From positions 1,188,801 to 1,252,800 of the forward strand of contig MU004184.1 in the NCBI GenBank assembly GCA_010093605.1: a DNA stretch of 64,000 nt, read 5' to 3'. Positions within the stretch are counted from its first letter, which is position 1; each line of letters opens with the position of its first letter. This DNA is from Lophium mytilinum. Taxonomy: Eukaryota. The position numbers and the translations under genes were made by a program. Positions 1 to 64,000 of this stretch are shown here, piece by piece. The notes beneath the pieces are model-generated. The model was given only the letters and a program-made list of their open reading frames with translations. It was not told the DNA's origin and made no database searches.

Positions 1-1236
1 TATAAGATTATAAAAAGCTTCTATTTCTACTATTATAGAGAAATATATTGCCTCTTTAGAAACTTCTTTTATAACTATTAATATTGCGTGCACCTTTATA
101 GTTATAGGCTAGTATTAATAGTCTAGTATTAATAAATTATAGTAAAGAGTTAGTATTATTATTTAGAATTATAGATAGAGAAGTCTCTAGTAGCTTTAGT
201 ATATTAGTATAAGGGTTAATTACTATTAAAGGCCGTATTTAAAGAGATCTATAGTAGACTAATAGATTTAATTAGTAGAAATATTAACTAATATTAGAGG
301 ATTTAACTTAAGTTACTTTAACTAGGCACGATCTAGAAATTAATATTTAGCCTAACTATATTAATAAGATATTTACTATTAAAGATAATATAATTATAGT
401 ATTTCCGGGTTTAGGTTTAGTATTTTTAGCTATTAGAGTGGCAAACTAGAACTATAATCTCGTTCGCGGGTTAGTTCTAGCGAGATAGGATAAGAAGTAT
501 TATAGAAGGGTGGCCTTTTTCCAATTATATAGTAAGTAGAGTGCTACTATAATAGTAGACTAGCGAGTAGAAGCTATATATATTAAGTAGTATAAACTAT
601 TATAATAAATTTATTCTAGAATCTATAACCTTTTAGTTAATAATATATCTAGAATATAAGTTAAATTAAAGGCTTTTAAATAATACTATATTTAGCACTA
701 AATAAAAGGGTTTATAGGATTAAGAGGCTATTAAAATTATAAATTTTAGTGGGGTATAAAGGCCTATTATATAGTAAATAAACTATATAACCTAGTATAG
801 CTACTTAAAAAGAGACTTTATATAAGATTACTTTGCAGGTTAATATTTATCGCTGTTTTTAAGTTAAATCTACCCTTAGCATACACCCGACTAGGCTAGT
901 TAATAGTAGACAGCCTTTGCGAATAGTTGTCCTATGTAAGAGGCTGTCCTATGTAAGTGGACAGCCTCTGCTTAAATTTTTAGACCTAGTAGACATTCAT
1001 CTGCCTTAGCGGTCCTGGAAATGGGACCCTGCGTGAGAGGGTGAACCGCAACCCGGAAGGGGGGAGTCTATTTTCAGGCCCTTAAGCGGAACAGGGACTA
1101 TAAAATCTAAAAATAGTTATAGAGTAATTAGAAAGTACTTAAGGATAAATAACACCGTGTGGAATGTAAACCATAAAAATTACAGGTGTAAAAAAGGTTT
1201 AATAAAGTCAATATTGTCGCATTTGTACAATAAGTC
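1..1236. mobile_element. RIP-degraded transposable element relic(s), continuing off the left edge
   Basis: Very AT-rich, dense in TA/TAG/TAA and visibly poor in CA/TG, with no ORFs. It ends abruptly inside a HET coding sequence. Family not identifiable. Confidence 0.75.
928..970. repeat. Nested direct and inverted repeat, possible DNA-transposon terminal repeat
   Basis: TGTCCTATGTAAG at 928-940 and 945-957; perfect 11-bp inverted pair AGAGGCTGTCC (939-949) / GGACAGCCTCT (959-969). Confidence 0.55.
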
Positions 1237-2619
1237 TGTATCAACAAAATAAGCAGCTCCGAGTTATCGGAGTCCATAAATTCGATGTATCAATGGTATA
1301 AGAACGCCAGCGATCGTTTTGTGTACTTGAGCGATGTGACGACCGAGATTGAGGAGCCGTGGCGCGCGGGTGTGGAGAACGTTGAACACGAGTCACTACC
1401 GTCGGTCTATCAACAGTTTGCCGAAAGCCAGTGGTTCACAAGAGGTTGGACTCTTCAAGAGCTTATTGCACCGAAGCGCGTCCTTTTCTACGATACAAAG
1501 TGGCAGTCCCTCGGCAGGAAAGAGATATTGCTTGATCCGCTTGCCCAGATAACAGGGGTGGACTTCTATGTTCTAGAAGGGATACGCGACCCTTCATCCG
1601 TGAGCGTGGCGAAGAGGATGTCTTGGGCATCAGCAAGAGAGACGGCTAGAGAGGAGGATATGGCGTACTGTCTGCTCGGCCTATTCGATGTCAACATGCC
1701 AATGCTCTATGGGGAAGGAAAGAAGGCGTTCGTGAGATTACAAGAAGAGATCTTGAAGACCTCCGATGATCACTCCATATTCGCATGGACTATGTTTTCC
1801 CCGGAGGACGAGTACAGTTTCAATGGGCTTTTGGCGGAGTCACCAGCTGCCTTCAGCAAATCGTCTTCCATTGAATCCCTTGATCACACGAATATCGGCG
1901 ATTACGGAGATCACGAGTATAGCATGACGAACAAGGGATTGAAAATTACCCTTCAATTGATACCGTGGGGCGTAGACGTATATCTTGCTCCTTTGCGGTG
2001 CCACGGGGGGGGATCTTCCGGGCCTTTGTACATATTCTTGTTCGATCTAAAGGCGCCCCGAGACCGATTCTTAAGGATGAGGGTACTAGGAGAGAGTTGG
2101 ACAAGCCTAAGGGACGCGACGAAGGCCGAGGAGAAGAGGACCGGCGAGATCAGGAGGGACTTTTGGAAGATCGAGGAGAAAACTATATACATCCCAAGAA
2201 AAGGTGGCAACTCAGGTCGATTCTCCTTCTACGGATTCTGGATTCGAAGCATCAGAAATGCTGGCATCATCGAAGTGTATCCGGAAGAGCGCTGGGATTC
2301 CACAGAAGATATTTTGAAAATGCCGCCAGGTCCAGGAATCGTTACCGGGGTGTTACTCTGTGGCGACGAGCATGTAAAATTCACTGTCCTTCTAGGATTC
2401 AGAGAAGACTCCCAGCCATTTATCTGCATACGGCGAGCGGATAGTGCCGATCCGAGATTCGCATTCGAGAATGTTCCCGAATATGAGCCCAAGAGATGGA
2501 GCATGGTCACGTATCTTGACTACTACCGCAAGATCGCTGCAGAAGGAGTTATCGAAAGGCCCTCGAACGATGGCAATCATTTCAGATATGCCGTTGATAT
2601 CAGGTTGGTCTCGATTTGA
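1237..2619 (+). pseudogene. HET-domain (heterokaryon incompatibility) protein, 5'-truncated
   Basis: Frame reads CINKISSSELSESINSMYQWY...WFTRGWTLQELIAP...SVAKRMSWASARETAREEDMAYCLLGLFDVNMPMLYGEGKKAFVRLQEEILK, which are HET hallmarks. The N-terminal YAILSHTW/WIDTC segment is absent and there is an in-frame TAA at 1231-1233. Confidence 0.8.
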
Positions 2620-2694
2620 TGTATTTTAGGAAATTTCATGAATATAGAACTCAAATACTAACACTACCCTTTACTTTCTTCCGAATCTGCGACA

Positions 2695-4254
2695 TCAAGT
2701 CCTTCGATTTCTCTTCAGCTTGGCCTCAACAATCGCCTGTGCACCCACAGCAAATGGCCACACTTCACAGGCTCTAAGCCAGCCGCATCTAGAATCCTCT
2801 CAAACTCCTTCCTCGTCTTCTCTTTTCCAGTTAGCATCATCATCATAAAGTCCATCCAATACAACATAGAATTATCCCCCAAGTGAGTCTTATCAGGAAC
2901 CACAAAATCACCAATCAGAAGCCTAGACTCAGAGTCCATTGCGCTTGCGATGTTCTTCACAATGTCGATGCACGCGGGCTCATAGAAGCCGTGGAGAATC
3001 CGGCGGAGCAGATAGGCGTGTGCGCCTATCGAACGTCCCACTTAGTGATATTCCGAGAAGATTGTGGATGATGTCAATACGCATCTTTGACAGGCTGTGG
3101 AGTGAAGAAATCGTGCTCCATCTTGTCACTATTCGGGATATCCTTGCCCGATATCGTGGCTAGGACGTCGGGCTGTCTTGGAGTGTCAGCTTAGCGCCGA
3201 AGCCAGCTGATGCGTCTTTCTGAATCGACATGAGGATTTGGCCTCTTCCGCCGCCGACGTCGACGATGAAGGGTCTCTTTGGTGAGACTTCGACTTGTGA
3301 TCTGAGAGAGGTGAAGGGGAACATGCCTAGAATTGGCATTTGCTGGTCCATTTGTACGAGAGTCTAGGGAGTGTTGACGTCAATAGACGCTGAGAATATG
3401 ATGTAATTCGGAAAGCCATTTTGGCTGATCTGGTGTTGTGCAGCTTGAGGTGCTCTCACCTGGTTGAACATATGAAGTCTATCTGGGTCATCTGAGATGA
3501 CCTGGTAGTAGGTCATACCTTCATGGTCGAGGGCATGTGGGTATGGACTTCTTCTGAGATCAAAGAGATCTTCCTTGGTATGGGTTTTGAAATAGTCGGG
3601 TAGCTTTCTCACCACGAGGTCTTGATGTAGTCTAGTAAAAAGTCAACGACTCTACCTAGAAGACGGCCAAGCATATGACTTGCAGAGCAGAGCAGTTCTA
3701 CTGCTAAGTAAATCAAACTCACACCATTTGGAAAACCAATTGCTGGTGCCCGTGATGTACGCAAGTGATTTGGCGCTATGACCATAGGCATCCATCTCTG
3801 GCTCCTCGGCGATACCATGCACGCAAACTACTCTCATGGCCCGAGCTAATGGAAGTAAACCTTTAGAGGACTATAGACAGCAAGCCGTTCATCCCGGAAC
3901 TACTCACTGATCACGGATTCATCAATATCAACCGCATTCGCAAGCTCTTGCGATGTAATGGTACCCTCAATAGGGATCTGGTGGAAGGCGCCAGTAGAAA
4001 CGAGGAGGTTCAAAGCAGCTGTAGTATGTGCCTGAAAACCAATCGTTACTCTACTGTGGTATCTCGGCCTAGGAACCCATTCTCACGTTATCCCACTGCC
4101 TCAAAATTGGATCCATAGATCCTTCCAGCATCAACCGCAACTTGTCCAATTGCTTCAGCATCGCCGTTCGAGTAGAGTGATCGCTCCTGTTCTCCTTTGC
4201 CGTGGCCAAGAACTGCTCCGCCATCTTCACTAGTTCCGAATTGTTTGTAGCCAT
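2695..4254 (-). pseudogene. SAM-dependent O-methyltransferase (secondary-metabolism type) pseudogene
   Basis: VDVGGGRG SAM motif, HDFFTPQPVK and RRILH motifs across exons. One-base deletions near 3172 (QD-PDVL) and 2761 (VK-WPFAVGAQAIVEAKL), donor ATGCGT instead of GT at 3084, and ILHG in place of ILHD. Confidence 0.85.
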
Positions 4255-4899
4255 TGCTGGCCTTGCGAACACACCGGGATTTTGGAGGCTTAGGAAGTGG
4301 TTGTATGGTTGTAGTAGATACCAAACAATTGAGAGGATACTTGATCGTGAGGAAGCACAAACTATTTGGCTTTAAGGTTCTTATGTTTATTGCAAGTGAA
4401 ATGTGTGAACTGTAGGATGCTTGAAGGGCAGAAAGGTACCGCGGGGTTTGGGACGCTGTCGCAGGTATATTAGCCGCGGACATGGGCTGATTCGTTTTCT
4501 CTCATACCTGAGCCTGTTACGTTGCTCCAATACTCGTACAGGGAGCGACCTCTGACAAGGATGTGACGTGAAATTTTAGAATGTAGAGGTAGACATTCGT
4601 AGTAAATCTTGGATGATGTGGCTAAAGTAATCACCCTTCCAGAAATCAAACACCAAGATCAAGTGCATGTCAGCAAGTCGGTTCGTGTGATACAGTCTTC
4701 TGCATGCTACACGGCCGGCGCAGCCACCATGCGGTTACAGTATTCGGGATGACAACAGAAAGTTCAATACGTTGTGAGCACCCCCTCGGTCCAAGATGGT
4801 AGACGCCGCAAATGAACCAGAGAAAGAAGAAGATATATGAACTCGCTCTCTACCCATAATCGTAAATCATCACTGTATCAAAAGTTGGATCTTACGGTA

Positions 4900-6674
4900 T
4901 CAAGGTTTTGACTCGCCTACCCTAAGGTCGATGTGAGTTACCTCTAGTGTCTCCATGTCCAGCAACACAATAATTCCGGTCTCGGAATACTTTGGAACGG
5001 AGATCAATGTGACTGTTTGCTGGAAGGGTCCCGATTCCGTTCTGACTTCAAATTTTGGCATGTTGCCCGCGAAGTATACGTGAGGACATTCTTTGACAAT
5101 CAGAGGGTCATCGTCTTGGAAAGGATAACACCCTATAATGGTTATTAGCATTGCCATTTCTGTAGCCCTTTGCCAAGCCCCTCGGCATGGGATTATATGG
5201 GATGAAGTTACATGTAAGAGAAATGATAGGGCAAACAGAAAATACATACACAACGTATCTGGAGCAGTCGGTGCGATGCACCTCCACCTCAACATCGCGT
5301 CCATAATGTCGAGAGTGGAATCGACGTCCAAGTATTTTTGCACATCTGTGACTGTTTGACCTCCAGTCCCTAAAAACCTCCAACCATCGATATCCCCTTC
5401 CCATGGATTGGAAACGCTGTCGAAGCCGAGGTGTGGGTCGTTTTTAAATGCAGGCGAATTCGCTAAGGCGCGACTTTGAGGGAATAAGGCCGCGTGTAAA
5501 GGTTGTTGTGGAATTGCTACGCTGGCGGGATCTGTAACACCGGGGAGTAGAGTGACTGGGAGAGTTGGTAGAATATCACTTAAAAACGTGTCTAAGCGTG
5601 CCGTGGGAGACGCATCGTATGCCGCAGAATCGTATCCATACTTCTTGTGACCTTTCTTTGCGGAAACCTCTTCGCGGGATGGTATAGGAGAAGAGTGAGC
5701 CAGGCTGCCACCAGCAAGTATGAGGCGACTGATCTTCTTGCTCCCTTCTGGTCTTGATGGGTCTGAGCTTTCTCCAATTAAGTATTCCGTAAGCATATCA
5801 AGGGCTAGATCATTGCCAGAGTCCCCGGCAATTTCCAGTCCACTGATTATAGCAATTCTGTCGGCCCTTGCTCTCCTTTGCTTGATTTTTCCTCCTGACA
5901 AAGCCAGGTTCGCATCGTCTTTTTCCCATCTCTCAGGCTGTCGGGGTAAGTCCGCGTATTTGGTGTCAATGACATTGAAGACCCCGTCGATGTTTTCGTG
6001 GCCCAGGATCGCAATCACACAGCCCGTAACAAGGCCAAGGGTGTCCAGACTATCGCCACTAATTTGCAATCGCCCAGACTCATCCTCAATCATCATGTCA
6101 AGCTTGCCATCGGTAGTATATCTTTCACGGGTTGGGGGCGCTGATATCCAGTGCTGGTCTGGGCGTTAGCTGAAGTCTTCTAAACAGATTTGAAAGACTC
6201 ACGTCTTTCGAGATATCGTCTAGGACGTTTGGTTTCAGAGGCATATCGACAAAAACCGTTCCAACCACCCAGCTAGGTATGCCTTGTCGTACGTCAAGAA
6301 CCCGATCCACATGCTGCGGAGTATCTGTTCCTATCTACAGAGCGACTTGATCAGTCTGAATTCTTCTTCTGGCTCAAGAGCTGGGCGTGGTGAATTCACC
6401 TTCATATTACCCCATGCCTCCTCGGCCTGCTCCTCGACGGCCGGCTTCAGCTGAGCCAGCCGCAGGAAGTACATGTCTGCATATTGCTGTTGGTAGTGCT
6501 TATCTGCGCCTCTCGGAAGGTCGAAGGTGTGGAGGGGAGTATAGGCGGATTGGGACCGCTCGTTCGTGGGGAAGTCTGTTTCGCTGGCGCAGAGTTAAGC
6601 TTGAGTCTATAGAGGGACGTGCGTGCAACTTACAATGGCGAGCATTGCCTGAAATCACCGCTTCCGTCGGCCAT
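4900..6674 (-). CDS. POL31: DNA polymerase delta small (B) subunit, multi-exon
   Basis: YQQQYADMYFLRL, MPLKPNVLDDISKD, IEDESGRLQ, PQQPLH, APTAPDTLWCYPFQDDDP and CPHVYFAGN motifs; GT-AG introns including 5249-5133. Confidence 0.95.
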
Positions 6675-7177
6675 AGCTACTGTTGCAAACTAGAGTACAG
6701 CGTTGTGGGATTGGCATAGTAGTGTGGGGTGTAAATGTTCATGGTCGACGCGCGAAATCACTTTACGCGATGCGCGTCAAACGCAGGGGTCCCAAAATTC
6801 CAATCAGTGGCCCAATCACGAGTCTTGATAGTTAAATAATTTACTGAGTTTGACCACGACAGACGTTCGTTATCAGACAGGCGGTGAATACAGCGTGACG
6901 TTTGTTGGAAGTGGTTTAATCTACATATTACTGGGACGATGAACGGTAATAGGTACTCTTCTTCACTACTGAGGCCGCAAGATAACGATTGTATAAGAAG
7001 GATATCATTAACACATGTAACGCTTCAACGTCTTCCAGAAAGCACACGCCCTGGATAGCGTGACCAAAAACCATCATAGCTCATTATATCCTGGCATCAA
7101 AACACACCACCTTCAAAATCCTCCGAAATGACCATCGTCCATAACATCCCAGGTATCAAGTATATAAGCATCGAACC

Positions 7178-7441
7178 CTACTTTCCCTCACCCGCATTCT
7201 TCACTCCTTTTGCAATATCTTGACCTCCCTTCTCCACTCCCGTTGCCGCATCTGCAAGCCCTCTTGCCACGGGTCGTCCAGCGCTGCCCGTCGCACCCTC
7301 CAAAGTCTCGCCCAGGCCACGGCCAGCGGCGCCGACTATGCCACCCACTGTGTTGGTGAGGCCCCCGACAGTGTTGCCGACGGTTGAGGTGACGAACTTG
7401 ACACCGGACGTGACGCCGGATTCTTGCTGGCCGATGGGCAT
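7178..7441 (-). CDS. Small Gly/Thr/Val-rich hypothetical protein (87 aa)
   Basis: Single-exon ORF with repetitive TVGG/VGG amphipathic pattern, good start context, upstream TATA-like TATAAAG on the minus strand near 7590. Confidence 0.7.
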   Translation of the reverse strand: MPIGQQESGVTSGVKFVTSTVGNTVGGLTNTVGGIVGAAGRGLGETLEGATGSAGRPVARGLADAATGVEKGGQDIAKGVKNAGEGK

Positions 7442-8514
7442 GATGTAAGGTGGTGGATCGGTTTAGAAATGGGTTTGTTGTGGGAGTTTATGGTTCTCTG
7501 ATAGGAGAAGACTCTGTTTGAGGTAGTGCGTAGTGTAGATGGTTTGATCTGGGTCTAAAGAATAGCTAGTCATATTTCCTAACCGTCTTTATATCTCCAC
7601 CACCACATCTGAAACAACATGACGTCACACTAGATCCCGTGTGAACCAGGGTGCGAGTGCTGCAGCAAGATCCCAGCCACGATGCGCGTTGCCAAGGTTG
7701 CGGGATCGGATCGCGGGCTTAAGATTGGTGTGCGCAGGGTCTTGCGCTAGAAGTGCAACGTCAGGCGTTCGGGCCTTGAGTTTGGGTTTGGTGGATGACC
7801 AGGGTAAGTGGAGGTGGTGGTAGAGCCGTGATACTGGAGGGGCGCGGACGCTTCTGACGATGGGGATGCATTTCTGTCAAGCAGTTGGCAGTGGTCTTTC
7901 AGAGGACGATGAACAGCAAAGCTTGGGCGACGATTGGACGACAACACTGACAATTTCGTTTGAGCGTGGGCTTAGCTATCGAATGACTGAACGGCTTGAC
8001 TACAGTATCTTCCATTCCCATGCCACCAGGCTGGCTTCGGACGCGTGAGTAAAAGACAGCAAATAGAGTGATTCATGACCTTGTTGGCGGTCAGTACGGC
8101 TGTACACTGGGTGAAGGATATAATTGCTCGAATGTGTCCCGTCAGGTTGTATCCAGAACGCACGCTTTCGAGGATCGATTTTCAGAATTAGGATATCAAG
8201 GCAAAGCTTTAGGGAAAAGAAAAGTGAGCTCAAAAACTACTCGAAAGCATGTGTTTCCGAAACGACCTACAATACAGCTGCTGTTGCTTGTCTCAGGGAA
8301 CTCTCAGTAGGTGCCCCGACTCTTTGGCCGGTAAAGTTTGTGGCGGCTTCAGTATACACACTCAGTATACTGGCCCATGCTGGATGCATATTGCGGGCTA
8401 CGCTAAGAAGGACCTATGTTGATCTATGATGGACCTGTAGCTGAGGCAAGTAAGATCCATGGAGCGTCATCCTGGCTCATGTTGAGGGAAACCAACCTCA
8501 ATCTAGGTTGCAGA

Positions 8515-9546
8515 TTACAAACCTACTTTATCTTGTAGAAATTTGACAATGTCATCAATTTCCTCAGGCTCCTTCCACCAATGCCCAAACTCATAAGTTT
8601 TCCACGTGATAGGTACTTGAAGCCGTTCAAAAATGCCGTAGGCTTGCTTCCCCATATGAAGACGAACCTTGTCGTCCTTTGTACCATGGCCGAGAAAGAC
8701 GGGAGTTTCTGAAAATGATGGTGCTAAATGGCCGTCCAGAGGTAGCGTCGGAATGTCGCAGATGTCCCTCGCAAAATTCGCAGCACGAAGTTGTTGTTTC
8801 AACAGAGTGTCTTCATCTTTCCCTTCACTATCTCCGAAGGGATCATTGTCCTCTACATTATCGTATGGCCACGTTTCGGCCTCAATATCTCTGGCCAGAG
8901 GTAGCCATCCACTCATACCGATGAACGCTCCAAAGGGCAACGAACCCTGCGATTTGGTCAGAATTTCTACCACCTCCGCTTGGCTCGACGGCACGTCGTG
9001 TGAGCTGAGCAAGACATGTAGCCCTATAGCACAGCCCTGGCTTAAACCAACAAGAACCACATTATTCGCCCCAACAAGCGCTGCCTGCTCTTGTATCAAA
9101 CTCCGAATGATTGCGCTGCTTTCCCGCAATCCATCATACATGATCTCTTGCCTCTTGGTAGGGTCGTCGAGCGAATAGTTGTCGAACCATTGGTTTATCC
9201 AGGCTCGGTTGTAGAGGGCAGCCCGACGTTTCTTTGCTGTGAGAAATACGAGCTTGACTCCTGGAAAGCACTCTTGGAGGGTGTGGCCAGAAGAAGTACG
9301 GGCTGATGAGAATTTAGGGCCGAAGTCATGGGCATTACTACCCCGGCCATGCAGTACGATGAATGTGTGTGTATGCGTTGTTTTCGATGGTACGATGAGG
9401 GGTTTGGAGTCGTCTCGAGGGGCGTCAAAGGAGCTTTGAGGTGACGAAGACGCTATAGCTGCAGGTGTTCTGCGGCGGAAGCTGCTCACCATGTCCGTTA
9501 GTATCTCAGGTTCATACTCCGATTGTCTCTCAACTGGCTGCGGCAT
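8515..9546 (-). CDS. Phospholipase/carboxylesterase (acyl-protein thioesterase-like alpha/beta hydrolase)
   Basis: IVLHGRGS, QWFD, GLSQG nucleophile elbow, GMSGWLP, FLGHGTKDDKV and GHW catalytic motifs. Confidence 0.9.
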   Translation of the reverse strand: MPQPVERQSEYEPEILTDMVSSFRRRTPAAIASSSPQSSFDAPRDDSKPLIVPSKTTHTHTFIVLHGRGSNAHDFGPKFSSARTSSGHTLQECFPGVKLVFLTAKKRRAALYNRAWINQWFDNYSLDDPTKRQEIMYDGLRESSAIIRSLIQEQAALVGANNVVLVGLSQGCAIGLHVLLSSHDVPSSQAEVVEILTKSQGSLPFGAFIGMSGWLPLARDIEAETWPYDNVEDNDPFGDSEGKDEDTLLKQQLRAANFARDICDIPTLPLDGHLAPSFSETPVFLGHGTKDDKVRLHMGKQAYGIFERLQVPITWKTYEFGHWWKEPEEIDDIVKFLQDKVGL

Positions 9547-10238
9547 TTTCGAAGCAGCTTGTATCTGGGGATATTGTGGTTGACAGGTGATCTAGAATAG
9601 CTCGGCATCTCTCCACAACGTAGGTATCCGCTAGTCCCAAAACTCTCCCGCTAAACGTTGGACTTCGAAACCTAACATCCTCGTAGCTTTTAACCCCTGA
9701 CACAACACTCGAAGGTAATCAGAGATGCTAGCTCCAAGCTTAACTGTCCATGTATGTACCTAAAGACATAAGCTACCACCAGTATTGAAATAGGCCTTCG
9801 AAAATTTGCAGCACCATCATATCATGTCTGAAAGTAGTTGCTGGATTTAGCAGAGTGACAAAAGCACTCCTGTACCCTTCCCCCTCCTGCCCTCCATCGA
9901 CGTCAGTCGATTTGTCGAATTCAAAACAGCGTACAATCGCTTGGCGATTTCTCCCGCACCCTCCACTTGAGAGGGAATACTCCGTGAATGACTCAGGAGT
10001 AGGAGATTGATTACTATGCAAATTCAATAAAGCGGTGGCAATGTGCTGAATATGAGCGCCGTCGACCAAAGCCCCTCTGGAGTATCCCGCGAGCTAGAAT
10101 GAGGAACTTAATTTGGGTTCGAGTATGGATTGACACACCTGCCGCTATTTCCCACTCTTGCAAAACGCCTGACGCCTAAATCACCTACGGGATATGCCAT
10201 ATGAATCGTAATTCGCATCATGATGTTGTCGAGGCCGC

Positions 10239-11133
10239 CTAGAAAGCAATTCTCCTCTTTCGCCCGGTATACTTCGAATTTGTCTTCACCACCTTGCCTT
10301 TCCTCTCCATCTGTTCTTTCTTCCTCATGATCCATCCCTTACTACCTTTGGCCTCCTCACCCCTCTTCCTCCCCTTCGTCCTTCTCCGACTATCCATCAC
10401 ATCCACCCCCTCCATACCCCTCACTACACCCGTGATATCCCCGTCTAGCTCGCCGCCTCCAACTGTCAGCACGAGATATGTCTTGGCGCTCTTGGTCCCA
10501 GGGTCATCTTCCAGAAGACCAGCCCCAAAACCAGCTCTTACTGCGGCACTCGACACCATCTTCTTCTGTTCGTCGTTCTTCGGGTAGAATTGGCATACTG
10601 CGCGTCCACCTCTCCGTAAGCTAGCATAGAGGCCATTGAAAAACCGCGATAGCCGTCCAGCAGGTGACTCCTCAGTCGACTCCGCATTGCACAGCCATTG
10701 CACCGCCGATATACTGATCGCAGCATCGAATGTTCCAGGGCGGAAAGGTACGCCCTGCCCCGCATCTGCGAGAAACAGATCTCCTTCCACCTCCTTTTCC
10801 AAGGCAACTGCGAGCATAGAGGAGGATATGTCGAGGCCAATCCAGGTATGTGGTCCGCCGGGGTTCGTCTCCGGGGAGAAAGTAGATAGAATTTCGCCGC
10901 TAAGGCCGGAGCCGCAGCCGATGTCGAGGATGAGGCTAGGGCTGCGGAGGGAGAGAAGGGAGAGGGCGCGGTGGGTCATCTGGGACTGGATGTGCTGTAT
11001 TCGAGAGGAAGTGGTGTATTTGCGGGACTCGGAATCATTGTAGAAGAGATCTGGGGGGCTGTTTGAGGGAATCAGTGAGGTTCTCGACCGCGATAGACTT
11101 TGAAGCATACAGCGTGTCTTCGGGGCGCGACAT
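10239..11133 (-). CDS. BUD23: 18S rRNA m7G methyltransferase Bud23/WBSCR22
   Basis: Start MSRPEDTL at 11133, one intron (GTATGC at 11110), then PPDLFYND, ILDIGCGSGLSG, AISISAVQWLCNA and C-terminal SKYTGRKRRIAF. Confidence 0.95.
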
Positions 11134-11447
11134 GATTGCGGAGGTGAGCGGAGGTCGTGGAGGTTCAGAATCTGCATGCGAGCTGGAGCAGATGCAGCTG
11201 TCGCACTGAGGACGGTATTACGAAGCACTAGTTCGACAATTGTAGCTGCGGCTGTTCTAGTTGCGTATAGCATGTTCTGTATCGAAGAGTCGAAGTGTTG
11301 CGGGGCCATCTTTTTTCCGCGAAATAGTCGTGCGGTGAAGATCCCCCACGAACGTCATGTGAGCCATGACTCGCGCGCAATATGCCACCTGGCTCTGACC
11401 TCATTCCTCTTTGCATTGCGGGCCTCAAGCTTCATAACTCAACAGCT

Positions 11448-12375
<928 letters not shown>

Positions 12376-13288
12376 GGACGTGCAGAGGAGTTTGATGGAA
12401 ACAATTAAAAGTGCTGCAATCCCGTATCTCTTGGGGTTTGTATAATGATTTATGTAAGGATATACCGATACACGATTAACTTAGCGACCGGGGGTTGCAA
12501 TTCTACTGGAAGTCCACCCCGATAGGCTTGTAAAACTCTAAGTGCGATGTAAAGGACGATACATATAATGTTAGACTGCCTTTGGACCTCGCTAACACAT
12601 ACTATCTGCGTGCTCCTTGCAGCGGCGGTGGGCAGGCAAAACTACAGGTGTAACAGTTGTATATCCGTCGGCCTAAGCTCAAAAGCTCGTAGGTACTCCT
12701 TGTGCGATGTGAAAGACGATGTGGAGTATATCAGACTCCCTTTCAACCTGGCCAACACGTGCTAGCTAGGGTACTCCCTACAGTGTTGTTGAGCGAGCAA
12801 GACCGAAGCTGGCAGCGTGTTCAAGCCAAAGTGGTTTTATATCCGTGCGCCCAGGCTTCCACTCAAAATACAGGAGTGACTGGAGGAAGGAGTTGAGGAT
12901 TCTTAACGGTGGGGCAAGTAAGGGCAATTAGACGCAAGGTTAGGTCATGTTGCAGTGAAGCTATATTTATTCCGCCCTTCACGACGTACCAAAGTACTCT
13001 GGGGTGGCTGTTAGGGCTATTGGAACTGGATCTGAGTGGTGAAGGACGAGGAGTGGGACGTAAAGGGGATCTGCATCGAAGACGTGAAAGGCGCAAGTGT
13101 TATTGTTGAAGCTTTCGACAAGTAGGCGTAGGTTGTGGCAACGCCGAGTATAACCGTGGTGAGTGGGCTTTGCTAGAGTGGCTGGCTGATATGTGAATGA
13201 TGTACGGCAGTCTAAGGTATGAACCATAGGAGGATATAATAATGGTACATAATGATCTTTATTTTCTTGAGTTTTCAATCTTAGGTGT

Positions 13289-13411
13289 GGACCAATAGTA
13301 CTGCTCTATTGCGCCACGCACCAACCTGAGACCAAAAAACCCAAAACCTAAAACAAGGGGTGCGGAGAGATTACAACTAGTACTGTTCTAGTTCGAATCC
13401 AGCTTCGGTCC
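13289..13411 (+). other. Degenerate tRNA-like / Pol III-type element
   Basis: T-loop/B-box GTTCGAATCC at 13391-13400, ends GGACCAA / TCGGTCC can pair, internal CGCACC/GGTGCG stem, T-runs downstream. D-arm is poor. Confidence 0.3.
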
Positions 13412-14163
13412 TTGAGTTTTATTTTTATGTCTAACGTTTTATTTTGCTACCTGTACGATGTCCTTTTGCTACACGTACGAACTCTCCCCTAGCAGCCCTT
13501 TCACCGCGAACCCTCCAGTAACACGTCTTTCCGGCTGAATCCTTGCAACGTTTCCATAGCGCGCACAACTGCGTCGAACCTTACCCAGGACTTCAAACAA
13601 CGCTATCAGAATAGTAAAGCATTTATTGTCAGGTCTCAGTATGAACAACAAGCTCAAACTCATTCAATATCCTAAGTACTCTCGACTTCCCAGCAGAATC
13701 AACGCGAAAGACCAGGCAAATCACACCAATGAACCCATCATATCACCGCTCTGCCTACTGGATCAGACACAAACATCTCCCAGAACGTGCGCGGAAGTTT
13801 CTTGGGCAGAATGTGATGCCCGTGACTTGGGCACTTTATAAGTAATCTTATCAGGATGTGACATGTGCTATATAATGCTTAGTATCTTTTTGGAGTATTG
13901 GAGCACTTCAAACAGTGCTAGACAAACAGGTGTTCAAGGCAGAGTTGGGTTTTCAAGAGATCATTTCTATTGGAGTTTCTCTTTATTTTTAGGGTCTGAA
14001 GTGGTGGAGCTTTAGTACACGCCCAAACCAAATTCGACCCAGGGTTCCATCAAGACATCCGAATGAGAGTACAGCAACGGGGAAAACGCCAGAAGCACTC
14101 ACGCCCTCCCCCAGCTATCAAGATCCCCGAGCTAATACATCTCCGTCTCTCCATCCCGTCGAC

Positions 14164-15073
14164 TCACGGCAAGTCCTTCCTCTTGGTCCCCTTCCGCTCG
14201 GCTTCGGTGTCTCTACTGTCTTCCACGGCGAGGAGTCCCTCGTTCTTCGTATCTAGCCAACGCCCTCCAATTTTAGACATGTAGTCCCTCATGAAGCGTC
14301 CGGGGAGAGTCCTGGCCTCGATTGCCATCTGGAATCCGTCATTGTTCCAAAGCTCCTTATAGTGCGCCAGCGCGATGGCCTTGACATCTTCATAAATAGG
14401 GGAGGGTTCGCAATGGTAGCCTGCGTTGATGACGTCGGCGAATCCTTCGGCAGAGAAGTTGCTACGGTACAGCTTAGTATGGAGTTGCTTCTCGGCAAAT
14501 TTCATGCAGGAAGGATGGCTGAGGACGTTGGCCACCTGCCATACTATACAGTGCAGCTTGCTGACCTGGTTGTCCTTGCTCGCGGGGACGTCCTTCGGGG
14601 ATACATAAGGATCGCGGAAGGGATACGAGAAGTACTTCGTGTCGGGGTCGCCCGCAATGTAGGTGCGTGTGTCGCTCCACTCGACTACGCGGTCCACGGC
14701 GACAGCGAGCTCCTCGCTCCAGGGGCTTAACGTGAACACCGGTATGCCGCCTGTGTCGTACGAAAACTCCTGTGTACTACATCAATGGCCATACTTGACA
14801 AACGATAGCACTGCGAGTCAAGGAAACTTACCACGTGGTTGTATACTCCGGGACCCTATAGTAATGGTGTAAGTCTTGATTTTAACAGTGTGGTGATGGA
14901 ATTTGCAGGGTCAAACGTACGTCGAGGAGAGCTTTCCGAACGATTGATGAATAGTACTCCCAATTATGCTTCCTAACCCGCCACTCGACCTCGCCAACCT
15001 CAATGACTAGCGAATAGTCCACTGACTTCAGGAGGCGCAAACCGTCCATGCTAGACCGTGTGAGTATTGGCAT
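14164..15073 (-). CDS. Divergent BTB/POZ-like domain protein, 3 exons
   Basis: LLKSVDYSLVIEVGEVEWRVRK start, LHCIVWQVA and FADVINAGY helical region typical of fungal BTB proteins; GT-AG introns join exons in frame; basic C-terminus RKGTKRK. Confidence 0.55.
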
Positions 15074-15988
15074 TATATGCTGTCATGGCTCCTTTGCCGA
15101 GCACTCACTCTTTGCCGCGCCACTCCCCAACCAATTCTTTCAAGCTGTTCTCACAGTGATAGGCGCAATAGTCGGCGTCAGCGTCATTGACCACGTCCAT
15201 CAAAAGCCGGTAAGCTGGCATCTTGAACTCGCCAGCAGACTGGGTGCTGAGGCTCGCCATGATGAGTCTTACGATGTGGCTGTGTGTTCGATGAGGGTGG
15301 CTATTTTGGCCTCGCGCGCAGAAGCTGAAGAGAATAACGCCGTCGCCAAGCCATAGACTTTTGATGGTGAATAGAGAGTTGATTTCGCGCGCTAACACGG
15401 CATTCCACCTGCACCCGCTATACTACTGCTTGGAGCCCGTTTACACGCTCGTATGTACTCTAGACTGAATGCTACCTACAGCCAACTAATACTGGGTGAA
15501 CAGCCGTTATCCCTAAACAATACGAGGAGTCAATATGTTGCCTATTATTAGTAGTCCCAGCAGAGCAAACTAATAAGCTAACGGTGGACTAGAATAACCT
15601 TTGAAAAGAAGTTGTAGGCGGCGAGATGTACTGCGTTGAAAGGGGACGCTCGCATTTAATAGGGTTATTGAGGGGAGCTATGAGGTTAAACATTGACATT
15701 GAGGGAGGTGTGATACGCAGAATCCGGATTCGTTCATGATGGCGCCGTCTGGGGCCCGTCCGTAAAGTCTTAAATTCTGCCTTAAATTCTGCCAGTGATG
15801 GAGACGTTCTGAGAGTATAAAAGTGGGCCGTGTTACCGGAGTGTTTTGAGAGTTCGACAGCAGCGTTTGTAGTGCTTCATACACTCGGGTAAGATCTAGA
15901 AAGGATATAAGGGTTCGAGGGCGTGAACTGAAGTCTTCCAATCTGTCACTTAGATACGCCTTAGCTTGAATATTAAATCTAAACAATA

Positions 15989-16550
15989 TTACCCATAGCT
16001 GACGTGCACATGATCCCTAGAATCAATTAGAAAGGACCCACCCAAACTGGGTAAGAAAGATATACCAATGATTCGCAGTAATCGACCCCCCTATCCTTGG
16101 GCTCCTGATCCCTCCACTGCGCCCACGGCATAACCTTATCCCTCGACGTAGTCCAAATCTTCTGCACTCACATCACATAGCTCAGATTGAGTTCCTTCGC
16201 ATGGTGCATGGTGCATGATCCACTCCACGATCTCCTGGCCCGAGGTCGTCCTAACCTACATAACCCCTCATCAGAAAGTCGTTCAAAAGTTTAGTTCTGC
16301 GACGCTTACACCCCCACCGCCTGATCTGGGCACGCAGCACTGGACATCGTTGGACTCGGGGCAGAAACCTAGTGCTGGGGTCGTGCTGCACTGGGATGTC
16401 CAGCGGCAATTGTCTCCGCCGGAGCAGGTGGTCTTGGTGCAGCATTTGATGTTCTCGGGAGTCTCGGAGCAGGCGTTGGAGGTGTATCTGCCGCCGGCCA
16501 AGATGTAGTCGGAGGTTGGGATTCAGACGCCAACCGCAGGAGGCTCGCAT
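15989..16550 (-). pseudogene. Secreted Cys-rich-repeat protein with DD-peptidase-like C-terminus (NHWDHVHVSY), pseudogene
   Basis: GV*IPTSD..AGGRYTSNAC...IKCCTK...NCRWTSQC...VQCCVP, then GQEIVEWIMHHAKELNLSYVM*VQKIW...GSITANHWDHVHVSYG. Premature TGA at 16525-16523 and 16170-16168, 7-bp duplication at 16201-16214. Confidence 0.7.
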
Positions 16551-18175
16551 GTCTTGTTCTCCATATACTCGTGCTATTGGCACAGTACTAGGTTATAAGT
16601 TCGGGCACATGAATATATCACTGCTACCGCTTTGCTCTTGCTCTCTCGGCGCCAATTTAAGGAGTCCCCTAAATGGCAGATAGTAGCTTCATCAAAAGGT
16701 AGTCTGGTTTCCATTGCTCTGGTTTTACATTGTGCTTGAGGTTGTAAAAGCTTATCAGAGGTACCCCAAGCAGTTGCGAAGAGTGCTCAAATTCATACCT
16801 TCGTACGGTAGGATATCCGAGCGGCGCGAGTTGGCACACATCTCACCAAAATGGGCAACCTTGTAGACTCCTTTCATCATTCCAAGAAATACGAATCGCA
16901 CAGGACGTTCAGCTTTTTATTTTTTGATGCCCATACTTATCGAATGATGGATTTGTAGCACAAGATTGATAGTGACACAATGAAAGCGCACAGAGAAGGA
17001 AGATCAATGATTGAAAGGCTGACTCTTTTCTATCGTGGTCGCCAATGACATTAGCTGGAATGCTTCTCAAACCAAAGAAAGAGGACGTTCCACTCATCTG
17101 AAACAATTACCTTTGCTAGAACGGCTAACCAGAAGCTACGTGGTAGCAAGGGGAGTCTCTGGGAGTTTTGTGGTAGTTAGAGCAGCTAATAACTAGGTAA
17201 GTAGCAATATCTCGAAATAGGCGAAACTCTGCATTGTCGGCTTGCTGGACCGAAACTCAAGCATTGACGTGGACTTTACCCGGCCAGTCAGAGGTTTCCA
17301 CTTTTCAAGCAATTGGGTCCCGATTGGTCGTTTAGGGGCGGTGCCTGAAAGACTTCGGCTGGATAATGATGCGGCTCGCTAAAGGGAGAGATGAAAGATG
17401 ACGAGATGCAACAGAGCCGCCACAGCGAGTGGAAGGAGGCAAACTTGTAGGGACAGGAGGGTCGCGTAGACAGAACGCGTAAAGCAGCGGTCAGAGGTTG
17501 AGGCCAAGATGGGGCGCGAAATAGCAGTTGGCATGATCAACGGTCGCACTGCCGGTTGCGTGATGCTGCGGCAAAGCGGAGGCCAGGGTTGCTCGACCGG
17601 GCCTCGTGGATCGGCTAAGGATTGCTGCAAGGGAAGAGGCAAGATATTTCCGATGGCAGTGCAGCCGCAATAATGGCCGCAGCAAGGCTTTGTTACGAAA
17701 AGTGGCGATGGGCGAGGGCAAACAGGATTTTGGCCATGGTCTAGCATCGCGCCACTCCCGAACCGTGCTCGCGTCCCCTGTTGTTACAGAAACGCGGGGG
17801 CTGGCCTGGCTGCCACCAACGACGGGGAATAACAGGGCAGTAACGGGCTGGGGCTTGTGTCTTACCTGCACTGGCACCTCTCCCCGCCGCCCTCATTCAC
17901 TTATGTCCAGCCTGGAGTGTCTCGTTGCGACCGAATATACCCTCTCCTAGTCCCACGGCCAGAGCAATGCCGTTGCATTGATCGGTAAACAACAACAGAC
18001 CGTCTCAGTGTCTCAGTAGAGCACCAGATATAGTGAGCTCAGTCCACACCACACTCGCTTTAATAACCATGTGACCTTCTCACACGTTGTAGAGTTCTCT
18101 TGGCCTGTAATGCCGTGTATTTGAGCGCCCATCTGCTCCAGCAGCGACTTCACAGCGGCATTCGTCGACTCCACC

Positions 18176-21100
18176 ATGGGCAACACACAGTCTGCGCCGC
18201 AGCACAACAGGCTGGTAAAACCCAAGACGAACAGCAACTCGCCGTTTTCGTCTCCGACCATACCTTCTCCCGGCTCAGTCCCGACCAAGTACTCCGACTT
18301 GCACCTAGACACTGTCATACGTTCGCCCACGGGCGACTTCCGCAGTCGGAATGATACCAGACACCAGCTCAGGGCCCAATTGACGTCGCCAATGGACGGA
18401 GACTGCTCCCAGGAGTCTGACGAGGATGACAGTCTTGGAGAACTTGCTACTCATGTTCGCGACCGTCTTCAGAGCCTGTCAAGGTCCAATTCCGTGGCCT
18501 CCCAGTTGCCTAGCTCTCAAGCTTCAACCACCAAACTCAGTAGTCTCTCGGGGTCGAAGCTCTCTTTAGTGTCCGATACTCGACCGGTAGATCTAGAAGC
18601 TGCGATTTCCATTCTGCAAGAGCTGAGGAAGAATGCCTCCCCAGACGATCTGGCCGCTTTGCGTATGTCTCTTTTATTCATTCCGCTTCTTAGGAATGTA
18701 CACTTACGCGTCCGCTCCTATAGGTGAAGCACTCCAGCCAGTGAACTCTGCTGAGCCTGTACCGGTATCCTCACGCTGTCCAACAACACGAAAGCCTGTG
18801 GGCGGAAAGCCGTGTCAGTCCCTCATTCGCCGTCGCTCATTAGCCACACCAGGCCTTGCAACTCGTGGTTCGCCCACCGATGTGCTACGGAAACCTGTTG
18901 AAAACTTGGAGGCTCAGATAGACCAGAGATCGGAGCATGAGTGGCGGGTTGATAAAATGATGGGACATTCGCCCCTGACCCGCTTAGCAGCCTTGGACGC
19001 CGCCCGCGAAGGACAAGATTCGTCAACTCCGCGATGTCAAACTCCTGGCGATATGGCATACTCGCACCTTGGCGCATTGAAGCTCGGTTCCTTGACCATC
19101 ACCAATGGTGCAGCGTCGCCAGCTCCAAGCGTTCGCTCGAACATGATGGACCGGCGAAAGTCCACTCCGGATATGAATCAAGAGGAGGATTATTTCACGG
19201 CATCTGAAGGCAGCTCTAGTCCCTTAGCTGCACTGCAGCATCATCGTGGCAACCGAATGCATTTCCGAGTGCAGTCTTCTGTGCTTCCCATGCCTTCACC
19301 ACTGTCCCGAGAAGCCCACATCTCCGGTGGCAGCCAAAAGGCAGATCCTGCTCCCAGGAGCGGGAGCCCTCTCAAGAGAGAAGCCATCTTGAACATTTCC
19401 AAGAATAGGGGGCATCAACATGAAAGGGGCAGATCAACCGACCATGTCAAGAACAAGAGTGCCCCTTCGATTGCTCAGGAATATATGGACGAGCTTGCGA
19501 CCAGCCCCTTCGCCGCACAGGATGAGTTCTCGGAACGGTTTGATGAGCCTCGCGAGTCACTAGATTCGGGATTCGCCGAAAAAAGTCCAGAAGATGCATG
19601 GACGTATAGACAAGAGGCATTTCGAATGCTAGACGGGACCATGTTCGAGGACTCGATACCGCGAGTTGACTCAGTCTTGGAAGCCACTCGCCAAAAGCGA
19701 GCAGACCGCCCGTCGCACACCAAGGCTGACTCCGGATACTCATCTGGGGCGAGTCTTCGTGCAATGGAGCCTAATACTCGAGTCGGTGATTGCACTGTTC
19801 CTTCACTCCCGCAACTTGCCGTTCTTGCTGACGGGCAAAAACGAAGTGGGTTTCATGCAGAAGACCCGAGAAACCTCCAAAAGTCCGACCAAACGCCATC
19901 GCTTTCCGCTGCTGCAAAGCCGCTACCAGCCCCTCCGGAAAAGCAGGATGTAAGGCCGAAACCATCGCGACTGTCACTGTCTAAATCATGGAAGAGAGCA
20001 TCAAGTGGCGCCACACCAACAGTATCTGCACCGCATACTCCAAGTTCCATCGTATCGTCGGAAAGTGCCGATGGCAAAAAGTCAGCGATGTCCAAACGTC
20101 TCCAAAAACGGCGCCCTTCAGCCCCTGCGGTACCACAAGTACAGGCCTGCGAGCCAGTCAAAGAGGGAACTATTCCTACGATACCAGACAACGTTCGGAC
20201 CCATTTCACCCGTCGCCTGTCTGAAGCTCCAGGAATGGATCACTTAACGCAGACTTTTGCTTCACCCTCCACTACAAAGCCCGAAGAGGTTAGTATGGAG
20301 GCTCCTGTAGTCTCTGAACCAGTACGCTTCCCTTCCCCTGCCGATGATGAGCCTCGTCAGAAGAAGCATCATCATCGATCGCAGAGCGCCCGGCCACCAA
20401 CTCCTCCTCCCCATCGACAAAGGCGAAGCCTCTCCCTCTTCCGAAAAGAGAAGCCTGACGTTGATCGAAGCGAATCTGGCGCAGACAGCGAACTCGAACT
20501 CCTGGGGATCGCCGACTTTGGTACTGTAGCACAGTCACTGGGCAGCTCGCCTTACGATATCGCTGCATCGTTGCTCCGGAAACAGCCCGTCGCTTCGCCG
20601 ACCCACCCACATCAAATGGGTGCAGTCTTTCCCCGTGCCAAACCTGTGGTCAACATGGACGCGTCAACTGCTGTTCAGGTCGCAAAGATGCGCAGTCGGG
20701 ACCGTGCTGCTCCTGACGCACACACGCATAGGCCTAGAAGCTACCACGAATACAACCTCGAGGCCGGTGAAGCGACAGTAGCTAGACGAGTATCATCGCA
20801 AGGCCGTACTGCCGTACCTCCGATGCCACACATGGACTCGAACAGGCTGTCTCTGGTAAGAGCATCGACATCTCGGACCGGACACCAGGCTTCGGACAGC
20901 ACCAGCGCGCGGCCAAAACTGATAACTCGCGAAACCTCAGTGTCCGCCCTGATCGAAAAATTCAACGAGGCACCCGCGAAGGAAACATCACCAGACTGGG
21001 ACGCCCCTTCACAACTCTGGCGCCAACGCCGCAAGTCCATCGGCGAGGGCCTGCGTCGTCAGCACGGAGACAATTCCCATAAGCACTCAAAGTCGCACGC

Positions 21101-21353
21101 TGGGCTTCCCATCACGCGACCGACACCACCGCCCACGTCGCCAGCTGCGCCCGAACCTACAAACTCTGACGGCGGCATGTTCGACCGCTACGGCGGCGGC
21201 CTGGGATACGGCTACGAGCACGGCTTCGGGGTGGGAGGCAGCGCGGGAACGCGCCATTTGCGGAGCGGCGCGAGTAGGAAGAGTATGCATTTTAGCAACG
21301 AGTTTGGCATCGATTTATCGGATGTTCCGGTGATTTTGCAGAGAGCGCGCTGA
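18176..21353 (+). CDS. Large Ser/Pro-rich disordered protein with MGNTQS N-terminus (putative myristoylation)
   Basis: Two exons (intron GTATGT..TAG ~18663-18724). Ordered islands LQELRKNASPDDLAAL, YSHLGALKLGSLTITNGAASPAPS, DRYGGGLGYGYEHGFGVGGSAGTR and GIDLSDVPV. Confidence 0.8.
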
Positions 21354-22663
21354 TTTCTTTTCGCTTTGTGGATACCCGGTTCTTTTCTGTATATGGAGCG
21401 TAATAGCATTTGGAGAGGCGGTTTGGCTGCATGGCATTGGAACTTATGATTGGCATGACGGGATGGGCTGGGTATACTAGGCAACAAGGGAGAAATCTGA
21501 TGTTCGGGCGATTGGGCTGGGGTCGGATTATGTATATATGTGATGGCTGGGGCGGAAGAGATGGGGGTGTAGTTAATACAACGTGCTAGACACGTCGATT
21601 GCCCATATGTTCTAGGAGCTTTGCGTCTTGATTGAGGCAGTGATATTAATAGAAGAATATTTTTGTATGCAGTGATCTAGGAGGCAGCTCGGAGGTCTAT
21701 CTGGTGGTCCGCTCGTTCAGCTAACTAGCCCTACTCAGAAAGCATTTCCCACGGATGCCATCGGTATAATTGCCTGTCATTGACACATGTTATACAGTGA
21801 ACCTACATGCATCGAAAGGCGGAGAAATAACAGTGCCACCATAGACGTTGGCGTTGCTATGCACCTTCGTCGCACGCCGAATTTGGCGCCCTTCATACAC
21901 CCCCGCCCACACAACTCCCAAAACCCTCGCTGGAAATTTTTCATGCTACCATATATAATACAGCGGATTGATCTCTCTCAAATGCCGTCATGAGAAGTCT
22001 TGCGGAATCGATACTGACGTTGCTGTGTAGATTTGTAGTGCGCTCAAGTACAAAACCTAGTCTCCCATCTCTCCAGCCCCAGATAACAGCCAAGGCAGTG
22101 GTCAGAAAGCTCTCATATTCACACGTCTGATGTAGTGACAATGTGGCTTTCGAATGGTGTAACGAGTTCTATCTGAGCTGCTATAGTTATGGTGATGCAG
22201 GGGTTGGTAGTGGAGAGTGTATGTTGGGGCTGGCTCGGCCCCACGATGGGGTCAGCCCAACCCCACGGTATCCGATCGGGTTCTCTTCTGGCGGTGTTTC
22301 TGACGCGAGTATTGAAGTTCCAGAGAAATTGAGCACAGGGCTGGAAAGAGGAGAAGGGGTTTATTTTATTGAGAATGATAAATGAGATTTCTATCTACTA
22401 TTGCGTTACGCAGTCGCTGTTGTTCTCGTGTCGCGTCGTACTTACCGCCAGCCTGACGCCTTTCAAGTTTCGACTTCCATTGCGCATACTGCAGCAGGTT
22501 GTTTCTCTCCGTTCCAGAGGCTGGTCGCATGACGCAAGAAGTTCACAGCGTTTGGGCATATAGAGTGATGAAGTGCATCCAGCAAAAGATACACTTCCAG
22601 ATTCCATTGGTGGGCAATGCAACCTGGGGAGTGGAGGGGGTTTCTTACCTTTGTAACTCCATG

Positions 22664-23187
22664 TGTCACAGCACCTAGATAAGCAGGAGATGGTGGCTAA
22701 CAAAATCAAGGAAGAGTCCTTACATATGCATACTTTTAACCTACTTAGGGTAGCATATTATTTAGCGCTTACTTTCCCCGCTTTTCTTTAAGTATATTAA
22801 AAGAAGCTTCTCCCCTCTATCTATCTACTACTTTTTCTCTTTTACTTACTACTTTTAGTCTATAGTTTTTAGCTTACTAAGCTTTTTCTATTCTTAAATT
22901 AAGTAGAAAACCTTAGTATTACTACTTTAAGATACTTAAACTAAGCTTTAAAAGCTTTTAAAGTAAAACTTTAGTAGTAATAAATACTTATTACTACTAG
23001 AATTTAAACTTACTAAAAAGGTTAGAAATTCTTTACTAAGTAAAGCTAAAAAGCTTACTAAGTAAGATACTAAAAGACTGCCTACGTATTAAGCTTAGTA
23101 AGCTAAATTTTAGTAAGCTAGGCCTTATATAAACCTTAATTTAACTAGCTTCTAATTTAGATTTAGTAAATACACCCTACTATAACA
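22664..23187. mobile_element. RIP-mutated repeat relic, probable solo LTR (~524 bp)
   Basis: AT/TA-rich island. Left end TGTCACAG and right end CTATAACA (reverse complement TGTTATAG) match except for C>T changes and give TG...CA termini. No clean TSD (CCATG vs CCACC). Confidence 0.55.
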
Positions 23188-23193
23188 CCACCC

Positions 23194-25903
23194 ATGGCAA
23201 CCACCACCCAGGTAAGCACTAAGCTGCATCTAGTATTCCTGCATGTTTACTTGTCGCATTGCTCTGCACAATACAGCGCACGCATCGCATCGTCCTGTCC
23301 ACAAGATTTGTTTGACTCACAACATCGCAGCAGGACACGTCTGTCGTGAAGAACGAAGATGACTATTTCGACGACGATGATTCGGACGCGGAAGCTGCCA
23401 GCGACGGCTCTGGCAATGAAGTGTTCGAGCCCGCAGAGAGGCTGAAGGACCCAGGAGTAGAGCGGAGACCCATACGCCAGATCATAGGTGAGTCTAAGAA
23501 ACTCAAGCTCCTAAGAGTGAAATCGTCACGGTTTGCGGCTTGGGCTAACATTGGTGCAAGCTCTGGTCGATGGTCCGTATCTAGATCTCGAACCCGACTA
23601 TCAACGAGGGGTCGTCTGGTCAGGTATGTTCATTTCACTAGGCTTGCCACCATATTAGTTCCCCAGCTAACCCTATGATATAGAGGAGCGGATGGTCAAA
23701 TTAATCGATTCACTGATGGGTAAGTGGACTCCGCCTTCGGAGCTCCGTACTCAGACGCTTACACTCAACAGAGAACTACTATGTTCCTCCCGTAATCTTC
23801 AACTGCGAGAGACTACCGGCGAATGACGCAGGCGAACGATGGAAGCGTGTATGTGTGGATGGGAAGCAGCGCATCTCATCCATTCACGCTTTCATCAAAG
23901 GCAAAATCCCGTGTCATGACAAAGACAAGAACAAATGGTATTTCACGGCGCCGGATCACCCGAGGCGCCGCGTGCTTCCGCAGCGCGTAAAGGAACAATT
24001 CCAGAACAAGGAGATTGTATGCTTTGAATATCCAAGTCTGAGTAGGCAACAAGAAGAAGACTTGTTCGCGCGCGTCCAGCTGGGGATGGCACTTACGCCA
24101 GCTGAGAAGATGCGAGCGACCAACGGACCATGGCAAGAGTTTGCCCGAATGTTCGAAGAGGACTTTAGACCCATCATGAAACTACTCACCGCGCAAACGC
24201 AAGCTCGCTCTGGAGGATTTAGGCTGTTCCTGGGATGTTTCAGCCAGATTCTGGAGGTCCAACATCCGACAAATGCAAATGGTATTCCAGTTTTGAAGAC
24301 GAGCGTATCGGCGATCGACAACCTTCTTCGCAATCCGGAAGCATTGGACGACTCGACGAAGAGCCATCTGGCAACAGTCTTTACGACGTTCACAGAACTT
24401 GTCAGTGAGAAGGAATCCGTTTTCAAAGACAATGGTTACGAAAGAGTGAAGACGTTCTCACCACTAGAGGTAGTGGCAGTAGCCGTCTTGATCTCGAAGT
24501 ATGGGGATGCGCGAAATCATGAGATGTTGCTTGGCGACATAAGCATGATGAGAATTACCTTCCGTGTACAGAAGTTAGACCTGAAGCTGAACGGCGACTG
24601 TTGGAAAATGGTCTGGGAGTTCATCGACACACTGGAACAGTTCCGTGGTGCGATCGATGGAGAGACAGTTCAGCCGCCCGATTCTACACCACAGGCAAGC
24701 GCCGCCGCGAAGTCTGCGAAAAAGTCTGCAAAGAAGACGACCGATAAGACGCCAAGCCGGAAATCAAAAGCATCACCTTCGAAGGCTTTGGCGATCCCGG
24801 ATATTGTGGTACCCAGGGGTACCAAATCGAGACCCGTTGTGGAATCTGCTTATGTCGCTCCCGTAGAATCTGCAGCGGAGACATCGAGACAGCCCCTTGC
24901 TGAGTTTGCAGACATCCCTGTCGTAAAACCTACTGCTAAGGTCAGGCGACAGGCTGCCGCTGAGGAATCTATGCTTGCGGCGGCGAACCAGAGAGTTAAT
25001 CAGGAGACGAGGCGCCCTGTCGGGGCGAGCAAGGACGTTCATTGGAAAGATCCGGTGACAGCAAACGCTTCGCATGCTCAACAATCACCGCGAACTCGAC
25101 CTCTTCAAGGCCAGCCAACGTCACCAGCCGTACCACCTAGTTCTGTTCTAAGACGTCGCACTGAGGATGAGAGCCTCGCGCGCGACATTGTCAACCATCG
25201 GGCCCACGAGCTGGGAGCCCATCAACCAGAAAGCACATCGAGGCCTTCCAGAGAACTATCACCAACCCAACCAGAGTCACCTTCTCTCTTCGTGCGGTCG
25301 ACATCTCCAGATTCCGTGATCGAGCTTGATTCAGATGACGAAATGCCCGATGCTCCACCAGTTCCGCCGAAAACCAAAACTACGGTCGGCGTCCCGAAAT
25401 CTTCACCATTCTCTCCCGTAAAGACCTCAAGCCCTCTTGCTCCGCCACGTAGACCAGTCGCCCCGGTTGCGCCAATGGCTTCAATGGCCCCCACGTCTCC
25501 AATGCCCTCTCGTCCTAAGGCTCCGATTGCTCGTCCGCCAATGGCGTCTCGACCCAGTGCGAACGTCCTGATGGCCCCTCGAGCCAGGCCTACTAGCATT
25601 CCAAACAAGCCTTTGATATCGATAGCAGACGAAGTCGACATACAAGCGCAGCTATCACAAGAATCTCTTGAAGAAGGCGAGATCCGCGAGAGAGATCCAC
25701 AGGATGCCATCGAGAGACAGCGACGGAATCTCCTGGCTGAGTTTAGAACCACTCGGACTCCCTCGACAGGTGCTAGTCGCAGCGGAGATGATGACGATGA
25801 GGACGGCCCGCCCATCATCCGCAAGCGACGCGCGGATGGGTCATTGGGCGGATCTGGAAATACCCCACGAACGACTAGCCACAAGAAAATGAGACGTCCG
25901 TAG
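23194..25903 (+). CDS. DUF262 (GmrSD N-terminal / ParB-Srx-like) domain protein with long Pro/Ser-rich basic tail, 5 exons
   Basis: Splicing four GT-AG introns gives LDLEPDYQRGVVWSEERMVKLIDSLMENYYVPPVIF...CVDGKQRISSI...LFARVQLGMALTPAE, matching the DUF262 QR, DGQQR and FxxxN motifs. Confidence 0.85.
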
Positions 25904-26343
25904 TACCGAGGAGAGTGCGGGTGGGGATGTCGAAGCTATGGACCCGGCGAGGGAAGCTCAGAATGACTCCAGTTCTCAATCCAAAGCTTCTACTTGGGTT
26001 CTCCTCTTTTCTTTTTCCTTTTCCCTTTCCTTTTAACGATTATCATTCCTTTTAGTGTCTACATTCCCTTTAGTGTCTAAATTCCCCTTTCCTAACTGGC
26101 AGTTTTGCGCAATGGGCCGTCAGTACGGACCCCTATTTCACGAATTTCCTTGGTAGTCTCCCTATCTGCATTCTTATCCTTTTGCTGAGGTACTTGGCGG
26201 CCTTTGGAGATAGATAGAATGCATCCCTTTGCTTTAGAGCATCTATAGACAAATTGATTTGCATTGACTCACAGAACACGGCAGTCGGTGACTCTGAATC
26301 GAACAAGGTGGGCACACGGATCTATTACAACTCTGCTCCAACT

Positions 26344-27250
26344 TGCCCACTCAATACCACTGTGAGGGGTAGCCTGGCCGCTAAGCAGGCAATTAGTCAA
26401 GAGGCAGTTTAATCTGTACTGCTTAAACCTTAACATTAACAGTACTATACTATAAGTCCAGGCACTTAAAATAATTTCTGCCTTAGTCCAACTTTACTTA
26501 CTTAATACTACTATTAGGGGTGCCCTAGTTACTATATATCTAGTTAATTAAGAGAGACTTTAATATAAGCTGCTTAAAGCTTAACATCGCCCTCAGGTCC
26601 TAGAAACCTTGTGGGGGTACCCCAAGCAGTGGCATACCAGTGTGCCCAGACTTGTGACCTGTCACTGTATATTAGACTACCTCTTAAGTCTGAGCACATG
26701 AAATTGTTTCTGCTCGGCTCCTCCGCTTCCTTCACGTCAAGGTACTGCAGCCAAGCAATCTCCACCTCAGGATGCCACACCTCAGGATGCCACACCCCAG
26801 GGCGCCACACCTCTGGCTGATTCTGGCCCATCGCGGGCTCCGACTGCATCAGCGCCAACACGGGCTACAGTACTAGGCCACAAGTCTGGGCACACCTAAC
26901 TGTCACTGATTGGCTTTAGTATTGCTCACTCGATACTACTGTAGGGGATAGCCTGGCCGCTACAGAGCTACATAGTTAATAGGCTATCTAACCTACGCTG
27001 CTTAAAACTTAGCATCGCCTTTATATCTTTAAAATCCTATAACACGTGGTTCTATTACTATAGGCTCTAATATTGCTCCCTTAACACCACTGTAGGGGGT
27101 AGCCCAGCAACTAAGCAGCTACTTAGTTAAGAGGCAGTCTAATCTACGCTGTATAAAACTAGACATCGCCTATCAATCTTCTAAATCCTTGGGGGGTGCC
27201 CCTAGCAGTGGTACACATAACTGCACAAGTAGTTCTTGGAAAGAAAGTCT
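26344..27250 (-). repeat. Four ~150-bp RIP-mutated repeat units in two duplicated blocks plus a 15-bp minirepeat; relic of a repeat-protein gene
   Basis: Units begin near 26344, 26495, 26923 and 27073, sharing ATAC[CT]ACTGT..GGGGTAGCC...GCTTAAA.CTTA.CATCGCC. CACCTCAGGATGCCA occurs about 3.5 times at 26763-26815. Confidence 0.75.
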
Positions 27251-27763
27251 GCCATTTCTGCTGAGAATGTTGAAAGCTCAAATGAGGATAATTGTTACAC
27301 CGTCCCCGTTCCTCCCCACTAGTTTCCGGCACCATGTTCCTAACAGATGCTCCTACCCCTATCCCTGGAGCCCAAAGCATTACACGCCAGCAAAGCCAAG
27401 CGTGTCCCCTGCCAGAAGTAATAATAACAACAATAATCCTGGGCCTTTCCCTTGAATATCGAAAAGCCCTTTTTGATACCCCTTTCCCAATGCAGCAAAA
27501 CGACAGATAATAAAAAGCGAAGTATTCCGTAGATCGCTGGAAAGACCCGAAGAACGCACAAAAGGGCTCCCACCCGTCGTCCTCCTTCCACTCCAACAAC
27601 TTCACGTTCTTCTTTGTTGCCACGACGCGTACCCACGCATTGTGCCTTGATACTGACTTAGGGTGATGTATCAACGAAATTCCGAAACGGTTCTTTGAGA
27701 AGATGGTCCCCGGGACGCCACGTACAACCCGACTCGTTGCATTTCGACGATACACACCTATCG

Positions 27764-29008
27764 TCACCGCGACCACCTCGTGTTGTCTAGCACCGCTAAA
27801 CGACGTCCGATGTTGCCAAAGCAGATGCAACTGCAGAACAGAACACTGGCTATCCAGGTGGCTACGCCTAAGCTTTCGTAGCTTACCACGCCGGCGAACA
27901 AGGTCGCCGGGGGGACGTTGGCGCTCGGGTTGCCCGTGAAGACGGCGCTGGACGGGGGTAGGCGTGTTGCGTTTGAAGCAAACACCGCAGGCGGCGGCAC
28001 GACGTCCGGCTTTGCGAGGAGAAGGACTGACGTAAGGATGACGGACACGAGGGTTGATAAAGTGAGGCCGGGTTTGCTTCGGTCTAGTATGTACCACAGT
28101 GCTGGGTTCACGAGAGCTAGAGTTACGGAGACCTGGAGCGTCGACGTCCAGGGCAGTTTGCGCTAAGGGTTGTTAGCAAAGAACTAGCAAGTCGGGGTAG
28201 GATCTGAACTTACAATTGCAAATGCGATCCCCACGAAGGCGCCAATACTTCGAACGACGGGGTTCCACTGTTCGCTTAGAGGGCTGCGCGACGGAGCGTT
28301 CTTCCGTTGCGCTTGTTCCGGCACATGACTTCTAGCCCACAGCAGATCCACGTATGGCAGTAGGCTACCGAGCACGATCCCCGCGATGCCCCAGACGGTG
28401 TAGTACTGCCATTGTGTCCGGTCCACGCCCTGCATCCGCACCGGCGCAAGGTTCCGAGTGTCGTGGAGGTGCGAAACGATAATTCCATAGACGACTCCAA
28501 AGCCAAAGAGAGCAAGGATCCGGCCAGTCAGCAAAAGGTATCCCCATACGCCTTGGATTTGCTTCTGTTGCGCTCGCTGCCACAGTTCTCCGCCCTTTTT
28601 GTCCAATGCCGCCGTCTGCTCTGGTAGGTTGTTGTCCCATGCGTCACCCCCATAGCGGGCGGGCGTTTCTGCTCCTGTGCCCCATGGTGTCTGTGGTTCG
28701 GTCCTATCTCCTGTTCCAGCGTCTGAATATATTCCGAATAGCGTTGAGGAGGTCATGTTGAGGAAGGACTTTGTACGAGACGTTGCGTCCAAGTCGCCGC
28801 CATTGCCACTCCCGGTCCGCGACCGCCGCAGCTTCGCGTCTAGCTGGGCAACAAAGTCGGAGGAGGCACCACGAGTAGGTGAGGACGAGTGGGAGCCTTC
28901 AGAGGCCGGAGTCGACATCTCGAAGTGGCGGCGCGCAACGGGGCGATGGATGTGATTTGGATTCGACGTTGGGATGTCTCCGGGCAGAGGCGACGGTTCT
29001 TCGGACAT
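27764..29008 (-). CDS. INSIG-family (Nsg1/Ins1-like) membrane protein
   Basis: LFGFGVVYGIIVSHLHD, WGIAGIVLGSLLPYVD, VRSIGAFVGIAFAI|RKLPW, NPALWYILDRSKPG and ICFGNIGRRL; one intron. Confidence 0.9.
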
Positions 29009-29745
29009 GTTTTCTGCTATGTATAGGGTGGTTTAGGGCGAATTGGCGCGTTGGAAGAAGAAATGAGAGCTGGAATGCTGTTATGGATGCGGAGGGATCT
29101 GCGAAGTTGAGATGTGAGCACGTGGACCGCAAAGACGGGAACGGCTTGGCGGAGGGCGTTGTGAGCGGACGTGGTGCTCGCTTTATAAACGATGGCGGGA
29201 GACTAGAGATGGCTCCAGTAGTGCTGAGGCGCCCTATGCATGCTGTGACGTTGGGGTGAGCTGGAGGCGTTGTTGGGGTGAGAGTCCGTATATGAGCAAG
29301 CATGCAGCATGATTTGCATGTGAAGGTGTCCGAAGCCCGGCCTCTGATTCGGAAAGTCCGGGGTTCCGCTGCTGAACCCACTCGCTTTTACTACAGCCAC
29401 CTCACGATCATTGATTTTTAATTTGAGAAAGAGCGAATGCTGTCTTTATGCTCGGATTCTGAGAACTATGAGTATATGCTTCCGACACCAAATTCACTAG
29501 GCCGTCCGCAATGCACTTTTCCAACCAGGAGGCCGCATGCCTGCAGTCTCCGCCGTCTATCCCCTCACAGATCCCCTCACCATGCCGCTCCTGAATCCCA
29601 GGATCATGGCTGCGTGCTACGAAGGTGCAGAGGTGCGAAGCAAACCAAGCGCTGAACGTTGCAGTTCTACTAGCCTTGTGACACTGTCCGCAGGACTTTC
29701 ATTGGCCTTTCCCTGCTCGAGGCGCCCCAACTGGTGGACAAGCGC

Positions 29746-31655
29746 CTAATCAATCGTGGGCGTGAGAGTAGATCCCCTGTTGCATAGATTAGCAATGCAC
29801 TGGACCCAAGCCTTTGGTTTACTTACGCAACGATGTTCGCCCATCCAATCAACCGCCAGTGCTTCTCTATCCGCCGCGAGAGAGCAATCTTCTCTCCAAT
29901 TTCGGTACACGCTGGAGATGTGAGAGAAAGACGTGCAGCATCCGCCTTGACCGCAATGACCTTCGCTCCAGTTGCCGTACTACCAATGTTGACCATCAGC
30001 ACCTCATTCTTGCTTAGCTTGGCCACCTTGGCCTGCTTGCCATCTGCCGTCTTCACACCTAGCAGACGTCGCAGAAGGAAGTAGTTGACCTCGAGTTCGG
30101 TGTAGATGTCGGGTAGATGTCCTCGTAGACCCAGTACGAAGCCAACAAGACGATCCGCTCGGCAGAGGGTTGGGTCGACTCGAGTACCAACACCTGCGAT
30201 ATAATTAGTCGACGACTTCTGAGACATAGTTGCAGAACGTACCAATCAAGCCTCCCGGAACAGCAAATTTGAGATCATTGTGTTCTGCGAACAGCGTCAC
30301 GACTCTCGAGAAGATGGGCTTGCACTGGATCTTGCCTGTGCTGTCTTTCGAGACAATCCCAGGCCTGATTTCAATCTCGTCTCCGAGCTTGAGCACACCA
30401 GTCAGGATACTTCCTCCAGCAACTCCACCCTTGAGTTCGTCAATCTCTGCACCAGGCTTGTTCACGTCAAACGACCGAATAACGATCATGTGCGGCTTCG
30501 CGGTGAAGTCTCGAACGGGCACGGGTATCTTGGTGATCAGGAATTCGTTGATTGCATCGATGTTGAACTTGAGTTGGGCCGAGATGGGAATGATTGGCGA
30601 TCCGTCGGCGACTGTGCCCCGAATGAATTTCTAGTCTACGTCAGCTACGATGAGCAAATCGAGTCGAGTGGTCGAACCAGAATGGATTGATAGTGTGCTT
30701 CGGCTCCTTCTTCTCTCATCAGGTCAACCTTGTTCTGCAGAATGATTATGTGGTTGAGCTTCATGATTTCGATAGCGGCCAAGTGCTCGGAGGTTTGAGG
30801 CTGGGGGCAGGTTTCGTTTCCTGCAATCAGTAGGAGGGCTGCGTCCATGACGGCTGCGCCAGACAACATTGTGCTCATGAGAATATCGTGACCGGGGCAG
30901 TCCACGAAGGAGACATGTCGCATCAACCTGGAAACTGATTAGCTGAAGGCCCAAGCCGTTCGATTCGACATAACGTACCTATATCGCCCCGAGCATCCAT
31001 CGCGCTCGCACGGCGGGTCCACTTCCTTTTCGCTCTTGTAACTCCGGTAACCTGCCAGTATAGTCAGCCTACAACTGACCTTGCCACCTGTACAAGCCCA
31101 GATTCCACTCACAGGTGGGGCGTGGGCAGTCCTCGTTGTCACACTTGTAGATTTTGGCGTTGGCATATCCCAGCTTGATGGTAATGTTCCTTTCCAGCTC
31201 GTTCTTGAATCTGACGGTTTGCACTCCCGATATCGCCTTCACCACAGTGCTCTTCCCGTGAGCGACGTGACCGATTGTTCCGATATTGATCGTTGCTTGA
31301 CGGCTAATGATCTCGGGCGAGAGGGGCGTTAATGTCGTGAGGTCCAAGTCCTTAGGCTCTGGCTGCTCTGGGAGCTCTGGTCGCTTCTCCTCCTCCTTGG
31401 GCTGGTGCGAGGACTTCTTCAGCGCCGACTTGGGCTTCACCTCGACTTCTTCGGGCTCCGAGTCCTGGAGAGTCTCGTCGTGCTCGGAGTCGGAATCCAT
31501 GCTGGGCAGTGTCGTTGGTGTCTTAGTCGAGGGGGGCTTCTGAGTAAGACAGACACGCAGTCGTAGGCGGTTGTTGTCTGAGGGGTCGGTGAGTTAATAT
31601 TGTTCCGCATCCGATGGCATGAAATCGCACAGTCAAAGGCGAAAACCCACGCCAT
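29746..31655 (-). CDS. GCD11: Translation initiation factor eIF2 gamma subunit (5' exon structure uncertain)
   Basis: [70 protein letters not shown] and [15 protein letters not shown]; multiple introns. Confidence 0.97.
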
Positions 31656-32525
31656 GACTCAGCCCGCGATTGGCGGGGCAGCGGTCGGAGCTGGAAAAAC
31701 GTAAGCGCCGAGGCCAGTCATTAAGAAATCTCTGGCGGCCAACCTTCTCTTCTTCTTCATGAACAACGCAAATTCATCACACTCACAAAAAGCATTTTCG
31801 GCTGAGATACCCGCTGTCCTCGCGATGGTGTGAGGTTCCATGACTACGAAGACCGTCAAGATGAGTGGAGAACGACTTCCAGCAGCCGATCTTGGGTGCG
31901 GTCTCTCCTTGCTCTCGAGCTGTGGGAGAGAGCGCAATGATTAGCCGTACACACCTTTTTCTATCCATGCGGCTCTATACGGGTTTTGCCCTGGACCTGG
32001 CTCCGTCGTCTGTTTGCTTCGTCTGGGAGATTCTCGACCAGTATGAAGCTGCCTCACGGAGGTTATTCCTAAACAGAGCAGTGCAAGAGCAGCACATATG
32101 CGGTATTCACGTCTCGGCACCTTTGTATGATTCCCTGGCAGACTATTACCACCAGGGGCATCATTCAGTAGACGGTGCATCTTGAGACAAGCTTAAGCTG
32201 AAGCTCGAGTACGGCGTGCCTAAGACGTACGAGTAACAGACGAGTTTTCGCATCCGAAGTGCAATCATGAGTGCTTATGAGACTGGCTGATCCATGACAC
32301 GACACAGAGACTATTAAACAGTTGTAACGCTGATACTTGCGGGCTCAAAAATCTTATATTGAATTGGTGAAAGGTACTGGCGCACTCCGAGCACATCATC
32401 GGATGCAGGTCCGCTCTAGTGTCGCAACGTGACGCGGGAATGCCTCTCTCTTCAACCCCTCGCATTGCCTCCCACTCTTGCCATTAGCCATTGGGTTTCA
32501 CCAGGCTGTTGAATTACTCGTAACT

Positions 32526-33796
32526 ATGCTTTTTAGATCAGTTATACTGGTCTTATCCAGTTTGACAGCATATATTACCGCTGAACAAGCTACTTTCCAG
32601 CTTCCGCGGCCCGCAGAGCTCTCCCACGAATCCCGCATCCTCCCCGCCTCAACCTCCAAAGAGCTTCTCTCCTTACACCGCAAGCTTGTCGAGATCGAAT
32701 CAATATCAGGCAACGAGGATGAAGTAGGACATTGGCTAGCCTCCTACTTGGAGTCCAAAGACTACACTGTCGAGCTCCAGGAAGTGCGGCCAAAGCGCTT
32801 CAACGTATTTGCATACAAGGGCAAGAACAGAAAGACGCCGATACTAGTGTCGAGCCACATTGACACTGTGCGTAGGAGCTACTCCACACGTATTCGAACG
32901 CTACGTCTTCTGTCTATTGACTCCATGACTAATTCGAGATATCTGCTTTCAAGGTTCCGCCGTACTGGCCCTATGTATACAACAAGACGTCCAACATAAT
33001 CTCCGGCCGCGGGTCTGTGGATGCAAAAGCGAGCGTTGCCGCCCAGATAATCGCCGTGCTCTCCCTCGAGGCCGCCGTTGCTGAGAAAGTGTCGCTCCTC
33101 TTCGTTGTTGATGAAGAGAGGTATGGCTTGGGCATGCAGTACTTCTCAGATCACGCCCAACACGCCTACGACGCGGTCATATTTGGGGAGCCTACTGAAG
33201 CGAAGCTTGTTTGCGGTCACAAGGGCATACTCAGCTTCGAGGTCAACGTGAAGGGCAAAGCTGCTCATTCCGGGTACCCATGGCTCGGCGTCAGCGCGAA
33301 TGACGCCCTCGTCGAGGCGCTGGAGAAACTGATACAGCTGAGGGAGAGCTTGCCATGGAGCGCCAAGTATGGAAACACTACTATGAACTTCGGGCGGATT
33401 GAGGGTGGACTAGCTGCGAATGTCGTTGCTGAGTCGGCGATGGCTAAGATGGCTGTCCGGATTGCTGCTGGCACGCCGAAAGTAATTGAAGGCCTTGTTA
33501 TCAATGCGTTGAAAGATGTAAAAGCAAAGGTTGAGGATGAGGGGGGCGCCTTGGAAATCAATTGGACACAAGAGGGCTATCCGCCCGTGAACATCGATTG
33601 CGATATCAAAGGCTTCGAGACCATCACGGTGAACTACGGGACAGACGTTCCAAACCTCAAGGGCGATCATAAGAGGTATCTCTATGGACCGGGAAGTATT
33701 TTCGTTGCGCATTCCGCACATGAGACGCTAAAGGTTGAGGACTTGGAAAGAGCAGTAAAAGATTTTGAGAGGTTGATACTCGCAACCCTAAAGTAG
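32526..33796 (+). CDS. Secreted M20-family metallopeptidase (ArgE/DapE-like)
   Basis: Signal-like N-terminus, SSHIDTVPP (split by an intron), GRGSVDAKASVA, DEE, FGEPTE, AAHSGYPWLG and YGPGSIFVAH. Confidence 0.9.
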
Positions 33797-34374
33797 ATGC
33801 AGTTGTCTCTGCTCAAAATATTACGAAGCCTTTTCGAATCAACAGTGTCCAACGAGTCAGCTTCTTAGACTTATATCCTTCAATAGCACAAGCCTCAACA
33901 TGCGCCTACGAAGTTTCGCGGTTACGGGGCTCTGTTCTACATACGCCATAGCCCGCGTCCGATTCTCTACATTCTTATATCTCATTGATAAGATGACTAA
34001 TTTTCTCACTCCCCCTAGTTCACCTCATAGCAGTACTTTTACAACGAGTTACCGATGCCGGAGTCTCTCTGAGTGGTCAAGAAGAATCCAACGTCGATAT
34101 GATAGGCCAAAAGCCGTATACCAGACCGCAAAGTTCCAGTACTTTTCCAACGGGACGGCAATGTCAGGCGTACCCCCGGGAGAAATCCGAATCCCATGTA
34201 AGTGTAACGATCCGGCAGGTGATTATCAGACCTCGCAGAATCGCAGCATATCGACCAAGATGCCGACGTCAAGCAATCACATTTGCGAACATGCCTTGGG
34301 GCAATTCCATTAGTGGTATAGAATCTCCTGCTTTCCAACCTCCTGAAGCCTTCCTCCATTCCACATTACATCCA

Positions 34375-37267
34375 TCACTCATCATACACACTCCGATTAA
34401 AGAACCGCCAAATCTGCCGCCCCGCCACTTTCCCTACAATGCCCACAATCTCCTCCTCCTCCATATTCGCCAGCTCAAACAAACTACCCACCTGCAGCGT
34501 CAGCCTGACCAGATTTTTCTCATTCACGCCCGGCACCACACGCAGCATATCCTGCGGCACCTGATTAAACGTGCGCGCCTCCGCATCCTCCCCATCCTCA
34601 AGCCCCAAACTAACCGCCTTAACCGGATCCGGCTCATCCTGCACCTTCTTCAACTCCGCGAAGATCTCAGCCGTCTGGTACGGCGACGACGACCAAATGA
34701 TGCGCAAGCGCGGGAACGCGAGCGTGAGCATCACGAGCTTCGACTGCAGGTCCGGCGTCGCATTCGCGCCCTGGTTCGCCGCCGACGCGAAGTCGGCAAA
34801 GGGTTCCAGCGTGAAGGACTTGTTGGCGTCGAACTCGATGAGCAGCATGGGGGACTTGTAGTGCTCCGTCATGGCCTCGACCTGGTTGAAGAGGCGGCCG
34901 TTGGTGAAGGAGGAGATGAGATCGCGCACGCTCTTGCGCTCGATGCAGATCTGCGGCGTGAGGACGTAGTCGCCGACGGTGAGCATGCAGGGGACGAGGA
35001 CGATGTTCTGGCCGTGGAGGAGGGAGGGGAGTGAGGAGCGGAACTCGCGGACGTCGACGACGACGCGTGGGGGAGTGGCTGTGGCGGCGAGGCGACCGCC
35101 GCCCGCGATGCGGGTGTTGATGGTGCGGAGGAAGGACTCCTCAGGGGCTATGGCGGCGGAGGTGAGGGTGATTGCCATGTTGCCGCGCTCGCGGATTAAT
35201 CTAGTAAACGCATCTTTTTCTCTGCGTACGGCACTGAGATAGCGCTGTTCCTCGACAGAGCCGCCGTAGTACATGAAATAGACTTTGACGTTCCTGTCGC
35301 TGTGGGAGCTGCGGTATACTTCTATCCGGCGGATGAACGCGGCGTCTGGCTCGTACATAATGACATATCGAGGTTTGACTTCTTCGAGGACGTGCTCATC
35401 CATGTCGCCTTCGTACGGATGGACCACGACGAGCTCGTTCATGTCGAAGAGCTCGTAATATTCTTCCATGTCTTCAAGCGTATCAAACGCGATCTCTCCT
35501 TTTTGCAGGTTCTCGATCTCTGTAGGCTGGAGTTCGGCCATCAAGCTGGCGAGATGTGCGTCTCGATCTCCAGCCGTACGAAGAGCCCCGGTAGCTGATC
35601 GATCACCAGAAGTTGTCCCGCCACCACGCATCCGACGACGCTTGCTAGGGGGCGCCTTGCCTCTGCTGCTACTTTGGCCGCTCCGCTGGTCGGTCGCACC
35701 GTTGATAGCCTTCTCATTCTCTGAAAAAAGCGCGTTACTGACTTTCGCAAACTCCCTTTTCCAGGCGAGATAATTACGAAGTCTTCGGCGCATCATGAAG
35801 GAAGCAGATGGGGTAGAGTCGTCTGCATTCTGTTCTTCGTTTTCGTTCGCCTCTACCTTCACCCACATTGTTTGAAGATACTCTCGAAGCTGCCGGCAGG
35901 TCCCTTGATCGCCACACATGATCAGAATAGACCCATTGGAACCATCATAAGTGATCGGATTCAGATACATGTCTTGCTCGGTTTCCTGCAGGATTTCAGC
36001 AAGCAGAGCCCACTTAGGGAACTCTTCGAGGACTGGGTGCATAGAGTCCGGTACGGCGTTCGGATTGGCAGTTAGATCGGCGTTGGTCAGTTTGCCTGCG
36101 TAGACTCTCCGTTTCGCAGTTTCAAAGATAGTATGCGCCGAATCCAGAAAGAGCCAAGGGGATTGGTTCTGCTTATTGGAACCAGGCGGAGGTTGAGAAG
36201 CGGCAAGGACGGTGTCTAGATAGCGGTTGAAGTTAACGGCATCATAACTAAGAAGGGCGCTGATCTCATTAGTTGACTCAAATTTACCATGGTAGGGCCA
36301 GCTTACCCCAAGATATTCCGAAGAAGAGTCAAATCTCGCACTATTTGTCTAGTCTTAAAGCTTGTCCGATGCCAGACAGGGTCCAGCTGCCTTCGTATAA
36401 TGGTATCGAAATTCTTGTGCAGCGCACTATCAAGCGTCCAGTCCTCCATTTCTATACCAGAATTGCCTTTCTTTAGCTCGCTGATGCTGACCTCCACGCA
36501 CTCAAGAACAGCAAGCTGTATATCTTTCATGGCATCCGTCATTGGAACTTCCAACTCAATAACCTCCGCCTTCTTCCTCCCCTCCAACGACTTCGCAACC
36601 GCAAGATGAAACCTCGGATACAGCGACGGTTTCTGCAAGAACAAATTCTTCATCATATTCGACAGCGGCGAGAACCCCGACGTAAACGGCTCCGGGCTAT
36701 CCGAAAACGCCTTCAGAAACCCGCTCTTATTCTTCTGGCGATAGATGCGCAGTATAAACGCCTCCAGCGACGTCGCCACCACCCTCTCCGCGTGGAGCAC
36801 CACAATCCCCGTCACGGTCTCCGGATTCAGCAGATTCGACAAAAAGTCCACGATCAGGATGCGCGAGGTGATGCTGAAGATGCCGCCCTGCGTGTACATC
36901 TTCTCCCGCGTCGCGACACTCATCACGTCGGTGTTGACCAAGCTGAGCCCTCGCGCCTTGGGAGACATGCTGATGGCCGCATGCTCCGCCAGCGCTTCGC
37001 CGATCCATGTATTCTCCCGCTCGTCGGCTCCGAGGAGCAGTATTAGATTGTTCCCGGCCGCATCGTAGGAATGCAGGAGGTTGGTCACGATGCGGAGGAG
37101 TCCCAGGCCGCGAGCGAGCAGGACCAGCTCATCTTCCTCCCGAAGTTCCTTGAAGATGTCTTGCTGGAATTCCTTAGGCGCATGGTCAGCTACGCTCATT
37201 GTTATCTTCAAGATGGACTCACAAGAGGAAGAGAGAGCTTCACCGGCGCTTTCTCATCGCTGGGCAT
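34375..37267 (-). CDS. RAD1: XPF/Rad1/MEI-9 structure-specific endonuclease
   Basis: TSRILIVDFL, GFLKAFSD, VLEEFPKW, VVVDVREFRSSLPSLLH, GDYVLTPQICIERKSVRDL nuclease motif and HhH C-terminus; start MPSDEKAPVKLSLPL then intron. Confidence 0.97.
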
Positions 37268-38409
37268 TGGGAAAAGTTGATGGAGTTGGTGGAGTGGGGA
37301 AGTGGAACGCGTCAAGGATGTCGCGCTTTGGCCATTTTGTGAAAGCTCATCTCGTGGTCACGTTACAAGGCACTTCATACAGTGCTAAGACTTTATTTTG
37401 CTTGTACCGTTCTGAGACTCATTGTGGAGCTACAAATGGCTTTCAGTATGTAAAGCATATACATGATTTGGAGAGCCCAAAGCTTTGCCGAGAAACCTCA
37501 GGCGGTGCCATAAAATATGGATGTACGCAAGTCGGACCTGTGAAATGTTGCTCCAGTTACATGTTAGCATAGTTTAACGCTACAAGCAGCGTTAATAACA
37601 TTTAAGAATTCGGTTGCCCTCGGACTATACATCAAAGACCTCCTTCACTACTAGAAAACAAAGCATATGAAAGCAATAGGGTATTTGATTCGTTTGATAT
37701 GAGTATACAGTGCTCGTCAGCGCCTGGCGACCGCAATCGCGTAGTCCCAGTCTATTCCGTCCTCAAAGGTTGTGGTTTGAGCCAATCGAGACCTTGTCAG
37801 TAATACTGTCCAGATGAAGCCGCTGCATGCAGCATCAACGCCCATAAAAACACCTGTAGAAACAATCGCAGAAGAAATATCGACGTCGATGACAATGAAG
37901 ACCTGGCCCTTAGACGCCGCGATCAAAACTCCTCCGCCCGAGTCATCGGCTCTCTAGCGGCCTCCAATGATTTGGCATCATGTGCAATCTGGTATCTCCC
38001 GCCCTGGCTAATGCGCCTTCCCAGTAGAATAGCGCCTGGCGGAAACTTCAAACTCCGAACGTATTTCCTACCCAAAACCAAGAACCTGTCGAAACCAACC
38101 AATAATGTAAAGGACAAATGTGAAAGATCAAAGGTTTGTGAGAGGAGACGGTTCCATAACCATGAAAACGCCCCGCCAGCTCCACCGGATGCAAAATTAT
38201 AGGAAATAGTGGAAACAAAAAAGGAAACGTGATGCTTGAAAAAAAACTGATCGTCGCTGATAATCATGTGAGCAGTGGGAGCGAGTGTCCCAAGGTTCCC
38301 GGAGTAGACAAAAATCGGTCCAACTCCACAAGTAAATCCATGGAAAGGATGTACGCAAGATTGCGTGTATGCGAAATTTCGAAATCGTGTCAGCGGCACA
38401 CAGCCGAGA

Positions 38410-41400
38410 CTATCTGGCAACACCACCAGAAGAGGGAGAGCTCCGGCTGGATGGATGATGAATGGGGTTTCCTGTTGAGACTCGTTTCGAGGCCTTTTGG
38501 GCTTCAATCTTCCTCTTCAACGCTTTGAGACGGGCCTTCATGCTTTCAAGAACTACACAGCTGTTAGGTAAGGCGAGATGCAGCGGAGGGTTCAGAATAC
38601 ATACGTTTGATCACGGACTGGCGGTCTTCATCCTCGAGCCCGTTGATGTTGTCGTCGTCGCTCCGGCCGCGCGGCGGCGAATCGTCGTCTACCTCGATAA
38701 TGGCCTCGAGCATTCGGATCGCGGTCCAGTAGTTGATCTCACAGCCTGGGAGATCCTCACCAACCAGTTCATTCACAGCAGCCGCGCGACTCATTTCCAG
38801 AGCTCTCTCATACATCAGCTTCTCTGCGGTTACGCCTGTAGTCAGGTGTATATTTCCAGCGGAGGCAAGGGTAGTGTTGGAGCCAGATCCAGATGAGTGG
38901 TTGTTCGGATGGTTTGGATGGTCAGCAGGCAACTGCTTCTGAGTGTCTTGGAGCTTTTGCGCCACAAAGTCGGCCTTGTCACAGCACTCATTGAACCTAT
39001 TGCGAATCCATTGAACAACGTGGTTCATCCTGTCAGCATGTGCAGTAGAATTCCCACTTGAGGGGTTGGAACGTGGGGACGCTGTCTCGGAGCTAGGCAC
39101 TGTGCGTTGACGGCGGTTCCACCAGGTTCCTGCGAGGTCCATAGCGCGATCCAGAATGCCCAAGGATTTGACATATAGAACAAGGGCCTCTTCCGAAATG
39201 ACAACCGTAACGTCAACAGTCAGTTCGTCGTCATCGTCGTCAGCATCGTCCTGTCCGCTTGGCCTACGAACCATGTTGGCTGCATCAATTCCAAGCCCCT
39301 GATCACTCGGAGGAGCTGGAATCAGCTGCTTGTATTTGACTTCCGCAAAACCAAATACAACGTGACTGCGATGAGCAAGGTCCTCCACAGCAGATATCGT
39401 TCTGGTGTCCTCATCCTTGATCGAAGAGGTCTTTCCAGCGTCGCCTACCAAGAGGAGACTGCTTTGGGCGGTTGGATAAGTCGGGAAAGCGGAATATCCT
39501 TGTGGAGGAGAGACTCCTTTCATCATGGGCGGGGACAAGCCAAGGCCACGGATATTGACCATGTTCATGGCCTTTGATAATGCCGAGGTTGCACTCTCGA
39601 AGCTTGGACGATACCTTCGTTCGTAAGACGCATTCCGTTGATGTAGTGCTTCTGGGTGCTGACGATTAGAGGCAATCTGGATCGCACGCGAGGGGTTTGT
39701 GGCCCCAGTGTTCGAAGCAGGAGTCCCCTGAGTGGTCGCGCGCCGTACCATTGCTCCATACTTCGGCGATGAAGGCTGCTCTCGCGTTGTATGGGGACTA
39801 ACGGCAATTTCATCTGCCAAAGCATCGATCTCGACCCTTCGTTTCTCCACAAGAACGTAGTCTCGCTCAAAAGCAATGTCCTGTGCAGCTCGTTCCCTTG
39901 CATCCCGAAGAGCACGCTCATCCGCACGTTGAGGGATGCGCTCACGATCCAGATGCTCTTTCAGCATTGACGAAGTAGGGGACGGAGAGTTCCGACTGTT
40001 GCGCCGATCCATAGCGATCGCTGCTGGCACTGGATTACGATCCTGTATGAGGGTTGGGCGTGCTGGAGCGGTCGCGGTACTTGTGAATGTCGGACGTCTC
40101 TCCCGTTGCGATGGTCCTTGCGGCTCAGCTACATGCATTTGAGCATTGCTAAACCTACGCGCCGAGGTGGGTCGCGGTGGAGTGCCAAAGTTCTGTCCTG
40201 AGGTTGGTCTAGAATTAGGCCGAGATGGCGGTGTGGTGCCAAAGCTAGTCCTCTCCCGTGGCGACTGGGAATATGGACTGTCCTGCATTCGCTGGTGCGC
40301 ATCCACCGGCATCTTCTGCACGTTCTTTGGCAGAGGTAGAGCCTCGATTTCCGGCTCGGCTACACGATCCTCCCCAACGAGCCCAGGGATTACGTCGCAG
40401 ACTACAGCGTCGTTGAAAAAGTTGTCATAGGACATTCTTTCGGTCGGGACTCTCTTCAGAAGCGCACGAATGAGGTTTTTCATGTCTCTGCTGATTACGA
40501 CGCCTTCCAAAAACTTGATGTGGTCCTTCCGTTCCTCGATCCGGCGGAGGAGCTCGACATGATTGTTGGCTCGAAAGGGAGGCCTGCCGCACACCATTTC
40601 GTAGAGGACAGTTCCTACTGACCACAGATCTGCTTTAGCGTCATATTTCTCATATCGTAGAATTTCAGGGGCCATGTAGAGCGGAGAGCCGCAAAGGGTT
40701 TCGGCCAAAGATGTCGTAGGCAGGATCCTTGCGAAGCCGAAGTCGGCAATTTTGAGCATAGGCAGCGATTCAATGCCAGCTGCTGGGATCAACGAATTCG
40801 CATCGGCAGACATGGGCATCCTATCCAGTATGTCGTTTCTGGCGTAGTACAAGGACGAGGGATTGAGCAGCAGATTCTGTGGCTTGAGATCCCGATGGAT
40901 GTAGTTCTTGGACCGCAGGAACTCGAGCGCGCTAGCTATCTGCTTTGTAAAATGGCGGACAATAGCCTCGTTGAGGCCACCAACTGCGGGATTGGGATAC
41001 TTTTGGATCATCCGTCGTGTCTCTGGATGGTCTCCCAGGCTGTTGCGCTTCTTGATGAAGGCGGACAGGTCTCCAAGCTCGCAGAACTCCATTATGATGT
41101 GCATCTTGGTGGGGCTTTCCTGGCAACCGATGAGCGCAACGATGTGTGGGTGGTGTAAGCTCTTCAGTATCGATATCTCGGAGACAAGGTTTTGTTTTAG
41201 CTTTGAGTTCAGTTTGGTCATGTTTACGGACTTGATGGCGACATTCTGTTTCTTTTCCTAAATAACGAAGACGCATTAGCATAGTTCATCGAATACTTGT
41301 TCGAGGATAATCGGGCAGGGTTCGCGCTTCAACACGGGCTCAGGACGTTGAGGCTGGGGACGTACGATGTGTATGCCACGATAGACCTCGGCGAAGCTGC

Positions 41401-41521
41401 CCTTCCCGATGTGGGAGAGCCTCCTGAATTGTCCTATCTCGGTCTCGGAGGCTCCTTGAGATGAGGCCTGCGTCGAGGTCGACGGCCGCCTCGATTTGTG
41501 CGGCAGGCCCGGGGTCGCCAT
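38410..41521 (-). CDS. ATG1: Autophagy Ser/Thr kinase Atg1
   Basis: [45 protein letters not shown] and C-terminal MIT-like region [20 protein letters not shown]; two introns. Confidence 0.97.
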
Positions 41522-43051
41522 GATGGCGGAGTGCCAGCCGGTGAGATTTCGAAGCTGTTGCAAGCCTAGGGGCGGCGAGTTGTTTAACTACCAACGAAGA
41601 TGCGGGTATAGGGACGGCGTGAGGCGGTTGCACATGGACTGAAACGCTGAACGAGTGTTGGGGATGAGGAGGGTGAAGGGCGGTAGGAGTAGGGCGCGAG
41701 GTGGAGGGGAGGGGTATAGAATCTAGGAAGGATGATTCAAGAGGTCTAGGGGGAGGATGAAGCCAGTAGCGCGCAGGCAAAGGGCGAAGAATCAGAAGGG
41801 ATGGCGGCGGCGGGTGTTGGCGGTTTTGGGGGAGAGGAGGGAGGAGGTGAATTCGGGCGTGGATGTCGTGACGACCTGGAGTCAGAGAGTCGGGATGCTG
41901 GCGAGCTGGCCGCCTCAACGCGCTTCGATAGGCCTTATCGACGGCTTGGCTTAGAGTGGACCCCTGCGCTGCACCTCTGGCACCCGTCGCGCGCTCTGCA
42001 GCGGGACTTGCACGGTAGCGGACCTTAGAGCAGCCGCGGGACGGCCAGTAGATGCGAGTGCCTGGCGAGTGAGGCCTGGTAGTGAATTATTGTGCAGCCG
42101 TGTATGTATTCCAAGGATGTAGTTCCAAGGTTGTATGTATGTATATACCGCGGCCGTCTCGTGCACGAGAAGCGCACGCGAGGCCGTCACCACCTGGGCA
42201 GGCCGCCGCCTTTTGGCATACGCTACGTACTGTCACAGCTGTCACGGCGGCCTCTATCGCAGGGCCCGCTTACTTAACCATCGCGCGCGCACCTGGGTAG
42301 TGTGACGGGTCTGAGGTCTGACCAGACCACGAAGCACTGCCTGCGAGTGTCGTCGCCGTCAGAGCTGCCTGCAACAAAGCCCACAACGCTTCGGGGAAGG
42401 CCAGCCGCCGGTGATCATCTGCCACTGCAAAGCAGATCCGGCTAGCGGCTGCTGGCGACGTCCAAAGTCACCGGCAGCTGTCTGAGATCAGTGAGCACGC
42501 AACGCCGGAGCCGCCAATGCCACAATCATGGCGCAAGAAGACGCCAGGACACCTGCCTCAGCATCGCCGCCGAAGCACCGCAGCTCGCAGCCGTCCAGCG
42601 CTTGTCTGGCCGTAGTGAGCTGATGCGCGTGTTGCACTGTCGCGGAGTATACTCCCATGCCCGATTGGGCGTCCTCGGATTGCTCGAAGCGGCTATCCTG
42701 AAGCTGTACTTCGAGCAGGTCTGAGGATCTGCAATCTCCGCAAATCATCGCCGCCCGTGTGCGGGATCGTGGGGAAATCAAGGTTCGGCATGCCGACGAT
42801 AGCGAAGCAGAGCCTGTCTGGTGAATTGCTTGGGGTGGGATGCTGGAGGGAAGTCAAGATAGCCGCGTTAAGCTGGCTAAATCTGGACGCTACTCCACGT
42901 GCCAGAGTCACAGAATGTACCCGGTGCTCCGTGCGCTCACGTGGCCTGGCCCTCCAAATAGTGAATGCCATGAATACGCAGGGCCGCCAACGCGCGTATC
43001 TCATTTCTGCCACTATCCGCAATACCATTACTAATACAGCGCTGGCTACAT

Positions 43052-45925
43052 CTACAGCCTGACCCCTCGCACGAGCAGCCAGAGCATCACAGGCACAACA
43101 ACATTGTCGTTTCCCCCGGTTAGCACCGCCTCGTTGAGACTGGCGCCACAGGCCGACACCGCTGCCTTCGCCACTGTGAGCAACCAGCCATCTGCTGCTC
43201 CCTCGTCGTCCCATTGCCCGAATCGCAGCCAGGCCTTTCCAAACACTAAGCCTACTGTCACTGCGACGGCAAAAGCAACACTTCCCTCTAGACTCTTTCC
43301 GCCTGCCCACGGCCACTTTCGTCTGCCGTAGCGGCGTCCGATCAACGAGGCCGCTGCATCGCCCATACCAACGCACACGACTCCCGCTACCATGCTGACA
43401 TCACGAGTAGGCACTTCCCAGCCCTCCCATGGCCTGTCTCCGGTGCGTCCAATGCCGGCGAGGGAGAGCCAGAGCGGTATGGCACATCCAATCAGGAGGA
43501 AAATGTGCGAGACGACAACCGGGCCTCGAAGGTCCCGCCCGTCGACGTAAGGGGTCAAGAAATAAGCCAACGGCTTGGACAGTGGAGGTAGTTGAGATGC
43601 CCGAAGGAGGTCTAGAAGCAGGAAAATTGCCAGTACGAGCACCAATGCGAGTGCTACGAAAGCAGGGTCAACATAGATCGTAGGAAGCAGCATCGCGACC
43701 ATCATGCCATGGAACACTTTCCGGCGCGTGTCCACTTCGACGACCGAGCTCAACCTGAGCACAACGACCATGCCAACCGCTATAACGCTGACGCAGTAGC
43801 CGCACAGGACAAGTCGAGTGTTGGCTTCCCCAGCTACAAATCGCCGAAGGTATTCTACTCGACCTGGGCGATGTGACCTTGATGTGTCGTCTGTGCCGAA
43901 CAGTGGTGGCAAGACAATCCAATCCTCAAGGTTCCAATTCACCACCTCAAAGCGTAGAGGCTGGATATGGCCGAAAAGGTATCCAATAGCCCATCCGAAT
44001 GGTTCGTTGCCATTCAGCGCGTATTCGCCTACAACGAATCGGATGGGCCCTAGGATCAGTATGGCTATAACCATGTAAACGTAGCCTGCATATGCCCATT
44101 TCCTCACGGCCGCCTGGGTAGGTGTCAGGGACAGATATGATTGCATAGCTGATGATTTAGCACGTCTGTGACGAGCGAAGGATAGTGGCCGCTGGACAGA
44201 AATCGGCTCTGGTAAATTTGCCAAGGTGTTCCGGCGCTTCCGAGTCGGGCTTGTGGCTCCCTTGATCTCGACCTCAGGTGGAAATTTGGGTGATGCTGTC
44301 CGCTCAACCGCAGACCTCGTTTCGGAAGGTTCGAAATGATTGAGAGGATTTGACTTCTGGATCGAAGAAGCCAACGTATTTAGCTTCAGAGTCCTTTGGG
44401 CCTTCTTGCCGCTCCCGTTGCCGTTGCCGATATCGATGACATCGTCGTCGGCGTCGCTGTCGGAAACGTTCTGCTTTGCCTTGTGCGGGTACCTGGGTGC
44501 CAAACTCTGGTTCAGTATCTCTATGAACGATTGCCTGGCTTTGATGACTCGTCCGGCATGTCTGAACCTCCACCTAGGGATTCGTGCTAGTGCTACTCCC
44601 CACTTGAGAATGTGGCCGCAAAGGACAAATAGCCCCAGGCCCCCAATCCAGATGACGGTAGTCAAGATCGTCATTTGCGGAGATTTGGCAAATAGGAGAA
44701 GGTTTATCAAAGCTATTGACAGAAGATGCAGCTCGGTAGGAAGTAAGCTTGTGGTAGTGAGATAATGTAGTGGCGGTAAAAGTGCCTGGTGGAGTGCGAA
44801 TAAGGACACAAGAATCTCAGGGTCTAGCCCATCGGGAGGTGGTGATTTTAGCATGTAGGGTTTTGGAGCAGTCAATTTAGAAGGCCACTCGGTGTTTTGT
44901 GAAGCTATGAGCGGTAGCGCAGAAATCAGCCAATGGCTTGAGCAAAATCCAGGTCCGCGGCCAGAAAATGGTATGAGTTGGGTTGGCAAGGCAGCCAAAC
45001 TTAGTATGATATTGGGAAGAAGTATCGGTCCAGATTTTGGGAGGAGAGACAGTGAAATAAGAAAAGGTATCGTAGCGGGGTATAATATAGGTGCCGGGTC
45101 AAATGCGGCAGGTATCCGTATCCGTTGTCTGAGCCGGTGGGCAGGTCCTTTCGAAATAGATCGCGAGTATTTAAGAAGTCGTAGGGGGTATAACAGGACC
45201 AGTGAGGAGATTATTGCTACGTGGCTGAGAATTTCTACTGGGAGTCAAGTTAGAGATACCAGATTAGAATTATATATGATCGTACCTCTATGCCAAACGA
45301 TAATGTTTTCCCAGCAGTTACAACCTTGGACAACCAGAAGCCCCAGAAACGCCAGCAAGCCTACTTCGGTGCTACGTCTAACCAGCTCGGCTCGTCTTCT
45401 CCTTAGGTATTTCTGCCTTGTAGCCTTTGTTTCTTCATCGGAAGGGGAGGGCCCGTCGAGGCCTGCCTTGAATTGGTTTGGGAATCTCTTGCCCTCCTCA
45501 TCTACCTGGGACGGCGTGAGGAGGGGTGTATATACTCCATCAATCGCACTGCCTCTAGAATCCCGAAGCCCTTTTCGAGGCCGCACGGGAGGGGCAGGCA
45601 GTGCTCGCACGAAGCCGTATCCTTCATCGTCCGCTTCTGTCCCACTGTCACTTGGTGTACGGGATATTTTCTTGCGCCCCCTCGCTTCCTCGTCGGATAT
45701 TATTCGCTCGCGGTCAGAACCGGACTGAGGGGTCTTCAGGGTGGTGCGGGGAGGAGAGCCATTGTTGGAGGACTCGCTGGATAGGTTTGAGAGCGCAAAG
45801 TCTGTCTGTCGTCGGTGATACGGGTGTGGAGAGCGGCGGAGTAGGGCGAGCGCATCAGCATCAAATGGTTCGTCTTGTTCGGATCTCAAGTCAGTTGGTT
45901 CAGGCGGCTTCAGCGCGTTCGACAT
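43052..45925 (-). CDS. SEC59: Dolichol kinase
   Basis: VDTRRKVFHG, DGRDLRGPVVVSHIFLLIGC, GMGDAAASLIGRRYG, KSLEGS and NDNVVVP; one intron near 45283-45238. Confidence 0.93.
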
Positions 45926-46618
45926 AGTGTTGGGTGTCTTCGAAGGGACTCCATAGATGGCGGTGGACTTTAGGAGATGTGTCGGGTTGGGATATGCATG
46001 GGGAAGAAGCAGCGAGGGCGAGGAATTTGGGCGAGAGAGAGCTGATTAAAAGTAAGTCACTACGAACGCAACTCGAGAGAAGCTTATTAAACTGGGGCAA
46101 GCTGCGAAGCATTCACATGTTTCGGGTGCATCGCCCTAAAACGTTGGGGTGGTTCGCGTCCCGTCGGGATCGTCGTCAGCCTTGCAGCCAATGGCGGTCT
46201 ACGTCACCAATCGCAACTGTTAGTACAGTTTGTGGTACACTTCCAATCCGTGCACAGCCCTCTGCCACTACTTGGGATGGCCTAACGAATTTACGAAGCT
46301 CTTATGAAGCCAAAACATCCGTATGATCTGGAACTCTGAAAATAGCATGAGGGGCCACAAGCGGTGTAGAGCCGTGTGCAGACAATGCAGATTCAAACAT
46401 TCCACGAAACCGATAGTGGATCAAGGTCAAAAAGGGGAAAACTTTTAATTGACACCCATTCCTTCCAAACCCCACACGCCTGGACAAATGCCCCTGAAGA
46501 AATTTACAAGAAGATACATCTATGACCTTTCAATTAACACCAAGCACTCCAACATGTCTGAGGCGACTCGTCTCCTATTTACCATTGCTTCCCATCTACG
46601 TCTCGTCACTAGACGCCA

Positions 46619-49520
<2,902 letters not shown>

Positions 49521-50590
49521 TTATCGCACCCCGCGACTGGTGGCGCCCGCCTAACATCTATTGGCTACGTTTGTCCAGGTGCGCTTCCACGAAATTTCTG
49601 CACTTTTCCTTGCGCATGATCGAGCCTTCATGGCATTTTAAGCATGCAGCACGCCGTCTGAGGTGCCCTAGCAAGCCTGACAGGGCGTAAAACCGCCCCG
49701 TTCGAGTTTTCGAAAAGGAGTTGAGGCAAGTCACGCGGTGGTAGACAGATTTACACAATTGTCCAATCGTCAGTTTCCAGGACGGTGGAAACATTATCAG
49801 TACTCCTGGGACTTCTGGAGTTATACACACTCCATAGGACGCCGCCTGAAGTGTCCTGACAAGTCTGAAAGACTACGCACATGATTTCGTTTAATTTGTT
49901 AAGAGAGGTGTTGAGGCAGTTCACGCCGCGGCAAACCAATCTACACAGACATCCCTGACATCCAACTTTCAATTTTCATGGTGGTAGATATAATGATGGT
50001 ACTCAAGAGATTTTTTAGTGCACATATAATTACACATAGCCATGCTCAAACCCTCCTATACGCTGCCTGAGGTAGCTCAACATGCCGTAGGTTAGTACGT
50101 AGCTTGAGAGCTTTATTCGCTGTTTTGCTTCGTATGCCAGCATTTACTTCAAGCCCCACTTCGCATTCTCTGTCTCTACCACGGCCCTCGAGAAGGCGAA
50201 AACTGGTCCAGGACTCGAGACCAGGGCTCTATTATCAGGCCTAGACGTGCTAGAAAAATAACGCAGTGAACAACTACTCTGCGTGGTTGGAAGAGGATGC
50301 TGATAGACGGCACTTTGTCCACGCCGCGTCTACCCGACGTCCTTAAACATCTAAAAGATGCCTATACGGCCTTGACGACGCCATGCCACGTACAATTGTA
50401 AATAGTACGGATCTAAGCGTCTAGAAATGATGTCTGTGAGGGTTTAGTAAACCTACCAGACATGGAGAGACGATTTTGACTACTCAAGGAGCCCTTAGTA
50501 TTTCGACTGGTATACTGGGTATAACGCGCAAAACAGCGACGCCAGTGCTGCCGCCCTGACTCCAGCCTAAGTCCGCCATTTAAAGATAGA

Positions 50591-51643
50591 CTACGCCTTG
50601 AGTCCATCAATCTGACTCCACTCCCTCCACCTCTCATCCGCTCTCCTCACCAGCCCCTTCATAACCTCCCTCCCCACAACCCCACCCCCTCTCTTCTCAA
50701 TCCGCCGCATCCTCCTCTTTCCCCCAGACCCGTCCACAACCACCGTGACAACCTCTTTGCATAGCCCTTCCTCAAACGCATCCGGATCACTAAGCACCCA
50801 CGCCTTCTCCTCCTCATTCTCTTCATCCTGCTCCCCTTCGCTCAACAGCTCCGTAGGTTTAAACACCGCAAACGTCACCGCCATCGGCAAGCCTCTCAGC
50901 CTCAGAGACCGCGCGTCGGATACAGAGGGCGAGCAGAGTATATTCTGTGCGTCCTCGTCCCACCACGCGGAAGGAAGCAGTGTATCACGAAGCGCGGCGA
51001 CTACAGCGGCCCAAGCCACGTCGAGCGCGTTGCCGTCCAGGCTTATGAACATGATGTCGATGTAGAGTGCCCAGTACGCCTTGACCTCCTTTTCCGACGG
51101 CTCGTCATCTCCGGAAGCCTCTGAAGGCGGAGGCGTGTATATGATCCTCAGGTCCCGCGCACGGAGCAACTGCGTAGAGTATAGTAGCGCGCGGATACGA
51201 GAGGTGAGTGATTGCGCGAGTGTAGACGGTGGTGAGCCCGGGAGGTGGGCGGGAGACGCGCCGTTTGCGAGTTCGATGTTCGGAACCAAGAGGGATAGGC
51301 TTGATAGCTCTGACGCGTCGTTTTCTGCGTCATCCTCTCTATCGGAGTTGAGGTTCGTTGGGAGGACTGGCGGATTCGGGATGTTGGAGGCCAGCAGGAG
51401 TTCTCCTCGTACGCCGCATACGACAGCTGTGTCGCCTAGTCGCACTACAGCGCTGCCGGAGCAATGGCTTAAGCTGCCTGTGTTTATGGTGGGTTTACGG
51501 AATTCAAAGGGGGCGCGGCCGTTGGGTCGGGAGGGGTTGGTGGAGGGGGAGTCGGGGGATAGGTGGGCGAGGAGGAATGGCGACGGAGAGAGGGCTGCGA
51601 AGATGTCGCGCGGGAAGGAGAGCGAAGGGGCTGCGGTAGCCAT
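50591..51643 (-). CDS. RRP43: Exosome RNase PH-like subunit Rrp43
   Basis: RPNGR..EFR, GSAVVRLGDTAVVCGVRGE, LLVPNIEL, WALYIDIMFISLDGN and DPDAFEE. Confidence 0.88.
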   Translation of the reverse strand: MATAAPSLSFPRDIFAALSPSPFLLAHLSPDSPSTNPSRPNGRAPFEFRKPTINTGSLSHCSGSAVVRLGDTAVVCGVRGELLLASNIPNPPVLPTNLNSDREDDAENDASELSSLSLLVPNIELANGASPAHLPGSPPSTLAQSLTSRIRALLYSTQLLRARDLRIIYTPPPSEASGDDEPSEKEVKAYWALYIDIMFISLDGNALDVAWAAVVAALRDTLLPSAWWDEDAQNILCSPSVSDARSLRLRGLPMAVTFAVFKPTELLSEGEQDEENEEEKAWVLSDPDAFEEGLCKEVVTVVVDGSGGKRRMRRIEKRGGGVVGREVMKGLVRRADERWREWSQIDGLKA

Positions 51644-52121
51644 TGCGTGTTTAATAAGGTAGTTGTGATCGTCGCGGTGGCAGGAAGGAAGGATGTTCAA
51701 TGATTGTTTGGAGCTCTGGAAATCTTTTTGAATAGCTTGCAGGGGGTTGTGTCCATTAGCGCACTTTGGGAAGAACGAGCAAGATCAAGGCGGCTGAACT
51801 GGATCCTCGGGTTGAGCTAAAACCCTGGGTGAGAACTCGATGACTGAGCGGTTCCCTAAGGTAATAGCAGTATTGATCACAAGTTCCTTGTTCATAATGC
51901 CTTTCACTCATCCCTGCCCCGCTGTAGATGCCCCGCCGTGACCTTCCGCGTGCCCAGAACGACGTCACCGGCGTCATATATATCTAATGGCCTTCCAAAG
52001 CAGCACACCTTCCAAGCCTCTCCCCGAACTCATCAACGACTACTACGCCCAGAAACCAAGCTTCTCCTCCCTCACCACCACATATCCAGACGAGAACTCA
52101 AAACCACAATCTACTTCCATC

Positions 52122-52504
52122 ATGCCTGTCCACCCCGCTGAAGAGAACGCCACTGGGAGTACGTCAAGCTCTTTAACAAAGCCCGAGTGACCTCGGCATA
52201 CTGAGTGGAAATGAGGAACTAACATCATCTCTAGGTATCACCGATCAGGTCGCTAAGGATTCATCCGACTCCACAGCATCCACACATGAGAGTCATAATG
52301 TGGATACTGGTGTAAACCCAGGAGGCGTGCATGCCAACGCCCACAAAGCCAACCCGGTGAGTGAGGCTTGACCTTCTTGTCAATCGTTGCCCATTGTACA
52401 AATGCTGACTAGCAGTTTGGCAGGGACCTGTCATCGCTGAGAACATTGGAAAGCCGGAGAGCAAGGAGGCGTTGAAGAAGAGAGCCGAAGAGCTGAACCA
52501 GTAG
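52122..52504 (+). CDS. Small hydrophilic hypothetical protein, 3 exons (start could be 51987)
   Basis: Two GT-AG introns with branch sites join MPVHPAEENATG..ITDQVAKD...HANAHKANP|GPVIAENIGKPESKEALKKRAEELNQ*. Confidence 0.65.
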
Positions 52505-52792
52505 ATGGAACTAACTGGTATCTCACGAGTTCATGATATGGGGACGAGAGGAATGAGAGGAATGACCATAGGGTGCCTCTTCTAGTGGCATATGAATAAA
52601 GATACCAAATCATGACTTCGTGCATTTAGAGTTCAATCACGCAAGATGATAATTATAGGTAATGGCCACAAGGCTATGCCTTGAGTTCATAATAGCTTTT
52701 ATACAAGAGTGCTCCTATCTTAGGTCACTCATTCACAATGGTATCATTCGGAAACCTGTCCTGTGTAACTCCTCGCCGCTCTTTGCTCCTAC

Positions 52793-53567
52793 TTATAGGC
52801 CAGCTAGAGCTCCGACAACCGCCATTCCGCCCAGAGCCCACGCAGCCATTGTCTGGTGTGGCGCCATGCCAGTCGAAGTCGCGGTCGCGGATGCCGCAGT
52901 TGCAGAACCGGAGGCAGACTTGGAAGAAACAGCACCAGTGGCTTCTGGGTTGGTCGTGTTCGCAAGAGGGGATCCTGAGACAGTCGAGACCTTGACTCCA
53001 GTGTTGTTCTTGCAGTTGGTGTTATAGTCGGTAGTGGAGAGCGCAGTCTTGGTAAGAGTGATATCGGCACACTGTAGAAGCCGTCAACGCAAGCTCCTCT
53101 AACACAGTCGCACATAATGTGACTCGAAAAGCTATCTCCCGGATTCTGGGAGAAAAGAATCTTACCTGGTAGAGTCCGCCATCTGGGTCGCCGTTCGACA
53201 CGACCTGGATAGTCGCCTCCTGGCCCTCAGTGAAATTGACGCCCTCGGGCAGGCTCACTTGACCCATGCAGAAGTTGCCGAGGCCCTCTTCTTCGAAGGT
53301 GGGACGCAGGATGATGTTGTAGTTGACGCCAGGGTCGCTGCCGAGGGAGAGCAGCACCATCACGTCGGTCTGCGTGTGGTGCATGTCTAGCTGGATGGGG
53401 GCGCCGACTGCGGGCCACGAGGTTCGGGTCTTGCTGACAGTATCGAAGCCACCGCAGGGGAAGTTGACGGCCTTGTCATCGTCGAAGCCGCGTGCCGGAG
53501 GCCAAGTGAGGAGGAAATGGGCGGAGGTGATGGGGAGAAGAGCGAGGAGAGCGAGGTTGGACAACAT
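52793..53567 (-). CDS. GPI-anchored copper acquisition factor Bim1-like (LPMO-like X325 family)
   Basis: Signal peptide ends at SA|H, giving a mature N-terminal His. HFLLTWPPARGFDDD..FPCGG, second His in DMHH, Asp in GDPDGGLYQCADI, Ser/Thr/Ala stalk and hydrophobic GPI tail; intron 53165-53072. Confidence 0.9.
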
Positions 53568-53892
53568 GGTGCAATTGAGGTGTGAATTGACTTGTTGGTG
53601 TTGTTACGGAAAGTAGTTCAAGATTGGAAAGAATTGAAGCAGGAAAAGAGGTTCAAGGGGATTAGAGGAGGAAGTTGCGAGAAAGGCCAAGAGAAGGGTT
53701 GCGTTCCTGCAGGCAACCCGAGCACCTTATGAATGAATGCACGGCAGGGCCTTGGGATTCCGGTGGCTGGATACACGGCCACAATAAGCTCACAATGAAC
53801 GCCAGGTCAAATGTGCGGCACTAAAAGAACGGAGCTGCTACGGGTCTGGGTAAGCGGCTATCAAAGGGTGCCATTTGTCTCGACGATGCAGG

Positions 53893-54296
53893 TGAGCAAG
53901 TTTCTACGGCTTGAGCACATTTGAAGCTCGAGCCTTTTAGGGGGCCTAGCTCGCGTCCTGCATCTACCCCTGCTGGCCCACGATCAGCACCAGCAACGTC
54001 GGAACGCAGAATTCACAGGACACACCAAAAATGGACCGTGCGCAACACTTCATCACGCTTCCACAACGCAGTACAGTCATGGTAACAACAATGGACAAAT
54101 AGCTTGGTTGACCACTTGCGTGGGTCGTCCGACAATTTTAGGATAGTTCTGGGTCTGTGGTGTGGAGAGACTTGTCAGTGAGAGTGCTAACTGAGTGGGC
54201 CGAAGTCGACGGCCCCACCAAATGCCCCGCCACCAAGGTTGTCTTGCGGCCGAGCGACTGTCATCCCAAGCTTTGTTACAGGATTCATTGTGCTCA
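53893..54296. promoter_or_regulatory. Putative Mac1/Cuf1 copper-response elements upstream of the Bim1-like gene
   Basis: TGAGCAAG 53893-53900, TGAGCACA 53912-53919 and TGTGCTCA 54289-54296, matching the GCTCA-core CuRE consensus. Confidence 0.55.
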
Positions 54297-54519
54297 ATAG
54301 TAGGCAACTACTGTCGTTGAAGTGAGGTATATGAGGTGAGTTCTATTGCTAGGGTAGTGTGCCGCTCCGCACTGGAATAGCTATCTCGAGGAACCCAAAC
54401 TCCTCCGATCCCAGCCATGATATTGTCACCTTCCACGAATGGACCGCAAACGCCGAGCCCGATGCAAACAATATTAATAACTCCCAAACAACTGTCCAGA
54501 CGGCTAATAATATCCAGCA

Positions 54520-55101
54520 TCAGTTCCCAGGTGCTCCGTAGCGGCCAAATGCCAGCTCTCCGAGAAAGACACCCCCGAGCACTGAAAGAAAATAGCCCAC
54601 GTTGAAGGTCATGACAGCCAGCATGCTGTGGACTATTAGCGATACGTTACAAAGAAAGACATCTGCCAAAACTTACAGGAGATAGCCCACTCCAGCTATG
54701 CAAGTGTATATCAATGCTCTCGGGAGGTCGACACTGAATCGCCATGGCTGGATGTGCTGGATTGGACTCTGCACAATCATGACATGCTCTTCCACACCGT
54801 TTGCTGATATAACCGCTGTTTTGGAGTCGGCATCCGAACTGATGCGCTCGGCGATAGGTGTCTTGTCTGCGACTACGACGTATCGGCGCTTCATGGCAGA
54901 CTCCAGCCATTTGTGCTCCAGGAAGTGCAGCAGCTTGAAGCTGCCTCGATACAGGGCCGCAAACAGAATGAGGAAGATGCAGGTACCCGCATAGGCTCCG
55001 GTTGATTTGGGTGACCATTGCTCAGAGTAGAGAGGCGTCGACGAAGAGGTGAAGAAGGTCATGACCATCTCGCTCGCCGGCATCATTCCAGACATGTCCA
55101 T
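54520..55101 (-). CDS. Ctr-family copper transporter
   Basis: Met-rich N-terminus MDMSGMMPASEMVMTFF, TPLYSEQWSP, YAGTCIFL, PWRFSVDLPRA, YLLMLAVMTFNVGYF (MxxxM) and GVFLG (GxxxG); intron 54676-54626. Confidence 0.95.
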
Positions 55102-55996
55102 ATTTGCGGTATTGGTGGCTACTACTGTGATGGTGTTGGGGTTTGCTTTTGAGTGTCTTCGAAGTTGTCCTCTGGAGTCTTTCTGGGGAGTGACGAGGGA
55201 GCGCACGCGATGGGTTTTGGCTGCCAGGCGAGGGTCTGACGCGCGAGTTTAGTACGAGCTGTTATCGTCCTGTGTGTGAAGGATAGACAGGCGCTTTGGT
55301 GCGAGCAGAATTGAGAGCAATGGTGCTACGGGGGTAGTAAGAGAGATGTGTGGGACGCACAGAGTGTGTCACGGCAGATTTGGAATGCGGGAAGCTGCAA
55401 GTACTACCCTTGCTCGGGCCCCACGGCACGCTGTGGGCAGTGTGGCCCGACAAGCTTATTCTATCGCGTTGGATTGAGCTTGTCGAGCTTGCAGTGGTCG
55501 GGTTGTCGTTCATCGGGTAGGTGAATGTCACGTGGTGAGAGGTATTGAGCAAGTTCTTTTGCCCCTGATTGGCGGATTTGCCTTGATTCTCCGAACGCCA
55601 CCACACAAAGCGCTAGGGACGGGCTTGTATCAACTGCATGCCACCAGATCATGACAATGCGCCGATGCACTCGTCGAACCGGCAACCCGAATTAGAAGCA
55701 GGCGTGCCCATCTAAGCTTTCCCGTGTGTGCGGGCTCGCGGCACATATCATGTACATGCCTGGCGGGAACGCTTCTGGCACTTCACATCACTTGCCCCTC
55801 GTCCTCACACGCCTTCGTTTCGCGCCGTGACACTGACACCCCTACTATCGCCGTTGGATTATCCATGGATGGCATAGCTGGCTAGACGTCTACTCCCTCT
55901 TCCCTCGCACTTGAGTTGATCAAGGCCTCGAAACTCTCCAAGAGCTTCTGGCCATACTTTTGATTTTCCGCATTTCCACCCTCAAAATTATCCAAG
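55102..55996. promoter_or_regulatory. Bidirectional promoter shared by Ctr and metalloreductase, with CuRE-like motifs
   Basis: Head-to-head ATGs 895 bp apart; TGAGCAAGTT 55546-55555 and CGAGCAGA 55302-55309. Confidence 0.55.
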
Positions 55997-58167
55997 ATGG
56001 ACATGGATATGACAATGGGGAGCATGTCCATGGGGGGACTGCCAAAGCTGCTCGACTTCCCATCCTTTTATTGGGCTGTTGTTGGAACGGCCATTGGGAT
56101 AGCAACTTTTGTCAACTTCTTTAATTATATCATATACCGTCAGAGGTAAGTCACCTCCCTCCTAGATGACAAAAAATTGTAATTGACAATCAAAGGCTAT
56201 CAGCAGCTAGCAATGGCAACGCAAGACCTGCAAAGCCGACATCTTTCCTCGCTAGGACGTATGCTACTATCACTGCCATAACGCGAGAAGCGTCGAATGC
56301 TTCAGTACGAATCCCCTCCAAAGGACGCGTCTTTAAGTTACCAACGGTTGGCCGGACCAGCTTGGTAGTCGGCAATGTTGTTCTTCTTGTCGTTCTCTCA
56401 TTTTACGGACTCGATGTCAAAGACCGGTGGAAGTATGAAGATATTGGCTACCGGACCGGATTTGTGAACATGGCCCAGCTCCCGTTGATTTTCTTGCTCG
56501 CTGGAAAGAACAACATCATCGGATTCCTCTCTGGGATTAGCCACGAGAGACTGAACTGGTTGCACCGCTGGGCTGCCCGATGTCTTCTCTTCACCACCAC
56601 GATCCACATGGGCTACTTCTTTGCAGATTGGGCGCCTTACGATTACATCATCCCCCAGATCAAATCAGCACCTTTGGTGAAGGAGGGCGTGATTGCTTGG
56701 GCTGTGCTGCTTTGGATGGTCGTCAGCTCCATGACGCCGATCCGCGGGTTGTACTATGAAGTGTTTGTCATCCAGCATCTCGCGTCGTTCGCTGTGTTCC
56801 TCTACTTTGTGTACAAACACACACCTGCAGAGGTCCACGTTTACATCTGGATACCCATTGGAGTCTTCGTCTTCGACCGCGTGACACGGGGTTCATCGGT
56901 AATATACACAAACCTATCCCTCTTCCACCCTAAGCAACGGAAAGCTGGGCAGATGTCTGGACTTTGGGCGTGCAAGGCTGAGTTCACGCCTCTTGCACAC
57001 GATACTACAAGGATTACAATCAACAACCCGCCAATTAGCTGGTCCCCTGGCCAGCACGTTTTCCTGTCCTGTCACTCTATCGTTCCACTCCAAAGTCATC
57101 CATTTACCGTCGCCTCGATTCCAGAGGACGGCAAGATGGAGTTCCTTGTAAAGGCAGAGAAAGGCGGTACAAAACGATTCTTCAAGCATGCGGAGAAGTT
57201 GAGCGGGTTACCTAGTGCGTCTCCAAATGCCAAGCCAAAGGTAAAGAGCGTTGCTATCGAAGGTCCGTATGGCTGCCTTCGACCTCTACGGCAATTCGAC
57301 AGCGTCGTGCTACTAGCCGGTAGCACCGGAGCAACATTCACCATCCCACTGCTTCGGGACATTGTCCAGGGTTGGAAGGAAGTCTCAACATCGTCCAATC
57401 AGAAACAGTCGATATTCCGTAAACCAAAGGGCGCTGTAACACGGCACATCCGCTTTGTGTGGGTCGTCAAGTCTCGGGGCCAGCTTGGCTGGTTCGCCGA
57501 CCAGCTCTCGGGCGTCTTCGAAGATATCGAGAACCTCAAAGCCCAAGTCAAGGGGTTGGACGTTGATATGACTATATACGTCACTTGCGACAACTCGTTC
57601 ACAGAAGAACACAAATCGCTCTTGTCAACAGTGAGAGCTCCGGTCAAAACGAACTACCGGGGTGCCGTGGAGATGGTGGAGGGCGACGGAGACGAGAAGT
57701 CCGGATTGAAATACGACGAGCAAAACGGTGCACGGGAAGTCGGCTCAGAAACCTCGTCCCTCAGGAAGCCTACACAGCAGACATCATGTGGACCAAACGG
57801 CGAATGTTGCTGCAGAGACACCGTCGAAAGCGAAGACATAATCGGCCCCGCGACCTGCTGCTGTTGCTCATCACCCCCTGCCACGACTGATCGCACACAA
57901 TCGGCGGTCTCGTCAATTACCAAGGGGTCAGCACAGCAATTGCTCCATCCCAGCATCGCCGTCATCAGCGGTCGGCCGCAGTGCCACAGTGTAATTCGCA
58001 AGATGCTAGAGCAGGCGCTGGGCGAGAGCGCGGTAGTCGTTTGCGGGCCACAAGGCCTTGTAGCCGACGTCAAGCAGAGTGTAGTGGCCTTGAGCGATGA
58101 GCGGGCGGTGCACAAGGGTACGGGGGCACAGGGAATCTATCTGCACACGGAGTCCTTTGGATATTGA
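55997..58167 (+). CDS. Ferric/cupric reductase (FRE family)
   Basis: Exon 1 MDMDMTMGSMSM..., intron 56146-56195, heme His in LHRWAAR, IHMG, IQH and YKH, FAD motif HPFTVAS, NADPH motifs EGPYG, LLAGSTGATF, WVVK, VVVCGPQGL and HTESFGY. Confidence 0.95.
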
Positions 58168-58933
58168 TATTAATGTTGATGCAGCACGCTGGAACTGATG
58201 TACTAGGCGTTTGGGATTCGGTTTAATGCATTGGGCGGCGTTATTGCATTCGGGGATACGGGACTCTGCGCTATGATATCCGTCGAGTGAATAGAAACAA
58301 GAGCTTTGTTACCCATATATCTGAAGACTTTGTTGCAAAAGCCTTCCGGTAATATAGCTATACCACGTACTTCTATTGATTTTATAGTCTTGAACTGTCC
58401 AAAAGTCGATCATTTCGAAGTATCGATTAGCTAGCCATACTGCGCTGCCTCGGCGGCGTTATCCTCAAGACTTATGAACAGCTTCGTAACCGACTGGAGT
58501 CGTTTGTTACGTTTGTCAGCTTTGTAATCGGGTTCTGTGCCTTCGGGAGCGGATTCTCCAAGACATCCGATAATCCCTGCCGCTGGTCAAAGCTTCAATA
58601 GCTTCAACATTTTGCTTGTCAACATTGGAAATCCACTGCGAATTGCGAGGAGTTGCTAAGCTAAACTGACTCCAAGACTCCTTCGGCAAGGTAATAGGTA
58701 CAGCTATAAGGCCACCCACTACGTTAGCCTCAACTCATCTGACTAACCCTTGGTGCTGACCTTCACTAATTTGTTGATCCTTCCTGCCGCGCTTCGGGCC
58801 CCCTCAACTCCACTGCTAATATAAAACGGCATCCCCCCCAACAGCAAACGCTGCTTGTACCACCATCCTCCTCAACACCACACAGCAAGCCCCAACTACA
58901 GCCCCACTACCTACCACCCATCAATCGCACAGC

Positions 58934-60133
58934 ATGTCTGCTCGAACAGTCCTAGTGATTGGAGGTAGCTGGGCCGGTATCAGCACGAGCCATTACGCTC
59001 TCAAGCACATCCTACCGACACTCCCCAAGGACGATAACTTCACCTACAATGTCACGATGGTCACTCCCTCGGAGGAGTTCTACTGGCGAGTTGCAGGTCC
59101 CCGTGCCTGTCTCTCCGGGGAGGCTCTTCCTGAGAGCAAGTACCTGTACCCCATCAAGAAGGAGTTTGCCAAGTATGGCGACAGCTTCAAATTTGTTAAG
59201 GGTACAGCTACGGCACTCGACACCGCCGCCCGCACTGTCACCGTCTCCACTGGCGGCGCTCCCGAATCCATCCCATACTACGCTCTGATCCTCGCCGTGG
59301 GCACCCACACTCCAGCCCCCTTCCTATCCCTCCAGACCGACTCCGACGCTGTGAAGACCGACCTCGACAACTTCCGCAAGGCGCTCCCGAACGCAAAGAC
59401 TATCGTAATTGGAGGTGGTGGGCCTGTCGGCGTCGAGGTCGCCGGCGAGATTGCGGAGTATCTCAACGGCACCGCAGGCTGGTTTGCGCCGGCCAAGCCA
59501 GCTCACCCCAAGGCCCAACTCACCCTTGTCTGCGCCGACAAGAAGCTGCTGCCCGTCCTCCGGGAAGCTCTCGCCAAGACGGCCGAGAAGTATCTCAATA
59601 GGGTTGGCTGTGATGTTGTCTACGGCACCCGCGTTGAGTCCACAACTCAGACTGCCGACGGCAAAACTACTGTCTCTCTCAGCGGCGGCAAGACCCTCGA
59701 AACGGACCTATACATCGACGCCACCGGTGCACGCCCGAACACCGGCTTCCTCCCGAAAACCATCCTCAATGAAAAGGGCTACGTCGATAGCGACAAGACC
59801 CTGCGCGTCACCGCTGCCGGCGAGCGTGTCTACGTCCTCGGCGACTGTGGTTCCTACACCCGTGGCGGCATCATAGATATGTGGGACGCGCTTCCGGTTG
59901 TGGTGGCCAACCTGAAGAAAGATCTCAGCGGCGCTGAAGTACCGGATAAGGAGTACAAGGCCAACCTCACAGAGACCCAGGTCGTACCAGTTGGCAAGAG
60001 CAAAGGCGTTGGTGCTTTCGCCGGCTGGAAGCTCCCCTCGATGATGGTGGTCATGATCAAGGGTAAGGACTATATGGCAAACTTGGCGCCCCCAATTGTC
60101 AGCGGCAAGCAGTGGGACAAGGCTTTCAAGTGA
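58934..60133 (+). CDS. AMID/AIF/FSP1-like FAD-dependent pyridine nucleotide-disulfide oxidoreductase
   Basis: VIGGSWAG (FAD), VIGGGGPVGVEVAGE (NAD), ATGARPNTGFLP, VYVLGD and IKGKDY; intronless. Confidence 0.9.
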   Translation: MSARTVLVIGGSWAGISTSHYALKHILPTLPKDDNFTYNVTMVTPSEEFYWRVAGPRACLSGEALPESKYLYPIKKEFAKYGDSFKFVKGTATALDTAARTVTVSTGGAPESIPYYALILAVGTHTPAPFLSLQTDSDAVKTDLDNFRKALPNAKTIVIGGGGPVGVEVAGEIAEYLNGTAGWFAPAKPAHPKAQLTLVCADKKLLPVLREALAKTAEKYLNRVGCDVVYGTRVESTTQTADGKTTVSLSGGKTLETDLYIDATGARPNTGFLPKTILNEKGYVDSDKTLRVTAAGERVYVLGDCGSYTRGGIIDMWDALPVVVANLKKDLSGAEVPDKEYKANLTETQVVPVGKSKGVGAFAGWKLPSMMVVMIKGKDYMANLAPPIVSGKQWDKAFK

Positions 60134-61238
60134 GTGGGACGGATCCGCTCGAAGTGGTTGGAAAGAGACCCTATTTGAGGGTGTGTTCGGTGGTATGTGG
60201 TAATGTGCTCAGTTATGTCCTGAGCGACATCGAGAAGATGTCAAAAGGGGGGTGGTAGGCGGATAGTGGTCACGATACCCGGTGCGGAGCATTTGGAGTT
60301 TTCCTCGGAAAGGTTCGAGGGGGCCGTTTTGGTCCCTGCTGTGTGCCTCCTGAGCTTTTTAGGAATCCCATAGCATACCTTTGTAGCGCTGGGTTGCTGG
60401 TGCGGGTATACCAATCCGCTGTGATTAGTTTAGAAGGAATTCAGAATCTCCCGAACTCAAGGTGTGCTCTTCGCAAAAAAGATGGCCCCCGGCATGCACT
60501 CATTTGATATGCACTCATTTCGACATGGTAACGGCGTTTGGGGTAGCCCAGCGAGCTCACAGCATGTTCGGAAATGCTAGAGAACAACCTTAGAAGGCTT
60601 ACCGATTTTTCGAAATTTTTCAAAGCATAGGCGAACATACTTTTGAATAGTCTCTAAGAAATAGTCACGGTTTTTGAATCTCTTAGGCGGGAGTCTTCCA
60701 ACTACGAAGGTCAGGAAGATGGTGTCCAATGTGCTGCTATAGAACTTTATAACGTGTGCTAGTCAAGAGTTCATGAATACAGTGCAGTCTTCTTACGCCT
60801 TGAAAATTCACATAGGTGTGCCAAGACAAAATCTATATTGCGTCTAATGCCAGCTTCGCACAGCTTTTGTCCGAAATGGCAAGTCGGTCTTTGGCAAAAC
60901 GCGAGATAACAGGTAGCTTGAGGTATTATACCTCCCGCTCACACTCATCCTGCCATTACAAAATATGTGAGGTCCTCACCTGTGAATGTTAGAATTTAGC
61001 GAGTTGAGGCACACAAACTGTGTGGCCCGGGCAGCCGAAGGCCGATCATCACGAACCAACCTCAGCACCTCGCACCGCCCGCCAGCCTCCATCCTACAAC
61101 TCTCAAGGTACGCCTCACCGCCCTTTCCCTACCTCGCATCGACTCAATCCGATACCCGAGAAGCTTTCTCAAACGTCTCGCTAATTCTCTGCCACGACAC
61201 AGCTCCTCCAACCCTTCTCTTCTTCATCAACCGCAAAT

Positions 61239-62159
61239 ATGGATCAGGCCAAGCTGGCGCGGATGCAGGCTTCGGTGCGAATTGGTGAGTTTAAGCCCAA
61301 GGTTCCATCATCTTGATGGAGTTCCAACGCTGTTCTGTGAGCTTTTGGAGATGAACAATACTAATGCGAGTGACTAGGGTAAGCAACTCTTCCACTCCTC
61401 GAAACTTCGTCTCGAATACCTCCGAATCTCCGACTCCGACTCTACATATCCCTTCGGGACCCTCGAAAATCTGCGGTTGCGGTTCTGGGTTCTATAATGG
61501 AGCGAAGAGGTTGAAGCAGCTTACGAAGTGAAGAGCACGAATGGCTAACGAATCCGGCGTATAGTGGAAAAGGCACCCCGCGCCGGAAGGTTAAGAAGGT
61601 CCACAAGAGCGCTGGCACCGACGACAAGAAGCTGCAGACGAGCTTGAAAAAGCTGAATGTGCAGCCAATTCAGGCGATTGAGGAGGTCAACATGTTCAAA
61701 AGCGACGGGAATGTCATCCACTTTTCTGCGCCAAAGGGTTAGTTTGATTCTTTCCCTACATCTGCTCAGGAAATCTCTAGGGCTGGATGAGCTACAAAAG
61801 GGAGATGTTGGCGAGAGCCGCGGGTCAATGTCTTGAATCCCATCCATGTCGACATACGACGGGCGCTTGCAGAATCTAGATTGCTAACTATCTTCACCAC
61901 AGTCCATGCGTCCGTCCCCGCAAACACCTTCGCCATCTACGGCCAAGGCGAAGACAAGGAGCTCACGGAGCTCGTCCCCGGTATCCTCAACCAATTGGGG
62001 CCGGATTCGCTGGCGTCGCTGCGCAAGCTCGCCGAGAGCTACCAGAGCATGCAGAAGGAGAAGGGCGAGGACGGCGAGAAGGGTGAAGATGATGATGATG
62101 ACGACATCCCGGAGCTGGTCGAGGGCGACAACTTCGAGTCGAAGGGGGAGGTCGAGTAG
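61239..62159 (+). CDS. EGD1: Nascent polypeptide-associated complex beta subunit, with a 1-nt exon at 61378
   Basis: [30 protein letters not shown]...IEEVNMFK...[10 protein letters not shown]...[15 protein letters not shown]; introns 61285-61377, 61379-61564 and 61738-61902. Confidence 0.96.
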
Positions 62160-63472
62160 AGGACGGGATCTAGGTTAGATGCACACATACTGGAACCCAC
62201 AAGTTTGCGCATTGGGGCACTCCAGCAACTTACTGCTGGTAAGGGAAAGCGAAAACTGGGAATATCACCATACTCTTTCTTTCTGGCCTCTCTTAGCTGG
62301 TCCAACCACTGCTCTGCTCTCCTCTAGTTGTGCTCGGTGGTGTATCTAACTTTCAGTGCCTTTTTCGTTCATAGGATGGGTGTTTCTATTGAGCTGATGT
62401 TTTCTTGGCTCAGGCGTTGAACGAAAAAGTGCATATGTTATATTACGCATTCGGAGTCCACGACCACCCTTTCTCACTGCTGCATGGATTCGTTTTGCTG
62501 TTAGCCTCGCTCCGTGAATCCTAACAGCTATTTGACAGAGCAAGTAAAGGGGCATGTTCTTTGAGCGCTCTTAGCATTACTTTTATTTGACTGAGCAATT
62601 ACTCCCAGGTATATATATGTATTGAGGTGTCTCTGCAGCAAGCGTCTTGATGCTCGCAATCAAGTCACTAGTGCAGGGCTGCACCAGATAAAGAGCTCCG
62701 GAAGTCTACCATGGACAACGCGATACACTCTCTTCCATCCGAATCTTCTACCATCCACCTTAATGCTTCGTTCACGCGGTCTAAATGGCCCTTTGCGTTA
62801 ATATGAATGTAGCAGGCTATTATGCTAATTGTATAAGTGTCGAGGTGGCGCTGAAGTGCCGTTCAACTCAGGCGGTAGCTGTGGCGAGGCCGCGTTGTTT
62901 GATGCGTACGTGGACAACAGCCACAGCCTGTTGTGTCAAAGCCTGAAGATGAAGCCTTAGTAGGCATCAGCTTGCGAAATCTGCTATCGGCATTGTTGTT
63001 AGGACTGATGTTGCCGAATTGTCAAGATTGAAATAGCAGCGCCCCGAGATGGTGGGTGACGTTGGAGAGTCAATAACACTCCGTCGCAGGCGAAATTAGA
63101 TACAAGGCCTTTGAGAGAATGTCCAGGGTAGGTATGAGTTTGGGTTAATGGAATCCGACAGACGGGGTTCGACGTCTTGGCAGCTGACTTCAAGTGCGCG
63201 GCTCAAAGCCACAGCTCCACATCCCAGTTGCTGCCCACGCCCAACCTCCAGGTACACCAGCGGCCTTCCCCATTCTTCCGTGGAGCAGTGATTTACCCTC
63301 TCCAGCTAATCATTAATCCACCGCCGACTCGGTCCTCGCTGCTGGCGGCCTCGCATCGCCTGCTCGTTCCATGCGCTGTACCTGCCAGGCCTCACCCCTC
63401 CCGTTCTTCCAACACTCGCCGCAACCCTCGAGATTACCACGTCAGAGACTGTAATCGACCACACTCGACACC

Positions 63473-64000
63473 ATGCCTTCGATACTCAATGACGACGATA
63501 AGCAGACGGTCAAGCGGACCGTGCCCAAAGCTTCGAACAAGATCCATGCCGTCGCCGTTGCGAAGCTCTATGTAGCCTATCCGAACCAGCAAAGATGGAC
63601 ATTCACGGGGCTGCAAGGAGCAGCAGTGTTGGCGAACGATCTGGTCGGGAACACTTTCTGGATCAAGATGGTTGATGTTTCGGTAGGTTGATGAGCAATT
63701 GTATGCTGTACACCGCAAGAGATGTGCTGATAGCCCCAGCCTGCCAACCGTGGAGTGATATGGGACCAAGAAATATATGACTCTTTTTCCTACAACCAGG
63801 ACCGGGTTTTCTTCCATACTTTCGAGCTGGAAGATTGTCTCGCCGGACTGTCATTTGCGGACGAGAAGGAGGCTAAAACGTTCAAGAAGAAGATGGATGA
63901 TCGGGAGAAGAATGCGCATAAAAATACTAAGTCGAAGCCGTTTGGGTCTGCTATGAACACTGCGGCCTCGAATGGAGGCGGGAACGGCGGAGGGAAATCA
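63473..64000 (+). CDS. LAS17: WASP/Las17/Wsp1 homolog, WH1 domain, partial (runs off the window)
   Basis: MPSILNDDDKQTVKRTVPKASNKIHAVAVAKLYVAYP...FWIKMVDVS|..RGVIWDQEIYDSFSYNQDRVFFHTFELEDCLAGLSFADEKEA. Confidence 0.92.

What the first reader, a model, noticed from the sequence alone, without database searches (positions are those of the whole stretch)
52793..58167. Clustered copper-acquisition system: Bim1/X325 surface Cu-binder + Ctr importer + cupric reductase
Seen: three adjacent intact genes, with Ctr and FRE head-to-head and the His-brace GPI protein directly downstream of Ctr on the same strand. Known: FRE reduces Cu(II), Ctr imports Cu(I), and Cryptococcus Bim1 binds Cu(II) and acts with Ctr1. 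Inference: a co-regulated capture-reduce-import module analogous to the Fet3/Ftr1 iron pair. I know of no description of all three as a physical cluster; it would give genomic evidence that ascomycete X325 proteins serve Cu uptake and name their reductase partner.
Basis: partly seen in the sequence, partly recalled or inferred. Interest (0 to 1): 0.82.

Follow-up and report, generated by a model that had tools for sequence, protein, structure and literature searches.

The report
Conserved fungal three-gene copper-uptake cluster
Three neighbouring fungal genes (a copper-binding surface protein, a copper channel and a metal reductase) stay together across many sac fungi with a shared copper-starvation switch; the same trio was already seen and deleted in Aspergillus fumigatus in 2008, before the surface protein's family was known to bind copper.

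Summary
In detail: three intact genes, BIM1-like/X325 (226 aa, -), Ctr (176 aa, -) and FRE (706 aa, +, head-to-head with Ctr); two introns are spliced in a public RNA-type run. The linkage is conserved: same order and orientation in 20 of 22 metagenome loci long enough to judge (13 of 15 dereplicated), across Dothideomycete-, Eurotiales- and Helotiales-like fungi, while other neighbours shuffle. Both promoters carry the Fusarium Mac1 site (13 of 14 each; control 3 of 14), with no iron-type GATAA excess. The Ctr is CtrA2/Ctr1-type, the type Cryptococcus Bim1 works with. Best reading: a Mac1-controlled capture-reduce-import module; direct copper hand-over is inferred. The novelty claim fails in part: the counterpart Afu6g02800-02810-02820 was described as adjacent, co-induced and triple-deleted in 2008 (PMC2481287), Ctr-FRE pairs are published, and this scan noted the cluster in two other genomes. 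Not found in my searches: the GPI gene named as Bim1-like within the trio, the Mac1 footprint, the reductase's Met-rich N-terminus and Cys-rich insert (14 of 14, 11 of 11), and a second ascomycete X325 clade that holds all four named Sordariomycete sequences.

The parts
52793..53071 (-). BIM1-like/X325 gene, exon 2: last strand of the domain, Ser/Thr-rich stalk, hydrophobic C-terminal tail (GPI-signal-like), stop
   Evidence: joint 53071-53166
53072..53165 (-). intron of the BIM1-like gene, 94 nt, GT..AG
   Evidence: skipped in a contig of run X1
53166..53567 (-). BIM1-like/X325 gene, exon 1: signal peptide (1-16), His17 (mature His1), His64, Asp127/Asp129 region
   Evidence: PF20238 E 8e-28; LaX325 6IBH E 1.5e-20 by family profile; fold match E 3.6e-10; column counts
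53893..53902 (-). Mac1-type site (AAC-T-TGCTCA), about 330 nt upstream of the BIM1-like start
   Evidence: consensus DHNTGCTCA from Fusarium ChIP-seq
53912..53921 (-). second Mac1-type site upstream of the BIM1-like gene
54287..54296 (+). third, weaker Mac1-type site between Ctr and the BIM1-like gene
54520..54625 (-). Ctr gene, exon 2: MxxxM (143-147), GxxxG (160-164), stop
54626..54676 (-). intron of the Ctr gene, 51 nt, GT..AG (predicted; not covered by run X1)
54677..55101 (-). Ctr gene, exon 1: Met-rich N-terminus (6 Met in 14 residues), TM1, loop, start of TM2; CtrA2/Ctr1a/TCU-3 type
   Evidence: PF04145 E 1e-21
55102..55996 (.). shared divergent promoter of Ctr and FRE, 895 nt; no GATAA
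55546..55555 (-). Mac1-type site (AAC-T-TGCTCA) in the middle of the divergent promoter, about 450 nt from each start
55997..56145 (+). FRE gene, exon 1: Met-rich N-terminal segment (6 Met in 24 residues) and first membrane helix
56146..56195 (+). intron of the FRE gene, 50 nt, GT..AG
   Evidence: skipped in a contig of run X1
56196..58167 (+). FRE gene, exon 2: ferric-reductase membrane domain (His173, 187, 244, 258), FAD domain (HPFT at 351), NADPH domain with a Cys-rich insert (8 Cys, about 581-607), stop
   Evidence: PF01794, PF08022, PF08030

Best explanation
A Mac1-controlled copper-uptake module inherited as a unit in Pezizomycotina. Under copper shortage Mac1 binds TGCTCA sites in the Ctr/FRE divergent promoter and in the BIM1-like gene's own promoter and switches on all three (sites shown; binding inferred from Fusarium). 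The GPI-type X325 protein binds Cu(II) at the cell surface with a His brace (residues and fold shown; binding inferred from LaX325/Bim1). The FRE passes electrons from NADPH through FAD and two hemes to make Cu(I) (domains and four His shown; substrate inferred). Cu(I) is held by Met-rich N-termini on both the reductase and the Ctr and enters through the Ctr's MxxxM pore (motifs shown; route inferred). I put the co-regulated copper-uptake module at about 0.75 and a direct role of the X325 protein in feeding this Ctr at about 0.5.
For: Same order and strands in 20 of 22 judgeable loci, 13 of 15 dereplicated groups; Ctr and FRE fixed in 7 of 8 long dereplicated loci while NAC (4 of 8), AIF-like (4 of 8) and RRP43 (2 of 8) shift place and strand; consecutive GenBank accessions for BIM1-like and Ctr in 5 of 5 named genomes checked, consecutive locus tags in 2 more. 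DHNTGCTCA in 13 of 14 divergent promoters (17 sites, shuffle mean 6.0, max 15) and 13 of 14 BIM-upstream regions (24 sites, mean 5.2, max 11) against 3 of 14 downstream controls; TGCTCA ranks first of 2080 hexamers, 26 of 28 regions against 13.8 expected; the site is kept upstream of the two unlinked BIM1-like genes, and in 12 of 14 non-trio loci against 66 of 289 background tiles. The Ctr is CtrA2/Ctr1-type, and Cryptococcus Bim1 acts with Ctr1. A. fumigatus trio co-induced with ctrC and Mn-SOD. P. destructans BLP2 and the Fre with the next locus tag rise under BCS and fall under Cu. Reductase N-terminus has 4 or more Met+His in 14 of 14.
Against: The link is not obligatory: 2 loci with 10 kb upstream lack Ctr and FRE (L027, L031), one has Ctr convergent (L023); Aulographum has the two genes on different contigs; Fusarium ctr1a is unclustered and A. 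nidulans has no CtrA2 hit. NAC, AIF-like and RRP43 genes also stay in the neighbourhood, so some linkage is plain ancestry. Loci are related and not independent, and the scan pattern picks this clade only. The A. fumigatus triple mutant was not reported on copper-poor medium in the section read; it resisted neutrophils normally. Cbi1/Bim1 also has cell-wall roles and PdBLP2 protein is abundant under all copper levels. No copper-response data exist here for this organism.
Confidence: 0.7

Rival explanations
1. All three genes are Mac1 targets, but the X325 protein does not feed the Ctr: it buffers copper in the wall, or keeps wall integrity during copper shortage, and is clustered only because it shares the regulator.
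For: Cryptococcus cbi1 mutants have wall defects and altered high-copper resistance not shared by ctr1; PdBLP2 is among the most abundant proteins at all copper levels; the Mac1 site stays when the gene is unlinked; each gene has its own site, so clustering is not needed for co-regulation.
Against: Bim1 is reported to interact with Ctr1 and to act in uptake; the clustered transporter is of that type; fixed adjacency across three or more classes.
Confidence: 0.18
2. The trio is a leftover of conserved gene order; the X325 gene simply travels with a Ctr-FRE pair, as NAC-beta, the AIF-like gene and RRP43 do.
For: Those housekeeping neighbours are retained nearby in 4, 4 and 2 of 8 long loci; BIM1-like sits beside NAC-beta in many Pleosporales (fused gene models) and in L027, L031.
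Against: Only the trio keeps order, strand and spacing (7 of 8); the X325 gene has its own conserved Mac1-type site (13 of 14); co-induction in A. fumigatus.
Confidence: 0.05
3. The X325 protein is a developmental or cell-fusion factor (HAM-7/SymB/IcFBR1-like) and copper is only its cofactor.
For: Ascomycete X325 members affect growth, fusion and fruiting in Podospora, Epichloe and Isaria (passages).
Against: Those species are Sordariomycetes (recalled); all 4 named Sordariomycete sequences fall in a separate clade (15 rows, support 100/99) apart from the clustered clade. I could not place HAM-7 or SymB themselves.
Confidence: 0.04
4. The reductase serves iron uptake and the cluster is an iron-linked unit.
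For: FRE family domains do not tell Fe from Cu; high-affinity iron uptake needs copper (established).
Against: No GATAA in either window promoter and no excess across 14 loci (14 v 11.2; 13 v 14.4); the A. fumigatus triple mutant grew normally on iron-limited medium; the P. destructans Fre beside BLP2 follows copper.
Confidence: 0.03

Closest known systems
Aspergillus fumigatus Afu6g02800 (putative GPI protein) - Afu6g02810 (ctrA2) - Afu6g02820 (metalloreductase); Sugui et al. 2008, PMC2481287
   Same: Same three kinds of gene in the same tag order; adjacent, co-induced, deleted together. 02800 is Bim1-like: a P. destructans BLP is labelled by it and one of its qPCR primers maps into BIM1-like genes of four loci with 2 mismatches in 19. 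CtrA2 as printed aligns by eye along the whole window Ctr.
   Different: The 2008 paper did not know the GPI protein's family, read the trio as oxidative-stress or iron/copper related, and in the section read did not test copper-poor medium. Strands in A. fumigatus and orthology of the reductase were not shown here (oligo test inconclusive).
Cryptococcus neoformans Bim1/Cbi1 - Ctr1
   Same: GPI-anchored X325-family protein induced by copper shortage, acting with a Ctr1-type importer (passages).
   Different: No clustering or reductase partner is mentioned in the passages seen; the primary paper could not be read.
Head-to-head Ctr-FRE pairs: A. nidulans ctrA-freC (110 of 127 species), F. oxysporum ctr3-fre9 and ctr1b-fre12
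   Same: Divergent Ctr and FRE genes sharing a Mac1 promoter; ctr3 plus fre9 both needed to rescue mac1.
   Different: ctrA-freC and ctr3-fre9 use the CtrC/Ctr3 type, a different paralog pair from the window's; the third gene of the Fusarium cluster is a SAM-domain protein; neither main text mentions Bim1 or GPI.
Pseudogymnoascus destructans BLP2 (VC83_03095) and Fre VC83_03096
   Same: Ascomycete Bim1-like gene and reductase with consecutive tags, both up under BCS and down under Cu.
   Different: No Ctr between them (CTR1a is VC83_00191); the passages seen do not remark on the adjacency; clade and strand of BLP2 not tested.
Laetisaria arvalis LaX325 (PDB 6IBH/6IBI/6IBJ)
   Same: Fold and His-brace residues (E 1.5e-20 by profile; Foldseek E 3.6e-10, 32% identity).
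   Different: Basidiomycete protein; the acidic ligand aligns ambiguously (Asp127 or Asp129 here).

Membership tests
X325 / Bim1-like (PF20238) | Family profile above cut-off | tested here: met
   98 bits v cut-off 27
X325 / Bim1-like (PF20238) | His as first residue after the signal peptide | tested here: met
   His17 follows a hydrophobic leader, aligns with residue 1 of 6IBH, His in 52 of 52; cleavage site inferred, no predictor run
X325 / Bim1-like (PF20238) | Second His of the brace | tested here: met
   His64, 51 of 52; aligned with the internal His of 6IBH
X325 / Bim1-like (PF20238) | Asp as fourth copper ligand | tested here: inconclusive
   Asp127 is Asp in 45 and His in 6 of 52; Asp129 only 19 of 52, yet the profile alignment puts the LaX325 Asp nearer 129; no coordinates available
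X325 / Bim1-like (PF20238) | LPMO-like beta-sandwich fold | tested here: met
   model pLDDT over 90 for 135 residues; four best Foldseek hits are LaX325
X325 / Bim1-like (PF20238) | C-terminal GPI anchor | tested here: inconclusive
   Ser/Thr-rich stalk (42%) and hydrophobic last 19 residues; no GPI predictor
X325 / Bim1-like (PF20238) | Binds Cu(II); no polysaccharide cleavage | not testable with these tools
   needs EPR/ITC and assays
Ctr copper importer, CtrA2/Ctr1a type | PF04145, Met-rich N-terminus, MxxxM and GxxxG | tested here: met
   78.6 bits v 25.3; Met 1,3,6,7,12,14; MxxxM 143-147; GxxxG 160 (motifs recalled as defining, MxxxM also)
Ctr copper importer, CtrA2/Ctr1a type | Closer to AfCtrA2 than to CtrC/Ctr3 | tested here: met
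   CtrA2 probe peptide matches 121 of 122 family members, CtrC oligos at most 14 of 122 (a lopsided test); printed CtrA2/Ctr1a/TCU3 alignment matches the window Ctr by eye; no tree with CtrC built
FRE metalloreductase | Membrane, FAD and NADPH domains; four heme His; HPFT | tested here: met
   His173/187/244/258 and HPFT at 351 (roles recalled)
FRE metalloreductase | Cu(II) rather than Fe(III) as substrate | not testable with these tools
   indirect only: promoter sites, Met-rich N-terminus
Mac1 regulon | DHNTGCTCA site in the promoter | tested here: met
   1 site in the divergent promoter, 3 upstream of the X325 gene; conserved 13 of 14 each
Mac1 regulon | Mac1-dependent induction by copper shortage | not testable with these tools
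   only one run held, as contigs, condition unknown
A. fumigatus Afu6g02800-02820 cluster | Bim1-like, CtrA2 and reductase genes adjacent in that order | tested here: met
A. fumigatus Afu6g02800-02820 cluster | Reductase orthologous to Afu6g02820 (Fre10 group) | tested here: inconclusive
   oligo peptides gave 0 to 1 of 12 matches for either A. fumigatus reductase
ctrA-freC / ctr3-fre9 pair | Ctr of the CtrC/Ctr3 type | tested here: not met
   window Ctr is CtrA2 type; AnCtrA has no significant similarity to AfCtrA2

The most novel reading that the evidence does not exclude
The X325 protein and this reductase are a dedicated pair: Cu(II) on the His brace is reduced by the FRE, whose Ctr-like Met-rich ectodomain catches the Cu(I) and relays it to the Ctr, while its cytosolic Cys cluster senses imported copper and throttles the reductase. 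The pair can outlast the Ctr (P. destructans 03095/03096). Ascomycete X325 proteins split into this Mac1-linked uptake clade and a second clade that would hold the developmental members, which would explain the conflicting functions reported for the family.
Probability: 0.3. Interest if true: 0.72.

Novelty: new member of a known kind. Interest (0 to 1): 0.45.

Why it matters
What X325/Bim1-like proteins do outside Cryptococcus is open. A trio kept in order across several ascomycete classes, with a Mac1 site before the X325 gene, points to copper uptake for one defined clade, names its Ctr type and its reductase, and shows that a triple-deletion strain has existed since 2008 whose menadione sensitivity could be a copper (Cu/Zn-SOD) defect. 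The cluster itself is not new; the reading of it is a useful, testable addition.

Tried and rejected
No whole genome held for the window. Complex prediction of the X325 domain with a Ctr trimer: no verdict, score 0.00, alignments not used; neither for nor against. No RNA holder on record; the one run X1 is RNA by guess and held as contigs, so it gives splicing only, not level or condition. My first idea, that this is the Fusarium ctr3/fre9/FOXG_07771 cluster, was rejected: FOXG_07771 is listed as a SAM-domain protein and the Ctr type differs. AN3210, AN3207, AN0771, AN0774, AN0775 do not follow copper in A. nidulans data; AN0772 is absent from the table. Identity of FOXG_02393 (divergent from fre10) could not be found. 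Yeast-type TTTGCTCA, CCAAT and GATAA motifs show no excess. ESM Atlas only repeated PF20238 at scores under 0.9. HAM-7, SymB and PaX325 could not be placed on the tree. Horizontal transfer: the X325 tree broadly follows taxonomy (quick tree, 80), no formal test. Garcia-Santamarina 2020 not held; Labourel 2020 not read. Look-alike stretches in other scanned windows: none; a second word search: none.


Full report
Observation. The three genes are there as described. Spliced models give a 226-aa BIM1-like protein (53567-53166, 53071-52793, minus), a 176-aa Ctr (55101-54677, 54625-54520, minus) and a 706-aa FRE (55997-56145, 56196-58167, plus), each above its Pfam cut-off. Ctr and FRE share an 895-nt divergent promoter; the BIM1-like gene starts 952 nt after the Ctr stop. 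Contigs of one public run (RNA by the tool's guess) skip exactly the predicted introns of the BIM1-like and FRE genes; the Ctr intron is not covered. A protein identical over exon 1 and of the same length is on record from Lophium mytilinum. No whole genome was held.

The surface protein. A profile of 53 relatives hits only LaX325 among solved chains (E 1.5e-20); an AlphaFold model has LaX325 as its four best matches, true LPMOs far behind. His17 is His in 52 of 52 and His64 in 51 of 52 full-length relatives; Asp127 is Asp in 45 and His in 6. Which Asp is the fourth ligand is unresolved. The tail looks like a GPI signal by composition only.

Synteny. One scan of metagenome contigs gave 49 loci (the pattern selects this clade). 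Of these, 20 hold FRE(-), Ctr(+), BIM(+) in the window's order, 7 hold Ctr then BIM with the contig ending before FRE could show, 1 has Ctr convergent, 2 have 10 kb upstream without Ctr or FRE, and 19 have 1.1 kb or less upstream. So 20 of 22 judgeable loci, or 13 of 15 after grouping at 88% identity. Best matches of trio loci to named proteins span Pleosporales, Gloniales, Dothideales-like, Penicillium and Helotiales (trees). In 8 dereplicated loci with long flanks on both sides, Ctr and FRE are fixed in 7, whereas NAC-beta (4), the AIF-like gene (4) and RRP43 (2) appear on either side and strand. These named-genome checks do not cover the FRE. The loci share ancestry, so the counts are not independent events.

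Regulation. Fusarium Mac1 ChIP-seq gives DHNTGCTCA. It occurs in 13 of 14 divergent promoters (17 sites; 100 shuffles mean 6.0, max 15) and 13 of 14 regions upstream of the BIM1-like gene (24 sites; mean 5.2, max 11), against 3 of 14 downstream controls and 6 of 14 FRE coding regions (13 loci plus the window). Without prior choice, TGCTCA ranks first of 2080 hexamers (26 of 28 regions, 13.8 expected), with an AAC-N flank; the longer form has 14 and 13 sites against 0 in the control. The window has one such site mid-way between Ctr and FRE and three before the BIM1-like gene. The two unlinked BIM1-like genes keep the site, as do 12 of 14 non-trio loci with 400 nt or more upstream, against 66 of 289 background tiles. 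GATAA is absent from both window promoters and not in excess elsewhere.

The Ctr is of the CtrA2/Ctr1a/TCU3 type, not CtrC/Ctr3, which fits Cryptococcus, where Bim1 works with Ctr1. The FRE begins with a short exon coding a Met/His-rich segment before its first membrane helix (4 or more Met+His in 14 of 14) and has a Cys-rich insert in its NADPH domain (5 or more Cys in 11 of 11 with that part on the contig; 3 lacked it). I did not compare these with unrelated FRE paralogs, so their specificity is untested; that the segment faces outside is inferred. A second ascomycete X325 clade (15 rows, 100/99) holds all 4 named Sordariomycete sequences and none of the trio loci; the clustered clade has weaker support (20 rows, 90/90) and the root is unknown (52 of 148 rows kept for the careful tree).

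Mechanism. Shown: genes, motifs, order, promoter sites. Inferred: Mac1 induction under copper shortage; Cu(II) capture on the His brace; reduction by the FRE; Cu(I) relay over Met-rich tails into the Ctr pore. Co-regulated copper module about 0.75; direct feeding by the X325 protein about 0.5. Against: exceptions to linkage, retained housekeeping neighbours, wall roles of Cbi1 and constant abundance of PdBLP2.

What is known. Sugui et al. 2008 (PMC2481287; passages and section 19 read) report Afu6g02800 (putative GPI protein), 02810 and 02820 as adjacent and co-induced by neutrophils; the triple deletion was menadione-sensitive, normal on low iron and against neutrophils. Afu6g02800 belongs to this family: P. 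destructans VC83_07867, later named BLP3, is labelled by it (PMC5810475, passages; a best-hit label, not proof of orthology), and one of its primers maps with 2 mismatches in 19 to the same place in BIM1-like genes of 4 loci and reads a motif found in 11 of 273 BIM1-like and 0 of 121 Ctr proteins. Head-to-head Ctr-FRE pairs under Mac1 are published (PMC7705104, passages and supplement rows; PMC11563359 and its preprint, passages, one section, supplements 3 and 4, files 13-17 not searched). Copper induction of ascomycete Bim1-like genes is published for P. destructans (PMC12113139 passages and supplement rows, file cut when stored; proteome preprint passages, its supplements closed; PMC11509074 passages). 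Also seen as passages: PMC9258870, PMC10952591, PMC7924993, PMC9550227, PMC9695133; PMC8425704 supplement search only. I found no paper naming the trio as Bim1-Ctr-FRE, its conservation or its Mac1 footprint in searches, but the library lacks most subscription papers and I did not see Garcia-Santamarina 2020 or Labourel 2020. This scan noted the same cluster in two other genomes; those notes pointed me to the 2008 paper, which I then checked.

Verdict. Real, conserved and very likely a copper-uptake unit; a new member of a cluster first seen in 2008, with a better-founded reading. Interest 0.45.

Noticed in passing
window 51988-52503 (+): A small gene convergent with the BIM1-like gene, with two introns spliced in run X1 (joints 52158-52235 and 52355-52423); its first exon gave no tblastn hit in the 49 loci.
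   Followed up: partly
window 58934-60133 (+): AIF/AMID-like FAD oxidoreductase (PF07992) right after the FRE; near the cluster in 4 of 8 long loci but at shifting places, and no TGCTCA between 58167 and 58934.
   Followed up: partly
window 61515-62159 (+); proteins P0001, P0002, P0003, P0012, P0013: NAC-beta gene. Public gene models fuse BIM1-like to NAC-beta (4) or Ctr to BIM1-like (1, lacking the Ctr pore helix and the first His): probably annotation errors from adjacency; several BIM1-like fragments are misnamed NAC-beta as a result.
   Followed up: partly
alignment A2, position 127: The likely acidic ligand is His in 6 of 52 relatives (Pyrenophora, Cucurbitaria, Setomelanomma and kin): a possible three-His copper site.
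   Followed up: no
L027:8684-10545 and L031:8596-10558: BIM1-like gene directly after NAC-beta without Ctr or FRE, yet with a Mac1-type site about 310-380 nt upstream.
   Followed up: partly
L023:267-1768: BIM1-like and Ctr genes convergent, the only other arrangement seen.
   Followed up: no
protein P0294: A relative in the Helotiales/Blumeria branch has Asn where the first His should be, so it may have lost the brace.
   Followed up: no
Fusarium fre10 / FOXG_02393: A Mac1-bound divergent pair of the reductase grouped with Afu6g02820 and an uncharacterised gene; removing Ctr from the trio would leave just such a pair, but the gene's identity could not be found.
   Followed up: partly
window 1234-2619 (+) and 1-2000: ORF that looks like a HET-domain protein (recalled resemblance, not scanned) at the edge of an AT-rich stretch (GC 0.37).
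   Followed up: no
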